64,000 nt of DNA. It comes from Acutalibacteraceae bacterium (GTDB lineage Bacteria > Bacillota > Clostridia > Oscillospirales > Acutalibacteraceae). Both the position numbers and the translations under genes were made by a program. Below, piece by piece: positions 1 to 64,000 of the stretch. The stretch lies in contig JAZRKV010000031.1 of the NCBI GenBank assembly GCA_045646545.1, positions 7,707 through 71,706 of the forward strand, written 5' to 3'. Positions within the stretch are counted from its first letter, which is position 1. Each line of letters starts with the position of its first letter. A model generated the notes under the pieces. That model was given only the letters and a program-made list of their open reading frames with translations. It had not been told where the DNA came from and did no database searches.

Positions 1-1
1 T

Positions 2-646
2 CACTGGATTCGTCTTCTCTACTGTTACCCTGACAGAATTACAGACGAGCTTATTGACGCTATCGCAAGAAACGAAAAGGTTTGCAATTATATCGATATC
101 CCTATGCAACACGCAGATGGCGAAATCCTTAAAGCAATGAACAGACACGGCAACAAGCAAACTCTTCTCGACCTTGTCAACAAATTAAGGAGCCGTATCC
201 CTGATATTGTTATAAGAACAACATTCATCACAGGTTTCCCGGGCGAAACAGAAGACAACTTCACTACCCTTTCCGAATTTGTTGAAGAATCAAAGCTTGA
301 CAGAGTAGGCTGCTTTGCATATTCCCGTGAAGAAGGCACACCGGCTTACGATTTTCCGAACCAGGTTGACCCTGAAACAGCTGCTCATAGAGCAGAGGTT
401 ATTATGGATCAGCAATTCAGAATTTCGCAAGAAAAGCTTGAATCATTTATCGGCAAAACCTTTGACGTGCTTGTTGAAGGCTATGACCCTTACACAGACA
501 GTTATATGGGCAGAACTTATATGGATGCCCCTGATATTGATAACAGCGTTGTTTTCACATCAGGTTACAGAATAGATGACGGTGATATTGTTCCTGTTGA
601 GATTTTTGATAAAGACGACTTTGCACTTATTGGTGAAGCAGTATGA
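2..646 (+). CDS. rimO: ribosomal protein S12 methylthiotransferase RimO, C-terminal part (5' end outside window)
   Basis: The frame is open from the window edge. Translation reads HWIRLLYCYPDRITDELIDAI..NYIDIPMQHADGEILKAMNR.., followed by a TRAM-like C-terminus. The stop overlaps the pgsA ATG (ATGA). Confidence 0.85.
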   Translation, partial: HWIRLLYCYPDRITDELIDAIARNEKVCNYIDIPMQHADGEILKAMNRHGNKQTLLDLVNKLRSRIPDIVIRTTFITGFPGETEDNFTTLSEFVEESKLDRVGCFAYSREEGTPAYDFPNQVDPETAAHRAEVIMDQQFRISQEKLESFIGKTFDVLVEGYDPYTDSYMGRTYMDAPDIDNSVVFTSGYRIDDGDIVPVEIFDKDDFALIGEAV

Positions 647-1215
647 AAACATTAAACACTCCCAATATTCTGACAATTATCAGAATATTTCTCACACCTG
701 TTTTTCTTGCCGTCTTCCTCAGTAATATACCGCACCACTTTTTGTGGGGGCTTATAATCTTTGCGGTAGGCTCATTCACAGATTTCCTTGATGGCAAACT
801 TGCACGAAAGAACGGCATAGTCACTGTATTCGGTCAGCTTGCCGACCCTGTTGCAGATAAAATTCTTACAACTGCTGCTCTTTTAGGCTTTATGCAATTC
901 GGACTTTGCAATGTGTGGATAATAATGATAGTTCTTTTACGTGAATTCACCATTACATCTTTTAGGCTTGTTGCTACTGCACAGAACATTGTAATTCCTG
1001 CAAATATTTACGGCAAAATGAAAACCGTTTCTCAAATGGTTTTTTCAATAGTTATTATGCTTCTTGCAGAGCTTGACTATTGCAAGGTTTTAGGCGAGAA
1101 TTTCCCGCTTACAACTGTTGCAAATGTCCTTTTAAGCATCACCGCAATTCTTTGTGTTATTTCAGGAATAATTTACGTTAAACAATCAATAAAAATTATA
1201 GACTTCTCAAAGTAA
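643..1215 (+). CDS. pgsA: CDP-diacylglycerol--glycerol-3-phosphate 3-phosphatidyltransferase
   Basis: NILTIIRIFLTPVF and the CDP-alcohol phosphatidyltransferase motif DFLDGKLARKNG..G..ADPVADK are present, and the protein is polytopic. Confidence 0.9.
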   Translation: MKTLNTPNILTIIRIFLTPVFLAVFLSNIPHHFLWGLIIFAVGSFTDFLDGKLARKNGIVTVFGQLADPVADKILTTAALLGFMQFGLCNVWIIMIVLLREFTITSFRLVATAQNIVIPANIYGKMKTVSQMVFSIVIMLLAELDYCKVLGENFPLTTVANVLLSITAILCVISGIIYVKQSIKIIDFSK

Positions 1216-1231
1216 GCTAATCGGAGGATAT

Positions 1232-2659
1232 ATGAAACTTTACAATTCACTTACACGAAAAAAAGAAGATTTTAAAGAAAATGTTCCGGGCAAAGTAAGT
1301 ATGTACACTTGTGGCCCTACAGTTTACCATTTTGCGCACATCGGTAATTTAAGAAGCTACATTATGGAAGATATTCTTGAAAAGCATTTGCGTTACAGTG
1401 GCTACGATGTAAAACGTGTTATGAACATCACCGACGTTGGTCACCTTTCAAGCGATGCCGACACCGGCGAAGATAAAATGGTTAAAGGCGCAAAGCGTGA
1501 AAATAAAACTGTTATGGATATTGCAAGATTCTATACAGAAGCATTTTTCAAGGATTGCGAAAAACTTAACATCAAAATCCCTGATGTAGTTGAACCTGCA
1601 ACAAACTGCATCAAAGAATTCATTGAAATGGTTGAGGGTCTTATTGAAAAAGACTATGCATACCTTGCAGGCGGTAACGTTTATTTCGATACATCAAAAT
1701 TAGACGAATATTACGTTTTTAACAAACACGATATCGAAGAGCTTATGGTTGGTGTACGCGAGGGCGTAGAAGAAGATACGAACAAGCGCAACAAAAACGA
1801 CTTTGTTTTGTGGTTCACAAAATCAAAGTTTGAAGAGCAGGCTCTTAAATGGGATTCTCCTTGGGGCGTTGGTTACCCGGGTTGGCATATAGAATGTTCC
1901 GCTATCAGCCTTAAGCATTTAGGCGAATACCTTGATATTCACTGCGGCGGTATTGATAATGCATTCCCTCACCACACAAACGAAATTGCACAAAGCGAAG
2001 CGTTTATCGGTCACAAATGGTGTAACTTCTGGTTCCACGTGCTTCATCTTAACACTAACTCAGGTAAAATGAGTAAATCTAAAGGTGAATTCCTCACAGT
2101 TTCACTTCTTGAAGAAAAAGGCTACAATCCTCTTGCATACCGCTTCTTCTGCTTACAGTCACACTATAGAAAACAACTTGTTTTCTCTTATGAAAATCTT
2201 GACGGTGCAGCAACTGCGTATGAAAAACTTCTCAAAAAAATCGCATCTCTTAAAGAAGATGATTCTCAGGAATTAGACACTGCTGCAATTGAAAAACTTC
2301 AAGGCAGTTTCAAAGCCGCACTTGATAACGATATAAACACTTCACTTGCAATTACTGCAATTTATGATGTTCTTAAAGAGAATACAAACGATAAAACAAA
2401 GTTATATTTACTCAGTGACTTTGACAAAGTGCTTTCTCTCGACCTTATTGAAGGTGCAAAGAAATTATCTGAAGGTAAAGAAGAGCCTCAGGGCGAAAAA
2501 GATGAGCTTACACTTTATGTTGAAGAGCAAATTGCTTTAAGAGCTGCCGCAAAGAAAGAAAAGAACTTTGCAGAGGCGGACAGAATCCGTAACGAGCTTC
2601 TTGAAAAAGGCATCAAACTTCTCGACACACGTGAAGGCACAACCTGGTCAAAGGAATAA
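1232..2659 (+). CDS. cysS: cysteine--tRNA ligase
   Basis: Class I synthetase motifs HIGN and KMSKS are present with overall CysS-like sequence. An RBS GGAGG lies upstream. Confidence 0.95.
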   Translation: MKLYNSLTRKKEDFKENVPGKVSMYTCGPTVYHFAHIGNLRSYIMEDILEKHLRYSGYDVKRVMNITDVGHLSSDADTGEDKMVKGAKRENKTVMDIARFYTEAFFKDCEKLNIKIPDVVEPATNCIKEFIEMVEGLIEKDYAYLAGGNVYFDTSKLDEYYVFNKHDIEELMVGVREGVEEDTNKRNKNDFVLWFTKSKFEEQALKWDSPWGVGYPGWHIECSAISLKHLGEYLDIHCGGIDNAFPHHTNEIAQSEAFIGHKWCNFWFHVLHLNTNSGKMSKSKGEFLTVSLLEEKGYNPLAYRFFCLQSHYRKQLVFSYENLDGAATAYEKLLKKIASLKEDDSQELDTAAIEKLQGSFKAALDNDINTSLAITAIYDVLKENTNDKTKLYLLSDFDKVLSLDLIEGAKKLSEGKEEPQGEKDELTLYVEEQIALRAAAKKEKNFAEADRIRNELLEKGIKLLDTREGTTWSKE

Positions 2660-2677
2660 TTTATTGGAGAAAACAAA

Positions 2678-3049
2678 ATGACAAGTAAAGAAAGAGCAAA
2701 ATTAAGAGCCGAAGCAAATGGCCTTGACCCTATTTTCCAGATTGGTAAAGAAGGCATTACAGATGCAGTTGTGGCTCAACTTGAAGACACATTCAACACA
2801 CGCGAACTTTTCAAAATCAAAGTTCACCTTGAAACTGCACCTGAATCACCGAAAGAGCTTGCAGCTAAAATTGCAGAAGCTACAAAGTGTGAAATCATTC
2901 AGGTTATCGGCGGAACAATCGTTGTTTTCAGAATCAATCTTATCCTCCGTCAAAAAGAGGCTGAAAAGAAAAAACGTGCAAAAGAAAAGGCTCGTAAGGA
3001 AGCAATTGAACGCCGCACCGAACGTAACAGGCAAAAATACAGCAGGTAA
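2678..3049 (+). CDS. yhbY: YhbY/CRM-domain RNA-binding protein with Lys/Arg-rich C-terminal tail
   Basis: LTSKERAKLRAEANGLDPIFQIGKEGITD..ELFKIKV is typical of the YhbY family. Confidence 0.75.
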   Translation: MTSKERAKLRAEANGLDPIFQIGKEGITDAVVAQLEDTFNTRELFKIKVHLETAPESPKELAAKIAEATKCEIIQVIGGTIVVFRINLILRQKEAEKKKRAKEKARKEAIERRTERNRQKYSR

Positions 3050-3054
3050 TTATT

Positions 3055-3735
3055 ATGGAAGAAATTATTACTATAAAAGAGAAAAAGAAAATTGCTCCCT
3101 TTTTATTCGGTCTTTTTATTATTGCCCTTGCAGTTGTTGGTATTATAAGCATAGTTTTACACATTAAAGATACTTATGCACCAAAAACCGAAGAAGAAAT
3201 CCAATATGAAGAATATGCTGATTTTCTTACCTGGGTTGTTGGCGTTGACCCTATATCATTTTCAGATATCACCTCTGCCAACAAAGACGATTTGAGAAAT
3301 ATTGCAATTTGCTCACTTATGAATGATGAAATTACTACAAGCACTTACGACGTAACGGAAAAAGGTCTTGTGGTTCCCGTTGCAGATGTAGAAAAACACT
3401 ACAAAGCAATGTTCGGTAACGATGTTGAAATTTCTCACGGAAACGTTGTAGGCTACGGCTACGAGTTTATTTATGATGCAGCAAAAGCAGTTTACTACGT
3501 TCCACTTACAGGTATCGCTCCTCCGTTTGCTGTCAGAATCGAATCTGCAAAAGTAACAGGCGATTTTATTCAGCTCAGAATTGGTTACGTAGGTACAAGC
3601 AACGTAGAGGTTGATGCACAAGGCAACTTAATCGCCGCCCAACCTGATAAATATGCAGACATTACTCTCAAGAAAACCGAAAATGGCTACAACCTTATTT
3701 CTTTAATGAGCACATCTGCAGGTGAATTTAATTAA
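3055..3735 (+). CDS. hypothetical N-terminally membrane-anchored protein
   Basis: A single TM segment (APFLFGLFIIALAVVGIISIVL) precedes a soluble domain. I recognise no family. Confidence 0.6.
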   Translation: MEEIITIKEKKKIAPFLFGLFIIALAVVGIISIVLHIKDTYAPKTEEEIQYEEYADFLTWVVGVDPISFSDITSANKDDLRNIAICSLMNDEITTSTYDVTEKGLVVPVADVEKHYKAMFGNDVEISHGNVVGYGYEFIYDAAKAVYYVPLTGIAPPFAVRIESAKVTGDFIQLRIGYVGTSNVEVDAQGNLIAAQPDKYADITLKKTENGYNLISLMSTSAGEFN

Positions 3736-3740
3736 TCAAA

Positions 3741-3776
3741 ATATCCGACAGAGTAAAGCTTTGTCGGATATTTTTA
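3741..3776 (+). terminator. rho-independent terminator
   Basis: Stem ATATCCGACA / TGTCGGATAT followed by a T-run. Confidence 0.7.
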
Positions 3777-3800
3777 AATTTTTTCAAAAAAGGTGCAATT

Positions 3801-4853
3801 ATGGATTTTAAAATTGATACGCTTTCCGTTTGGGAGAAGTTGCAAAACACAACTGAACCAATCATTATGTACGGTACCGGCAACGGTGCCGATAAAGTTC
3901 TTGATATTCTTGAAAAACTTAATATTAAAATAAACGGTGTAACTGCAAGTTCAACTTTTGTCAGAAATAGAATTTTCAGAGGCTTTCAGGTTATGCCCCT
4001 CTCCTTTTTTGAAGAAAAATACGAATCCTTCACCATCATTGTAACTTTCGGTTCATCAATCCCCGAAGTTATGGAAAACATTTACAGCATAGCCAAAAAT
4101 CATAAAGTTCTTGTTCCTGTTGTGCCTGTTATCGGCACCGAAATTTTCGACAGAAATTTTCTGATTGCAAATGAAGAAAAAATTAATTCTGCATATAATT
4201 TAATGGCGGATGACTTTTCAAAAAACATCTTTGCAGGTTATGTTAATTTTCTTTTCGGCGGTGAGCTTGACGTATTAAAAAATATTACAACCCAAGAAGA
4301 CGAAGCATTTAATAATATTCTTCAACTTAACAGTAATGAAACATATATTGATATTGGTGCATACCGTGGAGATACAGTAGAAAAATTTCTTTCTTACACA
4401 AACAACTCCTATAATCAGATAATCTGTGCAGAGCCGGACACAAAAACATTTAACAAGCTTGTTGTCAATTGCTCTCACCTTATAAATTTCAACGCCTTTA
4501 ATGTTGCGGTTGCAGATATTGACGGCAAAATTGGTTTTTCTGACCTTCACGGCAGGCAATCTGCTGTTGGCGGAAATAACCTTACTGACTGTGTAACACT
4601 TACGACTTTATGCGGTGACTCGCAACCTACATATATTAAAATTGATGCCGAAGGCTGCGAAAACGAAATCCTTCGTGAAGGTAGTAAAATTCTTTGTAAA
4701 TTCAAGCCCAGACTCAATATTGCTACCTATCATAAATGTGCCGATATTTTCACATTGCCTCTTCTTATCAACAGTATTAACCCCGAATACAAAATACACC
4801 TGCGTCACCATCCGTACATTCCTGCATGGGACACATTATTTTACTGTATTTAA
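3801..4853 (+). CDS. FkbM-family methyltransferase
   Basis: YIDIGAYRGDT (SAM-binding) and IKIDAEGCENEIL motifs are typical of the FkbM family. Confidence 0.75.
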   Translation: MDFKIDTLSVWEKLQNTTEPIIMYGTGNGADKVLDILEKLNIKINGVTASSTFVRNRIFRGFQVMPLSFFEEKYESFTIIVTFGSSIPEVMENIYSIAKNHKVLVPVVPVIGTEIFDRNFLIANEEKINSAYNLMADDFSKNIFAGYVNFLFGGELDVLKNITTQEDEAFNNILQLNSNETYIDIGAYRGDTVEKFLSYTNNSYNQIICAEPDTKTFNKLVVNCSHLINFNAFNVAVADIDGKIGFSDLHGRQSAVGGNNLTDCVTLTTLCGDSQPTYIKIDAEGCENEILREGSKILCKFKPRLNIATYHKCADIFTLPLLINSINPEYKIHLRHHPYIPAWDTLFYCI

Positions 4854-4904
4854 CCTTGTTTTTTTCGACAAGAAAAATTATTTTTATACAATTTAAAAAA
4901 GTTA

Positions 4905-4933
4905 TTGACTTTTTCCTTAATTATATATATATT
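4905..4933 (+). promoter_or_regulatory. sigma-A type promoter (TTGACT-17-TATATT)
   Basis: Near-consensus -35 (4905-4910) and -10 (4928-4933) hexamers with a 17-bp spacer. Two AGTAAATTAA direct repeats at 4941 and 4962 follow. Confidence 0.55.
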
Positions 4934-4982
4934 TAGTCTTAGTAAATTAACTTTTACTCTCAGTAAATTAATATTTCGTGTC

Positions 4983-5172
4983 AGCCGTCATGGGTTCAAA
5001 CTAGAGTGGATAAGGCATATCCGAATCAGATTTTGGAATAGGCTTTTTCACTCATATTTTGTTAAAACACTCGTAAATCCGTTACTTTCAAATGCAAATA
5101 CAACCAAAAGTACCGAAAACCCATCATTTAAGGCTGATTTGGGTATGCATTATCCACTCTTACCACGGACAA
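4983..5172 (+). ncRNA. candidate structured RNA or inverted-repeat element in the pot leader
   Basis: The 27-nt arms 5003-5029 and 5134-5160 pair with 24 Watson-Crick pairs, 2 G-U pairs and 1 mismatch on the + strand. TTTTGG 5031-5036 pairs with CCAAAA 5104-5109. I recognise no class. Confidence 0.35.
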
Positions 5173-5284
5173 AACAAAAATTCACCAATTTGAAGAAAGC
5201 ATTTTCCAAAATGCGCTTTGGGTAGGTGGTTTTTTCTTTTGAATGAAAGATTTTCATTCTATTATTTTACAAGGGGGTCTCCTG

Positions 5285-6412
5285 ATGTCCAATAATATTA
5301 TTGAATTAAAAAATATATCTGTTGCCTTTGATGGTCAACAGATTATTGAAAATATGAATTTATATATCCGCGACAAGGAATTTATTACATTCTTAGGTCC
5401 TTCCGGTTGCGGTAAAACAACTACCCTCAGAATGATTGCAGGTTTCCAGGAGCCTGATTCAGGAGATGTTTGTTTTGAAGGTAAAAAAATAAATGGTGTT
5501 CCTCCTCACAAAAGGCAGCTCAACACCATTTTTCAGCGTTATGCTCTTTTTCCACACCTTAATGTGTACGAAAACATTGCTTTTGGCTTACGTCAACAAA
5601 AAAAGAGCGACAAAGAAATAAAAGAGGTTGTGACCGAAATGCTTGAAATGGTCAACCTTAAAGGCTTTGAAAAAAGAAATATCAATTCTCTTTCAGGCGG
5701 TCAGCAACAACGTGTTGCTATCGCCCGTGCCCTTGCGGTTAAACCTCGCGTACTTCTTCTTGATGAGCCATTAGGTGCTCTTGACCTTAAACTTCGTAAA
5801 GATATGCAGGTCGAACTTAAAAACATCCAGAAGCGTCTTGGCATCACTTTTATTTACGTTACTCACGACCAGGAAGAAGCCCTTTCCATGAGTGACACTA
5901 TTGTTGTTATGGACTCTGGCGTTATTCAGCAAATCGGTACACCAACTGATATTTATAACGAACCTAAAAATGCTTTCGTTGCAGATTTCATCGGTGAAAG
6001 TAATATTATTGAAGGCGTTATGAAGGACGATTTCTGGGTTGAAATGGCAGGTTACAAATTCAAATGCCTCGACAAAGGCTTCGGCGTTGATGAAGAAGTT
6101 GATGTTGTTGTCCGTCCCGAAGACGTTGATGTTGTGCCTGTTGACAAGGCTATGATTTCCGGCGTTGTTACCTCTATCACCTTCAAAGGTGTTTATTACG
6201 AAATTATTGTTGAAATCAAAGGCTTTAAATGGATGATTCAATCAACCGACTATCAGGAAGTCGGCTCAACAATCGGCCTTTTCATTGAGCCTGATGCAAT
6301 TCATATTATGAAAAAATCGCAGTACTCCGGTCTCTATGGTGACTATAGCTCATTCAGTGAAGAATTTGATGAGCTTTCCGTTGCAGAGATTGATGAAGAC
6401 GAGGAGGAATAA
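5285..6412 (+). CDS. potA: spermidine/putrescine ABC transporter ATP-binding protein
   Basis: Walker [10 protein letters not shown], signature LSGGQQQR and a PotA-type C-terminal regulatory domain. ATG 5285 is preceded by AAGGGGG. The track ORF starts at 5243. Confidence 0.9.
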
Positions 6413-6446
6413 TTCTTCCCGAATTTTTGAAAGGAGTGCTAAAAGG

Positions 6447-7301
6447 ATGAACAAAAAATCATCTCTTATGACAAAGCTTTCAGGCGCTCCATACATTGTT
6501 TGGGCAGCATTATTCATAATTGTTCCTCTTTGTATGGTAGCCTACTACGCTTTTACAGATAATAGCGGTGCTTTTTCGTTAGAAAACATCAAGAGCATCA
6601 GCAATTACACAGATACTTTTATTCTCTCTATATGGTTGGGTCTTCTGGCAACTGTAATTTGCCTTGTTGTTGCCTATCCCCTTGCTTACATAATGGCTCA
6701 AAAGGGCCCCTCAAAGCAAAGCACCATGACTATGCTCATTATGCTTCCCATGTGGATGAACTTTCTTTTAAGAACTTATTCTTGGATGACATTACTGGAA
6801 GATAACGGCATACTTACAAGTGCTATTAACTTTATTGTTGAAGCACTTAACAATATCCCAAAGGTGAACCTTGAGCCCGTGCAGTTAATCAATACCCGCG
6901 GTGCAGTTGTTGTTGGTATGGTATACAATTTCTTACCATATATGATTCTTCCTATTTATACTGTTATGCTCAAAACTGACCGTTCACTTATTGAAGCGGC
7001 ACAGGACCTTGGTGCAAACAAACTCGACGTTTTCAGAAATGTTACAATTCCCCTCAGTGTTCCCGGTATTGTTTCAGGCTTCACAATGGTATTTGTACCA
7101 AGTGTAAGCACCTTCTACATTTCACAGAAATTGGGCGGAACAAGCACCATTCTTATAGGTGACATTATAGAAACACAGTTCCAGACTGCAAATAATTTCA
7201 ACTTAGGCGCATCACTTTCTTTTGTGCTTATGATTCTTATCTTTATCTGCCTTGCAGTTATGAACCGTTTCTCAGATGACGACGGAGGTGTTATTATATG
7301 A
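6447..7301 (+). CDS. potB: spermidine/putrescine ABC transporter permease
   Basis: Polytopic, with the EAA-loop IEAAQDLGA. ATG 6447 follows an AAAGGA RBS. The track ORF starts at 6336. Confidence 0.9.
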   Translation: MNKKSSLMTKLSGAPYIVWAALFIIVPLCMVAYYAFTDNSGAFSLENIKSISNYTDTFILSIWLGLLATVICLVVAYPLAYIMAQKGPSKQSTMTMLIMLPMWMNFLLRTYSWMTLLEDNGILTSAINFIVEALNNIPKVNLEPVQLINTRGAVVVGMVYNFLPYMILPIYTVMLKTDRSLIEAAQDLGANKLDVFRNVTIPLSVPGIVSGFTMVFVPSVSTFYISQKLGGTSTILIGDIIETQFQTANNFNLGASLSFVLMILIFICLAVMNRFSDDDGGVII

Positions 7302-8128
7302 CGAAAAAAACCTCTTTCGGCTCAAAGCTCTATACTGCACTTGTTTTTCTGTTTTTATATGCACCAATTTTCGTGCTTATAATCTTCAGTTTTAACTCCG
7401 GTAAAAGCACCTCTGTTTTTGAAGGCTTTTCCCTTTATTGGTACAAGGAACTTTTTAACGATTCCGCTACACTTACAGCATTTAAAAACTCTATGATAGT
7501 TGCTGTTGTTTCTTCTCTTATTGCAACTGTTATGGGTACCGCAGCAGCAACTGCTATTTATGGCTACAAAAACAAGCTCTTTAAAAGCAGTATTATGACT
7601 GTTACAAATATCCCAATGATGAACCCGGAAATTGTTACAGGTATCTCAATGATGCTCCTTTTTGTTTTTGTCGGTTCTCTTTTCGGGAAAACAGGTACAT
7701 TAGGTTTTGCTACACTTATAATTGCACACACAACCTTTGAATTGCCCTATGTAATTCTTAACGTTTTACCTAAACTACGCCAAACTGACCCTCACCTTAC
7801 AGAAGCGGCTCAGGACCTTGGTTGTACACCATGGCAGGCATTTTTCAAGGTTATGCTTCCCGCAATTATGCCGGGTATCATTTCCGGTCTTATGATGGCG
7901 TTTACACTTTCTGTTGATGATTTTATTATCAGTTATTTTGTAAGCGGTACAGATTCACAAACATTACCTATCCGTATTTTCTCCATGACAAAACGTCGTG
8001 TTACTCCGGATATGTATGCTCTTTCTACACTCATCTTCCTTGCAATACTTATTCTTCTTATCGTTTCAAATATTGTAAGTGCACATGGTGATAAAAAACT
8101 TTCTAAAAAAGGCGGTGGAAAGAAATGA
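7298..8128 (+). CDS. potC: spermidine/putrescine ABC transporter permease
   Basis: EAA-loop TEAAQDLG. The start overlaps the potB stop. Confidence 0.9.
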   Translation: MTKKTSFGSKLYTALVFLFLYAPIFVLIIFSFNSGKSTSVFEGFSLYWYKELFNDSATLTAFKNSMIVAVVSSLIATVMGTAAATAIYGYKNKLFKSSIMTVTNIPMMNPEIVTGISMMLLFVFVGSLFGKTGTLGFATLIIAHTTFELPYVILNVLPKLRQTDPHLTEAAQDLGCTPWQAFFKVMLPAIMPGIISGLMMAFTLSVDDFIISYFVSGTDSQTLPIRIFSMTKRRVTPDMYALSTLIFLAILILLIVSNIVSAHGDKKLSKKGGGKK

Positions 8129-9321
8129 TTAAACGTCTTTTTAGTTTAAGTTTTGCAATTCTTATTGTTATTTCATCATTTTCTGTTCTCGCTTTTGCAG
8201 AAAATGAAAAAGATTATTCGCACCTCAGAGGCACAGTTATTAACGTATACAACTGGGGCGAATACATCTCTGACGGTGCCGATGGCACTTTAGACGTTAA
8301 CAAAGAGTTTGAAAAACGTTACGGTATAACCGTAAATTACACAAACTTTGAAAGCAACGAGAATATGTACAACAAGTTAAAGAGCGGTGGTGCAAACTAC
8401 GACGTAGTTATTCCCTCCGACTATATGATTGCAAAACTTGTTGAAGAAGATATGCTTGTAGAACTTGATTTTTCAAATATTCCAAACTACAAGTATATTC
8501 TTGATAAGTACAAAAGCCACTATTTTGACCCTGAAAACAAATACACTGTTCCTTATACTGTAGGCATGGTTGGACTTATCTATAACACAAAAATGGTAGA
8601 TGGTGAAATCGACAGTTGGTCTGCTTTATGGGATGAAAAATATGCAGGCAAGATACTTATGTTCAACAATCCTCGTGATGCATTTGGTATTGCACAGAGC
8701 CTTTTAGGCCAGAGTATTAACACTACCGATACTAAGGAATGGGATGAAGCGTTAGCTCTTCTCAAGGAACAGAATCCGCTTGTATCAAGCTACGTTATGG
8801 ACGAAATTTTTAACAAAATGGAAAATAACGAGGCTGCCCTTGCACCATACTATGCAGGTGATTTTCTTTCAATGTACGATGTTAACCCTGACCTTGCATT
8901 CTGTTATCCTAAAGAGGGCGTTAACTTCTTTATAGATGCTATGTGCATACCAAAAACTACAGAAAACAAAGAAGCTGCCGAACTTTACATTAACTTTATG
9001 TGCGAGGAAGAAATTGCGGTTGCCAACGCAAACTACATTTGTTATGCGTCACCTCACAAGCTTGTTCTTGAATCTGACGATTACGATTTAAAGGGCGACC
9101 CAATTCTTTATCCTGCGGAAGAGGATATGCCAAAAACAGAAATGTTTGAGAATCTTGATTACGAAACACAACAATACATGTCTGTTCTCTGGAACGAATT
9201 AAAGATAGGCAGTAACAGTAACATAGATGCATATATCGGTTTATCTGTGAGTCTTGCACTTGTTGTTTTCTACCTTACTTATAAGTTTATAAAAAAGAAA
9301 AAACGTGAAGCGTATTATTAA
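8125..9321 (+). CDS. potD: spermidine/putrescine-binding protein with signal peptide and extra C-terminal TM helix
   Basis: VYNWGEYI and overall PotD-like sequence. N-terminal signal ..VLAFA/ENE and C-terminal YIGLSVSLALVVFYLTYKFIKKKK. Confidence 0.85.
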   Translation: MIKRLFSLSFAILIVISSFSVLAFAENEKDYSHLRGTVINVYNWGEYISDGADGTLDVNKEFEKRYGITVNYTNFESNENMYNKLKSGGANYDVVIPSDYMIAKLVEEDMLVELDFSNIPNYKYILDKYKSHYFDPENKYTVPYTVGMVGLIYNTKMVDGEIDSWSALWDEKYAGKILMFNNPRDAFGIAQSLLGQSINTTDTKEWDEALALLKEQNPLVSSYVMDEIFNKMENNEAALAPYYAGDFLSMYDVNPDLAFCYPKEGVNFFIDAMCIPKTTENKEAAELYINFMCEEEIAVANANYICYASPHKLVLESDDYDLKGDPILYPAEEDMPKTEMFENLDYETQQYMSVLWNELKIGSNSNIDAYIGLSVSLALVVFYLTYKFIKKKKREAYY

Positions 9322-9352
9322 ATTTACACTTCTTCACTATTACTTATTAAAT

Positions 9353-9385
9353 AAAAAAGGAGATGCATAGCATCTCCTTTTTTTC
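9353..9385. terminator. bidirectional terminator
   Basis: GGAGATGC-ATA-GCATCTCC flanked by an A-run and a T-run, between the convergent potD and acyltransferase genes. Confidence 0.75.
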
Positions 9386-10327
9386 TTACCATTCTCTCAT
9401 TATTTCAGGATTCTGGAATATTTCATCAAGCTTTTTTATAAATGGCATTACATCGTTAAATGCGCCTATTCTATGGTCAAACATAAGTGTGATAGGAAGA
9501 ACTTTTTTTGTTCCTAAATCCACTTCGCCTTTATCATTTCTGAAAGCATATTCCACATCTCTTATATTACCCATAGCCATCAAAAACGTCTGTGGAAACA
9601 AAAGAGGTGTATATGTTACATTACCATTAAGGCCTTCATACAAAGGGCCCCAGTTTGTAAGACAAACTGTACCCTCACTGAGTTCTTCCATAAGAAGAAC
9701 GGAGCCATCACGAGGATTACGATAAAAATGGTCTTTAATTTTCGCAACCTTGTGTTTACCAATATACCCTGTTACTGTCTGAGCTATTGTTGGCACAATA
9801 GCACCACTGAGCATAAGTCCAACAGTTCTTTGTGCAATAACCTCAAACATAACCTTATCTATATCTGTCTTTTTAAGGCGTTCAATAAGTTCATCAACTT
9901 GTGCAGAAAGCTCCTGAAGATTTTTTTCTTCTGTTGCTGCAACCTTAAGCGTAAAAGTTTCACCATTCTCAAGAACAACCGGCATAGCAACATCTACGTG
10001 CTTTTTGTAAATGATTGTTCCGCAAGAAGAAGTTGTATTGAATTTAATATGTGCATTCAGCTTAGGTGCAACCTTCAAGCCCTCTACAAGCACTTTCATC
10101 ATAATTGTATTAAAAGATATATGATAACCACAGGTGCTTTTTAAATTCTGAAATTCTTCCCAGAATTTTGTAAGGTCTGCCTCATAATTATAGCCACAGG
10201 TAGGAATATTCTGTTGTGTTTTTGTAAGAACATATCCCGATACTCTGCCTCTTAAACCGAATGGTTTAACCACATCACCTTTTTCGGGTCTGCCTAATGC
10301 TCCGTTTATAAATTTTTTAAAATCCAT
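9386..10327 (-). CDS. 2-oxoacid dehydrogenase E2 / CAT-fold acyltransferase catalytic-domain protein (no lipoyl domain)
   Basis: C-terminal LMFDHRIGAFND resembles the E2 DHRxxDG active-site motif. At 313 aa it is the size of the catalytic domain only. Confidence 0.6.
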   Translation of the reverse strand: MDFKKFINGALGRPEKGDVVKPFGLRGRVSGYVLTKTQQNIPTCGYNYEADLTKFWEEFQNLKSTCGYHISFNTIMMKVLVEGLKVAPKLNAHIKFNTTSSCGTIIYKKHVDVAMPVVLENGETFTLKVAATEEKNLQELSAQVDELIERLKKTDIDKVMFEVIAQRTVGLMLSGAIVPTIAQTVTGYIGKHKVAKIKDHFYRNPRDGSVLLMEELSEGTVCLTNWGPLYEGLNGNVTYTPLLFPQTFLMAMGNIRDVEYAFRNDKGEVDLGTKKVLPITLMFDHRIGAFNDVMPFIKKLDEIFQNPEIMREW

Positions 10328-10329
10328 AA

Positions 10330-10632
10330 TTATTTATCCTTTTTAGCTCCTATTTTATTAAGAACGCTAACAGAAAGAATAATAACGCCGATAACAGCAA
10401 AAACGCCTATCATACCTGTAACAAACCAGAGAAGAGCTGTGCTCATATTTGCTGTTGTAAAGTCGAGTTGGATGCCAGCTGAAGTAGTAGAAACATCAGT
10501 TGCAACTTCTGTTGCTTTAGTAGAAACTTCTGATGCAACTTCTGTAATTGTAGTGGAAACTTCAGAAACTACTTCTGAAACTTTTTCTGTTACAGAAGAT
10601 TCTGCAACTTTGCTTGTAAGAAATCTAAACAT
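10330..10632 (-). CDS. small membrane protein, OadG-like position, Ser/Thr/Glu/Val repeat N-terminus
   Basis: A single C-terminal TM (LLWFVTGMIGVFAVIGVIILSV). N-terminal degenerate repeats EV.SEVST / EVATDVST. The start overlaps the oadB stop (TAATG). Confidence 0.45.
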   Translation of the reverse strand: MFRFLTSKVAESSVTEKVSEVVSEVSTTITEVASEVSTKATEVATDVSTTSAGIQLDFTTANMSTALLWFVTGMIGVFAVIGVIILSVSVLNKIGAKKDK

Positions 10633-11807
10633 TATAAAGCACCTCCGTTATTTGCCATCCATTCCATTGCGAGATTCAAAAGCACGCCACCTGCAATAAC
10701 AGATGCAACTTGTCCTGAAACGTTAACACCTGTTGCATGCATAAGAAGGAAGTTCTGATTATCTGCTTCAAGACCGATTTTATGAACAACACGAGAAGAC
10801 ATCGGGAATGCAGAGATACCAGCAGCACCAATCATTGGATTAAACTTTTTACCTTCAGGAAGGAAGAGGTTAAGGAATTTTGCAAACAATACGCCACCAG
10901 CTGTATCAACGATAAATGCTACAAGACCAAGACCGAGAATAACAAGTGTTTCAACTCTGAGGAAATCTTTTGCATTCATATTAGCGGCAACTGTAATGCC
11001 AAGAAGAATTGTAATAAGGTTTGCAAGAACCTTTTGTGCTGTTTCTGAAAGTGATTCAAGAACACCACATTCTCTTATAAGGTTACCGAACATGAGGAAA
11101 CCAATAAGGATTGCAGATTGAGGTGAAACAACACCTGCAATTACAGTAACAACAATCGGGAAGAGAATTCTTGTTCTCTTTGATACTGTTTTACCTTCGT
11201 ATTTCATACGAATTTTACGTTCTTTTTTAGTTGTAAGCATTTTAATAATTGGTGGTTGCACAACAGGAACAAGAGCCATATATGAATATGCTGCAACCAT
11301 AATTGCACCTTTATAGGCAGATTTCAATTCAGATGCAACGAAAATTGATGTAGGACCGTCTGCTGCACCAATAACAGCAATTGATGCCGCTTCATTAAGT
11401 GGGAATAAGAATGATGCTGCGAACAATGTAAGGAAAATACCTAACTGAGCAGCTGCACCGAAAATCATAAGCTTCGGGTTTGTAAGAACGGGACCGAAGT
11501 CAATCATTGCACCGATACCAATAAACAAGAGCAATGGGAATAACTCGTTAGCAATACCTGCTTCATAAAGAACGTGAATCGCACCTTCTTTGGATATTGC
11601 ACCAACTTCAGCAGCTAACGGAAGGTTAACAATTATCGTACCAAAACCCATAGGTAAAAGAAGTGTTGGCTCCATATCTTTTGCAATAGCAAGATATATA
11701 AGCACGCCGCCAACTACCCACATTATAACCATGGGAATATCAATTTCGGTAACAGATGAAAATACACCAATTATCTGTTCACCTAAACTTTGAAAGAATT
11801 GAACCAT
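10632..11807 (-). CDS. oadB: Na+-transporting decarboxylase beta subunit (OadB/GcdB/MmdB family)
   Basis: Polytopic 391-aa protein with family-typical segments such as FIGIGAMIDFGP and GAADGPTSIF. Confidence 0.85.
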   Translation of the reverse strand: MVQFFQSLGEQIIGVFSSVTEIDIPMVIMWVVGGVLIYLAIAKDMEPTLLLPMGFGTIIVNLPLAAEVGAISKEGAIHVLYEAGIANELFPLLLFIGIGAMIDFGPVLTNPKLMIFGAAAQLGIFLTLFAASFLFPLNEAASIAVIGAADGPTSIFVASELKSAYKGAIMVAAYSYMALVPVVQPPIIKMLTTKKERKIRMKYEGKTVSKRTRILFPIVVTVIAGVVSPQSAILIGFLMFGNLIRECGVLESLSETAQKVLANLITILLGITVAANMNAKDFLRVETLVILGLGLVAFIVDTAGGVLFAKFLNLFLPEGKKFNPMIGAAGISAFPMSSRVVHKIGLEADNQNFLLMHATGVNVSGQVASVIAGGVLLNLAMEWMANNGGAL

Positions 11808-11878
11808 ATTTTTACCTCTTTCTTTTTTGTTTGACTTTGTAAACGTCTTATGTTAACATTTTTCGGTGAGGTGATGAT

Positions 11879-12424
11879 ATGAAGAAAAGCAAAAAAGCAA
11901 ATCTTAAAGATTATATTCTTATTTCTCTTTTTTCTGCAATAATCGCAGTTTCTTCTTTTATATACATTCCCTCGCCTGTACCCTTTACATTGCAAACTCT
12001 TGCAATTTTCTGTACCCTCACCATTCTTGGTGGAAAAAAAGGTGTTATCTCAATTATTCTTTACATTTTTTTAGGAATAATCGGTTTACCTGTTTTTTCC
12101 GGTTTTTCAGGTGGAATAGGTCACCTTGCAGGTGCAACCGGTGGATACATTACCGGCTTTATATTGTTAGCTTTGGTTTATATGCTCATTACACATAAAA
12201 ACCAACACAACATAAAATTTCAAACCATTGGTCTGATTTTAGGACTGACTGTCTGTTATACCTTTGGTACCTTCTGGTACTGTGCAGTTTACCTGGGCAA
12301 TCATTCTATACAGACCTTTGCTTCATCCTTAGCTTTATGTGTTTTTCCCTTTGTGATTCCCGATGCAATAAAACTTACACTCGCAATTCTGATAAAGAAA
12401 AAATTATCACATATCAAGGAATAA
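11879..12424 (+). CDS. bioY: biotin transporter BioY
   Basis: TLQTLAIF..LGGKKG..GLPVFSGFSGGIGHLAGATGGYITGF is typical of BioY. Confidence 0.85.
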   Translation: MKKSKKANLKDYILISLFSAIIAVSSFIYIPSPVPFTLQTLAIFCTLTILGGKKGVISIILYIFLGIIGLPVFSGFSGGIGHLAGATGGYITGFILLALVYMLITHKNQHNIKFQTIGLILGLTVCYTFGTFWYCAVYLGNHSIQTFASSLALCVFPFVIPDAIKLTLAILIKKKLSHIKE

Positions 12425-12429
12425 TCCAC

Positions 12430-12456
12430 GCTCTCCTTTCGGAGAGCTATTTTTTT
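12430..12456. terminator. terminator hairpin between convergent genes
   Basis: GCTCTCC-TTTC-GGAGAGC followed by a T-run. Confidence 0.7.
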
Positions 12457-14923
12457 ATTTTACAATACCTTCAAGGAAATTGATTTCCCTTACCTTAGTA
12501 TCTCTGTCTACTCTGAATGTTTTGATTTCGTGCTTTTTAATATCAAACCAGAAACCATTATCAAAAAGCTTAGACATAAGGTAACCCTTGGAATCTTCAA
12601 TTCCCTTTGTTTCATAAAGTCTTATGATAAGGTCACCTGAGCCATCTTCGCAACGTTTAAGAGCAGTAATCTGAATATTATCAAGGTTAGTATAAATGAA
12701 ACAATCTTTTTGAGGAAGTTCACCTTTATGATAACTTTCAGGGATTGCAACAACATTGTTATTGAAAATATGTGCCTCTTTAACAACATCACTTGCTTCT
12801 GCTTCGCCACCGTGAAGATAAATACCGTAAGAAAAACGGTTAAGGCCTTCATCTGTAAAGTTGAAGTCTGCCGCCGGTCTGTCCGAATAATGGTCTGCGA
12901 AAATTACGTTGCGAAGTGCAGTAAGTCTGAGCTCTGCACCAGGGCAATCATAACTGTATTTCGAATCACTCATAACAGAAAGACCGATTCTCTTACCATT
13001 CTTTGTAACTGTAAGGTCTGCCCAATTAAGTGCAGGCTCTTCGTCACCATCGCAAGGTCTTTTTATGAAACCGCAAGGAATTTCATATGTACTGATTTCT
13101 TCCTGACCGCCAACAGGGAAAGCAAATTTGAGCATTGTGAACTTTTCTTGCCACATTGCTTTGCAATTAACCTTAAGTGTTTTCTGGCTTTTTGCAAGAA
13201 TAAATTCTTGTGTAAGGTAAGAATCGTTAAATTTATGTTTTGTGCGGATTACAGAGCGTAATGCACCGCTTTCAACACGTTCAATACTTACAAGTTCCAT
13301 TAAACCTTTTACTTTATGGAACTTAAATACTTTGTGTGCCCATGTATCTGTATCTTCATCATCAATTACAGTAGGAATTGCAAGGAAATTTTCACTTGCT
13401 AAATCTTCACCTGTAACTTTATCCACAAGTTTTTTAATGTAACCTGTCTGTGCATCTAATTCAACTGCGATGAATTCGTTTTCCATATAGAAATCATTTT
13501 CACCGCTTAATGTTTTAGATGCTGTTGCTTCACCGTCTTTTTCGAGCCAATAAGTGTTATAGCCGAATGGCGGAACCTTTGCAAGGAATACAGTATCAAG
13601 ATGGTCATCGTTAGAACGAGATGAACGAACATTCTGGAATGCAACCTCGTTGCCTTCACTGTCTGTAACGCTTTTTGACGGATGATAAGTTGATACAGGA
13701 ATTTCCACTTCGTAAGAATGAGGGTTAAACACAACAACAGGTCTTGGGAAACCGTTGTCGTAACCTGAATAATGACGTTCTGACTGTTTTGGGTCACTTA
13801 CACCCTCTACCCATGTATCAATATTTCTTGCAATTCTGAGAACTGAATTATTGTATGTTTCAGATGCAATATTCAAAGCGTAGCCTTGTGATTCCTTAAC
13901 ATCTTCGTAACTTTCCATAATTGAGCAACCGCAAAGAATATCATGGAACTGATTAAAGCAAACCTTTTTCCAAGCATCCTTATATTTTTCGGTTGATGGT
14001 TTTGAGCCTGTTACAATAGATGAAATTGTATCCCATTTTTCAGCAGAAGCAAGCGCATTTTCTGCTTTACGGTTAAGTGCCTTAACAAGAGATGTTGCAC
14101 TGTAACAACCACTTGCATGGTGTTGAAGCTCATCTTTCCATGTTGGAATATCAAGGAAATCATTATACAAATCTTCAAAATAGTCTTCAGGAGAAGAGAA
14201 TTCCAAATCGTTGAATCCCTCTTTTTCGAGATTAGCCTTAAGATATTCAATATCTGCCTTTGTAGGACCGCCGCCGTGGTTACCTACACCGTAGAACATC
14301 ATCATTCCGTGGCCGGTTTCTTCAACACGGTTGTTAATTTCTTCAAGTTTCCAATCAATATCCTCTTTACCGTGAGCAACGTAGCCTGTTGGTGTTCTGT
14401 ATGTAAGAACACGAGAACCGTCTGCACTGTCCCACCAGAAAAGATTTTCAGGAATCTCACTGTTTTCGGATTTATCAGGACGTTGCATTACGTATGAATA
14501 CATCCCTGATTTGTTAAGAAGTTGAGGCATCATGGCATTGTGACCGAAAGAGTCTACATTATAACCAACACTACAAGTGATGCCGAATTTTTCATAGTAA
14601 TAAAGCTGACTGTAAAGAGCCTGACGAGCAAAACTTTCGCCTGATGGCATATTGCAATCTGGTTGTACCCACCAACCATTAACGGGTACCCATCTGCCTT
14701 TTTTTACCATTGCTTTAATTTCTTCAAACATCTGAGGGTCAATTTGTTCAACCCATTCGTAATATGCTGCAGAAGAGCAAGTGAAAACAAAATCGTTATA
14801 CTCATTCAATCTGTCTAATGCACTTCTGAATGTCTGAAGTACTTCACCGCAACCTTCCTGCCAACGCCAGAGCCAGATTGGGTCAAGGTGAGCATTGCCG
14901 ATAAGCTTGATTGACTTTGACAT
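12455..14923 (-). CDS. GH38 alpha-mannosidase
   Basis: N-terminal NAHLDPIWLWRWQEG and overall GH38 architecture, 822 aa. Confidence 0.85.
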   Translation of the reverse strand: MSKSIKLIGNAHLDPIWLWRWQEGCGEVLQTFRSALDRLNEYNDFVFTCSSAAYYEWVEQIDPQMFEEIKAMVKKGRWVPVNGWWVQPDCNMPSGESFARQALYSQLYYYEKFGITCSVGYNVDSFGHNAMMPQLLNKSGMYSYVMQRPDKSENSEIPENLFWWDSADGSRVLTYRTPTGYVAHGKEDIDWKLEEINNRVEETGHGMMMFYGVGNHGGGPTKADIEYLKANLEKEGFNDLEFSSPEDYFEDLYNDFLDIPTWKDELQHHASGCYSATSLVKALNRKAENALASAEKWDTISSIVTGSKPSTEKYKDAWKKVCFNQFHDILCGCSIMESYEDVKESQGYALNIASETYNNSVLRIARNIDTWVEGVSDPKQSERHYSGYDNGFPRPVVVFNPHSYEVEIPVSTYHPSKSVTDSEGNEVAFQNVRSSRSNDDHLDTVFLAKVPPFGYNTYWLEKDGEATASKTLSGENDFYMENEFIAVELDAQTGYIKKLVDKVTGEDLASENFLAIPTVIDDEDTDTWAHKVFKFHKVKGLMELVSIERVESGALRSVIRTKHKFNDSYLTQEFILAKSQKTLKVNCKAMWQEKFTMLKFAFPVGGQEEISTYEIPCGFIKRPCDGDEEPALNWADLTVTKNGKRIGLSVMSDSKYSYDCPGAELRLTALRNVIFADHYSDRPAADFNFTDEGLNRFSYGIYLHGGEAEASDVVKEAHIFNNNVVAIPESYHKGELPQKDCFIYTNLDNIQITALKRCEDGSGDLIIRLYETKGIEDSKGYLMSKLFDNGFWFDIKKHEIKTFRVDRDTKVREINFLEGIVK

Positions 14924-16719
14924 TATATTTCACCCTCCTCAATAAAGTTAAAGTATCTGCCTAACCAGTAAGCAAATGTATATGGATAGCAACCTTCTAC
15001 ACAAGAAGCACCGCCACTGTCTTCATCTTTGAATTCAAGAGGGTTTCTATCATACTTTGCAATAAAGTGTTCATCATTAGGAAGAAGGCAGGATGTTTCT
15101 TTGTATCCGCCCATAAGCTCCTTCTGAGGAATATCTCTACGACTTGTAAGTGAAACCTTTGCAGCAAGACGTGATACGTTGAAACGATAGAACCAGGTTC
15201 TTACCTTTTCTGCATCAGGCTTCGCATTTTCAGGGTCACTTAAGAAATATGGGAAATCGTAACCAGGATTATATTCAGGAGCAAGTGAATAGCGCCAGCT
15301 TTGGAAAGCAGCTCTGTATTTTTTAAGAAGCTCCTCATCTTTTTCAAGAGTGCAAAGGCCCCAAAGTGAAAGCACAGCCAACATATGGTCGCCATACATA
15401 ATCTCTTCTCTGTCTTCAACGCCGCCCTGTATACTTACGTGATGGAAACGGTCGAAATGCTTATATGTTAAATCTGCATACCCTTTTTCAACAAGTTCAT
15501 CGTGAGTTTTGCGGAAAACACCTTGTTCACCTGTAATATGCATTGTAACATTAAGGTACATAAGCATCTGACCTGCATTAAGGCAAGCATCTGCCCAACC
15601 CATAGGACTGTTGAAATATTCAAGGTTCCACTTTGCCCATGTTGTGTATTCACCATTTGCCTCGCGAAGAGCAAAGTTATTGGAAATCATATGCATCATT
15701 GTATTTTTTGCTGCAGTTTTAAGAAGCTCATCGTATTCAGGGTCTTCTCTGCCCAAAAATTCGTGAGCAACAAGAAGATGCATATAGTGATGTGTAATTT
15801 CGTCACTACTTGTATCACCTTTATATGTGATATCTGTATCCTCGTTGCCTTTTTCTGCATAGTATTTACGGAGTCTTTCAGGAATTGGAGCATCCGCCTT
15901 AACCTCAAGACCTACAATACCTTTTTTACGAGAGTCTGTTGTGTTGATGCAGTATGCAGTTGCACCATTCTTTTTATAAAAAAGTCCATCATCCGGCACA
16001 GGCTCATCTTTTGTGTGGTAACTTCTTGCAACAAAGCCGTCACCTCTACCTGAAATATACATAAGAAGAAGGTTAGCTTCACTTGCTCTTGTTGCACTTT
16101 CTCTTGCTTCAATTGTTCTTTCGTGGTATTCGCCTAACTCTCTTTTAAGAGTTGCATAACGGAAAATTTCACCCATAGCATGTGCAGAAGAGAAACTACC
16201 GTCGTTATCGCTACTACCGTATGGAAGAATTGAGTCAAGGTTACCTGCCTCTGAAAGATATTTCTGGCTGTACATTCCGTGACGGGCAACATACTTGTGA
16301 GATTCTTCAAGAAGACGCTCTGCCTTTTCTTCCATTGACATAAGCTCCATACTGATATGTGTTGCACCATTATCAGTACATACCCACACACCGTTTTTAC
16401 CGTCAGATACAATTGCAGAAACGTTGTTGTCAAGCAAATCTCTATGTGCACTGAAATGCATTACCACATCAGAAAGACTTTCTGCCTCAGGATTGTAACG
16501 TGTAACACCTCCGTTTGAGCCGTACCACATTACACCGTCTGCACTCTGACAAAAACAAGTATAATCTTTCTTGCGTTGAGGAAGCGGAAACGGAAAATCT
16601 GACAAGTCAGGCTTTTGCGCTTTGCTTTCAAGCAATGATTTAGGCACTTCAATATCATATTTTTTAAAGTGACTTACTACCCTTGTAAGCTGAGGGTAAA
16701 GTTTGATTGCTTCAGACAT
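14923..16719 (-). CDS. hypothetical protein translationally coupled to the GH38 gene
   Basis: 598-aa ORF whose stop overlaps the GH38 ATG (TAATG). A short N-terminal propeller-like repeat (MWYGSNGGVTRYNP) is present. I cannot name a family. Confidence 0.6.
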   Translation of the reverse strand: MSEAIKLYPQLTRVVSHFKKYDIEVPKSLLESKAQKPDLSDFPFPLPQRKKDYTCFCQSADGVMWYGSNGGVTRYNPEAESLSDVVMHFSAHRDLLDNNVSAIVSDGKNGVWVCTDNGATHISMELMSMEEKAERLLEESHKYVARHGMYSQKYLSEAGNLDSILPYGSSDNDGSFSSAHAMGEIFRYATLKRELGEYHERTIEARESATRASEANLLLMYISGRGDGFVARSYHTKDEPVPDDGLFYKKNGATAYCINTTDSRKKGIVGLEVKADAPIPERLRKYYAEKGNEDTDITYKGDTSSDEITHHYMHLLVAHEFLGREDPEYDELLKTAAKNTMMHMISNNFALREANGEYTTWAKWNLEYFNSPMGWADACLNAGQMLMYLNVTMHITGEQGVFRKTHDELVEKGYADLTYKHFDRFHHVSIQGGVEDREEIMYGDHMLAVLSLWGLCTLEKDEELLKKYRAAFQSWRYSLAPEYNPGYDFPYFLSDPENAKPDAEKVRTWFYRFNVSRLAAKVSLTSRRDIPQKELMGGYKETSCLLPNDEHFIAKYDRNPLEFKDEDSGGASCVEGCYPYTFAYWLGRYFNFIEEGEI

Positions 16720-16858
16720 TTTTAAACTCCTTTACAAGTTTTTCAATTACATATTAAATATAACCCAATTTTTGACATATACATTTTACCAAAAACAATT
16801 GCAAACTGCAACACATAAATAAAATATTTTAAATATTCTATTTTTTTATAAATAAGTG

Positions 16859-16887
16859 TTGGAATATTCAAAAAATAGTGGTATACT
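16859..16887 (+). promoter_or_regulatory. sigma-A type promoter (TTGGAA-17-TATACT)
   Basis: Hexamers at 16859-16864 and 16882-16887, about 35 nt upstream of ATG 16924. Confidence 0.5.
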
Positions 16888-16923
16888 GTCTTATATATGT
16901 TGCAATCAATTACCGAAAGGAAA

Positions 16924-18189
16924 ATGCAAATGAACACATCAGTTTTTGAAAAGTACGAATCCGAAGTACGTTCTTACTGCCGTAATTTCCCTGCCGTTTT
17001 CACAAAAGCTAAGGACTCAATTATTTACGCAGAAGACGGAAAAGAATATATAGATTTTTTCTGTGGTGCAGGTGCACTCAACTACGGTCACAATAATGAC
17101 TATATCAAGAAAGAAATCATCAATTATCTTGAAAACGACGGAATTATCCATTCCCTTGATATGTTCACCGGTGCAAAAAGAGATTTTATAGAATTTTTCC
17201 AAGAAAAAATTCTTATTCCACGTGGTTTTGATTATAAAATTCAATTCCCGGGCCCTACAGGAACAAACGCAGTTGAAGCTGCTTTAAAGCTTGCAAGAAA
17301 GGTTAAGAAAAGAAATAATATCTTTGCATTTATGGGTGCATTCCATGGTATGACTCTTGGTTCTCTTTCAATGACTACCGACAAGGATTCACGAGAAGGT
17401 GCAGGCGTTGTACTTACAGACGTTACACATATCCCTACTCCTTATATGTTCCCTGATTTTGATGTTCTTAACTATATGCAGACTCTTATCGACGATGACC
17501 ATTCAGGCATCTCAAAACCTGCGGCAGTATTTATTGAACCTGTACAAGCAGATGGTGGTATACACGTTTTCAGTAAAGAATTTTTACAGGGCTTAAGAGA
17601 TTTCTGCACAAGGAACGATATTCTTCTTGTTTGCGACGATATTCAGGTAGGCTCTGCAAGAACAGGCTACTATTTCTCCTTTGAAAGAGCAGGTATCACA
17701 CCTGATATTGTTACACTTTCAAAATCCATAGGCGGTTACGGTATGCCATTTGCCCTTGTTCTTTTCAAGCCTGAGCTTGACGTATGGAAACCGGGCGAAC
17801 ATAACGGTACCTTCAGAGGTAGCCAACTTTCAATAATTGCCGCAAAAGCAGGCTTACAGCTTATGCTTGACGAAAAAGTAGAAGAAAAAGTTCAACGTCA
17901 AAGTGCACTTATCAAAGAATATCTTGATAAAGTAAGCGCTATGCACGATGGCTTTGATGTACGTGGTATCGGCTTTATGTGGGGCGTTGACTGTAACAAA
18001 GTTAAACCTGACGCTGTTTCCCGTGCTATAGTAAAAACTTGCTTTGAAAACGGTCTTATTGTTGAAAGAGCAGGCAGAAACAATGATGTTGTTAAGCTTA
18101 TGCCTTGCCTTCTAACAGATGAAGATACTCTTAAAAAAGGTTTGCAGATTTTTGTTGATGCAGTTAAAACTGTTTGCGACAATCTTTAA
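16924..18189 (+). CDS. diaminobutyrate--2-oxoglutarate transaminase (EctB/Dat family)
   Basis: VFEKYESEVRSYCRNFPAVF..GAGALNYGHNN is typical of the DABA aminotransferase N-terminus. RBS GAAAGGAAA precedes the ATG. The track ORF starts at 16897. Confidence 0.8.
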   Translation: MQMNTSVFEKYESEVRSYCRNFPAVFTKAKDSIIYAEDGKEYIDFFCGAGALNYGHNNDYIKKEIINYLENDGIIHSLDMFTGAKRDFIEFFQEKILIPRGFDYKIQFPGPTGTNAVEAALKLARKVKKRNNIFAFMGAFHGMTLGSLSMTTDKDSREGAGVVLTDVTHIPTPYMFPDFDVLNYMQTLIDDDHSGISKPAAVFIEPVQADGGIHVFSKEFLQGLRDFCTRNDILLVCDDIQVGSARTGYYFSFERAGITPDIVTLSKSIGGYGMPFALVLFKPELDVWKPGEHNGTFRGSQLSIIAAKAGLQLMLDEKVEEKVQRQSALIKEYLDKVSAMHDGFDVRGIGFMWGVDCNKVKPDAVSRAIVKTCFENGLIVERAGRNNDVVKLMPCLLTDEDTLKKGLQIFVDAVKTVCDNL

Positions 18190-18198
18190 TAAAAAACA

Positions 18199-18238
18199 TA
18201 AAATCTCCGTGCAACGATTGTTGTACGGAGATTTTTGT
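18199..18238 (+). terminator. rho-independent terminator
   Basis: AAATCTCCGT..ACGGAGATTT stem followed by a T-run. Confidence 0.75.
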
Positions 18239-18398
18239 TGGTAAATTTTCACACCATTAGTGTCGGGGTGTTGATTTTGTAAATTTAAAATTCAAAATTA
18301 AAAATTCAAAATTTCGGGGCTTCGCCGTTATTATAACGCTATCGCAATAAATTAATTGTTTGCGAAACTCTGGTGGCTGGCAACTGGCTACCTGTCAG

Positions 18399-18477
18399 GT
18401 GAAGTTTTTGGCGTTGCCAAAAGTGAAGTTGTAATAAATCACAGTGAAGTTTTACACCTACGGCGTAAAGTGAAGTT
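18399..18477. repeat. four direct GTGAAGTT copies separated by short hairpins
   Basis: Copies at 18399, 18423, 18444 and 18470. Intervening hairpins include TTTTGGC/GCCAAAA and TTTAC/GTAAA, and AAGTTTGC/GCAAACTT follows. Confidence 0.6.
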
Positions 18478-18507
18478 AAGTTTGCTAATATCACTTGCGA
18501 AGCAAAC

Positions 18508-19488
18508 TTAGTTTATTTTCACCTGCTGATACACAATACCCTCTCTTTCGTGAGTGTATGTAATGTGAAGAATATCTCCTTGAGCCACAATTGCAGGATA
18601 ACTGAATTCGTGGTCACCTGTTGTAGCCTCACAAGTGAAAAATTCTTTGAATGTTTCACCGCCATCTTCAGAATACATTAAAATAAGCGGTGCTCTGTCA
18701 CCCCAACATTCAAATATGGGGTTCATAATAAGTACAAGTCTGCCATCATCAAGAGTTACAACGTCTATTCCACTATTTGGGTTACCCATTGGTGTTTCAT
18801 ATGCTTTGCACCAGGTCATACCGCCATCTGTACTATCACTTTTATAAATGTGACCCATATTTGTTCTGATAAGCATATGCAAACCTGATTCATTTTCCCA
18901 CAAAGTCGGTTGAATCATATTGACAGTTTTGCCATCTTTTTTTGGTCTACGAACAAATTTTGAGTGAGTAAAAGTTTTACCATCATCTTTAGAAATATCC
19001 ACAAAGCATTTCCATGATTTTCTTAATGATTCCTTAGATGCAGGGGCAACAACAGTACCATCTGCAAGGCGGATTGCCTTGTTTTTTACAGGACCTCTAC
19101 CACCATCATTATCACCAGGAACAAGAATTTCAGGTTTTGAAAAAGTCTTGCCTCCATCCTTAGAAACTGAATAATATGTAACCCAATTAGGAATTGGTTT
19201 TCCATATTTAAAATAAAGAACTATTTCTCCGTTTTCTTTTAAAAACAAAACAGGATTCCAATGAGGAAGTGCCTCACCATCAACACAAATACTGTAAGGC
19301 TCTGCCCATTTGCCGTTTTCACGTACACTTACCCATATCTTAACGTCATCGTTACCTTCTTTTGTTCCACCAAACCAGGATGCAACAACTGTGCCGTCTG
19401 CAAGTGGCAAAACTGTTGATGCATGGCAACTATCCGTAACACTTTTAGGCGGATAAATAAATTCATTAACTAACATTTGACCTTTCAT
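18508..19488 (-). CDS. BNR/Asp-box repeat protein, sialidase-like beta-propeller, no signal peptide
   Basis: Four Asp-boxes are present: SKDGGKTF, SKDDGKTF, STDGGMTW, SEDGGETF. Confidence 0.7.
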   Translation of the reverse strand: MKGQMLVNEFIYPPKSVTDSCHASTVLPLADGTVVASWFGGTKEGNDDVKIWVSVRENGKWAEPYSICVDGEALPHWNPVLFLKENGEIVLYFKYGKPIPNWVTYYSVSKDGGKTFSKPEILVPGDNDGGRGPVKNKAIRLADGTVVAPASKESLRKSWKCFVDISKDDGKTFTHSKFVRRPKKDGKTVNMIQPTLWENESGLHMLIRTNMGHIYKSDSTDGGMTWCKAYETPMGNPNSGIDVVTLDDGRLVLIMNPIFECWGDRAPLILMYSEDGGETFKEFFTCEATTGDHEFSYPAIVAQGDILHITYTHEREGIVYQQVKIN

Positions 19489-20825
19489 TTTTCCTCATCC
19501 TTTTCATCCATATAATCAAAGGCGTTCCAAGCACCTTCGTCTTTTTTAGGTTTATCATCAAGCCCGATATCCATAACCTTAACAGGCTTCATACCTACAT
19601 TTGTTTTGTTAATCTTGTCTTGTTTTTCAACGATATAAAGCTGATTCGCAAATAAATCTGCCGTCGTTTTAGTAAATGTGGGAAAACCGTCCTGCGTTTT
19701 CAGCTTTTTGTAAATCTTATAATTAAGAATATAACGCAACAAGCCAACAAGCATTTTAAAATTGACAATATATGCTACCAAAAGTGCAATCACTGATATC
19801 ATATTATTCATAAACGACGTCGTATATAATATAGCAAAAATCATAGTTATAGGTGCGTACCATTTGCCCATTTTCATCTGATTCACGCCAAGAACAAACA
19901 CAAAAACAATTAAATAATTAAGCATACCCATAACGGAACCTAAATTTGCCGCCATAACGGAAAGCATAAGAATAAACACAAAAATGCTAAATCCGTTTTC
20001 CACCATTTCAAGATTCTGACGCCATTTTGCCATAAGTATGTGTTTTTCACTATAATCATTATTTTCCAGGTCGCTATGTGCAAAAACAAGCTCAAAATCA
20101 CCTATGAACACGCCACCCTTGACTGCAGCCTTTTCTTTTTCCTGTTCAACAAGCCTTTGCTTTTCGGCAAAGATTAATTTTCCGTCTGTGCCTATATTCA
20201 TTTCAAGAGGCTTTTGTTTTGATTTAACAACAGTATCGTGATAACGCTCTGTTGCCTCTTTTGTGATATCTTCTTCTGTATTGAAAGGATTGTATGAAAC
20301 TTCTGTTTTATTTTCATACATGGTTTTTTCTTTATCGTGAATATACAACTTTTTGCCGTATAAATCCGCACTGTTTACAATGAAAGATGGAAATCCTTCA
20401 CTGTTTTCCAATTCTTTAAAAACGCTTTTAAAATTATATAAACATCTATACGCAAAGAAAAAAGGAATTGCACCTACCACTGCAACAACACACAAAACAA
20501 TAAAAATTTTTATATGTGTTATTTCCTCAACAAAAAACCTGCTGCAACTAAGAAAAAAAGCAATAACCGTAGCAAGAAAGCCAACAAATTTCCATTCTCT
20601 GCAAGCAAAATACGCTATAATATAAATTGCTGCACTGCCGAAATTTATATAGAAAAACTCATCCCGTAAAAGCCACAAGGCAATTGCACAAACAAAACAC
20701 GTAACCGCACCCAAAACAGAAAACGTAGATGCTCTGTTACTTGTTTCACGCCAATCTACCATCATTGCCTTTTTCTGATTAAAATCCGCCTCGGGAACAT
20801 AAGCAATCTCCATACTGAGCTTCAT
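19485..20825 (-). CDS. hypothetical polytopic membrane protein with internal duplication
   Basis: Two TM bundles are each followed by a similar soluble segment (GFPSFIVNSADLYGKKLYI versus GFPTFTKTTADLFANQLYI). The stop overlaps the start of the BNR gene. Confidence 0.6.
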   Translation of the reverse strand: MKLSMEIAYVPEADFNQKKAMMVDWRETSNRASTFSVLGAVTCFVCAIALWLLRDEFFYINFGSAAIYIIAYFACREWKFVGFLATVIAFFLSCSRFFVEEITHIKIFIVLCVVAVVGAIPFFFAYRCLYNFKSVFKELENSEGFPSFIVNSADLYGKKLYIHDKEKTMYENKTEVSYNPFNTEEDITKEATERYHDTVVKSKQKPLEMNIGTDGKLIFAEKQRLVEQEKEKAAVKGGVFIGDFELVFAHSDLENNDYSEKHILMAKWRQNLEMVENGFSIFVFILMLSVMAANLGSVMGMLNYLIVFVFVLGVNQMKMGKWYAPITMIFAILYTTSFMNNMISVIALLVAYIVNFKMLVGLLRYILNYKIYKKLKTQDGFPTFTKTTADLFANQLYIVEKQDKINKTNVGMKPVKVMDIGLDDKPKKDEGAWNAFDYMDEKDEEK

Positions 20826-20870
20826 TTTACCACCTCAACATTATGATTCGTGATTAAAACTCTTTTTAAA

Positions 20871-21536
20871 TCAATAACCTTGACCTTGCTCCTTTTTAGC
20901 AATTGAAACAATTCTGCTTGTACCAAGTCTTTCTGCACCAAGTGAAAGGAATTTTTCTGCATCATCAAGGGATGCTATACCACCAGCCGCTTTCATCTTC
21001 ACATTGGCACCTATATTTTCGGAAAAAAGTTTAATATCATCAAAAGTTGCACCTGCAACAGAAAAACCTGTTGAAGTTTTTATATAGTCTGCCCCTGCCT
21101 GTGTTACAATTTCGCACATTTTGATTTTTTCCTCATCAGTCAAAAGGCAAGTTTCTATAATAACTTTAAGAACCTTTTCGCCACAAGCATTTTTAATTTC
21201 TTTAATCTCATTAAGTAAAAGGTCGTATTTCTTATCTTTTAACCAGCCGATATTAATAACCATATCAATTTCGTCTGCACCGTTCATTATTGCATCCTTG
21301 GTTTCAAAAACCTTAACTGCTGTTGTATTGTAACCATTTGGAAAACCAATAACCGTACATATTTTTACTTTACCTTTACAATAATCAGCACATTCTTTAA
21401 CATAAGACGGTGGTATGCAGATACTTGCAGTACCGAAATTCATACCATCATCGCAAATCACTTTAATCTGCTCCCAGGTAGATTCCTGTTTTAAAAGTGT
21501 ATGGTCAACATGACCTAAAATTCCCTTAAGCTCCAT
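20871..21536 (-). CDS. deoC: deoxyribose-phosphate aldolase
   Basis: DHTLLK.., IKTSTGF (Schiff-base Lys region) and a length of 221 aa. Confidence 0.9.
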
Positions 21537-21720
21537 ATTATGCCTTCTTTCATGTCCAATTCAATTTTCGGGACGTTCTTTTATATATTGTAGCATTTTT
21601 ATCTAAAAAGGTAAACAGTATTATCAAATAATCATACTATTTAATAATTGATTTAAATGTTTTCTTGTGTTATTATTTAAAATGTAGTTTTATGCGATTT
21701 TATTTTAATTATATATAAAG

Positions 21721-22788
21721 GTGATTTTTTTGAAAAATTTACTTGTTATTTTCGGCGGATGCTCCAGTGAACACGAGGTTTCATTACGCTCTTGTGCATC
21801 AGTTCTCAGAAACATTGACAAAAACAAATATAACGTAATTACCTTAGGCATTACAAAAGATGGTAAGTGGTTACGTTATTCAGGAGATATTGACAGTATC
21901 GAAAACGGCTCCTGGGTTAATTCCTCATATGTTTCTCCCGCCGTTATTTCACCCGATAGAAATGATAAAGCTCTCCTCATTTTTAACGATTCCGGCGTTG
22001 AAAAAATTAAAATAGATGTTATTTTCCCTGTTCTTCACGGTAAAAATGGTGAAGACGGCACAATACAAGGTCTTTTTGACCTTGCAGGAATACCTTATGT
22101 TGGTTGCGGACTTCTTGCAAGCGGTATGTGTATGGATAAAGCCATCACAAACACACTTGCAGACGCAGCGGGAATAGCAGGTGCAAAATGGTCTGCGTTT
22201 ACAAAAACAGAATATTACAGCGGTAACATTGACCTTGAACCTATTGTTGAAAAATTAGGATTTCCGATTTTTGTTAAACCTGCGAATGCAGGTTCTTCCG
22301 TAGGAATTTCCAAAGCACACGATATGGCAGAATTAAAGGTTGCACTTAATGTCGCTTTCGAAAACGACTACAAAGCAGTTCTTGAAGAAACTCTTATTGG
22401 CAGAGAAATTGAATGTGCAGTTATGGGTAACTCCGAACCAATTGCTTCCTGTATTGGTGAAATTCTTCCCACTGCAGAATTTTATGATTACGAAGCAAAA
22501 TACATAGATAATTCAACAGGTCTTGCAATCCCTGCAGATTTACCTGAAGAAGTAAGCGAAAAAGTCCGAAAGGCGGCTATCCACGCATACAAAACAATGG
22601 GTTGCGAGGGATGTTCAAGAGTCGACTTTTTCTTAAGTGAAGACGGCACTTGTTACCTTAACGAAATAAACACTTTACCGGGCTTCACATCAATTTCTAT
22701 GTTCCCTAAACTTTTCGGTCAGGTTGGTATTGAATATTCTGACCTTATAGACAAACTTATTGAGTACGCTGAGGAACGAAGCAAATGA
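21721..22788 (+). CDS. ddl: D-alanine--D-alanine ligase
   Basis: VIFGG.SSEHEVS, HG..GEDG..QG and an ATP-grasp C-terminus. The true start may be TTG 21730, which follows AAAGGTGA. Confidence 0.9.
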   Translation: MIFLKNLLVIFGGCSSEHEVSLRSCASVLRNIDKNKYNVITLGITKDGKWLRYSGDIDSIENGSWVNSSYVSPAVISPDRNDKALLIFNDSGVEKIKIDVIFPVLHGKNGEDGTIQGLFDLAGIPYVGCGLLASGMCMDKAITNTLADAAGIAGAKWSAFTKTEYYSGNIDLEPIVEKLGFPIFVKPANAGSSVGISKAHDMAELKVALNVAFENDYKAVLEETLIGREIECAVMGNSEPIASCIGEILPTAEFYDYEAKYIDNSTGLAIPADLPEEVSEKVRKAAIHAYKTMGCEGCSRVDFFLSEDGTCYLNEINTLPGFTSISMFPKLFGQVGIEYSDLIDKLIEYAEERSK

Positions 22789-23201
22789 GAAAAGTTGAAA
22801 TAGAATTTGTCAGTGAACAACAATATCACGACGATAGAGAAAGCAGTAAGCTCAAAGCTCCAGGCACATTACAGGAAATCAATGGTATCAAAACCATTTC
22901 CTACACCGAGCCTGATAACGAAATGGGCAAATGTGAAACTGTTGTGAAAATAATTAATAACAATTTCATTGAAATGAGCAGAAAAGGTGTTTACGAAACC
23001 ACTTTCCTAATTGAAGAGGGCAAAACCCATTCCTGTGTTTACAGAACTCCTTTTGGTGAAATGGAAATGGATATTGTTGCCCGTAGAGTTAATGTTCAGA
23101 TTCCCGATGTTTCAGGCAAAATTCTTCTTTGCTATACGCTGCAAAGCAATGGCGAAATTATTGGCGAAAACAATCTTTTAATGAAAATAAATGAGGTTTG
23201 A
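22785..23201 (+). CDS. DUF1934 (YwiB-like) protein
   Basis: A small beta-rich protein immediately upstream of argS, as in Bacillus ywiB-argS. Its start and stop overlap the neighbouring genes. Confidence 0.7.
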   Translation: MRKVEIEFVSEQQYHDDRESSKLKAPGTLQEINGIKTISYTEPDNEMGKCETVVKIINNNFIEMSRKGVYETTFLIEEGKTHSCVYRTPFGEMEMDIVARRVNVQIPDVSGKILLCYTLQSNGEIIGENNLLMKINEV

Positions 23202-23203
23202 TT

Positions 23204-24949
23204 ATGTCTAAATTAGTAAAAAAAGCCGAAGAACAAATTATCAGCGCAGTAACAGAAGCAATAAACAAAAATATTGCTGAAGGTGTTTTTATTGAAGCAG
23301 AAATTCCTGACTTTAAAACAGAAATCCCTGCCGACAGAAATAACGGTGATTATTCTGCGAATGCTGCATTTATGCTTTCAAAAGCTCTTAGAATGCCACC
23401 TCGAAAAATTGCAGAAGAAATTCTTAATAAAATAAACCTGGATAACACATATTTCAAGGAATGTGCAGTTGCAGGTCCCGGTTTTATTAATTTCTATCTT
23501 AAACAAGACTTTTTTGCAGATATTCTTCTTGATGTGGAAGATTGTGGCGATGCGTATGGTAAAAGTGACTTTGGCAACGGCAAAAAAATCAACGTAGAAT
23601 TTGTTTCTGCAAACCCAACAGGCCCAATGCATATGGGTAATGCCCGTGGCGGTGCCCTTGGCGATTGCCTTGCAGCCGTGCTTGAATGGGCAGGCTATGA
23701 AGTAGAAAGAGAATTCTATGTAAACGATGCAGGTAACCAGATAGATAAATTTGCACTTTCACTTGATATCAGATACCAACAGATTATTAATGGTGAAGAT
23801 AGTATTGAGTTACCTGAAGACAGCTACCACGGCGACGATATCCGCGTGCTTGCACAAAAATATATTGATGAATTGGGTACAGGTCTTTTGGATGTTTCTG
23901 AAGAAGAAAGAAGAAAGGCTCTTGTTGAATACGCCCTTCCCCAAAATATTGCAACAATGAAAGCCGCTATGGCAAAATACAGAATTGACTACAACACATG
24001 GTTTTCTGAGCTTACTCTCCATAACGGCGGTGAGCTTAAAGAAACAATTGATATTCTTACAAAAAATGGCTACACCTACGAAAAAGAAGGTGCCCTTTGG
24101 TACAAGAACATTGAAGTTCAGACAAACATCTTAAAGTCACAAGGCAAATCACAAGAATATATCGATAATCTTGAGCTTAAAGATGATGTTCTTATCCGTC
24201 AGAACGGTAACCCTACTTACTTTGCAGCAGATATCGCTTACCACAGAAACAAATTGGAAAAACGTAATTTCAATAAAGCAATTGACGTTTGGGGTGCAGA
24301 CCATCACGGCCACGTAGCACGTATGAAAGGTGCTATGGAAGCAGTTGGCATTGACGGCGACAGATTAGATGTTGTTCTTATGCAGCTTGTTAACCTTATG
24401 AAAGATGGCAAACCTGTTAAAATGAGTAAAAGAACAGGTAAAGCAATCACTCTTGTTGACCTTCTTGATGAAGTGCCGATTGATGCAGTACGTTTCCTCT
24501 TTAACATGAGAGAAGCAGGCTCCGCAATGGACTTTGATTTAGGACTTGCTATTGAACAATCTAACCAGAATCCTGTTTATTACTGTCAGTATGCACATGC
24601 AAGAATCTGCAGTATCCTTAAAAAACTCACAAATGAAGGTGTTGTTTCAAGAACACCTTCAAAGGATGAGCTTCTTCTCCTTACAAGCGACGAAGAAACA
24701 GACCTTATTGCACACTTAGGTTCACTTACAGGTGTTATTGTTAACGCGGCAAAAACCTATGACCCTGCAAAAATTACTCATTATGCAACAGACCTTGCAA
24801 CAAAATTCCATCGTTTCTACAACGCACAGAGAGTTATGGTGGATGATGAAGCTCTTATGCAAGCAAGAATTTTCCTTTGTAACTGTGTACGCAACACAAT
24901 GAGAAACGTACTTTCAATGCTCAAAATTGAAACACCTGAATCAATGTAA
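23204..24949 (+). CDS. argS: arginine--tRNA ligase
   Basis: SANPTGPMHMGNARG (HIGH region), the KMSKR-type motif MSKRTGK and a DALR anticodon-binding C-terminus. ATG 23204 follows GAGG. Confidence 0.95.
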   Translation: MSKLVKKAEEQIISAVTEAINKNIAEGVFIEAEIPDFKTEIPADRNNGDYSANAAFMLSKALRMPPRKIAEEILNKINLDNTYFKECAVAGPGFINFYLKQDFFADILLDVEDCGDAYGKSDFGNGKKINVEFVSANPTGPMHMGNARGGALGDCLAAVLEWAGYEVEREFYVNDAGNQIDKFALSLDIRYQQIINGEDSIELPEDSYHGDDIRVLAQKYIDELGTGLLDVSEEERRKALVEYALPQNIATMKAAMAKYRIDYNTWFSELTLHNGGELKETIDILTKNGYTYEKEGALWYKNIEVQTNILKSQGKSQEYIDNLELKDDVLIRQNGNPTYFAADIAYHRNKLEKRNFNKAIDVWGADHHGHVARMKGAMEAVGIDGDRLDVVLMQLVNLMKDGKPVKMSKRTGKAITLVDLLDEVPIDAVRFLFNMREAGSAMDFDLGLAIEQSNQNPVYYCQYAHARICSILKKLTNEGVVSRTPSKDELLLLTSDEETDLIAHLGSLTGVIVNAAKTYDPAKITHYATDLATKFHRFYNAQRVMVDDEALMQARIFLCNCVRNTMRNVLSMLKIETPESM

Positions 24950-24958
24950 ACAAAAGTT

Positions 24959-24999
24959 AAACCCCGATGAACTCAAAAAGTTCATCGGGGTCTGTTATT
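24959..24999 (+). terminator. rho-independent terminator
   Basis: ACCCCGATGAAC / GTTCATCGGGGT 12-bp stem. Confidence 0.75.
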
Positions 25000-25091
25000 T
25001 ATAACACTCATAAACATTGCATTATAAATGCAACTCTGTTCCCAAATTTCGAATTTCTTTCGGAGTATACGCCAAAACCACTGCCTTTTTT

Positions 25092-25196
25092 ATTAAACTG
25101 TCAGTTTGGATGCAGACGATAGTTTTATTGAGCGACACTGTATGAAGATACTGCGAGTGAAATAAAACAGAGTATGCGCCAAAATCACAGTTTAAT
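25092..25196. repeat. solo copy of the roughly 105-bp inverted-repeat element also found in the 43915-44333 array (MITE-like)
   Basis: Terminal inverted repeats (TIRs) are ATTAAACTGTCAGTTTGG (25092-25109) and CCAAAATCACAGTTTAAT (25179-25196), matching 16/18. The core GAGCGACACTGTATGAAGATACTGCGAGTGAAATAAAAC closely matches the array units. Confidence 0.5.
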
Positions 25197-26114
25197 AGGG
25201 TTTGTCCAGGCACGTTTTCCGTCTTTATCTATTACTGTTGCACGGATATACGGGTAAGGTCTGTTGCCCTTTGTACTTACACTTGCGTGAGTAAGCAATT
25301 CACCATCTGTTGCATCAAAGCGTTTTGCAGGATGCTTATCACATTGAAAAAGAATAGTTTTGCAACCCTCTACCTCTATGTGCGCCTCACCTTCATCATC
25401 AACGTAAAAATCTTTGATTACAGGACCGCAAGATGAATAAAATGCACCTTTTTCCAAAGCGGAAAGAATAGATTTTACGTTGTTTTGGGCATTAACCATT
25501 ACCCAACCACAACAATGTTGATACATTGCGTGACCGTCATCGGTAGCAACTGCAAAAAGTTTCTTGCCCTGACCTAAAATTTCATCCCAATACATACCGT
25601 TATCGGTATCCATATCATTTTCAATAGCACAACCGCTATTCCATATTTCGAAAGCAAAGTTCCCTTTTAAATCATCAAAATATCTTACAGGAGTTGAACT
25701 CCATTGAGGATGGCAATATATTGTAAGGTTGTTTTTTTCGTGACCTTCATCAAGGTATTTCTGGAATTCATACTGGTCTTTAGCAGTTCCTGAAGGCATT
25801 TCTTCATCCTGAGCATAGCCGTTTGTTTCATCATCAGGACCAATAAAAACCTGATGAAAGCATCTGAAACCATTTTCTCTGTCAAATGTGTTGTCAAATT
25901 CCATACCAGGAATAATTGTTATATCAACATCTTCAGCAAAGTTTTTATAATTGTATATCCTGTGGTCTGTAAGTGCCAGAAAATCATAATTATTCTTTTT
26001 ATGAAGACGTATAACCTCTTCAGGCGTTCCGTCACCATCAGAACGAGTTGTGTGACAATGAAGACCGCCCTTGAGCATTTTATTATTTTCTATAAAAGCT
26101 TCTTGTCTTTTCAT
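25185..26114 (-). CDS. PHP-domain metallophosphoesterase
   Basis: GGLHCHTTRSDG..FLALTDH is typical of the PHP N-terminus. ATG 26114 follows GGTGA. The track ORF extends to TTG 26126. Confidence 0.7.
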   Translation of the reverse strand: MKRQEAFIENNKMLKGGLHCHTTRSDGDGTPEEVIRLHKKNNYDFLALTDHRIYNYKNFAEDVDITIIPGMEFDNTFDRENGFRCFHQVFIGPDDETNGYAQDEEMPSGTAKDQYEFQKYLDEGHEKNNLTIYCHPQWSSTPVRYFDDLKGNFAFEIWNSGCAIENDMDTDNGMYWDEILGQGKKLFAVATDDGHAMYQHCCGWVMVNAQNNVKSILSALEKGAFYSSCGPVIKDFYVDDEGEAHIEVEGCKTILFQCDKHPAKRFDATDGELLTHASVSTKGNRPYPYIRATVIDKDGKRAWTNPIKL

Positions 26115-26126
26115 ATAAATCACCAA

Positions 26127-27362
26127 TTATTCTGCAGTTTTTCTTTTTACAATCCATGCGTTAGGCAAATATCTGCCTGTGGGCATATCGGTTGACGGTT
26201 TGTTAATAAGTTCACCGTTATAGCCTATTGTTGATGATGAGCCACCGTCACATGCCGCCGCAGTAACTGCACCATATTCAAGAAGAATATCTGCACAGTC
26301 CTCCATTGTTGCACCAAGTGAATCGGCACGTCTGCCATCTGCAACAAGCATAAGCACTGTTCCGTTTTCACATTGACCCATTGTTGTTCGCGGTTGTAAT
26401 CCCCAACCTGCAGAATCCTCAACAACTTTTTTACCGTTAAGGATAAGTGTCGGTCTGTATTGCATACCATCACGGATATTATACTGCTCCCAGTTATCCG
26501 TACCGCCTACAACAAGTCGGTCATCCGTATCAAATCCCAAAAGTGTATATTTGGATTTATAAGTGCCCCAATATTCACCGCCCGAAACACACATACCCGA
26601 AACTTGTCCGCCAAGGCTGACTCCGCCTGTATCAATAAAACCTGAAGCATTAACGGCAACTATTGCATTTTCTTTTTCAAGATAATCGCAAATAAACTCC
26701 CCTCTTGTTCCCTTGTAATCCGTAACCGCCAAAGAAACTCTTGACGGGTCATCTACAATTACAAGTTTACCCTTAAAGGTTTCTTTTTTAATATCAAGAA
26801 TCACAACGCCTTCTTCAACGTTATTTGCAAAAACAATATTACCGTGAGAATCAGGCTCACCTTCTACAAGTACCTCTGCATCAATAACATCACCAAAAGG
26901 TTTTTCCTGTTTCTGCGGTTTTTTTATTTCTGTTATGCCCATATCTTTTATATCTACCTGACGGGACATAACGTCTTCAATTAACCATTCAGGGAAAAAA
27001 CTTGTTGCAAGCCATTTATGTTGATCAGTTGTCATAGCAGTTTCAATCCAGATATTACGCCACTTAACAAGGAACGGAATGTTTCCGTGTATCAACACAC
27101 AATAAAAAGAGGACGTTACAAAAAGAGTGATGGAAATGATTAATGCAAGAATAGATGTTACCCTTAACTTTTTGCCTTGCCTTTTTGCTTCTTTTTTATC
27201 TAACTTTTTTTGTAATTTAGCATCCTTTTTATCGTCTTTTTCTTGCCTTTTTGCCTGTTTTTCTTCTTTTTTGCTTTCTTTTGATTTGTATGGATGAATT
27301 TCACTTACACCGTCGTTAAGCCTATCTAAATCTATACGCTCTTCTTCTGTTTTTTCTACCAT
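26127..27362 (-). CDS. phosphodiester glycosidase family (DUF2233) protein, membrane anchored, Lys-rich N-terminus
   Basis: NASGFIDTGG and QPRTTMGQ..LVADGRR..ACDGGSSST motifs, with one TM after a KKxxK-rich region. Confidence 0.7.
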   Translation of the reverse strand: MVEKTEEERIDLDRLNDGVSEIHPYKSKESKKEEKQAKRQEKDDKKDAKLQKKLDKKEAKRQGKKLRVTSILALIISITLFVTSSFYCVLIHGNIPFLVKWRNIWIETAMTTDQHKWLATSFFPEWLIEDVMSRQVDIKDMGITEIKKPQKQEKPFGDVIDAEVLVEGEPDSHGNIVFANNVEEGVVILDIKKETFKGKLVIVDDPSRVSLAVTDYKGTRGEFICDYLEKENAIVAVNASGFIDTGGVSLGGQVSGMCVSGGEYWGTYKSKYTLLGFDTDDRLVVGGTDNWEQYNIRDGMQYRPTLILNGKKVVEDSAGWGLQPRTTMGQCENGTVLMLVADGRRADSLGATMEDCADILLEYGAVTAAACDGGSSSTIGYNGELINKPSTDMPTGRYLPNAWIVKRKTAE

Positions 27363-27438
27363 ACAATCACCCCTTTTTCACCACTTAATATAGCACAAAA
27401 TTGACGGTAAATATATAATTTATCGTCAATTTCTTTTT

Positions 27439-28341
27439 TTATTTATTATCAATATATCTGCATGCCGCAAGAGCCGCAACTGCACCGTCAGCAGACGCAG
27501 TTGTAATCTGACGGATACTCTTCTGACGGCAATCACCCGCTACAAAAATACCTTGTGTTTTTGTTAAGCAATTTTCACCTGAGCCAAAATATCCGTTTTC
27601 ATCAAGTGCCGCAACTTCTGCAAAAGCAGAGTTTTTAGGCTCAAGACCGATAGCCACAAAAAGACCATCAAGTGAAATTTCCTTTTCACCTGAAACTGTG
27701 TTAAGTACAACACTCTCAAGCTCTGTTTCACCTTTAAGCTCTTTAACCGTAACCTCAGTTATAAGCTCAACATTCTGTTTATTTGAAAGAATTTCAAGAA
27801 GCTTCTTTTCTCCTGTGAAAAATGCAAGATTCTGAAAAACGTAAACTTTTTCACAAAGGTCAGAAAGAAGAACAGCTTCCTGAAGGGCAGAGTTACCGCC
27901 ACCAACAACACCTGTAACCTTACCCTTAAAGAATGCACCATCGCAAACGGCACAATAAGAAACACCGTTACCTACAAGTTGATTTTCATTCGGTAAACCC
28001 AATTGCCTATGATGAACACCAACAGCAATAATTACTGCCTGTGCCTCAAAAACCTTATTATCTGCAAAAACAAGTTTTCTGTTACCTTCATCAACTATAC
28101 CCGTTACCTTTTCCATCTCAACGTCTGCACCCATAGAAAGAACCTGGTCAAGAAGCTTATCGGCAAATTCATTACCACTCATTTCAGGTATACCCGGATA
28201 ATTTTCTATCTTTGGTGAAAAGGTTACCTGTCCGCCAAAGGTTGATTGTTCAATAACAAGAACACTTTTACTTGCTCTGAGAGCGTAAAGTGCAGCAGTA
28301 AGACCTGCAGGACCTGCACCAACAACAATTATATCATACAT
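27439..28341 (-). CDS. trxB: thioredoxin-disulfide reductase
   Basis: VVGAGPAGLTAA, redox-active CAVCDG and GGGNSA. Confidence 0.9.
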   Translation of the reverse strand: MYDIIVVGAGPAGLTAALYALRASKSVLVIEQSTFGGQVTFSPKIENYPGIPEMSGNEFADKLLDQVLSMGADVEMEKVTGIVDEGNRKLVFADNKVFEAQAVIIAVGVHHRQLGLPNENQLVGNGVSYCAVCDGAFFKGKVTGVVGGGNSALQEAVLLSDLCEKVYVFQNLAFFTGEKKLLEILSNKQNVELITEVTVKELKGETELESVVLNTVSGEKEISLDGLFVAIGLEPKNSAFAEVAALDENGYFGSGENCLTKTQGIFVAGDCRQKSIRQITTASADGAVAALAACRYIDNK

Positions 28342-28401
28342 AAAATTTCTCTCCTAACGCAATTTACCGTCCATAAGGACGGTAATTTGCTATTAATTCA
28401 A

Positions 28402-30780
28402 TTAAAGAGCTTCGATAAATGCTTTTACTGCAGGAAGGTCAGAGATTTTTTCGAACTCGTCACCCTTCTGAATAACAAGAGTCGGTGCCTGCTTTAATTC
28501 AAGCTGAGTTGCAAAATCAATGTTATCTTCTACAAAGAGCTTCTCGTATGAGATACCTTTTTTCTCAAGAAGCTGAGCAGCTATTTTACATTTAGGACAA
28601 GTTTTTGTTGCGAAGAGAATGAATTTTGAATCTGCATCTACTTTTACTTCATCGTCTGCACATTTATCGCAATGAGCATGGTCAACTACTCTTTCGTCAC
28701 GATTAAGGTGTGAATTTGCGATATCATATACTCTTCTGTCTTTAAATTCCTGAGCCTTACCATCGTTAAAGTTCTGAACAGGACGATAGTAACCTGTGAT
28801 ACGGCTATAAACCTCTGTTGCATTTCCGCATTCAGGACAAGTATAAACTTCACCTGCAATATAACCATGGTTGCAGCATACTGAGTATGTTGGAGAAATT
28901 GAGTAGTATGGAAGACGATAGTTTGATGCAATTTTTCTTACGATTTCTGCAGCAGCCTTCCAATCAGGAAGCTTCTCACCAAGGAATGCATGGAATACTG
29001 TACCTGATGTGTAAAGTGTATGAAGTTCATCCTGTGCATCAAGTGCTTCGAAAATATCAGCAGTGTAGCCAACAGGAAGATGTGAAGAGTTTGTATAGTA
29101 TGATGTACCATTTTCGTTAGCAGTGATAATTGCAGGATATCTCTTCTTATCGTGCTTTGCAAAACGATAGGTTGTTGACTCTGCAGGAGTTGCTTCAAGG
29201 TTGTAAAGGTCACCGTAAAGTTCCTGGTAATCTGAAAGTCTTTCTCTCATATGGTTGAGAACGTCTTTTGCAAACTGTTGTGTTTCCTTATGAGTCATAT
29301 CCTTACGGAGCCACTTAGCATTAAGACCAACTTCATTCATACCAATAAGACCGATTGTTGAGAAGTGATTTGTGAATGTACCAAGATATCTCTTTGTATA
29401 TGGATAAAGACCTTCTTCAAGAAGCTTTGTGATAATATCTCTCTTAACCTTAAGTGAACGAGCAGAAATATCCATAAGCTTATCAAGACGTTTGTAGAAA
29501 TCCTCTGCACTTTCTGCAAGATAAGCAATTCTCGGAAGGTTGATAGTTACAACACCGATTGAACCTGTTGATTCACCACTACCGAAGAAGCCACCACTCT
29601 TTTTACGAAGCTCACGAAGGTCAAGACGAAGACGGCAGCACATTGAACGCACGTCACTTGGTTCCATATCGGAGTTAACGTAGTTTGAGAAATAAGGTGT
29701 ACCATATTTTGCAGTCATTTCAAAGAGAAGCTTGTTGTTCTCTGTTTCTGACCAATCGAAATCGCTTGTGATTGAATATGTTGGAATAGGATACTGGAAA
29801 CCACGGCCGTGAGCATCGCCCTCAATCATAATTTCAATAAATGCCTTGTTAACCATATCCATTTCTTTTTTACAATCGCCGTAAGTGAAATCCATTTCCT
29901 TACCGCCAACGATTGCAGGCATATCCTTAAGGTCTGCAGGAACAGTCCAGTCAAGAGTGATGTTTGAGAATGGAGCCTGTGTACCCCAACGAGATGGAGT
30001 ATTTACACCGAAAATGAAGCTTTCAAGACATTTTTTAACCTGTTTGTAATCAAGGTTATCTACTCTTACAAATGGAGCAAGATATGTGTCAAATGATGAG
30101 AATGCCTGTGCACCTGCCCATTCATTCTGCATAATTCCAAGGAAGTTTACCATCTGGTTGCAAAGAGTTGCAAGATGGCTTGCAGGTGAAGAAGTGATTT
30201 TACCCGGAACACCGCCAAGACCTTCCTGAATAAGTTGCTTAAGTGACCAACCTGCACAGTAACCTGTGAGCATTGAAAGGTCGTGGATATGAATATCTGC
30301 ATTACGATGAGCGTTAGCAATTTCTTCATCATAAACCTCAGAGAGCCAGTAGTTAGCAGTAATAGCACCTGAGTTTGAAAGAATAAGTCCGCCTACAGAA
30401 TAAGTAACTGTTGAATTTTCCTTAACACGCCAGTCTGTAACCTTAACGTAGCTGTCAACAAGCTCCTTATAGTCAAGAATTGTTGATTTCATGTTACGGA
30501 TTTTCTCACGATTCTTTCTGTAAAGAATGTATGCCTTTGCAACATCTGCGTAACCCGCCTGAACAAGAACAGATTCAACACTATCCTGAACATCCTCAAC
30601 CGCTACAAGATTATTTGAAATTTTCGGTTCAAAGTTTGCAGTTACCTTAAGTGCAAGAAAATCAATTATATTATCGTTATATTGTTTATTACATGCTTCA
30701 AAAGCCTGTCTTATGGCAATAGCAATTTTTTCGATATTAAAATCTGCAACTTTGCCATCACGTTTAATTACCTGATACAT
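28402..30780 (-). CDS. nrdD: anaerobic ribonucleoside-triphosphate reductase fused to a C-terminal glutaredoxin/NrdH-like domain
   Basis: ATP-cone N-terminus MYQVIKRDGKVADFNIEKI, Zn-ribbon CPECG, glycyl-radical SRITGYYRPV, then KFILFATKTCPKCK..APTLVI. ATG 30780 follows GGAGAA. The upstream part of the track ORF (to 31065) covers the promoter and NrdR boxes. Confidence 0.92.
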   Translation of the reverse strand: MYQVIKRDGKVADFNIEKIAIAIRQAFEACNKQYNDNIIDFLALKVTANFEPKISNNLVAVEDVQDSVESVLVQAGYADVAKAYILYRKNREKIRNMKSTILDYKELVDSYVKVTDWRVKENSTVTYSVGGLILSNSGAITANYWLSEVYDEEIANAHRNADIHIHDLSMLTGYCAGWSLKQLIQEGLGGVPGKITSSPASHLATLCNQMVNFLGIMQNEWAGAQAFSSFDTYLAPFVRVDNLDYKQVKKCLESFIFGVNTPSRWGTQAPFSNITLDWTVPADLKDMPAIVGGKEMDFTYGDCKKEMDMVNKAFIEIMIEGDAHGRGFQYPIPTYSITSDFDWSETENNKLLFEMTAKYGTPYFSNYVNSDMEPSDVRSMCCRLRLDLRELRKKSGGFFGSGESTGSIGVVTINLPRIAYLAESAEDFYKRLDKLMDISARSLKVKRDIITKLLEEGLYPYTKRYLGTFTNHFSTIGLIGMNEVGLNAKWLRKDMTHKETQQFAKDVLNHMRERLSDYQELYGDLYNLEATPAESTTYRFAKHDKKRYPAIITANENGTSYYTNSSHLPVGYTADIFEALDAQDELHTLYTSGTVFHAFLGEKLPDWKAAAEIVRKIASNYRLPYYSISPTYSVCCNHGYIAGEVYTCPECGNATEVYSRITGYYRPVQNFNDGKAQEFKDRRVYDIANSHLNRDERVVDHAHCDKCADDEVKVDADSKFILFATKTCPKCKIAAQLLEKKGISYEKLFVEDNIDFATQLELKQAPTLVIQKGDEFEKISDLPAVKAFIEAL

Positions 30781-30855
30781 AATTCTCCTTCTTTCTATGT
30801 AAAACTTTTTGTTTGAATTTGTCAGGAATCCACATATCCCGACGTTGCGTAAATG

Positions 30856-30884
30856 ATAATAACAGATAAAATTGCACTTGTCAA
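30856..30884 (-). promoter_or_regulatory. nrdD promoter (TTGACA-17-TATTAT on minus strand)
   Basis: -35 at 30879-30884 and -10 at 30856-30861, read on the minus strand. Confidence 0.55.
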
Positions 30885-30891
30885 CCCCAAA

Positions 30892-30907
30892 ACACAAGAT
30901 ATTGTGT
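30892..30907. promoter_or_regulatory. NrdR box
   Basis: ACACAAGATATTGTGT is a near-perfect 16-bp palindrome (one central mismatch) matching the NrdR consensus acaCwAtATaTwGtgt. It abuts the -35. Confidence 0.7.
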
Positions 30908-30933
30908 TGTTTTTTTATTTTTTTATTTTTGCA

Positions 30934-30949
30934 ACACAAGATATTGTTG
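30934..30949. promoter_or_regulatory. NrdR box
   Basis: ACACAAGATATTGTTG, 42 bp centre-to-centre from the first box. Confidence 0.65.
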
Positions 30950-31039
30950 GTGATTTGTGAAAATATAGCAATAATGCACACATATATGTTCTTTCTTTTG
31001 TACAACATTACTTTATTTTGTTTATAAAGAAAAAAAGAC

Positions 31040-31055
31040 CCACAACATCTTGTGG
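31040..31055. promoter_or_regulatory. NrdR-like box
   Basis: CCACAACATCTTGTGG palindrome. Confidence 0.5.
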
Positions 31056-31061
31056 TATCCA

Positions 31062-31077
31062 ACACAAGATATTGTGG
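31062..31077. promoter_or_regulatory. NrdR box
   Basis: ACACAAGATATTGTGG, 22 bp from the previous box. Confidence 0.65.
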
Positions 31078-31108
31078 CTAAAAACTCATTACATATTATA
31101 TATTGACC

Positions 31109-31798
31109 CTATATCCCTCTGATTTGTGCATTGGGAACATAATTTCTGACTACCGCCAACATATCTTCCATCTCTGTTTTGGAAACCCCTTTACAGGTCG
31201 GGTCAATAAGGTTGCCTGAATCAACAAAATTCTGTAAAAAATATTTTTCGTCACCCTGTATCCATTCAGCAAGTTTTTCCATATCCTGAACAGTATGGAA
31301 ATTCGCAGTTACCGTTGTACGAAACTCAAAGTCAACGCCGCTGCTTTTAAGAAGCGCCACACTTTCTTCAACCGGTGTGATATCAAAGTCTTTTATACCT
31401 ACCGTTTCACCGTAACGCTCCTTACAGTTTTTGATATCCATAGCAACGTAATCCACAAGACCTAACGAAAGGATATCCTTTAATTTATCAGGAAAACTGC
31501 CATTTGTATCCAGCTTTACGGCATAGCCCAAATCCTTAATTTCGTATATAAAACGTTCTATATCCTTTTGCAACAACGGCTCTCCGCCTGTAATCGCAAC
31601 ACCATCAAGCACATTTTTACGTCTTTTGAGGTGAGCAAAAATCTCCTCTTCGGTATATTCATCATCACCTATTTGCGTAACAAGCAGTGCATTGTGACAA
31701 AACGGACATCTGTAATTACAGCCCGCAGTAAAAACTGTGCAGGCTGTTTTCCCCGGAAAATCCAATAAAGTCAACGTCTGAAACCCTTTAACAATCAT
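31109..31798 (-). CDS. nrdG: anaerobic ribonucleotide reductase activating protein (radical SAM)
   Basis: CNYRCPFCHN cluster motif and GVAITGGEP, 229 aa. Confidence 0.9.
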   Translation of the reverse strand: MIVKGFQTLTLLDFPGKTACTVFTAGCNYRCPFCHNALLVTQIGDDEYTEEEIFAHLKRRKNVLDGVAITGGEPLLQKDIERFIYEIKDLGYAVKLDTNGSFPDKLKDILSLGLVDYVAMDIKNCKERYGETVGIKDFDITPVEESVALLKSSGVDFEFRTTVTANFHTVQDMEKLAEWIQGDEKYFLQNFVDSGNLIDPTCKGVSKTEMEDMLAVVRNYVPNAQIRGI

Positions 31799-31901
31799 CT
31801 TATCACCTAAAAAATATTATAATAAAATTATATTACACTTTTTCCTTAAGTCAACCGATTTTCACCGAAAATCGTACATTTATACATATTATATAATAAA
31901 A

Positions 31902-31917
31902 TCACTATATTTTGTGT
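31902..31917. promoter_or_regulatory. possible single NrdR box upstream of nrdG
   Basis: TCACTATATTTTGTGT (reverse complement ACACAAAATATAGTGA). It is a weaker match and I found no partner box. Confidence 0.35.
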
Positions 31918-31918
31918 A

Positions 31919-31947
31919 TTTACATTTGAGAAAGTTTGTGATATAAT
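31919..31947 (+). promoter_or_regulatory. sigma-A type promoter (TTTACA-17-TATAAT, TG-extended)
   Basis: Hexamers at 31919-31924 and 31942-31947. Confidence 0.5.
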
Positions 31948-31993
31948 ATCGGTACTAGTAGTATATACTAATCACACTATGGAGGAATTTATC

Positions 31994-32683
31994 ATGAAAG
32001 CAAAAAGAAAAATTGCTGTTTTACTCGTAGCAGTTATGCTTCTTGTTCCTTTCGTTGTTTCTGTTTGTGCAGCAGGCGAAACAATCGTTTCAGGACCAAT
32101 TAAAACAGCGTACACCGACAACGAATATTTCAACCCTCAGGGTCTTGTAATCTCTGTTGACGGCGAAGAAATCGAGTACACACCTATTGACGAAAAATTC
32201 AAATTCGTTCCTGGCCTTGATGAAAAGCTTACAACACAAAACGTTGTGCTTGATTCAAACGGCAACGCTGTGGTTGACGAAACAAATCACAAGGCTTACA
32301 CTGCAGACATCGCTGTTTATTACAACGAAGTTAAAGTTGGCACTGTAACAGTTTCTGTTTCACACGTTTGGGGCGACACAACTTATATGGACAATAACTA
32401 CCACGGTAATTATTGCTTAGGTTGCGGTATTGTTGACGAAGTTACTTTCTCAAAGCACAACGTTAAAGAATACATTCCTAACGATGACGGTGGTTTGTTA
32501 ATCCAACAGACTGAAACAGGCAAATGCGAAGATTGTGGTAACGATATCACAAGAGCTATTGCAGGTTCAGAAAAATTCGATTCAATTTTCACAGGCAACT
32601 ACACAGAAACAGAAGCAACAATTCTTACATACATCAAGCTTATTCTTGTTGGTCTCGTACAATTGCTTGTAGGTATTAAATAA
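31994..32683 (+). CDS. hypothetical secreted Cys-motif protein with C-terminal hydrophobic tail (paralog A)
   Basis: Signal peptide ..VVSVCA/AGE. Motifs SHVWGD, YHGNYCLGCG and CEDCG. Tail ILTYIKLILVGLVQLLVGIK. ATG 31994 follows GGAGGAA. Confidence 0.6.
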   Translation: MKAKRKIAVLLVAVMLLVPFVVSVCAAGETIVSGPIKTAYTDNEYFNPQGLVISVDGEEIEYTPIDEKFKFVPGLDEKLTTQNVVLDSNGNAVVDETNHKAYTADIAVYYNEVKVGTVTVSVSHVWGDTTYMDNNYHGNYCLGCGIVDEVTFSKHNVKEYIPNDDGGLLIQQTETGKCEDCGNDITRAIAGSEKFDSIFTGNYTETEATILTYIKLILVGLVQLLVGIK

Positions 32684-32696
32684 GGAGGAAACAGTA

Positions 32697-33911
32697 ATGG
32701 GTAAAAAAATATTATCAATAGCACTTGTTGCTGTTATGCTTTTCTCTTTCACAAGCATTGGTGTAGGCGCTGAAGAAGCAGCTCCTGAATTAACATTAAA
32801 TAAAACAGTTACAATCACTGTTATGGACTCTTACACACTTACAGATAGTGCTCTTTCACCATTCGGTATTGATATTGAAATTGATGATAAAAAGGTTGTT
32901 GCACTTGACGGTGCTGCAAAGGATTACACAGTAACAATCAACTCAATTTCTGCAGTTGACCCTGCTACAAGTGCAGTTGTAGTTTACGATGAAGAAAACC
33001 CTGAAGAATTCCTTGACGTCTTCAGATTCGAAAATCCTGAAGAAAAATCATCTATTGGTATTACAATTGACTTCCAGGTTGATTTTGCATCTAAAGATGT
33101 ATTTGGTGAGTTAGGCTACACAATCACAATCAACGGCTTCTCAACTCCACCAAGCTTAGGTATTGACCTTGGTAACATGGTTGCTGTTCCAACAGCTATT
33201 CCTTCAACAGGTAAATTCACTGAATTCCCTGCAGTTGGTGATATCTCCATCCTTGTTTCTTCAACAAAGATGAAATACAATGATACAGAATTCGTTGAAC
33301 TTGAAGGCACAAAACTTAACGTTAACACAGTTGTAAACACATATGATAACAACGGCAATATTATTGCAACAACACCTTTCTCTACAGGTACAGTTACATA
33401 TGGTCAGTTAAACGCTCACATGTTCACAACAACTCCTGCTAAGAACGAAAGAATTCCTGCAGGTACATCAGAAATCGTTACTTTCTTCTTTGGTCAGAGA
33501 CTTACATCTATCCCTGTAGTTGTTTCACACGCATGGTCAGATGGTCCTGTATCTATCACAACTGATAAATATTCAGACAATAAGCCAGGCTACCACGCTA
33601 TCGTTTGTAACGGTTGTGGCGAAGCACATGACCCGAAGCCTCACGTTCCTACATATGCTCTTGATGAATTCGGCAATCCGATTTTAGATAAAGACGGCAA
33701 TCCTGTTCAGGATTGGAAATCAAATGAAGATGCTACATTCACAAGCAACGGTACAGCTTCATGTACTTGCCAGGAGTGTGGCGCAACACTTACAAAAGAT
33801 GTTTTAGGTTCAGCACAGTTCAATACTGCATTTGCTAACTACCACTTCCTTATTGTTATCTTCGAATACATCAACTTGATTCTCAGAATCATTGGTGCAT
33901 CTGTTGGCTGA
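32697..33911 (+). CDS. hypothetical secreted Cys-motif protein with C-terminal hydrophobic tail (paralog B)
   Basis: Signal peptide ..SIGVGA/EEA. Motifs SHAWSDG, YHAIVCNGCGEAHD and CTCQECG. Tail FLIVIFEYINLILRIIGASVG. Confidence 0.6.
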   Translation: MGKKILSIALVAVMLFSFTSIGVGAEEAAPELTLNKTVTITVMDSYTLTDSALSPFGIDIEIDDKKVVALDGAAKDYTVTINSISAVDPATSAVVVYDEENPEEFLDVFRFENPEEKSSIGITIDFQVDFASKDVFGELGYTITINGFSTPPSLGIDLGNMVAVPTAIPSTGKFTEFPAVGDISILVSSTKMKYNDTEFVELEGTKLNVNTVVNTYDNNGNIIATTPFSTGTVTYGQLNAHMFTTTPAKNERIPAGTSEIVTFFFGQRLTSIPVVVSHAWSDGPVSITTDKYSDNKPGYHAIVCNGCGEAHDPKPHVPTYALDEFGNPILDKDGNPVQDWKSNEDATFTSNGTASCTCQECGATLTKDVLGSAQFNTAFANYHFLIVIFEYINLILRIIGASVG

Positions 33912-33932
33912 TAAATTCCATAATATATAACA

Positions 33933-33968
33933 AACACCGACTAAGTCATTAGATTTAGTCGGTGTTTT
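33933..33968 (+). terminator. rho-independent terminator
   Basis: AACACCGACTAA / TTAGTCGGTGTT stem followed by a T-run. Confidence 0.75.
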
Positions 33969-33975
33969 TATTTAT

Positions 33976-34017
33976 AAAAAAAGTGGAAGCTGATTACATA
34001 AATCTAAGGTTCCACTC
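33976..34017 (-). terminator. terminator for the malic enzyme gene
   Basis: GTGGAA..TTCCAC stem with a T-run on the minus strand. Confidence 0.6.
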
Positions 34018-34025
34018 AATTTTAT

Positions 34026-35195
34026 TTATCTTGTAATACCTTGTTCAATTGCCGCTTTTTTTACCGCTTCTGCAATTTCAAAAGCAACACTTCTATCAAG
34101 TGCAGAAGGAATGATGTTTTCTTCGTTAAGCTCATTTTCAGGAATGTGATTTGCAAGAGCGTACGCCGCTGCGAGCTTCATCTCTTCCGTAATTGCAGTT
34201 GCACCACAATCAAGAGCTCCTCTGAAAATACCGGGGAAAACAAGAACATTATTTATCTGATTAGGGAAATCCGAACGGCCTGTACCAATAACTCTTGCAC
34301 CTGCCGACCTTGCCACATCAGGCATAATTTCAGGTGTCGGGTTAGCCATCGCAAAAACAATAGCATCCTTATTCATTGAAGCAACCATTTCAGCAGAGAG
34401 AATACCCGGTGCCGATACACCCACAAAAACGTCTGCATTTTTTATTGCAACACTCAAATCACCTGAAAGGCCTTGAGGATTAGTCTTTTTCGCAAGTTCA
34501 ATTCTTTCATCACCTAAAGACTGGTCATCAACAGATACAATACCTTTTTTATCCACAAGCACCATATTACTTGCACCTGCGGCAATAAGCATTTTAGAAA
34601 TTGCCGTACCTGCGGCACCTAAACCGTTAACAACAATTCTGACGTCTTTTATATCTTTTTTAACAACCTTAAGTGCATTGAGCACACCCGCAAGAACAAC
34701 AACTGCAGTACCGTGTTGGTCATCGTGGAAAATCGGTATATCACAAAGCTCTTTGAGTTTGCGTTCAATTTCAAAGCACCTTGGTGCAGCAATATCCTCA
34801 AGATTTATGCCGCCGAAAGAACCTGAAAGAAGATATATTGTACGAACAATTTCATCTACATCCTTTGATTTAATGCAAATAGGAAATGCATCAACATCTG
34901 CAAAGGCTTTAAAAAGAGCACACTTGCCTTCCATAACCGGCATACCTGCCTCAGGTCCGATATCACCAAGCCCAAGAACTGCCGTACCATCTGTTACAAC
35001 AGCAACAAGATTGTTTCTGCGAGTCAATTCAAAGGACTTGTTAACATCATCCTTAATCACAAGACAAGCCTGTGCAACGCCCGGAGTATACGCAAGGGAC
35101 ATGTCTTCCCTTGTGTTTACGGGACAACGTGCAACAACCTCAATTTTGCCGTTCCACTCGTAATGTTTATTTAAAGATTGTTCTTTAATATCCAT
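34026..35195 (-). CDS. NAD(P)-dependent malic enzyme (short form)
   Basis: AYTPGVA, VTDGTAVLGLGDIG and NGLGAAG motifs, 389 aa. Confidence 0.9.
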   Translation of the reverse strand: MDIKEQSLNKHYEWNGKIEVVARCPVNTREDMSLAYTPGVAQACLVIKDDVNKSFELTRRNNLVAVVTDGTAVLGLGDIGPEAGMPVMEGKCALFKAFADVDAFPICIKSKDVDEIVRTIYLLSGSFGGINLEDIAAPRCFEIERKLKELCDIPIFHDDQHGTAVVVLAGVLNALKVVKKDIKDVRIVVNGLGAAGTAISKMLIAAGASNMVLVDKKGIVSVDDQSLGDERIELAKKTNPQGLSGDLSVAIKNADVFVGVSAPGILSAEMVASMNKDAIVFAMANPTPEIMPDVARSAGARVIGTGRSDFPNQINNVLVFPGIFRGALDCGATAITEEMKLAAAYALANHIPENELNEENIIPSALDRSVAFEIAEAVKKAAIEQGITR

Positions 35196-35197
35196 AA

Positions 35198-36307
35198 TTA
35201 TTCCTTGTTTGCCTGCATCTTAAGATATGCATTAATAAAGCCGTCGATATCGCCATCCATAACCGCATTGATGTTACCGTTTTCAAAGCTGGTTCTATGG
35301 TCCTTGGCAAGGGTATATGGCATAAATACGTAAGAACGAATCTGGCTACCCCATGCAATTTCTTTCTGAACACCTTTAATATCACTGATTTTATCAAGAT
35401 GCTCACGTTCTTTAATTTCAATAAGCTTAGATTTAAGCATACGCATAGCAACTTCACGGTTCTGATGCTGACTTCTTTCAACCTGACAAGAACAAACAAT
35501 ACCTGTAGGAATATGAGTAAGACGAACCGCAGATGAAGTTTTGTTAACCTTCTGACCGCCTGCACCTGATGAACGATAAACATCCATTTTAATATCTTCA
35601 GGAGCAATATCAACTTCTATACTATCATCAATTTCAGGCATAACTTCAAGAGAAGCAAAAGATGTGTGACGTCTGCCCGAAGCATCAAATGGAGAAACGC
35701 GAACAAGACGATGAATACCACTTTCACTCTTCATATAACCATAAGCATTTTCGCCTTCGATAAGAATAACTGCAGATTTAAGACCTGCCTCATCACCATC
35801 AAGATAGTCAAGAGTAGATACCTTAAAGCCATGGCGCTCACCCCAACGGTTATACATACGGAAAAGCATCTGTGCCCAGTCCTGAGCCTCTGTTCCGCCT
35901 GCACCTGCGTGGAATGTGAGAATTGCGTTGTTAGCATCATATTCACCTGTAAGAAGTGTAGAAAGAGTCATTGCATCTAATCGTGAAACAAATGCGTCTA
36001 CACTTTCTCTGCACTCGTCGAAAAGGCTTTCATCCTCTTCTTCATTAGCAAGGTCAATAAGAGTCAACGTATCTTCAAAAGAACCTTTAAGGTCTTCATA
36101 AGCCTTTATTTTGTTTTTAAGAGATGCCATGTGCTGAGTGATTTTTTGAGAACGTTGTATATCATCCCAAAAGCCGTCCCTTGCACTCTCCTCTTCCAAC
36201 TCTGTAACCTCAGCTACCATTTTCTTAAGACCAAGCGCCTCCGCAAGGTCTATAAGTTTATCCTCATAGCTGTTAAGTTCAAGACGTAATTCTTCAAATT
36301 GAAGCAT
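35198..36307 (-). CDS. prfB: peptide chain release factor 2, single uninterrupted frame
   Basis: SPF motif (RVSPFD), GGQ motif (SGAGGQKVNK) and a start MLQFEELRLELN at 36307. No internal in-frame stop or CTTTGAC-type shift site is present. Confidence 0.92.
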   Translation of the reverse strand: MLQFEELRLELNSYEDKLIDLAEALGLKKMVAEVTELEEESARDGFWDDIQRSQKITQHMASLKNKIKAYEDLKGSFEDTLTLIDLANEEEDESLFDECRESVDAFVSRLDAMTLSTLLTGEYDANNAILTFHAGAGGTEAQDWAQMLFRMYNRWGERHGFKVSTLDYLDGDEAGLKSAVILIEGENAYGYMKSESGIHRLVRVSPFDASGRRHTSFASLEVMPEIDDSIEVDIAPEDIKMDVYRSSGAGGQKVNKTSSAVRLTHIPTGIVCSCQVERSQHQNREVAMRMLKSKLIEIKEREHLDKISDIKGVQKEIAWGSQIRSYVFMPYTLAKDHRTSFENGNINAVMDGDIDGFINAYLKMQANKE

Positions 36308-36704
36308 AATTATATTCCTTTCGTACAGTGTTGTTTTTATAAACACAACACTTGATTACATAATTTTACAAATAAATATTATACCTTAATTATTATAATA
36401 TGTAAAGATGTTAAAAATTAAAAATTTCAAGAAAGCGTAAATAGATATTAACAAATAACAGTTAGCACTAAAAGCAATATAACGCGTATACCGCTTGCGA
36501 AACTCAGTCTTGGAGGAAGGTACCAACACAGATGACGAGCGTTATCTTATTCTTCCCTTTAAACTACGTACCATCAGCCAAACTTTTGCATATTTCCACA
36601 CTCCTGCGTGTGACAACGAAAGAAGTAAACTTCACTTTATTTTACAAATACATTTCAAGTAGCATGGCGATATTATTCGCCGAATAGTGAAAAGACATAA
36701 AGCA

Positions 36705-36738
36705 GAAAAGCACCACCAATATTATGGCAGTGCTTTTC
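36705..36738. terminator. terminator hairpin downstream of the parB-like gene
   Basis: GAAAAGCAC / GTGCTTTTC 9-bp stem. Confidence 0.6.
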
Positions 36739-36829
36739 CGCTTTGTGGATGTGGGGTGTGAAAGAGAAAGATATGGCTTTATATAAACTCCATGAAGATG
36801 GTGTGATTTCTTCAGGGAGAATATATCAA

Positions 36830-37669
36830 TTAAACAACTTGTGTAGTTATTTCTTTAACTACAATTTCATCAGGTTTAGAAATGCGGATAACATATTCAA
36901 AATATGTATCAGTTTCGCTTTTTGCAGTATCCGTTTCTATCCCTGCTTTGCGGATTACATCAACTGCATGATTTAATGTATTTAGAAATATCCGCATATC
37001 TTTATATCCTCGCATCGAGGGTTTATTTTTTGATTTTTTTCGTCTTATAGCATCAGCAACAAGGCGCTCCGTTTCTGAAACGTTAAGGTGTCTTTCTATT
37101 ATTATATCCAAAAGTCTTGAACGCAAATCATTATCAGGTAACACGAGCAATGCTCTTGCGTGACGCTCAGATAGATTAGCACAGGCTATTCTGTCACGTA
37201 CATCTTCGGATAAACGCAGTAAACGTAGCTTGTTTGACAACGTTGACTGGGCTTTACCAAGTTTTTTTGCAATTTCTTCCTGAGTCAATCCATGAATTGT
37301 AATAAGCTTTTCTATGGCAACTGCTTCTTCAAAAAAGTCAAGATTCTGACGCTGAACGTTCTCTATAATAGCAAACAAAGCAGATTGCTCGTCCGAAACA
37401 TCCATAACAACACAAGGCAGCTTTGTAACGCCAACCATTCTTGCAGCACGTAAACGTCTTTCTCCCGAAATTAACTCGTACTTACCGTCCTGAAGCTTGC
37501 GGACATTTATAGGCTGCAAAATACCGTTTGTACGTATGGAAACTGCAAGACCTTCTAATTCGTTATAATCAAATCTTACTCGTGGTTGATGAGGGTTTGG
37601 TAAAATAGCCTCATGAGGTAAAAGTTGAATCTGACAATTGGCTTTGTTTTTTGCGGTTGATTTTAACAT
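36830..37669 (-). CDS. ParB/Noc-family DNA-binding protein
   Basis: ILPNPHQPR..GILQPI.VR....YELISGERRLRAA and an HTH region. It lies directly downstream of rsmG, as noc does in Firmicutes. Confidence 0.8.
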   Translation of the reverse strand: MLKSTAKNKANCQIQLLPHEAILPNPHQPRVRFDYNELEGLAVSIRTNGILQPINVRKLQDGKYELISGERRLRAARMVGVTKLPCVVMDVSDEQSALFAIIENVQRQNLDFFEEAVAIEKLITIHGLTQEEIAKKLGKAQSTLSNKLRLLRLSEDVRDRIACANLSERHARALLVLPDNDLRSRLLDIIIERHLNVSETERLVADAIRRKKSKNKPSMRGYKDMRIFLNTLNHAVDVIRKAGIETDTAKSETDTYFEYVIRISKPDEIVVKEITTQVV

Positions 37670-37793
37670 CTTCTTTTCTCCTGAGTATTTTTTCCGTATC
37701 CCTCTCTGTGATTACACTATAACACTTGAAAACAAAAAAATAAAGCATTTTCGGTCGGGATAAAACGACTGAAAATGCTTTGATTCATTGATT

Positions 37794-38507
37794 TTATAAA
37801 GGTTTTTTGGCGATTTGTGCAGAAACACGTGGGAACTTTGGCGGAATTTGCGAAATCTTTTTTACATTAATTATGGCTCTTTTGTCGCCACCGGGAAGAG
37901 AAAACTCAAAAACCTTCTCAATTTTACCACCTAATGTCTTTAAAGAGTTACCCGCACCATCAATTTCATCAATAGCGGAAGCACCCTTTAACGATAAAAA
38001 CGAACCGCCTACCTTAACAAAAGGAAGAGTATATTCCAACAAAACTCTCAATTCCGCAACAGCTCTTGCAGTTGCAAAATCAAATTTTTGACGAAACTCC
38101 GGCTTTTTGCCTGCATCCTCTGCCCTCATATGCACAATAGTCACGTTGTTAACGCCCATTTTATTTGCTATGTCTTCTACCGCTTTAAGTTTTTTACCGG
38201 TAGAATCAAGCAATGTAACATCAATTTCCGGGTATGCCGCTGCAAGTACAAGACCAGGAAAGCCTGCCCCTGTTCCCACATCTATTATTTTTTGCCCTGA
38301 TTTAAAATCCGCATATTTACCCACAAGAAGGCAATCAAGAAAATGCTTTACTGCTATGCCTTCATCATCAAGTATGGCAGTCAGATTTATTTTATCATTC
38401 CATTCACGCAGATTTTCTGCATAAATCTGAAGTTTATTACCTAAATCCTCTGTAATTTCTACATTATAATCTGCCGCATACTCTTTTAATATACCTATTA
38501 TTGACAT
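37794..38507 (-). CDS. rsmG: 16S rRNA (guanine527-N7)-methyltransferase
   Basis: W..KINLTA and IDVGTGAGFPG motifs, 237 aa. Confidence 0.9.
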   Translation of the reverse strand: MSIIGILKEYAADYNVEITEDLGNKLQIYAENLREWNDKINLTAILDDEGIAVKHFLDCLLVGKYADFKSGQKIIDVGTGAGFPGLVLAAAYPEIDVTLLDSTGKKLKAVEDIANKMGVNNVTIVHMRAEDAGKKPEFRQKFDFATARAVAELRVLLEYTLPFVKVGGSFLSLKGASAIDEIDGAGNSLKTLGGKIEKVFEFSLPGGDKRAIINVKKISQIPPKFPRVSAQIAKKPL

Positions 38508-38508
38508 A

Positions 38509-40914
38509 TTAACCTCTATAAAGTTTCATTATTTCTCTGATTGGACCTGCAAAACTTTCTGCAATCGGTGGCAATGATTTTTCATTTTTAAGGAAGTCTG
38601 TAAAGAGCATACCTTTATAGTCATTAGCCATCTGGAATTTTGCGATTGTCTGAATCAACTCTTGCTTTTTATCCATATTAGTGAGATATGTGCAATCGTC
38701 GATGGCAATTTCAACTTTTGCCGATGTTTTTTCACAAACTGTAACCTGAAGAGTTTTACCGCATTTTTCTACCTTAGATTTAACATCCTTACCATTAACT
38801 TTAACTGTTACATTACCGCAAACAATATCTTTAAATTTAATAACATAAGTTCTCTTCTCAGGTGATACGGAGCAGTCGCCCTCTTCTTTATTAATTGTAA
38901 AAGATACTTTTGAACCATCTTCTGCAACAGTAAATGCAGTTTTGAGGTATTCACCATTCTGATATGAAAGTGTTTCGCCGTCATCCTCATATAAAGTGAA
39001 TGTATTGTTGCCTCTGTAAACAAGAAGCTCGAGGGTTTCAGGGTTTGAACAATCATTAGTTCTGTCATTTGCACTCATTGGAATAATCGCACCTGCTTTT
39101 GCAAGTACAGGAATATTCTCAATATCACGATACATTTTAATAAAGTGGTTACCGCTATAAATTCTGCCTGTGAATATATCTGTATATCTGCCTTCAGGAA
39201 CCCATACGTTAACTCCTGCAAGGTTAGAATCGGAAGATGTATGTTCTGTTATTGGTGCAACAATAAGTTCTGTACCAAAGAAGAATTGGTTTTTGCACTC
39301 ATACGCACGTTCTTCTTCCGGATATGCGTAGTACATTGGCTCACAAATTGCTCTGCAATCCATATGAGTACGATAGTTCATTGTGTAAATATATGGAAGA
39401 AGTTTATGTCTTAAACGAAGGGCATCTTTTGCAACTCTTTCAACAGGACCGCTATAATTCCAAGGCTCTTTACCCATAAACTCATTATTAGTTGAGTGAA
39501 GACGCATAACAGGACTGAAAACACCCAGCTGCACCCAACGAAGGTAAAGCTCATCATCTTTTTTACCCATACAGTGACCGCCAATATCGTGGCTCCACCA
39601 TGGATACGCCACGTTAGAGGCAGTTGCAGTAAAGCCCGGTTGAAAATCAAGACTAGCCCATGTCTGAGTTGTGTCACCACTAAAGCCTAAAGGATATCTC
39701 TGGCTACCTGCACCGCAGAAACGGGAAAGAATGAGCGGTCTGTGGTTATCCTTTGCGTTATCAAGGAAGTGGTAGTGGTTAAGAGCCCACAACGGGTCAA
39801 GACCAGGTACATTGGTTCTTGTGCCTTGTTGCCAATCAATCCACCAGAAGTCAACACCCATTTTCTCAAAAGGATGATGAAGAATATCGAAATAATTAAG
39901 AGTGAATTTTTTATCTGTAATATCAAACTTAACAGGTTGCTTTTTTGATGGGTCCTGCCCCATAGCCTTACACATATCCTCGTATTGGTCTTCAAACCAA
40001 CGCACACCCATTGATGGATGAATATTGAACGTAACTTTGTAGTTATCGTCTTTCAACTTTTTAAGGAAACCTGCAGGGTCAGGGAAAAGGTCAGTATTAA
40101 AACTGTATCCTGTCCATCCTGTTGACCAGAAGTCATATACATATTCCATAAAGTTTTTATGTGGATGAATTTTGTGACTTTCTTTACCGAATTTATCTTT
40201 AATATCAACCCAGTGCCAGTCCATATCAACTGTTGCAACTGTAACAGGAATCTCTTCTTCTTTAAACTTATCCATAAGGTTAAGATATTCATCCTGTGAA
40301 TATGCTTTGTATCGGCTCCACCAGTTAGAAAGAGCATACCTTGGAATAAGTGGAACTTTACCTGTTAATTTATATAAATCTGTTGTTGCTCCGATATAAT
40401 TATTGCCGTAAGCAAAATAATATTGGTCCTTTTCTTTATTTGCTCTTGGAAGAATTGAACCATCTTTTTTGAGAACAAGAGTATCACTATCATCAAGAAT
40501 AGCAACACCATTTTTTGAACAAACACCATCACCAAGGGTAATAATACCTGCAGTAATATCAAGAGTTCTGCACGTTCCTTTAAGGTTACCCGCAGTAAAA
40601 TTTGTTACAACTCTGCCATCACGAAGCTTGATGCGAACCATTTTCTGAGTTTTGAAAGAATAAAGGAAATTTGCCTTTGTTGTTTTAATTTCAATAGTTT
40701 CCCTTGATTCATTTACTTTAAATTCAGGCTCACAAAAATCACGGAACCACACACTTTGAGTAGGCTCATCGCAGAATTTACCCTTCGGCTGATTTTCTAC
40801 TCTCAAAAGGCATGGTGTAATAACTGTAAACCTTACGTTTTTACGCACAATGGTGTGTGATTTGTGTGCCACAGGAGAGCATTCAATCTCGAATCGTTTT
40901 GCAAACTGTTCCAT
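38509..40914 (-). CDS. GH31 family glycoside hydrolase
   Basis: DFWWIDWQQG, WSHDIGGH and a C-terminal LYEDDGETLSYQNGEY beta-sandwich are typical of GH31. Specificity is unknown. Confidence 0.75.
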   Translation of the reverse strand: MEQFAKRFEIECSPVAHKSHTIVRKNVRFTVITPCLLRVENQPKGKFCDEPTQSVWFRDFCEPEFKVNESRETIEIKTTKANFLYSFKTQKMVRIKLRDGRVVTNFTAGNLKGTCRTLDITAGIITLGDGVCSKNGVAILDDSDTLVLKKDGSILPRANKEKDQYYFAYGNNYIGATTDLYKLTGKVPLIPRYALSNWWSRYKAYSQDEYLNLMDKFKEEEIPVTVATVDMDWHWVDIKDKFGKESHKIHPHKNFMEYVYDFWSTGWTGYSFNTDLFPDPAGFLKKLKDDNYKVTFNIHPSMGVRWFEDQYEDMCKAMGQDPSKKQPVKFDITDKKFTLNYFDILHHPFEKMGVDFWWIDWQQGTRTNVPGLDPLWALNHYHFLDNAKDNHRPLILSRFCGAGSQRYPLGFSGDTTQTWASLDFQPGFTATASNVAYPWWSHDIGGHCMGKKDDELYLRWVQLGVFSPVMRLHSTNNEFMGKEPWNYSGPVERVAKDALRLRHKLLPYIYTMNYRTHMDCRAICEPMYYAYPEEERAYECKNQFFFGTELIVAPITEHTSSDSNLAGVNVWVPEGRYTDIFTGRIYSGNHFIKMYRDIENIPVLAKAGAIIPMSANDRTNDCSNPETLELLVYRGNNTFTLYEDDGETLSYQNGEYLKTAFTVAEDGSKVSFTINKEEGDCSVSPEKRTYVIKFKDIVCGNVTVKVNGKDVKSKVEKCGKTLQVTVCEKTSAKVEIAIDDCTYLTNMDKKQELIQTIAKFQMANDYKGMLFTDFLKNEKSLPPIAESFAGPIREIMKLYRG

Positions 40915-41055
40915 AGTGTACTCCTTTGTAAATCAACAATAAATTTCTGATTATATAATACAACATTATGCACCTTAAAGTCAACAAAGGCAGTAATATA
41001 AATAGATATTTAAATATAACCAAATAGCAGACAGTTTTTTCTACATTCTCTATCG

Positions 41056-41084
41056 TTGACAAAAAGAAGTGGATTTGATAAAAT
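41056..41084 (+). promoter_or_regulatory. sigma-A type promoter (TTGACA-17-TAAAAT)
   Basis: Hexamers at 41056-41061 and 41079-41084. Confidence 0.55.
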
Positions 41085-41117
41085 TATTGTTTGTTAAAGG
41101 TGAAAGGAGATGCATGT

Positions 41118-42617
41118 ATGGTTTTCCAAAGAAAAATCGGTTTTGACAACGATATGTATATCGAAAAGCAGTCTGAACAGATTTTAAAACGTGTTGACGA
41201 TTTTGGCGGAAGGCTCTACCTTGAATTAGGAGGTAAGCTTTTTGATGATTTTCACGCTTCAAGAGTTTTACCGGGATTCAAGCCCGACAGTAAACTTCAG
41301 ATGCTTCTTAAACTTAAAGAGCACGCTGAGGTTGTTATTGTTATCTCTGCAGGTGATATTGAAAACAACAAAATACGTCGTGATTTAGGCATCTCTTACG
41401 ACAGTGACGTTTTAAGACTTATTGACGCTTTCACAAGTGCAGGTCTTTTTGTTGGCAGTGTTGTTATTACTCAGTTTGACGGTCAACCTGCCGCTTTGAA
41501 ATTCAAAGAAAAACTTATGGGTCTTGGCATCAAAGTATTTATGCACTACCCTATTGACGGTTATCCGTACAATGTACGTAAAATCGTTAGCGAAGAAGGT
41601 TTCGGTAAAAACGAATACATCGAAACTTCACGCCCTGTTGTTATTATGACGGCTCCCGGTCCAGGCAGCGGTAAAATGGCAACCTGCCTTTCTCAACTTT
41701 ATCACGATAACCTTCGCGGAGTTAAAGCAGGTTATGCAAAGTTTGAAACTTTCCCGGTGTGGAATCTTCCGCTTAAACATCCTGTTAACCTTGCTTACGA
41801 GGCTGCAACAGCAGACCTTAACGATGTTAATATGATTGACCCTTATCATCTTGAAGCTTATGGCGTTTCTACAGTAAACTACAACCGTGACGTTGAGGTT
41901 TTTCCTGTATTGAATGCAATGTTTGAAAAGATTGAAGGCAAAAGCCCATATAAATCCCCAACAGACATGGGTGTAAATATGGTTGGTTACTGCATTACAG
42001 ATGATGCCGTTTGCTGTGCCGCATCTCACGAAGAAATTGTAAGACGTTTCTTCACTACACTTTGCGATAAAAAATTAGGCCAACAAAATGACAAAGCAAT
42101 TGCAAAAATTGAAAGTCTTATGAACCAGGCAGGTATTTCTGTTGAAAGCGTAAGGCCGACCGTTAAAGCAGCAATCACCAAAAGTGCCGAAACAGGTAAC
42201 CGTCCTGCAGTTGCAATTGAATTACCAAATGGTCAGATTGTTACAGGTAAAACGAGCGACCTACTTGGTGCCGCTTCTGCAGTGCTCCTCAACTCACTCA
42301 AAGTTATTGCGGGCATTGACGATAAAGAGCTTTTAATACAAAGAGAAATTATTGAACCAATTCAGGCTCTTAAAACAAGTATACTCGGCAACCATAACCC
42401 AAGGCTCCATACAGACGAAATTCTTATTGCCCTTACAATGAGTGCCGTTACAAACGAAAACGCAAAAAAAGCCTTTGACGTACTTAAAGAGCTTAAAGGC
42501 AGTGAAGCACACGCAACGGTTATTCTTTCACAAGTAGACAGAGACACCTTTAGAAAATTAGGCATCAACCTCACTTGCGAACCACACCACGAAAGCAAAA
42601 AGCTTTATCATAAATAA
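41118..42617 (+). CDS. DUF1846 (UPF0371) family protein
   Basis: FDNDMYIEKQSEQILKR..LYLELGGKLFDDFHASRVLPGF is typical of UPF0371. ATG 41118 follows AAAGGAGA. Confidence 0.8.
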   Translation: MVFQRKIGFDNDMYIEKQSEQILKRVDDFGGRLYLELGGKLFDDFHASRVLPGFKPDSKLQMLLKLKEHAEVVIVISAGDIENNKIRRDLGISYDSDVLRLIDAFTSAGLFVGSVVITQFDGQPAALKFKEKLMGLGIKVFMHYPIDGYPYNVRKIVSEEGFGKNEYIETSRPVVIMTAPGPGSGKMATCLSQLYHDNLRGVKAGYAKFETFPVWNLPLKHPVNLAYEAATADLNDVNMIDPYHLEAYGVSTVNYNRDVEVFPVLNAMFEKIEGKSPYKSPTDMGVNMVGYCITDDAVCCAASHEEIVRRFFTTLCDKKLGQQNDKAIAKIESLMNQAGISVESVRPTVKAAITKSAETGNRPAVAIELPNGQIVTGKTSDLLGAASAVLLNSLKVIAGIDDKELLIQREIIEPIQALKTSILGNHNPRLHTDEILIALTMSAVTNENAKKAFDVLKELKGSEAHATVILSQVDRDTFRKLGINLTCEPHHESKKLYHK

Positions 42618-42620
42618 TGC

Positions 42621-42657
42621 ACAAGGCGTAGCAGTTGCTACGCCTTGTATTTTTTTG
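42621..42657 (+). terminator. rho-independent terminator
   Basis: ACAAGGCGTAGC / GCTACGCCTTGT stem followed by T7. Confidence 0.8.
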
Positions 42658-42669
42658 GTGTTTGTGATA

Positions 42670-42880
42670 TTATTTTCAAGTCGGTTATGGAAACAGGTGC
42701 AAATCCTGTACGAGCCCGTCGCCGTGATATGCAATAAGCTTTCTTCTATCGGAATACCGCAATTCCGAGACACGCCATTGGATTTTTCTGAGAAGGTGAA
42801 GAAAGTGCATAAAGTCGAAATACTTGCCGACAATTGCCGTTTCACCTGCGAGTGCCTGAAGGGAACGGATACAAAAATAT
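42670..42880 (+). promoter_or_regulatory. cobalamin (B12) riboswitch
   Basis: Core GGAAACAGGTGCAAATCCTGTACGAGCCCGTCGCCGTGA, then GCCATTGG..GAAGGTG, then the B12-box-like AAGTCGAAATACTTGCC. A possible P1 pairs GTCGG 42680-42684 with CCGAC 42827-42831. Confidence 0.8.
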
Positions 42881-42901
42881 ATCCATAAAGGAGAAATTAC
42901 A

Positions 42902-43345
42902 ATGAAAATGACAAAACTCAAACGAAGCTTGTCAGTCATTCTTTCATTTGTGCTTATTGCGGTTATAGCACTTACAATGTACGGATGCGGCAAACAAACA
43001 AACGAACAGCCTTCCGAAGGAACCACCAAAGAAACTGTCAACGAACAGACATTATCTAAAGTTTCGTTCACATTCAAGGTCACACACAAAGACGGTTCCA
43101 TCGCAACCTTTAACGTTTCCTCAGGTAAAAAATACGTTGGCGAAGCACTTATTGAAGGTAAATACATTGCAGGTGAAGACGGAGATTACGGTCTTTACGT
43201 TAAAACTGTTGATGGAGAAACCTTAGATTACAACACCGACGGAATGTATTGGGCATTTTACGAAGACGGAAATTACGCATCAAAAGGCGTTGACCAAACG
43301 GAAATTGTAGCCGGCAAGACGTATGAATTCAAAGCAGAAAAATAA
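42902..43345 (+). CDS. DUF4430 lipoprotein (transcobalamin-like fold family)
   Basis: Lipobox LTMYGC. C-terminal G.YGLYV.TVDG...DYN.DGMYWAFYEDG.YA..GVD is typical of DUF4430. Confidence 0.7.
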   Translation: MKMTKLKRSLSVILSFVLIAVIALTMYGCGKQTNEQPSEGTTKETVNEQTLSKVSFTFKVTHKDGSIATFNVSSGKKYVGEALIEGKYIAGEDGDYGLYVKTVDGETLDYNTDGMYWAFYEDGNYASKGVDQTEIVAGKTYEFKAEK

Positions 43346-43856
43346 AATAAACATTAAAGAACTTGCCTTGTTCGGTATGCTCGGTGCATTAATGTACGCC
43401 TCAAAAGTTTTAATGGAAGTGCTTCCTAATATACACTTAATCGGCGTATTTGTAATAACAACTACCGTTGTTTACCGAAAAAAAGCACTGTATCCCATAT
43501 ACACTTTTGTGTTTCTTACAGGGCTTTTAAACGGGTTTGGTACGTGGTGGATTCCATTCATTTATATATGGGCAATCCTTTGGGGAGCAACTATGTTACT
43601 ACCTAAAGAAATAAAAGGTAAAAAAGCACCTTTCGTATATGCTGTGGTGTGTGCTTTGCACGGCTATTTATATGGCGTTTTATACGCACCATTCCAGGCT
43701 ATTGCATATCACCTTGATTTTAAAAGTACACTCATCTGGATAAGTGCAGGTTTACCTTTTGACATTATTCACGGTACCAGTAACTTTATTTGTACACTTA
43801 TTTTAAGCGTTCCGTTTATTAAACTGCTGAAAAATGCAGAAAAATTAAGTAAATAA
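43323..43856 (+). CDS. ECF-transporter S-component-like membrane protein (candidate B12-related)
   Basis: 177 aa with about 6 TM segments and an N-terminal ELALFGMLGALMYASK. The start is uncertain, because ATG 43323 overlaps the upstream gene by 23 nt. Confidence 0.5.
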   Translation: MNSKQKNKINIKELALFGMLGALMYASKVLMEVLPNIHLIGVFVITTTVVYRKKALYPIYTFVFLTGLLNGFGTWWIPFIYIWAILWGATMLLPKEIKGKKAPFVYAVVCALHGYLYGVLYAPFQAIAYHLDFKSTLIWISAGLPFDIIHGTSNFICTLILSVPFIKLLKNAEKLSK

Positions 43857-43863
43857 CAAAAAG

Positions 43864-43899
43864 ATACCTTTGCAGAATTTTCTGCAAAGGTATTTTTAT
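43864..43899 (+). terminator. rho-independent terminator
   Basis: ATACCTTTGCAGA / TCTGCAAAGGTAT stem followed by a T-run. Confidence 0.75.
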
Positions 43900-43914
43900 T
43901 TAAAACACGTATTT

Positions 43915-44333
43915 AATAATTTGTGAGATTTGGATGTATGACGCAGTTTTAGAGTGCGACGCTGTATATAGATACTACGAGTGAACTAAACCTTGTTATA
44001 CACCTTCTGAGGAGTAATAATTTGTGAGATTTGGATGTATGACGCAGATTTAGGATGCGACGCTGTATATAGATACTGCGAGCGAACTAAACCAAATTAT
44101 ACCTCGTCCTGACTTACTGAGAAGTAATAATTTGTGAGATTTGGATGCAGAACGACGGCTTAGCGAACGAAGTTGTATAAAGATACTACGAGTGAACTAA
44201 ACCTTGTTATACACCTTCTGAGGAGTAATAATTTGTGAGATTTGGATGTATGACGCAGATTTAGGATGCGACGCTGTATATAGATACTGCGAGCAGACTA
44301 AATCAAGTCAGACGCCAAATATCACAAATTATT
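43915..44333. repeat. tandem array of four 101-110 bp units (starts 43915, 44016, 44126, 44227)
   Basis: Every unit starts AATAATTTGTGAGATTTGGATG. The last unit ends with the inverted copy CCAAATATCACAAATTATT (44315-44333), which contains the GH3 stop codon. Confidence 0.85.
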
Positions 44334-46722
44334 CGGACATTCGGAGTGTCATTTCTAATATTCGTTTAACGCAAAGTTCAAGGTCGGCACGAGTTAAATC
44401 GCCGTTTTTATAACCTTGCATAAGGTCCTCGGGGTAGCCAACGTGCATTTTCATATCGTTACCTGCTTTTACCTCTTTAACAGGGTCATTTTTTACGCCC
44501 CAGTCAGTTGTAACCATATTCTTAAAGCCCCATTCATCACGGAGAATACCTGTAAGAAGCTCGTAGCTTTCGGAGGTGTGCTGACCGTTTATAAGGTTAT
44601 ATGACGACATAACAGTCCATGGATTTGCTTCTTTTACACAAATCTCAAAACCTTTAAGGTATATTTCGCGAAGTGCCCTTTCGGAAAGACGTGAATCACA
44701 TCCCATACGATTCGCCTCTTTATTGTTACATGCAAAATGCTTCATTGATACTGCCACCTTAGCAGATTGAATACCTCGCATTTGTGCAGCAGCAATTTTA
44801 CCTGAAACGAGAGGATCTTCGGAATAATACTCAAAGTTTCTGCCACAAAGAGGATTTTTATGAATGTTAAGAGCAGGTGCGAGCCAGATACCAATATTAT
44901 TTTCTCTTATTTCCAAACCGCCGCCTTCACCTACAAGGTATGCAAGGTCAGGGTCCCAAGAGCAAGCGATAAGAGTTGCACATGGCCACGCAGTTGTAGG
45001 TATACCTGTTTCAGGATTAAGGCGTAAGCCTGCAGGTCCGTCGGCAGTAGGAATCGGCGGAATATTAAGACGAGCCATACCGCCAAAGCAACCTGTATTT
45101 GCTACGCCTGTGGGCTCTTTACCGCCAACAAAATCCATAAGTTCTTCTAATGTGAACTGTGCAATAAAATCATCTAAGGAAATTGTTTTGCCAATCTCAT
45201 CAAACATAACAGGCTTTTCGGGAGCAGTTGATTTTACAGGCTCATTTATACCGTAAAAATAATGCTCTTCACCCATTGGAAGCTCTTCAAAACTACCGTC
45301 AGAAAGCATTCTCTTGGGAAGTTTAAATGGCTTGCACCAATCAGAACATTGTTCTGTTACCCTATCTTCACAAACAGTATATTTAAAAGATAATTCTTCC
45401 GTATCTCTTACAGACGTGCCTAAATGGAAAGTGTATTCACCTTTTTCAAGCACGTATGCAGATTTCTGGATTTTACCCAAATCGTCAAAGCTTGCCATAT
45501 CGTTAACTTTAAAAGAAAGAGCAAGTGTTTCGCTTTCGCCGGGTTGAAGAAGCTTTGTCTTTTTAAACGCTGCAAGTTCTTTTGACGGCTTACCTAACTT
45601 GCCCTGGGGTGCAGAATAATAAAGTTGCACAACTTCTTTACCTGCAACGTCACCTGTATTTTTAACAGTACAAACGGCAACAATCTGACCTTCACATTCA
45701 GTACAAACTTTTCCGCTTATTTCAAAATTTGTATAAGAAAGACCAAAACCGAAAGGATAACGAACGTACTCCTTTGCACCGGGAATAGTTTCAAAATAAC
45801 GGTATCCCACATAGATATCGTCGGTATAATTATAATACTCGTAATTTTCGTGAAAATCTTCAACACAAGGATAATAATCGTAAGATTTTGTGATTGTATC
45901 TACAAGTTTACCTGATGGGCAAACATCACCGTAAAGAATATCGGCAATTGCAGCACCGCCTTCCATACCGCCTTGCCAGGAGTAAAGAAGGGCAGAAATC
46001 TTTTCATTTTCTGCAAAAAATTCGCAGTCAACCGGTCCGCCTGAGTTTATAATAACAACAACTTTTTTGAAAAGCGACGTTACTTTATTAAGTAAATCTT
46101 TTTCTAAATCAGAAAGAAGATAATCTCCGCCTTGATTTCTGCGGTCAACACCTTCTGCAGAAAAACGGCTTATGGTAACAACGGCAGTTTCTGCCCATTG
46201 TGCAGAGCTTTCGATTAACTCATCAGGCACCTTCGCTTCTTTAACATGCATACTTGCAAAGGTTTCATAGGTTACTTCGTCTCTGTTTTTGTTGTCTAAT
46301 TCTTCAATTATTGTAAAAAAGTCGTTAGCATTTACAATATCCCAAACTGCATCAATTTCTTTCTGAGTAGGAATATTTTTACTTTCAACCTCAACGTATT
46401 TTTTATAAAAATCAACAAGAGGCTCATACACCTGTACGCCTTTCATTTTAAAGCCTTCGTAAATATTACGAATATATGGGCAATGAACATCACCGCTACC
46501 GCCGCCGCCTTTAATATATTCAATAGTTGCTTTACCAAAAAGAGCAACCTTTTCTGTTTTTGATAAAGGAAGTGCGTTGTTTTCGTTTTTAAGAAGCACC
46601 ATACCTTCGGCTGCCGCTTTTCTTGAAAGAGCAATATGCTCCTGTGATGCAGTAACCCTTTTACCGTCTTTACCTAAAGGAAGACACGGTTGAAACCTGA
46701 AACGTGCGTATTTATCCATCAT
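44329..46722 (-). CDS. GH3 beta-glucosidase-like enzyme with permuted domain order
   Basis: The GH3 N-domain motif KHFACNNKEANR lies near the C-terminus, and the (alpha/beta)6 and FnIII-like parts lie at the N-terminus. ATG 46722 follows AAAGGTGA. The track ORF starts at 46806. Confidence 0.85.
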   Translation of the reverse strand: MMDKYARFRFQPCLPLGKDGKRVTASQEHIALSRKAAAEGMVLLKNENNALPLSKTEKVALFGKATIEYIKGGGGSGDVHCPYIRNIYEGFKMKGVQVYEPLVDFYKKYVEVESKNIPTQKEIDAVWDIVNANDFFTIIEELDNKNRDEVTYETFASMHVKEAKVPDELIESSAQWAETAVVTISRFSAEGVDRRNQGGDYLLSDLEKDLLNKVTSLFKKVVVIINSGGPVDCEFFAENEKISALLYSWQGGMEGGAAIADILYGDVCPSGKLVDTITKSYDYYPCVEDFHENYEYYNYTDDIYVGYRYFETIPGAKEYVRYPFGFGLSYTNFEISGKVCTECEGQIVAVCTVKNTGDVAGKEVVQLYYSAPQGKLGKPSKELAAFKKTKLLQPGESETLALSFKVNDMASFDDLGKIQKSAYVLEKGEYTFHLGTSVRDTEELSFKYTVCEDRVTEQCSDWCKPFKLPKRMLSDGSFEELPMGEEHYFYGINEPVKSTAPEKPVMFDEIGKTISLDDFIAQFTLEELMDFVGGKEPTGVANTGCFGGMARLNIPPIPTADGPAGLRLNPETGIPTTAWPCATLIACSWDPDLAYLVGEGGGLEIRENNIGIWLAPALNIHKNPLCGRNFEYYSEDPLVSGKIAAAQMRGIQSAKVAVSMKHFACNNKEANRMGCDSRLSERALREIYLKGFEICVKEANPWTVMSSYNLINGQHTSESYELLTGILRDEWGFKNMVTTDWGVKNDPVKEVKAGNDMKMHVGYPEDLMQGYKNGDLTRADLELCVKRILEMTLRMSE

Positions 46723-46813
46723 AATATCACCTTTTCCTATTTTGCTAAAATCAATTATAACCCAACCCTCAAAAGAGTTCAATACGATTTTAAAACCTTT
46801 ATTCATCTACATT

Positions 46814-46844
46814 AAAAAAGCACCTTCCGCAGAAGGTGCTTTTA
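46814..46844 (-). terminator. rho-independent terminator
   Basis: GCACCTTC / GAAGGTGC stem with a T-run on the minus strand. Confidence 0.75.
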
Positions 46845-46845
46845 A

Positions 46846-48807
46846 TTAATCTATTTGCAATCTGTAATCCGGATCGGAAACTCTCCTTAAATAAGCCTGA
46901 TATCCTTCGTCGACAATAAGAATATATTCACCATTTGTAATGATTGATCTATCAAACCCTTCATCAACTTCGAAATCTCCTGCTTTTCCAAACACGGATT
47001 TAAACTCAAGCCAATCATATTCTTTAGTTACGGTTTTTGCTTTTTCAATAAACTCATCGTCTTTCATATCGACTTTATAAAAAGTCGCCTGACTCCACCA
47101 TTTCATATTAAATTCATCTTTATCATAAAGACTGTCAAGAAGAACTTTTCTGTCGTATGGTGATACCATTCTACGGTCGTTATCTTCAAGACGAATTCTC
47201 CAAGGAGATTGAGTTGTTACCTTTATATAACTTCCGTCTGCTTTATATAAATATATTATTATATATTCATCTCCACCGTAATCACCAAGCCACCAAGTAT
47301 CATTTTCATCCGGCTCAGATGTGGCAAGAATAGCATTGAAATTTTCTTCAAACGCTTTAATTTTGTTTTTATCGGTAACCGTTTTAGTATATTCCTTTCT
47401 TATACCTTCCAACTCATCATACAAATAATTTGTAATAATCTCCGCAGAAACCACGTCATCACAATTCAGTTCATATTCAGGCTTACCGTAAAGCAAAACA
47501 CTTTCAGGAAGACTCTGTTGAAAACCAACACGCTCTCCACGTTCTATTACGCCGTTTCTATTGTAGTCATACACATAATCTTCTTCAGAATTCTGACTCT
47601 GTGATTGTGTGGTAACAGGCGGATTCGTTGTACCTTGAGGTTTTGTGCTACCTTGAGGTTTTATGCTACCCTGAGGTTTTGTTGTATCTTCAACCGGCTT
47701 AGTTGCGGAATCTGTTAACTCTTCACTATTATCCTCATGCGGAACAGTTACACCGTCTGCCACCGTTGAAGATGTTGTGCTTTCTTCTTTTGTGCCCTGA
47801 GTTGTATCAGGAGTATTTTTGTCGGAATTTTTTTCTTTTAACGGTGAAGTGAGGAATGCTACCGCTATTGCTACGCACGCTATAACCGCAATAATAATAA
47901 TCCAAAATGCCGGTTTTTTATAATTGAGAACAGATTTTATCCTGCTTTTTACACTTGTTTCACCAAATGCTAACGGACAAGCAGAAATCAATCGCCTTTG
48001 AGAACTGCAGTTTATAAGAGCATTGGAATATTCTTTTCTGCACTCTGAATCCATTTCCTTTATCGCTTTTTCATCACATGCCAGTTCAATATCTTTACAC
48101 AAAAAGATATATGCTACCCAGATAACAGGATTAAACCAGTAAAACGAAAGAAGGAGAAAAGCAAAAGGTTTCCATAAATAATCCAATCGTTTTAAATGAG
48201 CTTTTTCGTGTTCAATTACATACAAAACATCTTCTTCAGAAAGTGAAGAAGGAATATATATTTTAGGTTTTATAACTCCTAAGATAAACGGTGTGGAAAT
48301 TCCATCCACAAAATATATATTTTCTTTTGTATGCATAGCCTCTGCTACACTCTTTTTAACTTTAAGGTAACTTACTAATACATACAACATCATTACAATT
48401 ATGCCACTAATCCAGATACAGGCAATAACACTTAAATTATTATGTAAAACAGGTTGAGGCATGGGCGTATCAAATATAGGCTCAATAGCAGAATCTACCG
48501 TATAAAAACCGCTATCTACCTGAGGAACAATGTTTTGGGCTGAGCCGACTGTTTCTGAATATACTCCTGAAACAGGAATAGTCTCGCTACTGGGAATAAG
48601 GCTAAAAACACTTTCAAAATTAAAGGGAAAAATTAACCTTATACCAACAAGTGCCCATAAAACACAGTTTATCCATTTAGGTGCCTTTTTAAGGCATAGC
48701 CTTGCAATAACAACTGCAAGTACCAACCATGATGCCATTACACTTATATTAAAAACGTTAAGAAAAACTTCGCCTGAATTTATAAATGCATTATACATAT
48801 TATTCAC
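46846..48807 (-). CDS. BlaR1/MecR1-like M56 peptidase signal transducer with non-PBP extracellular domain
   Basis: HEKAH zinc motif in a polytopic N-terminal half. A Pro/Thr/Gln linker carries KPQGS repeats. I do not recognise the C-terminal 250 aa. Confidence 0.75.
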   Translation of the reverse strand: MNNMYNAFINSGEVFLNVFNISVMASWLVLAVVIARLCLKKAPKWINCVLWALVGIRLIFPFNFESVFSLIPSSETIPVSGVYSETVGSAQNIVPQVDSGFYTVDSAIEPIFDTPMPQPVLHNNLSVIACIWISGIIVMMLYVLVSYLKVKKSVAEAMHTKENIYFVDGISTPFILGVIKPKIYIPSSLSEEDVLYVIEHEKAHLKRLDYLWKPFAFLLLSFYWFNPVIWVAYIFLCKDIELACDEKAIKEMDSECRKEYSNALINCSSQRRLISACPLAFGETSVKSRIKSVLNYKKPAFWIIIIAVIACVAIAVAFLTSPLKEKNSDKNTPDTTQGTKEESTTSSTVADGVTVPHEDNSEELTDSATKPVEDTTKPQGSIKPQGSTKPQGTTNPPVTTQSQSQNSEEDYVYDYNRNGVIERGERVGFQQSLPESVLLYGKPEYELNCDDVVSAEIITNYLYDELEGIRKEYTKTVTDKNKIKAFEENFNAILATSEPDENDTWWLGDYGGDEYIIIYLYKADGSYIKVTTQSPWRIRLEDNDRRMVSPYDRKVLLDSLYDKDEFNMKWWSQATFYKVDMKDDEFIEKAKTVTKEYDWLEFKSVFGKAGDFEVDEGFDRSIITNGEYILIVDEGYQAYLRRVSDPDYRLQID

Positions 48808-49162
48808 CTTCGTATTCCTTTACAAATCGCTTAAGTTCCTCCACTTCTTCCTTAGATAATTTTTTTCTGCCTGTGAATGCAGCGAGGAACGCAGGCAAGG
48901 AACCTTGAAACGTTTCTTCCACAAACTTTTCAGTTTGCATAGAATAAAAATCTTTTTTTGATACTAAAGAGCTTACCATTCCTTTTTCATTTACAAAAAG
49001 ACCTTTGTCGCAAAGCCTTTTTAGAACGGTAAACGACGTTGTTTTTTTCCACCCGAGAGCAGTATACGCAAGCTTGGAAAGTTCAGTTGAAGAAAGCGGC
49101 TCATTAGTCCATATAATATCCGCAAACTTTGATTCAACTACTCCTAATGTTTTATCTATCAT
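48800..49162 (-). CDS. BlaI/MecI/CopY family transcriptional repressor
   Basis: 120-aa winged-helix protein (..TSFTVLKRLCDKG..). Its stop overlaps the blaR1-like start. Confidence 0.8.
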   Translation of the reverse strand: MIDKTLGVVESKFADIIWTNEPLSSTELSKLAYTALGWKKTTSFTVLKRLCDKGLFVNEKGMVSSLVSKKDFYSMQTEKFVEETFQGSLPAFLAAFTGRKKLSKEEVEELKRFVKEYEGE

Positions 49163-49177
49163 AACTTCACCTCTGTT

Positions 49178-49215
49178 CTACAACGTGTAGTACAACTGTA
49201 TACTACATCATGTAG
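49178..49215. promoter_or_regulatory. three adjacent TACA-n-TGTA operator boxes
   Basis: CTACAACGTGTAG (49178-49190), TACAACTGTA (49191-49200) and CTACATCATGTAG (49203-49215), 16-53 bp upstream of the blaI-like ATG. Confidence 0.6.
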
Positions 49216-49321
49216 AACGATTTGTCAACACTTTTTTCAGGTAAATCTTGTGAGAAAAATATTTAGTGCGAAAAAACAAAAGACTTTTCATTGTCAATTC
49301 AAGTGTTTTTTATTGAAAATT

Positions 49322-49357
49322 TAAAATCCGCAATACACTAAGTACTGCGGATTTTTT
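49322..49357. terminator. bidirectional terminator hairpin
   Basis: AAAATCCGCA / TGCGGATTTT stem. Confidence 0.6.
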
Positions 49358-49430
49358 ATAAATCGAATTATTTTTCTCTAACCATATACTGTACAAAGCC
49401 CTGAAACGAACTGATTCAGATAGTACAGAA

Positions 49431-50285
49431 TTATTTTTCAAATATACTTATTAATTGTCTGCCCACGCTTGCCATAAACCTTTCTCCATCAGCACAAAGG
49501 TTAGCAGGTACATCACTCAAAAAGCTTGTTGCTTCAAAGGTAAGGTCCCCTTTATAGTTAATATCTGCGAGAGCCTTCATAACCTTTTCCCACTCTACCT
49601 TTCCGTAGTATGGCAGGGTATGAGAATCGTTTGTACCGTCTACATCGTGCACATGAAGGCATTTAAGCCGCTTGTTCCCCAATGCTTTTATAAAGTCTGC
49701 AAGGTCCTCCCTCACAAGTGCTGCGTGGCCGATATCAAGGCAGGCAACGAAGCAATCGTTATTAAGTTCGTCAATATATCTTATAAATTCAGCAGGTCGT
49801 GAGCAGGTAGAGTGATTAATCATACCTGTCCATTGCCACATATTTTCTACAGCAACCTTAACACCATACTCCTGGCAATACGGAATAAGCTTCGAGTAAA
49901 ACTCCATATTATACTCAAAAAGGAGCTCAGGGTTGCCTGCTTGTGTATATGCAAGGTGCTGGCAAGGGTGAACAACAATATTTTCCACGCCTAAATATGA
50001 TGCTCTTTTAATTGCCTCTGTAATTTCTGCAAAACGTTTTTTAGTTTTTTCCTCATCCTTAAACGAGGAAGCAAATGGGGCGTGAGATTGGTTAAAGGTA
50101 ACGCCCTTATCCTCTGCATATTTACGCAACTCAATAAAATAATTCTTACTTAAATCTGCTCCGTAGATGCTTTCATCACATTGAGAAAAATCTATGCAAT
50201 CATAGCCTGCAGCAGCTAATACATCTATGGTTTTTTCTAAGCCTAAACGACTTGCTATATCACAAGTAGATGTTGAAAGTCTCAT
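49431..50285 (-). CDS. sugar phosphate isomerase/epimerase (xylose isomerase-like TIM barrel)
   Basis: Family-typical HAPF.., VVHP, VENM and HVHD segments. Confidence 0.75.
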   Translation of the reverse strand: MRLSTSTCDIASRLGLEKTIDVLAAAGYDCIDFSQCDESIYGADLSKNYFIELRKYAEDKGVTFNQSHAPFASSFKDEEKTKKRFAEITEAIKRASYLGVENIVVHPCQHLAYTQAGNPELLFEYNMEFYSKLIPYCQEYGVKVAVENMWQWTGMINHSTCSRPAEFIRYIDELNNDCFVACLDIGHAALVREDLADFIKALGNKRLKCLHVHDVDGTNDSHTLPYYGKVEWEKVMKALADINYKGDLTFEATSFLSDVPANLCADGERFMASVGRQLISIFEK

Positions 50286-50299
50286 AAAATCACCTCAAT

Positions 50300-51073
50300 T
50301 TAAGAAATTACTTTACCTTCCCATTCTTTTGCAGGCTTAACCTCAAGAAGAGACGCAATTGTTGTAGCAATATCTTTAATGGAAACGTCTGAAATTTCCT
50401 TGTTCTGCTCAAAGGTTTTACCACAGAAAACAACAGGAATAGTCATATCCTCAGGCATATCTGAGCCGTGACTTCTATCGTGTCCGCCATGGTCTGCACA
50501 AAGAATGATTGTATACTCATCACTGATTGAATTCTGAAGTTTTTCAACACAAGAAAGAGCCTTGCTTACGCTCTTCATATATTGTTCACTCATCCAACCA
50601 CAATCGTGACCGCCAACTTCATCAGTTTCACCAAGATAAAGGAAAAGGAAATCAGGAGTTTCTGCATTTATATATTTAATAGCGGCATCAGTAATTTTAA
50701 TATCTGTATCCGCTTGCATATGCTGATTAATGCAAAGTGCTGTGTGAAGATGGTCAGGACGAGATAAATCGCGAAGCTCTTCCCAAGTATAGAAAAATGC
50801 GCATTTTTTATCACTTTCTTCAAACACATCAAACATACCTTTAATTGGTCTTACCTGAGGAATATATGTATTTGTAGAAATACCGTGCCTTTCAGGGTCA
50901 ACACTATGGAATAATGACATATGACAAGGAAGTGTAACTGAAGGCATAACTGTTTGTGCAGTAAGAGTATATGTGCTTTTTTCTATAAGCTTTTGTGCAA
51001 AAGGATTACCGCACTGCATCATACCATCAGGACGCATACCGTCAACTAATATCAAAATTACTTTTTCGGACAT
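50300..51073 (-). CDS. alkaline phosphatase superfamily protein (nucleotide pyrophosphatase/phosphodiesterase type)
   Basis: ILILVDGMRPDG, GHD.G and ADHGGHD metal-site segments. Confidence 0.7.
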   Translation of the reverse strand: MSEKVILILVDGMRPDGMMQCGNPFAQKLIEKSTYTLTAQTVMPSVTLPCHMSLFHSVDPERHGISTNTYIPQVRPIKGMFDVFEESDKKCAFFYTWEELRDLSRPDHLHTALCINQHMQADTDIKITDAAIKYINAETPDFLFLYLGETDEVGGHDCGWMSEQYMKSVSKALSCVEKLQNSISDEYTIILCADHGGHDRSHGSDMPEDMTIPVVFCGKTFEQNKEISDVSIKDIATTIASLLEVKPAKEWEGKVIS

Positions 51074-51119
51074 ATTAATTTACCCCTTTTTAAAAGTTAT
51101 TAATTATATATTATCACAC

Positions 51120-51158
51120 AAAAAAATGAAACACAACCGAATTTCAATTGTGTTTCAT
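51120..51158 (-). terminator. rho-independent terminator
   Basis: ATGAAACACAA / TTGTGTTTCAT stem with a T-run on the minus strand. Confidence 0.7.
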
Positions 51159-51165
51159 AAATTTA

Positions 51166-51732
51166 TTATTCTTTTTCTTTTTTATCCTTTTTTCCGTCCA
51201 AAAGAACTTTGCCTACTATCGGGAACACAAGCTGAAGCACATGGCTTACAAGCACACTGTAAGAGCATGTAAGTATATCATAAGTACACCATAACGCCAT
51301 GTTAAGAATTGTCCAGAAACGGTATCTTGAACCGTTTTCCTGACCAATACACATTACAAACATCCAACATGCAACAATCGCAATAACAAGGCAAGCAATA
51401 TCTAATTTGCCCGGATTATCAAATCCGCCTGTTGCAAGGTTTACCGCAACGTTAATCAAGGTAAAGCCTATGCCGTAAACAAAAGTAAGCGGTTTGGGAA
51501 CTTTTTTGTTTCTTGCTTCAAAAAAGAAATTTATTATTGTAACAAAACCACCAAAGAAACATGACGCGGCACCTTCAATGCCTGTACCCTCCAAAAGGAA
51601 AGCAATTGCGCCAAAAACATTTCCGCAACACACAAGAAAAAGAATTAACTTCATCTTTTTACCCTTTACGAGTGATGCAAAAATCATTGATAATAAGCTT
51701 AATAAACTAAATATTGGTGCTAACTTTTCCAT
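51166..51732 (-). CDS. hypothetical inner membrane protein (YgjV-like size and topology)
   Basis: About 6 TM segments. ATG 51732 follows GGAGGCAAT. The track ORF extension to 51933 overlaps the divergent promoter. Confidence 0.55.
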   Translation of the reverse strand: MEKLAPIFSLLSLLSMIFASLVKGKKMKLILFLVCCGNVFGAIAFLLEGTGIEGAASCFFGGFVTIINFFFEARNKKVPKPLTFVYGIGFTLINVAVNLATGGFDNPGKLDIACLVIAIVACWMFVMCIGQENGSRYRFWTILNMALWCTYDILTCSYSVLVSHVLQLVFPIVGKVLLDGKKDKKEKE

Positions 51733-51803
51733 ATTGCCTCCATAACTCAAAAAAATCACAATGGGTATTGTAACAAATATATTCATTTTCGTCAATTCCG
51801 TAT

Positions 51804-51832
51804 TTGACACTTTATTAAATGATGTGTATAAT
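51804..51832 (+). promoter_or_regulatory. consensus sigma-A promoter (TTGACA-17-TATAAT)
   Basis: Perfect hexamers at 51804-51809 and 51827-51832. Confidence 0.6.
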
Positions 51833-51842
51833 TTTTTGAGGA

Positions 51843-52529
51843 GTGATGATATTGGCAGGAATAATTGAATTTGAAATTTATTTAGTCCGTCACGGACAAA
51901 GCAAAGGTAATGTGCGCTCATCAGAAGATGCAACGAATCTTTCCCTTTTTGAAAGTGAAGATCCCGTACTTACCGAAACAGGTATTATACAAGCACAAAA
52001 GGTTGGAGAATTTTTAAAGAACATACCCTTTACAACCATTTTTTCCAGCGGATTATTAAGAGCGGTACACACCGCTACGGAAATAATAGAAAAGCAAGGC
52101 GAAACCACACCGCTTGAAATTCTTCCTCTGCTTACAGAGGCAGGCGTATGTGATGAGTATTCAACAAGCCTTGACGTTATCCGTGAAATTAATCCGTCTG
52201 CAATTGTTGCAAAAGACTTTGAAGAAATTGAGGGCTTGATTTGCCACACCTCTTCAAAGGATGAAAAAGCTCTTTTCGAAAGGGCGGAAAAAGCAATTAA
52301 ATACTTTAAAAACCGCTATTCTCAAGGCGAAAAAATTGCAGTTGTAAGCCATGGTGCTTTTATTACATATCTTGTTTTTCACCTTATGGGCTTCACCTCT
52401 TGCCCGATTTTTGATTTGGATTTCAATAACACGGGTGTTACAAAAGTGACAGTATATAAAAAAGGCACTAACCCTTATGGTGACGTGATTTTCAGCTACA
52501 TAAACAGTACATCTCATCTTGATAAATAA
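51843..52529 (+). CDS. histidine phosphatase family protein
   Basis: The RHG motif (LVRHGQSKGN) is present. The exact start among GTG 51843, ATG 51846 and TTG 51852 is uncertain. Confidence 0.8.
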   Translation: MMILAGIIEFEIYLVRHGQSKGNVRSSEDATNLSLFESEDPVLTETGIIQAQKVGEFLKNIPFTTIFSSGLLRAVHTATEIIEKQGETTPLEILPLLTEAGVCDEYSTSLDVIREINPSAIVAKDFEEIEGLICHTSSKDEKALFERAEKAIKYFKNRYSQGEKIAVVSHGAFITYLVFHLMGFTSCPIFDLDFNNTGVTKVTVYKKGTNPYGDVIFSYINSTSHLDK

Positions 52530-52602
52530 ATAACATTTTGTGTTTACTTATTTAAACTAAAGTAGTATAATTCATAGTATATTATTTGAAAGGAAAATAA
52601 AA

Positions 52603-54054
52603 ATGAATCCTGTTATTATAGCTTTACTTGTAATTTTAGGTATACTTGTTCTTTTGATTTTAGTTGCCGCATTAAAAGCAGTAAAAATCAAGGCAAAGCC
52701 AAACACAAATGAACCTGCCATCAACCCTACGGAAGAAGAGGCAAACGACTATGCTCAAAAGCTTTCCGAAATGGTTAAGGTTCCCACAATTTCTCTCAGA
52801 GGTAACGAAGACCTTACAGAATTTTACAATTTACATAAAGTTATGGAAAAGAATTTCCCTCTTGTTTTTTCAAAGCTTGAAAAAACAGAAATAGAAGGTA
52901 ACCTTCTTTTCCGTTGGGCAGGTAAAGACCCAAAAAGAAACGGCGTCCTTCTTATGGGACACCAGGACGTTGTTACTGCAGACGAGCCAAACTGGGAAAG
53001 AGACCCATTCTCAGGTGAAATTGCAGACGGCAATATTCATGGCAGAGGCTCTATGGACTGTAAATCTACTTTCTTCTCAGAATTCCAGGCAATTGAAGAA
53101 CTTCTCCAAGAAGGCTACGAGCCACCATGTGACATTTATCTCGCAACCGCAGTTGATGAAGAAATTTCAGGTGACGGTGCTCCGAAGCTTGTTAATTACC
53201 TTAAGTCAAAGGGCGTTCACCTTGATGTTGCAATGGATGAAGGCGGTGCAATTCTTAAAGATCAGCTTCCTACAATGAACGGTTGGTGTGCCGCTATCGG
53301 TATACTTGAAAAAGGTTACATTGACCTTAAGGTTATTGCAAAAGGCAAAGGCGGTCACTCTTCAACACCAAAGAGCAACACCCCTCTTGCAAGACTTGCA
53401 AAATTTGTTGCCGATGTAGAGAAAAATAAGCCTTTTAAAGCAGAAATCTCCGGTCCCGTATATGCAATGCTTAAAGAGGCAGCACCTTATTTAGGCTTCC
53501 CGCTCAGAATGGTGCTTGGCAATATGTGGCTCTTTAAAGGCTTACTCACAAAGGCATTACCTATGATTTCACCTATGTGCAATGCTTTTACAAAAACTAC
53601 ATTCTGTTGCACAATGGCAGAAGGCTCACAAACACCAAACGTTATCCCGTCAGAAGCATATATCGTTTGTAATCTTCGTACATCTCCACACCAAAACGTG
53701 GACGAATCCTTGGCAGTTCTTAAAAAATACGCAGACAAGTACGACCTTGAATTCGAAATTATCCACGCAAGAAACGCATCCAACTGTGTAGATTACAAAG
53801 GCGAAGAATTTACATACCTAAAAAAATGTCTCAACGAATGTTATCCTGATGCAAGTGTTATTCCGTACCTTATGACAGGCGGTACAGACTGCCGTCACTA
53901 TGAAGATGTTGCAGACAACTGCTTACGCTTCTGCCCTATTAAAATGAGTAACGCTCAGCTTGCCGCTATGCACGCCGCAAACGAAAGCATTGGTGTATGG
54001 GAAGTTGCACATTGTGTTAAATTCTATAAACACTATATAAAAAATCACAAATAA
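52603..54054 (+). CDS. M20/M25/M40 family metallopeptidase with N-terminal TM anchor
   Basis: LLMGHQDVV, HGRGSMDCK and DEE metal-ligand segments. Confidence 0.8.
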   Translation: MNPVIIALLVILGILVLLILVAALKAVKIKAKPNTNEPAINPTEEEANDYAQKLSEMVKVPTISLRGNEDLTEFYNLHKVMEKNFPLVFSKLEKTEIEGNLLFRWAGKDPKRNGVLLMGHQDVVTADEPNWERDPFSGEIADGNIHGRGSMDCKSTFFSEFQAIEELLQEGYEPPCDIYLATAVDEEISGDGAPKLVNYLKSKGVHLDVAMDEGGAILKDQLPTMNGWCAAIGILEKGYIDLKVIAKGKGGHSSTPKSNTPLARLAKFVADVEKNKPFKAEISGPVYAMLKEAAPYLGFPLRMVLGNMWLFKGLLTKALPMISPMCNAFTKTTFCCTMAEGSQTPNVIPSEAYIVCNLRTSPHQNVDESLAVLKKYADKYDLEFEIIHARNASNCVDYKGEEFTYLKKCLNECYPDASVIPYLMTGGTDCRHYEDVADNCLRFCPIKMSNAQLAAMHAANESIGVWEVAHCVKFYKHYIKNHK

Positions 54055-54084
54055 AAATTAAAACACAAAATATTAACACAACAA

Positions 54085-54128
54085 AACAGACTCGCAATAC
54101 GCAAGGTATTACGAGTCTGTTGCTTTTT
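54085..54128. terminator. bidirectional terminator
   Basis: CAGACTCG..CGAGTCTG extended stem between convergent genes. Confidence 0.7.
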
Positions 54129-56580
54129 ATTTTGCCTTATACATTAATATAATTGCCTTTTCACCATCAGGTAAATCTATAGCAACACCGTCATTCATAA
54201 GTTGTTTGCCGCTTAAGGTTTTAATCTCATCAGGATTATCTATATCGTATACGTTATAAATCACTTCATCTGAAAGACCGTTAAATTTAACGATATACTC
54301 ATCATCCTTTACGTTTTCACGCTTGTAAATAAGGGCTGTACCTTCTTTACCTGCTTCGGAATCAAACTGCATTGCAAGAATTTTATCCTTATCAAAGCTA
54401 CCAAATTCAATAGGATAATAATTACCGCCCATCAATGCCCTTTGCTCATTATGGAAACTGAAATCCTCATGCTTATGTGAATAAAAATCCATAAGCATCA
54501 AAGGCATAATTGCAGACCTTGCAGAATATTCACTTTCCATCCAGAGCGCTGTACCTGAAATCGGTAACCAGAAAGATATGCCATAAGTATGTGACTGAGT
54601 CGCCTCAAACAAATCAGAATGATATGAACAGTTGTAGTCACTTCTCCAGAAAGGAATACTACGATATGTCATTTCAAGGTCAAGACGTTTACCGCCCGAT
54701 GCACAGTTATCTATTATAAGACCGTCTATGTTATCACAAAGGTAATCAAGGAACTTATAAAGATTTGTTACATAGTGATTTTCACATATACCTTTTCTGC
54801 CGTCATAATATTCTTTATCTGCTTTTTGCCAATATTCAAGCGGTGCAAAGTTAAAGTCCTGACGGTAAACGGTTACACCGTTTTCTTTAAGTGAATTTGC
54901 AATATATTCACAATAATATTCAAGAGCATCTTCATTTGCAAGGTTCCACATTACATTGTCGTCACCTATATCAACGAGCCAACCTTCTTTTTGGGAGCCT
55001 ACTTTATAAAACTCTGTATTTCGGAAAACTCTTTCAGGCTCATACCACAAAACGTGGCCAAGACCTTTATCTTTAGCATAAGAAGAAAGCTCCGAAATGC
55101 CGTTATCGTATCTTGAGGTATCCACAGTCCAGTTACCTACGCCTTCATACCAGCCTTCAGTATAGCTGTACCAACCAGCATCCATCCAAAATGCATCTGT
55201 ATTTTCGTAAACGCTATCGTCTACATCGTTATCAAGTATCGTTATAATTTCATCGCTTGTACGTGTAGACATTGGCCCTGCAACTTCCATTACAGTATAA
55301 TAATTTTTTGTGATATTTTCAGGATAAACGCTATCCATAATCCAGTTTCTGAACAAATTGAATCCTTTAAGTGCGTTTGTATTCTTGTAGAAACTTAAGG
55401 AAACAAGTGGTGACCTTACCTCTTCACCGGGAAGAAGATAGCCTTCCAACTCCTCTTGCTTAACGGTGATATTTGTTTTTTCATCTTCTGAAGAGAAAGT
55501 TGATTCCCATTGACCTGTCCAACCAATGCCCATTACAACGCCATACTTTTCACCGCAAATATTGAAATATGGCATATATTTTTCTGTTGGTTTACCTTCG
55601 TTACCTGAAAAAACTTTTTCACTGGAAGAAAGACTCTTTTCTACAAGAGAAAAGTCCGCTGCCGCAGTGTCACTACCTATAGAATAATAAAGATTTGTTT
55701 TTCCTGTTGAAAGGCTTGAATCAAGTGCATAAAAATCACTGATAACAGCTGATTTCTCCTTACCTATATTTTTAATGTAAACTGTCCATTGACAAGTTGC
55801 ATGTGCATTGAATGTTATTGCTTCTACACGTATTTCAAGACCATTGTTTTTGTTTTTAAAGATGATATTTTCTGCAACTCCATCTTCATAAACATCTTCA
55901 TTTTTGACTTGTTCAACACTTTTTTCCCATTCAGAAGCATTAAACTGCTCACCATCAACTTTGAAAGTAAAAGGATAATTGCCATCCTCACCTAAGATAC
56001 TACTGTTGTACCAATCTTTACATAGCTTTTTCTCTTCTGGAGAAATTACCATATCTTCCGCACTAATAGTGCCAAATTTAATATTCTTTTTGTATTCAAG
56101 AGCTTTTATATTATCAATATTAAACACAATTCCTCCGGTAGCAGAAATCAAAAAATATACAATAGCAAGAATTATATTAAGTACTTTAAACCCTTTTTTT
56201 GCCCTTAAAATAAAGGCAACAAGCAATACAATCGCCGCTATTGAAAAAGCAACCGTATACGTTTTGATAATAACTACTTCATTATCTGTACAAGATTCGT
56301 TATACTTTGCATTCAAGCCCCATATAACACCTTGAAACAAGCCGTTACCGGCAACAAATGCTAATATTTGCGGTATAAATTTTGCTTTTTTAAATACTTC
56401 TCCTGTCAAAAGAGCAAAAAACCAACCTAATGCAGAGCCGGAAAGAATTGTGTAAAGATGCACGTCTGCACCGCTATCTTTACCATAAAAAACATACCAC
56501 AATGAATATGATGCATATATAAAAAGCCCTAAAAAGACCGTAGTAACAACGCTATCAATTATAACTCTTTTTTTATTCAT
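54127..56580 (-). CDS. GH36/GH27-clan alpha-galactosidase-like enzyme fused to an N-terminal polytopic membrane domain
   Basis: About 5-6 TM segments fill the first 190 aa or so. Then come FWMDAGWY, YRQDFN and IDNCASGGKRLD (compare the GH36 CSGGGGR region). ATG 56580 follows GGTG, and ATG 56598 is an alternative. Confidence 0.6.
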   Translation of the reverse strand: MNKKRVIIDSVVTTVFLGLFIYASYSLWYVFYGKDSGADVHLYTILSGSALGWFFALLTGEVFKKAKFIPQILAFVAGNGLFQGVIWGLNAKYNESCTDNEVVIIKTYTVAFSIAAIVLLVAFILRAKKGFKVLNIILAIVYFLISATGGIVFNIDNIKALEYKKNIKFGTISAEDMVISPEEKKLCKDWYNSSILGEDGNYPFTFKVDGEQFNASEWEKSVEQVKNEDVYEDGVAENIIFKNKNNGLEIRVEAITFNAHATCQWTVYIKNIGKEKSAVISDFYALDSSLSTGKTNLYYSIGSDTAAADFSLVEKSLSSSEKVFSGNEGKPTEKYMPYFNICGEKYGVVMGIGWTGQWESTFSSEDEKTNITVKQEELEGYLLPGEEVRSPLVSLSFYKNTNALKGFNLFRNWIMDSVYPENITKNYYTVMEVAGPMSTRTSDEIITILDNDVDDSVYENTDAFWMDAGWYSYTEGWYEGVGNWTVDTSRYDNGISELSSYAKDKGLGHVLWYEPERVFRNTEFYKVGSQKEGWLVDIGDDNVMWNLANEDALEYYCEYIANSLKENGVTVYRQDFNFAPLEYWQKADKEYYDGRKGICENHYVTNLYKFLDYLCDNIDGLIIDNCASGGKRLDLEMTYRSIPFWRSDYNCSYHSDLFEATQSHTYGISFWLPISGTALWMESEYSARSAIMPLMLMDFYSHKHEDFSFHNEQRALMGGNYYPIEFGSFDKDKILAMQFDSEAGKEGTALIYKRENVKDDEYIVKFNGLSDEVIYNVYDIDNPDEIKTLSGKQLMNDGVAIDLPDGEKAIILMYKAK

Positions 56581-56734
56581 TGCCACACCTCGTAACATAT
56601 TAATAAATTATACTTACATATTACCATACTGCCCTTCCCTTTTCAATCAAAATACTGTTGATTTATTTTTATTTCAATGATAAACTTTAGACGATATATT
56701 ATTTTTGTTTCTCATTTTCAAAGGAGATGCTTTT

Positions 56735-57976
56735 ATGAAAAAAACAAAAATCGGCGTATTTGGTGCAAGTCGAGGAGTTGACATCGCCAAAAACTTCAAA
56801 CTTCTTGGTTGCGATGTTGTTGCAATATGTGACAATGACGAAAAAAGAATAGAAAATGCTAAAGAAAAGCTTGGAGAAAACATTCTCGTCTTTTCTGATT
56901 TTGATGAATTTATCGAACAAAATCTGGATGCAGTTATTCTCGCAAACTTTTTTCACGAACACGCACCTTATGCAATAAAATGTTTTAAAAAGAACATTCA
57001 TGTGTTTTGCGAATGCATAAGCAACTCCACGTTAGCAGAAGGCGTTGACTTAATTCGTTCATACGAAAAATCCGAGTCAATTTATATGCTTGCAGAAAAT
57101 TATCCGCAAATGATTTTCAACAGAGAAATGAAAAGGGTCTGCGATGGCGGCACACTAGGAAAAATCCTTTTTGCACAAGGAGAATATAATCATCCCATTT
57201 CTCAGGATTGTACGGAAATTTCAAAAAGCCTATCACCTTTTCCAAAACATTGGCGAAATTATCTTCCGCGAACATATTATCTCACACACTCTCTGGCTCC
57301 TTTAATGTGGTCAACAGGTGCAACACCTGTAAGAGTCAGCGCAACACCTGTTTACGCTCACCTTAAAGAAACTGGCTCGGCAAGGCAAGTTATGGATAAA
57401 GCGGCTATTATTACCACGCTTAACAATGATGATTCTGTTTTCTCCTTTACCGGTTGTGCCTGTTTTGGTGCTCACGACAATTCTTACAGAATTTGCGGTG
57501 TAAACGGTCAGATTGAAAATCTTCGTGGTATGGGCGACCAAGTTATGCTCCGTTATAACGATTGGTGTATCCCTGAAGGTTTGAAAGAAACAAACCTTTA
57601 CACTCCAGAATGGCACGATAAAGACGAAGAAATTATAGCACAAAGTGGTCACGGTGGCGGTGATTATATAATTGCGCGTATGTTCCTTGATTGCATAAAT
57701 AAAGGGAACGAGCCGGAAGCACCATTTGACATATATTCCGCAATAACAATGTCTGCAGTTGCAATACTTGCTCACCGCTCTGTTTTAAATAATGGTCAAC
57801 CATATCAGATTCCTGACTATAAAAATGAAAAAACTCGCCAAGAGCTTGAAAAAGATAATCAAACTCCATTTTACTATTCAGACGGAAGAGAGCCTAACAT
57901 TCCTTGTTGCTCAAATCCTGAATATAAAGTTACAGATGAGCAATTGGAAGAATATTTAAAATTAATGGCAGAATAA
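56735..57976 (+). CDS. Gfo/Idh/MocA family oxidoreductase
   Basis: N-terminal Rossmann KIGVFGASRG..; ATG 56735 follows AAAGGAGA. Confidence 0.8.
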   Translation: MKKTKIGVFGASRGVDIAKNFKLLGCDVVAICDNDEKRIENAKEKLGENILVFSDFDEFIEQNLDAVILANFFHEHAPYAIKCFKKNIHVFCECISNSTLAEGVDLIRSYEKSESIYMLAENYPQMIFNREMKRVCDGGTLGKILFAQGEYNHPISQDCTEISKSLSPFPKHWRNYLPRTYYLTHSLAPLMWSTGATPVRVSATPVYAHLKETGSARQVMDKAAIITTLNNDDSVFSFTGCACFGAHDNSYRICGVNGQIENLRGMGDQVMLRYNDWCIPEGLKETNLYTPEWHDKDEEIIAQSGHGGGDYIIARMFLDCINKGNEPEAPFDIYSAITMSAVAILAHRSVLNNGQPYQIPDYKNEKTRQELEKDNQTPFYYSDGREPNIPCCSNPEYKVTDEQLEEYLKLMAE

Positions 57977-57978
57977 GA

Positions 57979-58020
57979 AAACACCGATAGTCCGTTACAG
58001 ACTATCGGTGTTGTTTCGTT
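57979..58020. terminator. bidirectional terminator
   Basis: ACACCGATAGTC / GACTATCGGTGT 12-bp stem. Confidence 0.75.
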
Positions 58021-58043
58021 TTATAAATATCAAAAGGTAAAAA

Positions 58044-59828
58044 CTATTGTTCCATATCCAAAAGAAACATTTCTGTGCTATGTTTTGGTACGTTAAGCGT
58101 AATTTCTTGTGTTTGACAAAGCTCTCCGCTCCACAAATACTTTATTTTAGTATTTTGTGGAAATTTAATTTTTGTTTCAGTGTCATTTACGGTATGAATT
58201 GCAAAAAATCCTTGTGTACGATACACAACACATCCATCCATATTATAACAATGCACACCCTTTGCCACAAGAGAATCACGAAGTTCATCTACTGTAAAGG
58301 GCTCTGCTCTGCCTTGCGTTGAAACATACGGAACACCGAGTTTCTGGCACAATTCAGTAGCTTTTTCTCCAACTTCCGATGGTTCAAATGCCGTGAATAT
58401 AACAGCCTTATACTTGTTGATAATATCCTTTGCATCCTCAACCATACAAATATCAAAGGGTATCCCCGTATTACCCATGGCAAGACGCATTTCGTTAACC
58501 CTATGCACACCAAAATGACCTCTCGGCAAATTCCTGTATGCTTTTTCATCAACAAAAAGAACTACATCTGACATAGACGGCCCTTGATTTTTCGATTCAA
58601 CTTCTTCGTAAAGCTTCTTCAACCTTGCAAGCTCTTCCATAATATCATCGCTACGGTACCATCCGCCCCACATATCAAACCACCATATTCCTGATGATTT
58701 TGCTAGTTGGTGAGAAAATGCTTTTCGAATTGCTGATACAGAAAGTTCTGTACTTTCCGGTCCGCTCCACGCAGTTTTGTTACCATCCTTATCAATCAAA
58801 GGGTAAAACTCATCTGGATACATACCGGGACGCGAATCTTGCATTCTTTTTGTAAAATTTGTGCGTATATCACACTCAATAAACGCTAATTTATTATGAA
58901 GCTTCAAAGAATCCACGGGAATCATATCTCCCCAGTCAACACCTAATGCTCTGTTTCTGTCGTAACCACATGGTGAAGAAAAGAAATCAATATACGGTGA
59001 TGAAATAATTTCACCTAAACCTTGTAATCCCCAAAGAGTGTCGGGCACAAAAGCGTTATAGCCATAAAAAATGCCAACAATTTGCTCATTATTTATAATC
59101 TCTTTTACTGTTTTTGCAAAATATTCAATTGTTTTTGTGTGCTCGGTATTACAAAACTCGTAATACATTTTTGTCTCTTCTGTAAAAATACCATTACAAA
59201 AATCTTCTTTTGTTGGAACAGTTATATTTTCTATACTGTATTTTTCTTTTGCCCATTCCACAAATTTTTTCATTCCCATTTCAGAAAATGAACCACAAAG
59301 ATCGTGGTGAATCCACTCCTGAGTTGTACCGCCGCAAAGCTGATAACCTGCAACTCTGTTACTATATGACGCAGAGCGAATATGCAAAACAAGTTCTTTT
59401 AAAAGTTCTGCACCATCAGTTTTAAATTTGTCGGAATATAAAGATTCCCTGTTACAACCACAAGGTGTTTCAACTGTTTCGTATATATTATTTTTAATCC
59501 ACTTTCGCGGCATTGCAATATTAATTCTTGGAAAGATAAGCGCATCAGGACATTTTGATATTATGTTGTTTACAATATCATCAAAATCGGAATAATCTTC
59601 ATTTTCTCCTTCAAAAACACCTTTTAAAAAGGGACTGAATCCGTTAACGTTATTTATGGGTAAATCTGTAAATGAAACATTTACAAAAAACATTCTGTAA
59701 CCGCTTTTTATAAAGTCTTCATATTCTCCACACTCATCAAAATAAGTTGTGTAAGCAAGAGGCGCAAAAAACTGTTTATCAATTTCTATTGCAGGCTTGC
59801 CGTTTACAAATTTTATCGCAGATTTCAA
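58044..59828 (-). CDS. hypothetical glycoside-hydrolase-like protein (GH42-like TIM barrel plus amidotransferase-like domain, tentative)
   Basis: Contains GYQLCGGTTQEW and WWFDMWGGWY segments. The proposed start TTG 59828 lies 7 nt after AGGTGGTGA. The track ORF start GTG 59903 lies inside a terminator stem. Confidence 0.5.
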   Translation of the reverse strand: MKSAIKFVNGKPAIEIDKQFFAPLAYTTYFDECGEYEDFIKSGYRMFFVNVSFTDLPINNVNGFSPFLKGVFEGENEDYSDFDDIVNNIISKCPDALIFPRINIAMPRKWIKNNIYETVETPCGCNRESLYSDKFKTDGAELLKELVLHIRSASYSNRVAGYQLCGGTTQEWIHHDLCGSFSEMGMKKFVEWAKEKYSIENITVPTKEDFCNGIFTEETKMYYEFCNTEHTKTIEYFAKTVKEIINNEQIVGIFYGYNAFVPDTLWGLQGLGEIISSPYIDFFSSPCGYDRNRALGVDWGDMIPVDSLKLHNKLAFIECDIRTNFTKRMQDSRPGMYPDEFYPLIDKDGNKTAWSGPESTELSVSAIRKAFSHQLAKSSGIWWFDMWGGWYRSDDIMEELARLKKLYEEVESKNQGPSMSDVVLFVDEKAYRNLPRGHFGVHRVNEMRLAMGNTGIPFDICMVEDAKDIINKYKAVIFTAFEPSEVGEKATELCQKLGVPYVSTQGRAEPFTVDELRDSLVAKGVHCYNMDGCVVYRTQGFFAIHTVNDTETKIKFPQNTKIKYLWSGELCQTQEITLNVPKHSTEMFLLDMEQ

Positions 59829-59891
59829 TTCACCGTCACCACCTGAAGTAATTGTAACATTACATAAAAAATAATGCAATTCAGAAAAAAT

Positions 59892-59935
59892 AAAAATCCG
59901 CACGTTTTAGAAAGATTAAAACTTGCGGATTTTAA
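59892..59935. terminator. bidirectional terminator
   Basis: ATCCGCA-c-GTTTTA / TAAAAC-t-TGCGGAT stem flanked by an A-run and a T-run. Confidence 0.7.
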
Positions 59936-59940
59936 AACCT

Positions 59941-60108
59941 TTAATTTATCATTGCCCTTAAAACAGTGGCTAATTCACCTTTTTCAATAGGAATGAGTTG
60001 TAATTTTTTATATTGCTTTTCAGGTGCTTTTATAAATATCTCTTTTTCAATAAAAACACCTGCTCTCTTGCATTGTTCTTTACCTAAAAATTCATTTACA
60101 TTTTTGAT
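59941..60108 (-). other. 55-codon stop-free frame (-1 relative to the 1011-aa ORF) lacking a canonical start
   Basis: Translation is IKNVNEFLGKEQCKRAGVFIEKEIFIKAPEKQYKKLQLIPIEKGELATVLRAMIN*. It overlaps the ORF end at an A5 run (60101-60105) and ends 6 nt before the terminator. Confidence 0.3.
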
Positions 60109-63100
60109 TCACCGATCGCAGAACGAACAACTTTCCTTGAAGGTAACATTTTTATGCCAGGAACATTGTCATACCACGTGCTTAGTATGTTAGAATTTAG
60201 CTTCTGCATCTTTTTAAGTTCTCTTGATGCCGCATAAATATCTGTTGACAAGTATAATTCCGGTTTAACAATTAATCCAGCGGCTTCGTCTTTAGAAATC
60301 AATGCGTTTGTTTGTCCACCAGTCAAAAGCTTATTATAATTTGCATATAACAACGGGCAATTAGATTTCAACAAAGCCGGCACATTAGGGTAGATATACT
60401 TTTCAATAATATCCCATGCGAAATACGGTGTTATCGTTAAATCAAACGGATTAACATAGATATGATTATAAAAATCTATGTCTACAATGGCACCGTGTAT
60501 ATATCCTGATCCCCCGATGTCCTTAACTGTATTGGAAATTTGCAGTTGAATTGATTGAAATTTATCCAGGGGAGCTTTAATATACGCAATTTCTGCATCC
60601 ATATTGTCATAATACCACTGAATATCTTTGCTGTTTAATGATTTCAAACTACCACCATTTAACATTGTTAAACCGCCGGAAAGATTTTCATGAATGAAAC
60701 AATAGTAGTCATTCTTCTTTAACATATACAGCTTATTGATATCTCTGTTAAATGTAAGGGGTAGATTCTTTCCACGATAGAAATTGATATAATCATCCCT
60801 CGTGATCGTATGAATACCATCTTCGTAATCCGAAAACCAATCATACATATTGTCTATATAGAAATACTTTAGTCTCGGATGTTCTGTATAATATCCCACT
60901 TGATTATCAGCGTATATTCTGATGATACCATCATCATAAAAATCATTCTTATGATTATGACCGCTAACATATACGAAATCATTTTGACGGCATCCTTCTT
61001 TATGCCAATCAGTAAAGGGCATATGCGTAAAAACAACAATGTTTTTATCTGACAAACAAGCGCAAATTCGATCGTACAGGTTTTCAAAATTTTCGCTTTC
61101 GGACAACTCATCTTCACGAGATAAAGTTGAGAGGTATATTCCATTGTTTGCGTTAAACTCCTGGTTATACCTGGAAAAACCTATACCGCCAAATATAATC
61201 ATACGAGCAGTACGCAGTCTTTCTCTTATCTCTTCATCCGTAAGTTCATTTAGTCCCTGCTGCGGAATACAGAGGATATTACTTGTTTCATCTAAGTACA
61301 GAATTTCATTTTGAATTAGATGCATGTTATTATTCGTAAGTAAGCATCTGTATTCTTCTACAATACTATGTAAAGGATGTCCTTGAAATCCCCACAGCTC
61401 GTGGTTGCCCAATATAAATACGACTTTAGCATACAATCGAAGTTCATCAATTGTCTTTCGTAATAAATTGACAAACAACTCATATACCCAAAATTCTGAT
61501 GCGATGTCACCACCGATTAGAATGAGACTTCCAAACGGCTTATCTTCAAGTAGCGTGTCAATAATGCGTTGAACAACATATACACAATCATCTTGGGTTA
61601 CGCAGTGTGCGTGATGTATTCTGTGCATTAAATGCAAATCGGTAATGTAATAAATCTTCTTCTCGTCAGCAGAGTTTTCGAACGTCGAAAGCTCTGCACG
61701 ATCTGTTTTGAGAATAAGGGATGTTTCAGTTTCATTACTGCTTACTGTGGCAAATTCTTTAGTTTCATCTTTCAGGCGTTCAGATTTATCACAACGCAAG
61801 CCAAGCCTTTTAGCAAGGATACTTTGTATTCGTGCATTTTCTAAATTGAAATCTGAAAAATCGGTTATGTTTTGCAATCCATCGCAGAACAGCAAATCTG
61901 CATCAGATAAGTCATTGTTTAAGAATGCTACAAAGTCAAAGAAGTAATTAAAAGCTATCTTTTTCTCAAAGACTTCAACCTTTTTTGCGGTGTACCATTT
62001 TACAATTACTTCAAACCGTGATTTGATTCTGTTATATCTTTTTGAGACAACTTTCTTTAAGTTGGATAAAGCATTTATTGGCAACTTGGTTGCGCTGCTC
62101 GTCTTGAATAAAGAAAAATCCTCACGTAATATACTTGCTTTTGAAAGGTCGCAATCTGATAGATCATTTCCTAAAAATTCGGTAAATTCTGCGAATGTTT
62201 CAAAATACTTATATAATTCTGCGACTGGACGCTTGTTAAAATCAGTTCCTAAGTAAATACTGGTTTTAACGCAGTAATAATGAGTATGTTTGTCAAAGTA
62301 TTTTGCTGTTTTACTTGTAACCTCTGTGTTTGCAATTTCCTCAACTGCACGCTTGAACTGGGAATTGTGCTTTTTATTAGTCGAAGCAACACCACCGGTA
62401 TATTTATACGCTTTTAGCACTCTTTCGGCACCAAATAAGAAACATAGTGCTTTTTCAAATCTGTATGCTGGGTATTGCCCCGTGCACACAAATTGCATAA
62501 TAACATCGAAGGCTTTTTCACCGTGATGATTGATGTAATTCCAGATATAGAATTCTTCATCAGTACAATCTTTAGAGTCTTCATGCTTTCTGTTTACAGA
62601 AAGCAATTCCTTATATGTAGAGCAAGCGTTATACTTCTTGATCCATTTTTTGCGTAACGGCATCTGACTTTCAATTTCATTAAATTCTTCTTTTTCGTCA
62701 GCAGAAGCATCGGGCAAAAGATCATCGACAGTACAACTCAAATTAGAGTGCATATTAAGTCTATCTATATCAAGTTTAAATTGATTAATAATGTCAGTTG
62801 CGAAAGTATATTGAAAGTAGCAGGAATTTTCGTAGATATCGCCTTGCAAAAACTCAAAGTATGCTTGAAAATCTGTAAAAGTATTTACAATCTTCTTTTC
62901 GGACAACTCTTGCGCATAATTGCTTACAACTATAATCTCCTCAACAAAAAACAATTTTGTAATGATATCATATCCGCACTTAGTTGTTTTTCGCAAGCCG
63001 AGCTTTCGAGTGATTGCTATAATCTCATATTCATTATGATATTCTTCAGGGATTTCACTATAGCTCTTAATCTCTTTCTTCTTCAAATTCTTTATATAAT

Positions 63101-63131
63101 CTTCAAGAACGCAGGCTATCTCTTTGCTCAA
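60096..63131 (-). CDS. large multidomain protein: three N-terminal repeat modules, a calcineurin-like metallophosphoesterase core and an unknown C-terminal domain
   Basis: TTG start 5 nt after GAGGTGG. Phosphoesterase motifs appear in order: YITDLH, GGDI, LGNHE, FTHMP, SGHNH. N-terminal repeats read F..F.EFL..DLSD.DL. Confidence 0.8.
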   Translation of the reverse strand: MSKEIACVLEDYIKNLKKKEIKSYSEIPEEYHNEYEIIAITRKLGLRKTTKCGYDIITKLFFVEEIIVVSNYAQELSEKKIVNTFTDFQAYFEFLQGDIYENSCYFQYTFATDIINQFKLDIDRLNMHSNLSCTVDDLLPDASADEKEEFNEIESQMPLRKKWIKKYNACSTYKELLSVNRKHEDSKDCTDEEFYIWNYINHHGEKAFDVIMQFVCTGQYPAYRFEKALCFLFGAERVLKAYKYTGGVASTNKKHNSQFKRAVEEIANTEVTSKTAKYFDKHTHYYCVKTSIYLGTDFNKRPVAELYKYFETFAEFTEFLGNDLSDCDLSKASILREDFSLFKTSSATKLPINALSNLKKVVSKRYNRIKSRFEVIVKWYTAKKVEVFEKKIAFNYFFDFVAFLNNDLSDADLLFCDGLQNITDFSDFNLENARIQSILAKRLGLRCDKSERLKDETKEFATVSSNETETSLILKTDRAELSTFENSADEKKIYYITDLHLMHRIHHAHCVTQDDCVYVVQRIIDTLLEDKPFGSLILIGGDIASEFWVYELFVNLLRKTIDELRLYAKVVFILGNHELWGFQGHPLHSIVEEYRCLLTNNNMHLIQNEILYLDETSNILCIPQQGLNELTDEEIRERLRTARMIIFGGIGFSRYNQEFNANNGIYLSTLSREDELSESENFENLYDRICACLSDKNIVVFTHMPFTDWHKEGCRQNDFVYVSGHNHKNDFYDDGIIRIYADNQVGYYTEHPRLKYFYIDNMYDWFSDYEDGIHTITRDDYINFYRGKNLPLTFNRDINKLYMLKKNDYYCFIHENLSGGLTMLNGGSLKSLNSKDIQWYYDNMDAEIAYIKAPLDKFQSIQLQISNTVKDIGGSGYIHGAIVDIDFYNHIYVNPFDLTITPYFAWDIIEKYIYPNVPALLKSNCPLLYANYNKLLTGGQTNALISKDEAAGLIVKPELYLSTDIYAASRELKKMQKLNSNILSTWYDNVPGIKMLPSRKVVRSAIGESKM

Positions 63132-63335
63132 TTATTCCACCTCGGCTTTCGTAGGGATAGTAGTCCAAATCATTTTCTTACACTATAGCAGAAAATCATG
63201 ACTTTTTCTACACTTTTCTGAAACATTATAACGGCAGGACGAAAAATCATCCTACCGCTTAGTTCTTATGACACAAGCTGTTTGTTGGCTGAATATCAGA
63301 CATTTTTAAAACTATCACATATAATAGTGAATAAG

Positions 63336-63374
63336 TAAAAAAATTCCGTCCACTATCGTGAACGGATTTTTTTG
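63336..63374. terminator. bidirectional terminator hairpin
   Basis: TCCGT-c-CAC..GTG-a-ACGGA stem flanked by A7 and T7. Confidence 0.6.
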
Positions 63375-63411
63375 TATCTATGTAACGAAAATCAAACTAT
63401 AAAATAATTAT

Positions 63412-63587
63412 CAAATCCGAAGGATTTGTATATCATCAATTTTGCAGAAATTGCATATCATCAAAACGAAGTTTTGTATATCATCAAGCCGACAGAAATA
63501 CACACCTGAAGGTGTGATGAGATACAAAGGCGGCTCACCGCCTTTGATGATATACACCTACGGTGATGATATACCAATCCTGTCGGC
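63412..63587. repeat. mosaic of six short hairpins interleaved with three direct and three inverted copies of GTATATCATC
   Basis: Direct copies at 63428, about 63454 and 63476. Inverted GATGA(T/G)ATAC copies at 63516, 63546 and 63565. GCCGACAG (63488) pairs with CTGTCGGC (63580). Confidence 0.6.
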
Positions 63588-63593
63588 TTGGAT

Positions 63594-63627
63594 AAAAAAA
63601 TAGCGAAGCAAATGTTTCGCTATTTTT
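63594..63627. terminator. bidirectional terminator after tRNA-Asn
   Basis: TAGCGAA / TTCGCTA stem flanked by A7 and T6. Confidence 0.65.
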
Positions 63628-63703
63628 TGGCGCCTCCTGATGGACTCGAACCAACGACACCCTGGTTAACAGCCAGGTGCTCTACCGACTGAGCTAAGAA
63701 GGC
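63628..63703 (-). tRNA. tRNA-Asn (GTT)
   Basis: The reverse complement GCCTTCTTAGCTCAGTCGGTAGAGCACCTGGCTGTTAACCAGG..GGAGGCGCCA folds as a cloverleaf with anticodon loop CTGTTAA and an encoded CCA. Confidence 0.9.
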
Positions 63704-63733
63704 ATATGACCGGATGAAACATCCGGTGTTTGT

Positions 63734-63849
63734 GTCGGCATCGCCCTATTTTCCCAAGCGGCTTCCCACTAAGTATCTTCGGCGTAGTTGAGCTTAACTA
63801 CCGTGTTCGGGATGGGAACGGGTGGACCCTCAACGCCATCAACACCGAC
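63734..63849 (-). rRNA. rrf: 5S ribosomal RNA
   Basis: The reverse complement GTCGGTGTTGATGGCG..CCACCCGTTCCCATCCCGAACACGGTAGTTAAGC..GGGCGATGCCGAC matches the conserved 5S core. The ends are approximate. Confidence 0.85.
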
Positions 63850-63884
63850 TATATATAAACAGACATGCTGCTTATAATTTTTTT

Positions 63885-63960
63885 TGGTGACCCGTACGAG
63901 ATTCGAACTCGTGTTGCCGGCGTGAGAGGCCGGAGTCTTAGGCCACTTGACCAACGGGCC
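63885..63960 (-). tRNA. tRNA-Glu (CTC)
   Basis: The reverse complement GGCCCGTTGGTCAAGTGGCCTAAGACTCCGGCCTCTCACGCCGG..ACGGGTCACCA has anticodon loop CTCTCAC. Confidence 0.9.
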
Positions 63961-63984
63961 ACATGTACGGAATCAAACAGGATA

Positions 63985-64000
63985 TGGTGCACCTTCAGGG
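63985..64000 (-). tRNA. 3' end of another tRNA, truncated by the window edge
   Basis: TGGTGCACCTTCAGGG is the reverse complement of a ..CCCTGAAGGTGCACCA acceptor/CCA end. Identity cannot be determined. Confidence 0.4.

Follow-up and report, generated by a model that had tools for sequence, protein, structure and literature searches.

What does a large, solitary gene contribute to its host when the existing source annotation of its product is merely 'metallophosphoesterase'? The question is raised by an open reading frame (ORF) of 1011 amino acids in the window, a 64,000-nucleotide stretch of DNA from an Acutalibacteraceae bacterium, where its neighbours are glycosidase-like and housekeeping genes. 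A first-pass annotation had read it as a self-contained unit joining N-terminal repeats, a metallophosphoesterase (MPE) domain and an unrecognised C-terminal domain (Cdom), and had proposed it as a candidate novel defence or stress system.

A self-contained gene and its protein domains

The ORF is a real and intact gene that evolves under purifying selection. Over all 1011 residues it aligns with its relative P0001 at 93% identity with zero gaps and an identical starting residue, and dN/dS against close relatives is 0.17-0.20 for the whole ORF and 0.07-0.09 for the Cdom, with purifying selection on all three parts of the protein, the N-terminal modules included. The single-gene character of the unit is borne out: both of the terminator hairpins expected at its bounds fold strongly, and a promoter-like site of its own lies upstream of the start codon (Table 1), the -10 region of which is also present in a relative at 80% identity. 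The upstream bounding hairpin probably marks the end of the tRNA/5S transcript. A secreted or membrane protein was considered and rejected for want of any hydrophobic segment (maximum KD19 1.39), and the product is best read as a cytoplasmic single-chain protein.

Table 1. Positions of the gene, its protein domains and its signals within the window
Feature	Position	Strand	Basis or remark
Terminator-like hairpin downstream of ORF	59892..59935		-17.5 kcal/mol, z -4.5; U-run after
ORF, 1011 aa	60096..63131 (stop codon included)	minus	start TTG at 63131
Mobile segment (promoter region + ORF up to last sense codon)	60099..63307	minus	relatives' flanks unrelated
Cdom, 250 aa, aa ~751-1000	60132..60881	minus	conserved; without detectable known fold
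Calcineurin-like MPE domain, aa 492-728, all five motifs	60948..61658	minus	Pfam PF00149 Metallophos, E 1.3e-8
N-terminal module 3 + linker, aa 346-470	61722..62096	minus	includes FNYFFDFVAFLNNDLSDADLL
N-terminal module 2, aa 269-345	62097..62327	minus	end = FETFAEFTEFLGNDLSDCDLS
Helical insert between modules 1 and 2, aa 131-268	62328..62741	minus	AF2 helices 144-268
N-terminal module 1, aa 1-130	62742..63131	minus	three beta-strands then helix FTDFQAYFEFL; AF2 secondary structure, HMM cross-matches
Shine-Dalgarno GAGGTGG	63137-63143	minus	read straight from DNA letters
Promoter-like site TAGAAA-17 nt-TGcTATAGT (extended -10)	63182..63210	minus	within segment conserved with loci L012, L103, L102
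13-bp-stem hairpin at 5' edge of mobile segment	63230..63259	minus	-21.4 kcal/mol, z -6.0
Bidirectional terminator-like hairpin upstream of unit	63336..63374		-17.1 kcal/mol, z -5.5; A-run and T-run at sides

Members of the PF00149 superfamily carry the motifs D-x-H, G-D, G-N-H-[DE], H and G-H-x-H. All five, as the first-pass annotation had stated, are present here, and their residues D498, H500, D542, N576, H577, H703, H725 and H727 do not vary among 46 homologs, which are 43-80% identical; the catalytic site is intact. In the full AF2 model (pLDDT 85) the domain adopts an alpha/beta sandwich that Foldseek matches with probability 1.00 to SbcD, Mre11 and Rv0805; the top PDB fold matches are SbcD / Mre11 structures (7dog, E 6e-4; 6x1z, E 1e-3), followed in third rank by Rv0805 (E 3.6e-3, TM 0.51), to which there is no match at the sequence level, and phage MPEs are matched with TM up to 0.62. 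Searches of PDB sequences with the single protein (phmmer) or the 46-sequence profile (hmmsearch) returned only a weak MPE motif match, 6unc, at E about 1, and the full model found nothing outside the MPE domain in PDB or BFVD. This modelled likeness does not distinguish a nuclease from a nucleotide or cyclic-nucleotide phosphodiesterase.

Three modules do precede the MPE domain, as had been described, but not all of them end in DLSD.DL: module 1 is a degenerate copy from which that part is missing, and the protein holds two short DLSDxDL stretches only. Modules 2 and 3 are related at BLASTP E 3e-6, HMMs built from each module (N1, N2, N3) match the other modules, and in module 1 residues P28, R42, R47, G53, F61, I99 and Y100 are invariant in the homolog alignment. 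The helical insert that separates modules 1 and 2 is missing from family members of ~800 aa. The supposed resemblance to pentapeptide repeats found no support in Pfam, where neither the whole protein nor aa 1-470 alone matched PF00805 at E<=1. No match to the modules was detected in Pfam, NCBIfam, PHROGs, PADLOC, PDB or BFVD, the region having entered the structure searches (Foldseek against PDB and BFVD) as part of the full model. DNA mimicry by this region finds no support, the net charge per module being just -5 to +3.

The Cdom is indeed of an unrecognised type, with no match in Pfam, NCBIfam, PHROGs, PADLOC, PDB or BFVD; modelled separately (pLDDT 84, pTM 0.76), it again finds no Foldseek match in PDB (best E 0.59). 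It carries the signature HGxIxDxDxxNHxYxNPxD (H879, D884, H890, N894, P895) and belongs to a superfamily of ~1050 clusters at 50% identity in a representative library. Over 100 proteins with an N-terminal PD-(D/E)xK nuclease share it at 27-33% identity, and the nuclease of this sister family matches the PADLOC family PDC-S61 at E 7e-81. The MPE is thus interchangeable with a PD-(D/E)xK nuclease on one Cdom chassis. Other parts vary as well: the N-terminal modules number 0, 1, 2 or 3 among family members, some of which add LRR_5 or DUF4379 zinc fingers, and C-terminal 'FEDG' repeats are optional in both the MPE-Cdom and the PD-(D/E)xK-Cdom families.

Horizontal mobility and scattered distribution

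The gene moves as a promoter-plus-ORF unit. Copies of the segment, 80-95% identical at the DNA level, are present in three other loci whose flanks all differ, one of these being a defence island on an integrative element with type IV restriction enzymes and PDC-S07: L012-L014 (94.5% over 63307-60099 of the window), L103 (94.8% over 63260-60099, homology starting at 63260) and L102 (80.6% over 63245-60099). Those flanks have 43-47% GC, against 36% for the segment. The gene is horizontally mobile and accessory, which contradicts the possibility, weighed at the outset, of a conserved core gene in a fixed context. Tn4451-like transposons carry other homologs as cargo: TnpV (recognised by Pfam) and an ORF of ~480 aa with a Mob/Pre-like N-terminus, identified by eye, lie downstream of the gene in 8-10 loci, and a serine-recombinase-like ORF with the motif YARYSSDNQ is the third gene downstream in 8. 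Cargo of mobile elements may equally serve the element and not the host. At the locus L052 the homolog stands alongside an ORF of 2369 aa. Across 92 loci we found no recurrent cluster of neighbour proteins and hence no conserved partner gene; a conserved small upstream partner was likewise rejected, the short ORFs that lie ahead of the gene at L008 and L103 failing to cluster.

The tRNA-Asn gene near the unit had been taken as a sign of a classic island position. The distance of about 250 bp holds for the edge of the unit (254 bp) but not for the start codon (497 bp), and the island itself is not upheld: no integrase was recognised by eye in the 56-64 kb ORF list, no flanking direct or att-like repeat was found in 59700-63720, and homologs do not sit at tRNAs. 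A tRNA-integrated island was accordingly rejected.

Nor did the gene prove clearly more AT-rich than the genes around it, as had been judged by eye. Within the window its GC of 0.348 lies marginally below the average over genes, 0.380 (sd 0.020, z -1.6); the neighbouring glycosidase ORFs equal it (0.354-0.358), and its GC3 is not lower. In synonymous codon choice the gene is the most deviant among all genes >600 aa (z -1.7). Over 62 homolog loci, gene GC averages 0.311 against 0.430 in the flanks and is the lower of the two in 58.

The family is large and unstudied, and is found in gut Clostridia. Carriers make up 236 of 185,579 species genomes, scattered in Lachnospiraceae, Oscillospiraceae, Clostridium, Erysipelotrichaceae and Bacilli; 50,697 phage records hold no homolog, and plasmids give matches at the Cdom level only. 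No identical protein is on record, and the closest relative of the neighbour gene, the source contig aside, is 64% identical. A record look-up for the glycosidase-like neighbour ORF (read with its start at TTG 59828) gave no match, and a degenerate-pattern scan of JGI metagenomes returned 0 contigs.

Genomic company and candidate function

A homolog 93.7% identical to the window protein (P0509) is placed between integrases, in a defence island. The genes beside it encode a type IV methyl-directed restriction enzyme at full length (E 8e-230), a second protein, a helicase resembling mREase_IV (E 1.5e-54), PDC-S07 (E 4e-43), a mad2-like methyltransferase and a RE_NgoFVII-like protein. More generally, the two genes on either side of homologs match 114 PADLOC families and genes 6-10 kb off match 37, about a threefold excess in a crude comparison, since one helicase can match 25 families and HTH proteins swell the near set. 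Homologs thus do sit in defence islands, as the first-pass annotation had suggested checking, and the family is associated with both these and mobile elements. Against a defence role, the window gene itself has glycosidase-like and housekeeping neighbours, and many homologs stand alone amid housekeeping genes.

The carriage of its relatives on mobile elements and their presence in defence islands make it a credible candidate for a new anti-phage or anti-plasmid protein. Our best explanation, to which we give about an even chance, is that it acts as a single-chain effector directed at phages or at mobile elements of other kinds. We infer a defence function and, with it, a substrate, a trigger and a sensor role for the N-terminal modules and the Cdom. 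The conserved core would be a binuclear-metal phosphoesterase, predicted to be active, together with the novel and very conserved Cdom, and the three beta-beta-beta-alpha modules, variable in copy number, would form an accessory recognition or regulatory region. Most likely the protein would be held inactive until the N-terminal modules, the Cdom or both detect an invading phage or plasmid, whereupon the MPE would most likely cut nucleic acid phosphodiester bonds; pools of nucleotides, dNTPs or NAD for example, are a less likely target. With either target, replication of the invader would halt.

A broader proposal, which we hold tentatively and at somewhat less than even confidence, is that the Cdom is a new fold and the one constant module, whether for sensing, for regulation or as a second catalytic unit, of a large, unrecognised single-chain immune superfamily in Bacillota, comprising the ~1050 clusters. 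Effectors (MPE, PD-(D/E)xK) and receptor-like modules (beta-beta-beta-alpha repeats, LRR, zinc fingers, FEDG) would be shuffled around it, and the promoter-plus-ORF cassettes would travel among transposons, ICEs, defence islands and bare sites in the chromosome.

The frequent carriage by Tn4451-like transposons, beside serine recombinases or integrases, and the context of L052 beside its 2369-aa ORF also suit a factor that serves the element, in which the MPE degrades the host's DNA or the nucleotide signals of its immunity, or excludes rivals, and so aids establishment of the carrier transposon or ICE through anti-defence or competition between elements. A phage MPE, gp48, reportedly damages the DNA of its host and counters defence (PMC12287305), and the fold is also like that of the cyclic-nucleotide phosphodiesterase Rv0805. 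We nevertheless consider this unlikely: homologs are absent from the phage records and reach plasmids only through the Cdom, many chromosomal copies, that of the window included, have no mobile-element genes nearby, and some 1000 aa with variable receptor-like modules are unlike known small anti-defence enzymes. The nuclease of the sister family, moreover, is listed as a defence candidate. Decidedly improbable, in our estimate, is a selfish, free-standing nuclease gene of the homing-endonuclease kind, its cassette spreading by cutting empty sites and repair copying without benefit to the host. The discrete promoter-plus-ORF unit at 80-95% identity in four unrelated contexts fits such a gene, as does the occurrence of both MPE-Cdom and PD-(D/E)xK-Cdom genes as lone inserts between housekeeping genes (all three of the latter that were inspected), and the optional small C-terminal repeats could bind DNA. 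Against it, the junctions have neither flanking repeats nor a conserved target sequence, the gene at 3 kb is far above known homing endonuclease gene sizes, strong purifying selection extends to all domains, the N-terminal modules too, and carriage is often by transposons with mobility genes of their own.

That the gene encodes an ordinary cellular enzyme of patchy distribution, be it a DNA-repair nuclease akin to SbcD/Mre11 or a phosphatase for nucleotides or stress, appears very improbable. SbcD and Mre11 are its best structural matches, the source annotation is a plain one, and there are housekeeping genes among the neighbours; yet the gene lacks an SbcC/Rad50 partner or any conserved neighbour, matches no NCBIfam model, is restricted to so few species genomes, lies ~12 points of GC below its flanks and has near-identical copies in unrelated contexts.

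If the protein does act in defence, a widespread system would be added for gut Clostridia (Blautia, Roseburia, Agathobacter and Oscillospiraceae among them), two uncharacterised domains would be introduced, and defence-type cargo would be shown on small Tn4451-like mobilisable transposons. Present-day defence finders are blind to the family. The Cdom, with its H/D/N cluster and low dN/dS, is conserved enough for a specific biochemical role, and the natural exchange of MPE for PD-(D/E)xK offers a ready way to find out by experiment what is sensed by the chassis.

Relation to known systems

The claim that the architecture matches no named system stands, PADLOC-DB 2.0 giving 0 families at E<=1 and NCBIfam and PHROGs no model for the window protein. 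Shedu (SduA) is a single protein in which a nuclease core is joined to N-terminal domains that vary greatly and have a presumed sensing or inhibiting role; the parallel is one of functional analogy and not homology. The Shedu nuclease is of another fold (DUF4263 PD-(D/E)xK), and no PADLOC Shedu model matched. SbcD and Mre11 share the five-motif active site with the window MPE and are its best PDB fold matches. TM-scores are low, however (0.39 on target), there is no match at the sequence level (NCBIfam 0; PDB HMM E about 1), the window protein has extra N- and C-terminal domains, and no SbcC/Rad50 partner, as in SbcCD and Mre11-Rad50, recurs beside the gene across the 92 loci.

A further relative is the fused form of PDC-S61, exemplified by a protein of 569 aa on the plasmid pAN417A of L. 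reuteri (WP_174892039.1), which has the Cdom in common with the window protein at 29% identity over aa 769-999. Both families show the invariant H/D/N/P signature, the optional 'FEDG' C-terminal repeats and single-gene units often inserted alone. The fusion differs in having a nuclease of ~250 aa (PD-(D/E)xK) in place of the MPE and in lacking the N-terminal repeat modules. PDC-S61 is a PADLOC single-gene candidate whose model, PDLC05052, covers the nuclease only, and the window protein is therefore not a member. That PDC-S61 is itself just a candidate weighs against the defence reading.

Calcineurin-like effectors have been placed in conflict systems as Calcineurin-CE (Nicastro et al. 2023, as presented in bioRxiv 10.64898/2026.01.15.699771), and in PUA-Cal-HAD such an effector, fused to a sensor domain, is proven to act in defence, its catalytic metal ligands being essential and dNTPs being depleted (bioRxiv 10.64898/2026.01.15.699771). 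The window protein differs from PUA-Cal-HAD in having no PUA domain, HAD partner gene or any conserved neighbour. Like Calcineurin-CE and PUA-Cal-HAD, it combines a calcineurin-superfamily phosphoesterase with non-catalytic domains in an apparent effector position, and its genomic context, in which the MPE swaps with a nuclease, is compatible with a Calcineurin-CE effector.

The gene and its surroundings

The gene occupies positions 60096-63131 of the minus strand as a single unbroken ORF of 1011 codons in the ORF listing and, as read from the sequence, begins with a TTG start codon 5 nt past GAGGTGG. Its product aligns with the homologous protein P0001 at 93% identity over all 1011 residues, with no gap and with the same first residue. 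The first-pass annotation had placed the unit between two terminators, about 250 bp from a tRNA-Asn gene, in what it took for an island position. Both hairpins fold strongly (see table), and the distance holds when measured from the upstream hairpin (254 bp), but not from the start codon (497 bp). The tRNA-island reading was abandoned, as the window has neither a recognised integrase near the gene (ORFs at 56-64 kb, read by eye) nor a direct repeat flanking the unit (59700-63720).

Between the tRNA-Asn terminator and the upstream hairpin of the unit lies an array (63421-63582) in which the 13-nt motif TTGATGATATACA occurs six times, three per orientation, enclosed by the arms of an inverted repeat of 18 nt (94% complementary). 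If up to two mismatches are allowed, the window has 15 matches where 3.4 are expected; every match with zero or one mismatch falls within the array, which looks like a MITE-like element or a set of protein-binding sites. The array is outside the mobile segment, and none of the 103 fetched loci has an exact copy of the motif. Another hairpin, with a 13-bp stem and without a U-tail (63230-63259; -21.4 kcal/mol, z -6.0), sits exactly where the segment in common with locus L103 has its 5' edge, just upstream of a TATAAT; it may be left over from an insulating terminator, or serve in regulation or recombination. On the other side of the gene, the listed minus-strand ORF at 58044-59903 (619 aa, GTG start) overlaps the terminator hairpin. 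The public protein P0386, 100% identical to this glycosidase-like ORF, has 594 aa, which suggests that the true start is about 25 codons further in, probably at TTG 59828, after GGTGGTGA; the next-best homolog is only 64% identical, and no close relative of the host is in the collections searched. A cobalamin riboswitch on the plus strand (42639-42845; Rfam RF00174, 48.8 bits, E 3.7e-9) has no connection to the gene.

Features around the gene, and window spans of the segment shared with other loci
Feature	Window positions	Location	Remarks
Terminator-like hairpin	59892-59935	Downstream of gene	A/T runs alongside; -17.5 kcal/mol, z -4.5
Promoter-like TAGAAA-17-TGcTATAGT	63182-63210	Upstream of gene	
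Terminator-like hairpin	63336-63374	Upstream of gene	A/T runs alongside; -17.1 kcal/mol, z -5.5
tRNA-Asn	63628-63703	Upstream of gene	
5S rRNA	63733-63849	Upstream of gene	
tRNA-Glu	63885-63960	Upstream of gene	
Segment shared with L012-L014	63307-60099		DNA identity 94.5%
Segment shared with L103	63260-60099		DNA identity 94.8%
Segment shared with L102	63245-60099		DNA identity 80.6%

Protein architecture and a C-terminal domain shared with nuclease fusions

The sole Pfam match in the gene product is Metallophos (aa 492-728), a calcineurin-like metallophosphoesterase (MPE) domain whose ligands D498, H500, D542, N576, H577, H703, H725 and H727 are invariant among 46 full-length homologs of 43-80% identity, in agreement with the annotation of all five MPE motifs. 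PADLOC and NCBIfam searches gave no match, just as the first-pass annotation had matched the architecture to no named system, and a PHROGs search returned phosphoesterase families and nothing else. No segment of the protein is hydrophobic, and its predicted location is the cytoplasm. An AlphaFold2 model built from the 46-homolog alignment is confident (pLDDT 85.4, pTM 0.76), and in its N-terminal half a module made up of three beta-strands and a helix is predicted to occur three times (approximately aa 45-95, 271-319 and 359-403), with a helical insert (aa 131-268) between modules 1 and 2. Modules 2 and 3 align with an E value of 3e-6 and single-module HMMs match the other modules throughout the family, so the N-terminal repeats are real, although the DLSDxDL tail that had been ascribed to all three is lost from module 1. 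The modules had been likened to the lead-ins of pentapeptide repeats, an identity that Pfam does not support.

Foldseek searches with the whole model matched the MPE domain alone, both in the PDB (SbcD 7dog, E 6e-4; Mre11 6x1z; Rv0805 2hy1) and in the BFVD structure library (phage MPEs). The C-terminal domain (Cdom, aa ~751-1000) had not been recognised on first reading, and a separate model of it (pLDDT 84.3, pTM 0.76) likewise found no neighbour in the PDB (best E 0.59). A tBLASTn search against plasmids gave a match confined to aa 769-999, in a hypothetical protein (569 aa) that plasmids of Limosilactobacillus reuteri encode. The N-terminal 254 residues of that protein match the PADLOC candidate defence family PDC-S61 end to end (E 7e-81), as well as a DRT-associated PD-(D/E)xK model. 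More than 120 such PD-(D/E)xK-Cdom proteins, of 560-870 aa, were found, and their joint alignment with MPE-Cdom proteins has 17 invariant residues: G772, Y781, K805, G826, H879, G880, I882, D884, H890, N894, P895, Y903, A905, L920, P926, Y966 and S969. An exhaustive Cdom search yielded 1050 clusters at 50% identity, 931 of them at E<=1e-10.

Local-HMM typing of the retrieved proteins gives an MPE-Cdom core of ~550-750 aa with 0, 1, 2 or 3 N-terminal modules and, occasionally, C-terminal BspA-type LRRs or DUF4379 zinc fingers. Some members of both Cdom families carry at the C-terminus, one to three times over, a ~45-aa 'FEDG' repeat (consensus MxCGhxATVIxxxxxxDITVQFEDGxxxxHxRRDxFxxGKI), which has no Pfam match and was noted in homologs P0001, P0003, P0009, P0012 and P0127. 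The window gene is without it, and a decayed remnant lies past the stop codon in L102 (5600-5738).

Distribution, mobility and genomic company

Full-length homologs number more than 329, those with a name being from Clostridia. A pattern scan in which a single genome stood for each species showed 236 carriers among 185,579 species, scattered over Lachnospiraceae (Blautia, Roseburia, Agathobacter), Oscillospiraceae, Clostridium, Erysipelotrichaceae and Bacilli, with Candidatus Geddesella stercoravicola as the nearest carrier (95% across a partial gene). The P0001 cluster includes P0512 (140 aa) and P0518 (822 aa), which share an 80,161-bp contig and appear to be one near-identical copy of the gene, split into two ORFs; this copy may be frameshifted or decaying.

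A segment reaching from ~130-176 bp 5' of the start codon through the last sense codon recurs between flanks that are unrelated on both sides (see table); flank GC at these loci is 43-47%, versus 36% for the segment. Overall dN/dS between the copies is 0.17-0.20, and the low values in every region (Cdom, 0.07-0.09; N-terminal region, 0.18-0.22; MPE, 0.21-0.31) indicate that all parts are functional. The AT-rich composition reported for the gene is real for the family and weak in the window: over the 62 homolog loci that have 8 kb or more of flank, mean GC is 0.311 for the gene and 0.430 for the flanks, with the gene lower in 58, whereas in the window it is marginal (0.348 versus 0.380 +/- 0.020 for 44 ORFs). 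Here the adjacent glycosidase-like ORFs equal it (0.354-0.358), its GC3 is not lower, and the host is AT-rich as well (37.5% GC), but its synonymous codon use is the most deviant among genes of more than 600 aa (z -1.7).

Among 92 loci, mostly metagenome-assembled and with neighbours called by a naive longest-ORF rule, the gene has no conserved neighbour. The 93.7% identical homolog P0509 lies between integrases on a 133.7-kb contig, downstream of an RE_NgoFVII-like protein and a Y-family polymerase; it is directly followed by a mad2-like methyltransferase, a helicase of mREase_IV-like type (E 1.5e-54) and PDC-S07 (E 4e-43), as well as a type IV methyl-directed restriction enzyme of full length (E 7.8e-230). 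The locus is a defence island on an integrative element. TnpV (a Pfam match) comes after the gene at 8-10 loci, together with an ORF of ~480 aa whose N-terminus looks Mob/Pre-like by eye, and at 8 loci the third ORF downstream resembles a serine recombinase; the gene there occupies the cargo slot of Tn4451-like mobilisable transposons. Other homologs adjoin a VapBC-type PIN toxin (L001), an Mrr nuclease (L007), or an integrase and a serine recombinase (L012). The 150 proteins encoded no more than two genes away from the MPE gene matched 114 PADLOC families (including mad2/3/8, PDC-S04, PDC-S09, HEC-05, JetD and PDC-S41), against 37 for 150 proteins 6-10 kb off at the same loci, a clear direction in a crude measure, as multi-family helicase matches and HTH proteins swell the near set. 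Relatives of the gene do adjoin defence genes; as counter-examples, many copies, the window gene included, are among ordinary genes.

On two Clostridium MAG contigs (L052/L053, 2759-9868), a 2369-aa ORF directly upstream of the MPE gene may encode a giant ICE-type protein. All three PD-(D/E)xK-Cdom genes examined are lone inserts among housekeeping genes. On L. reuteri plasmid pAN417A (4578-21426), a PD-(D/E)xK-Cdom gene is amid IS30, IS3 and IS200/IS605-TnpB elements, integrases, two MazF toxins and an Eco57I-type restriction-modification gene.

Candidate roles and comparison with PDC-S61

The combined features fit the pattern of prokaryotic conflict systems, because a constant, constrained domain is joined to swappable MPE or PD-(D/E)xK domains and variable receptor-like modules, and because the gene has a GC below that of every host, a patchy phylogeny, carriage by transposons and defence islands, and no partner gene. 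An ordinary repair or metabolic enzyme seems the least probable explanation, and a selfish nuclease cassette is also decidedly improbable; a part of the probability is assigned to none of the readings considered. A sensor-fused calcineurin-type effector is a proven anti-phage mechanism, via dNTP depletion (10.64898/2026.01.15.699771), and a phage MPE has been reported as a DNA-damaging counter-defence (PMC12287305); with precedents of both kinds, MPE chemistry could serve either side. The second precedent speaks for an anti-defence or competition factor serving the element that carries it, which we consider unlikely.

We favour, at about an even chance, a single-chain effector protecting the host or the element. 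Sensing of an invader would activate it, and its MPE domain would act on nucleic acid, the likelier substrate because a DNase-type fold can take the place of this domain. The single-gene candidate PDC-S61 owes its status to 'guilt by embedding' within loci for BREX, DISARM or type I RM (10.1101/2024.01.29.577857), and is present in a Streptococcus thermophilus defence island (PMC11514479). The PDC-S61 fusion proteins share Cdom with the window protein and differ from it in the catalytic domain, which is PD-(D/E)xK there and MPE here.
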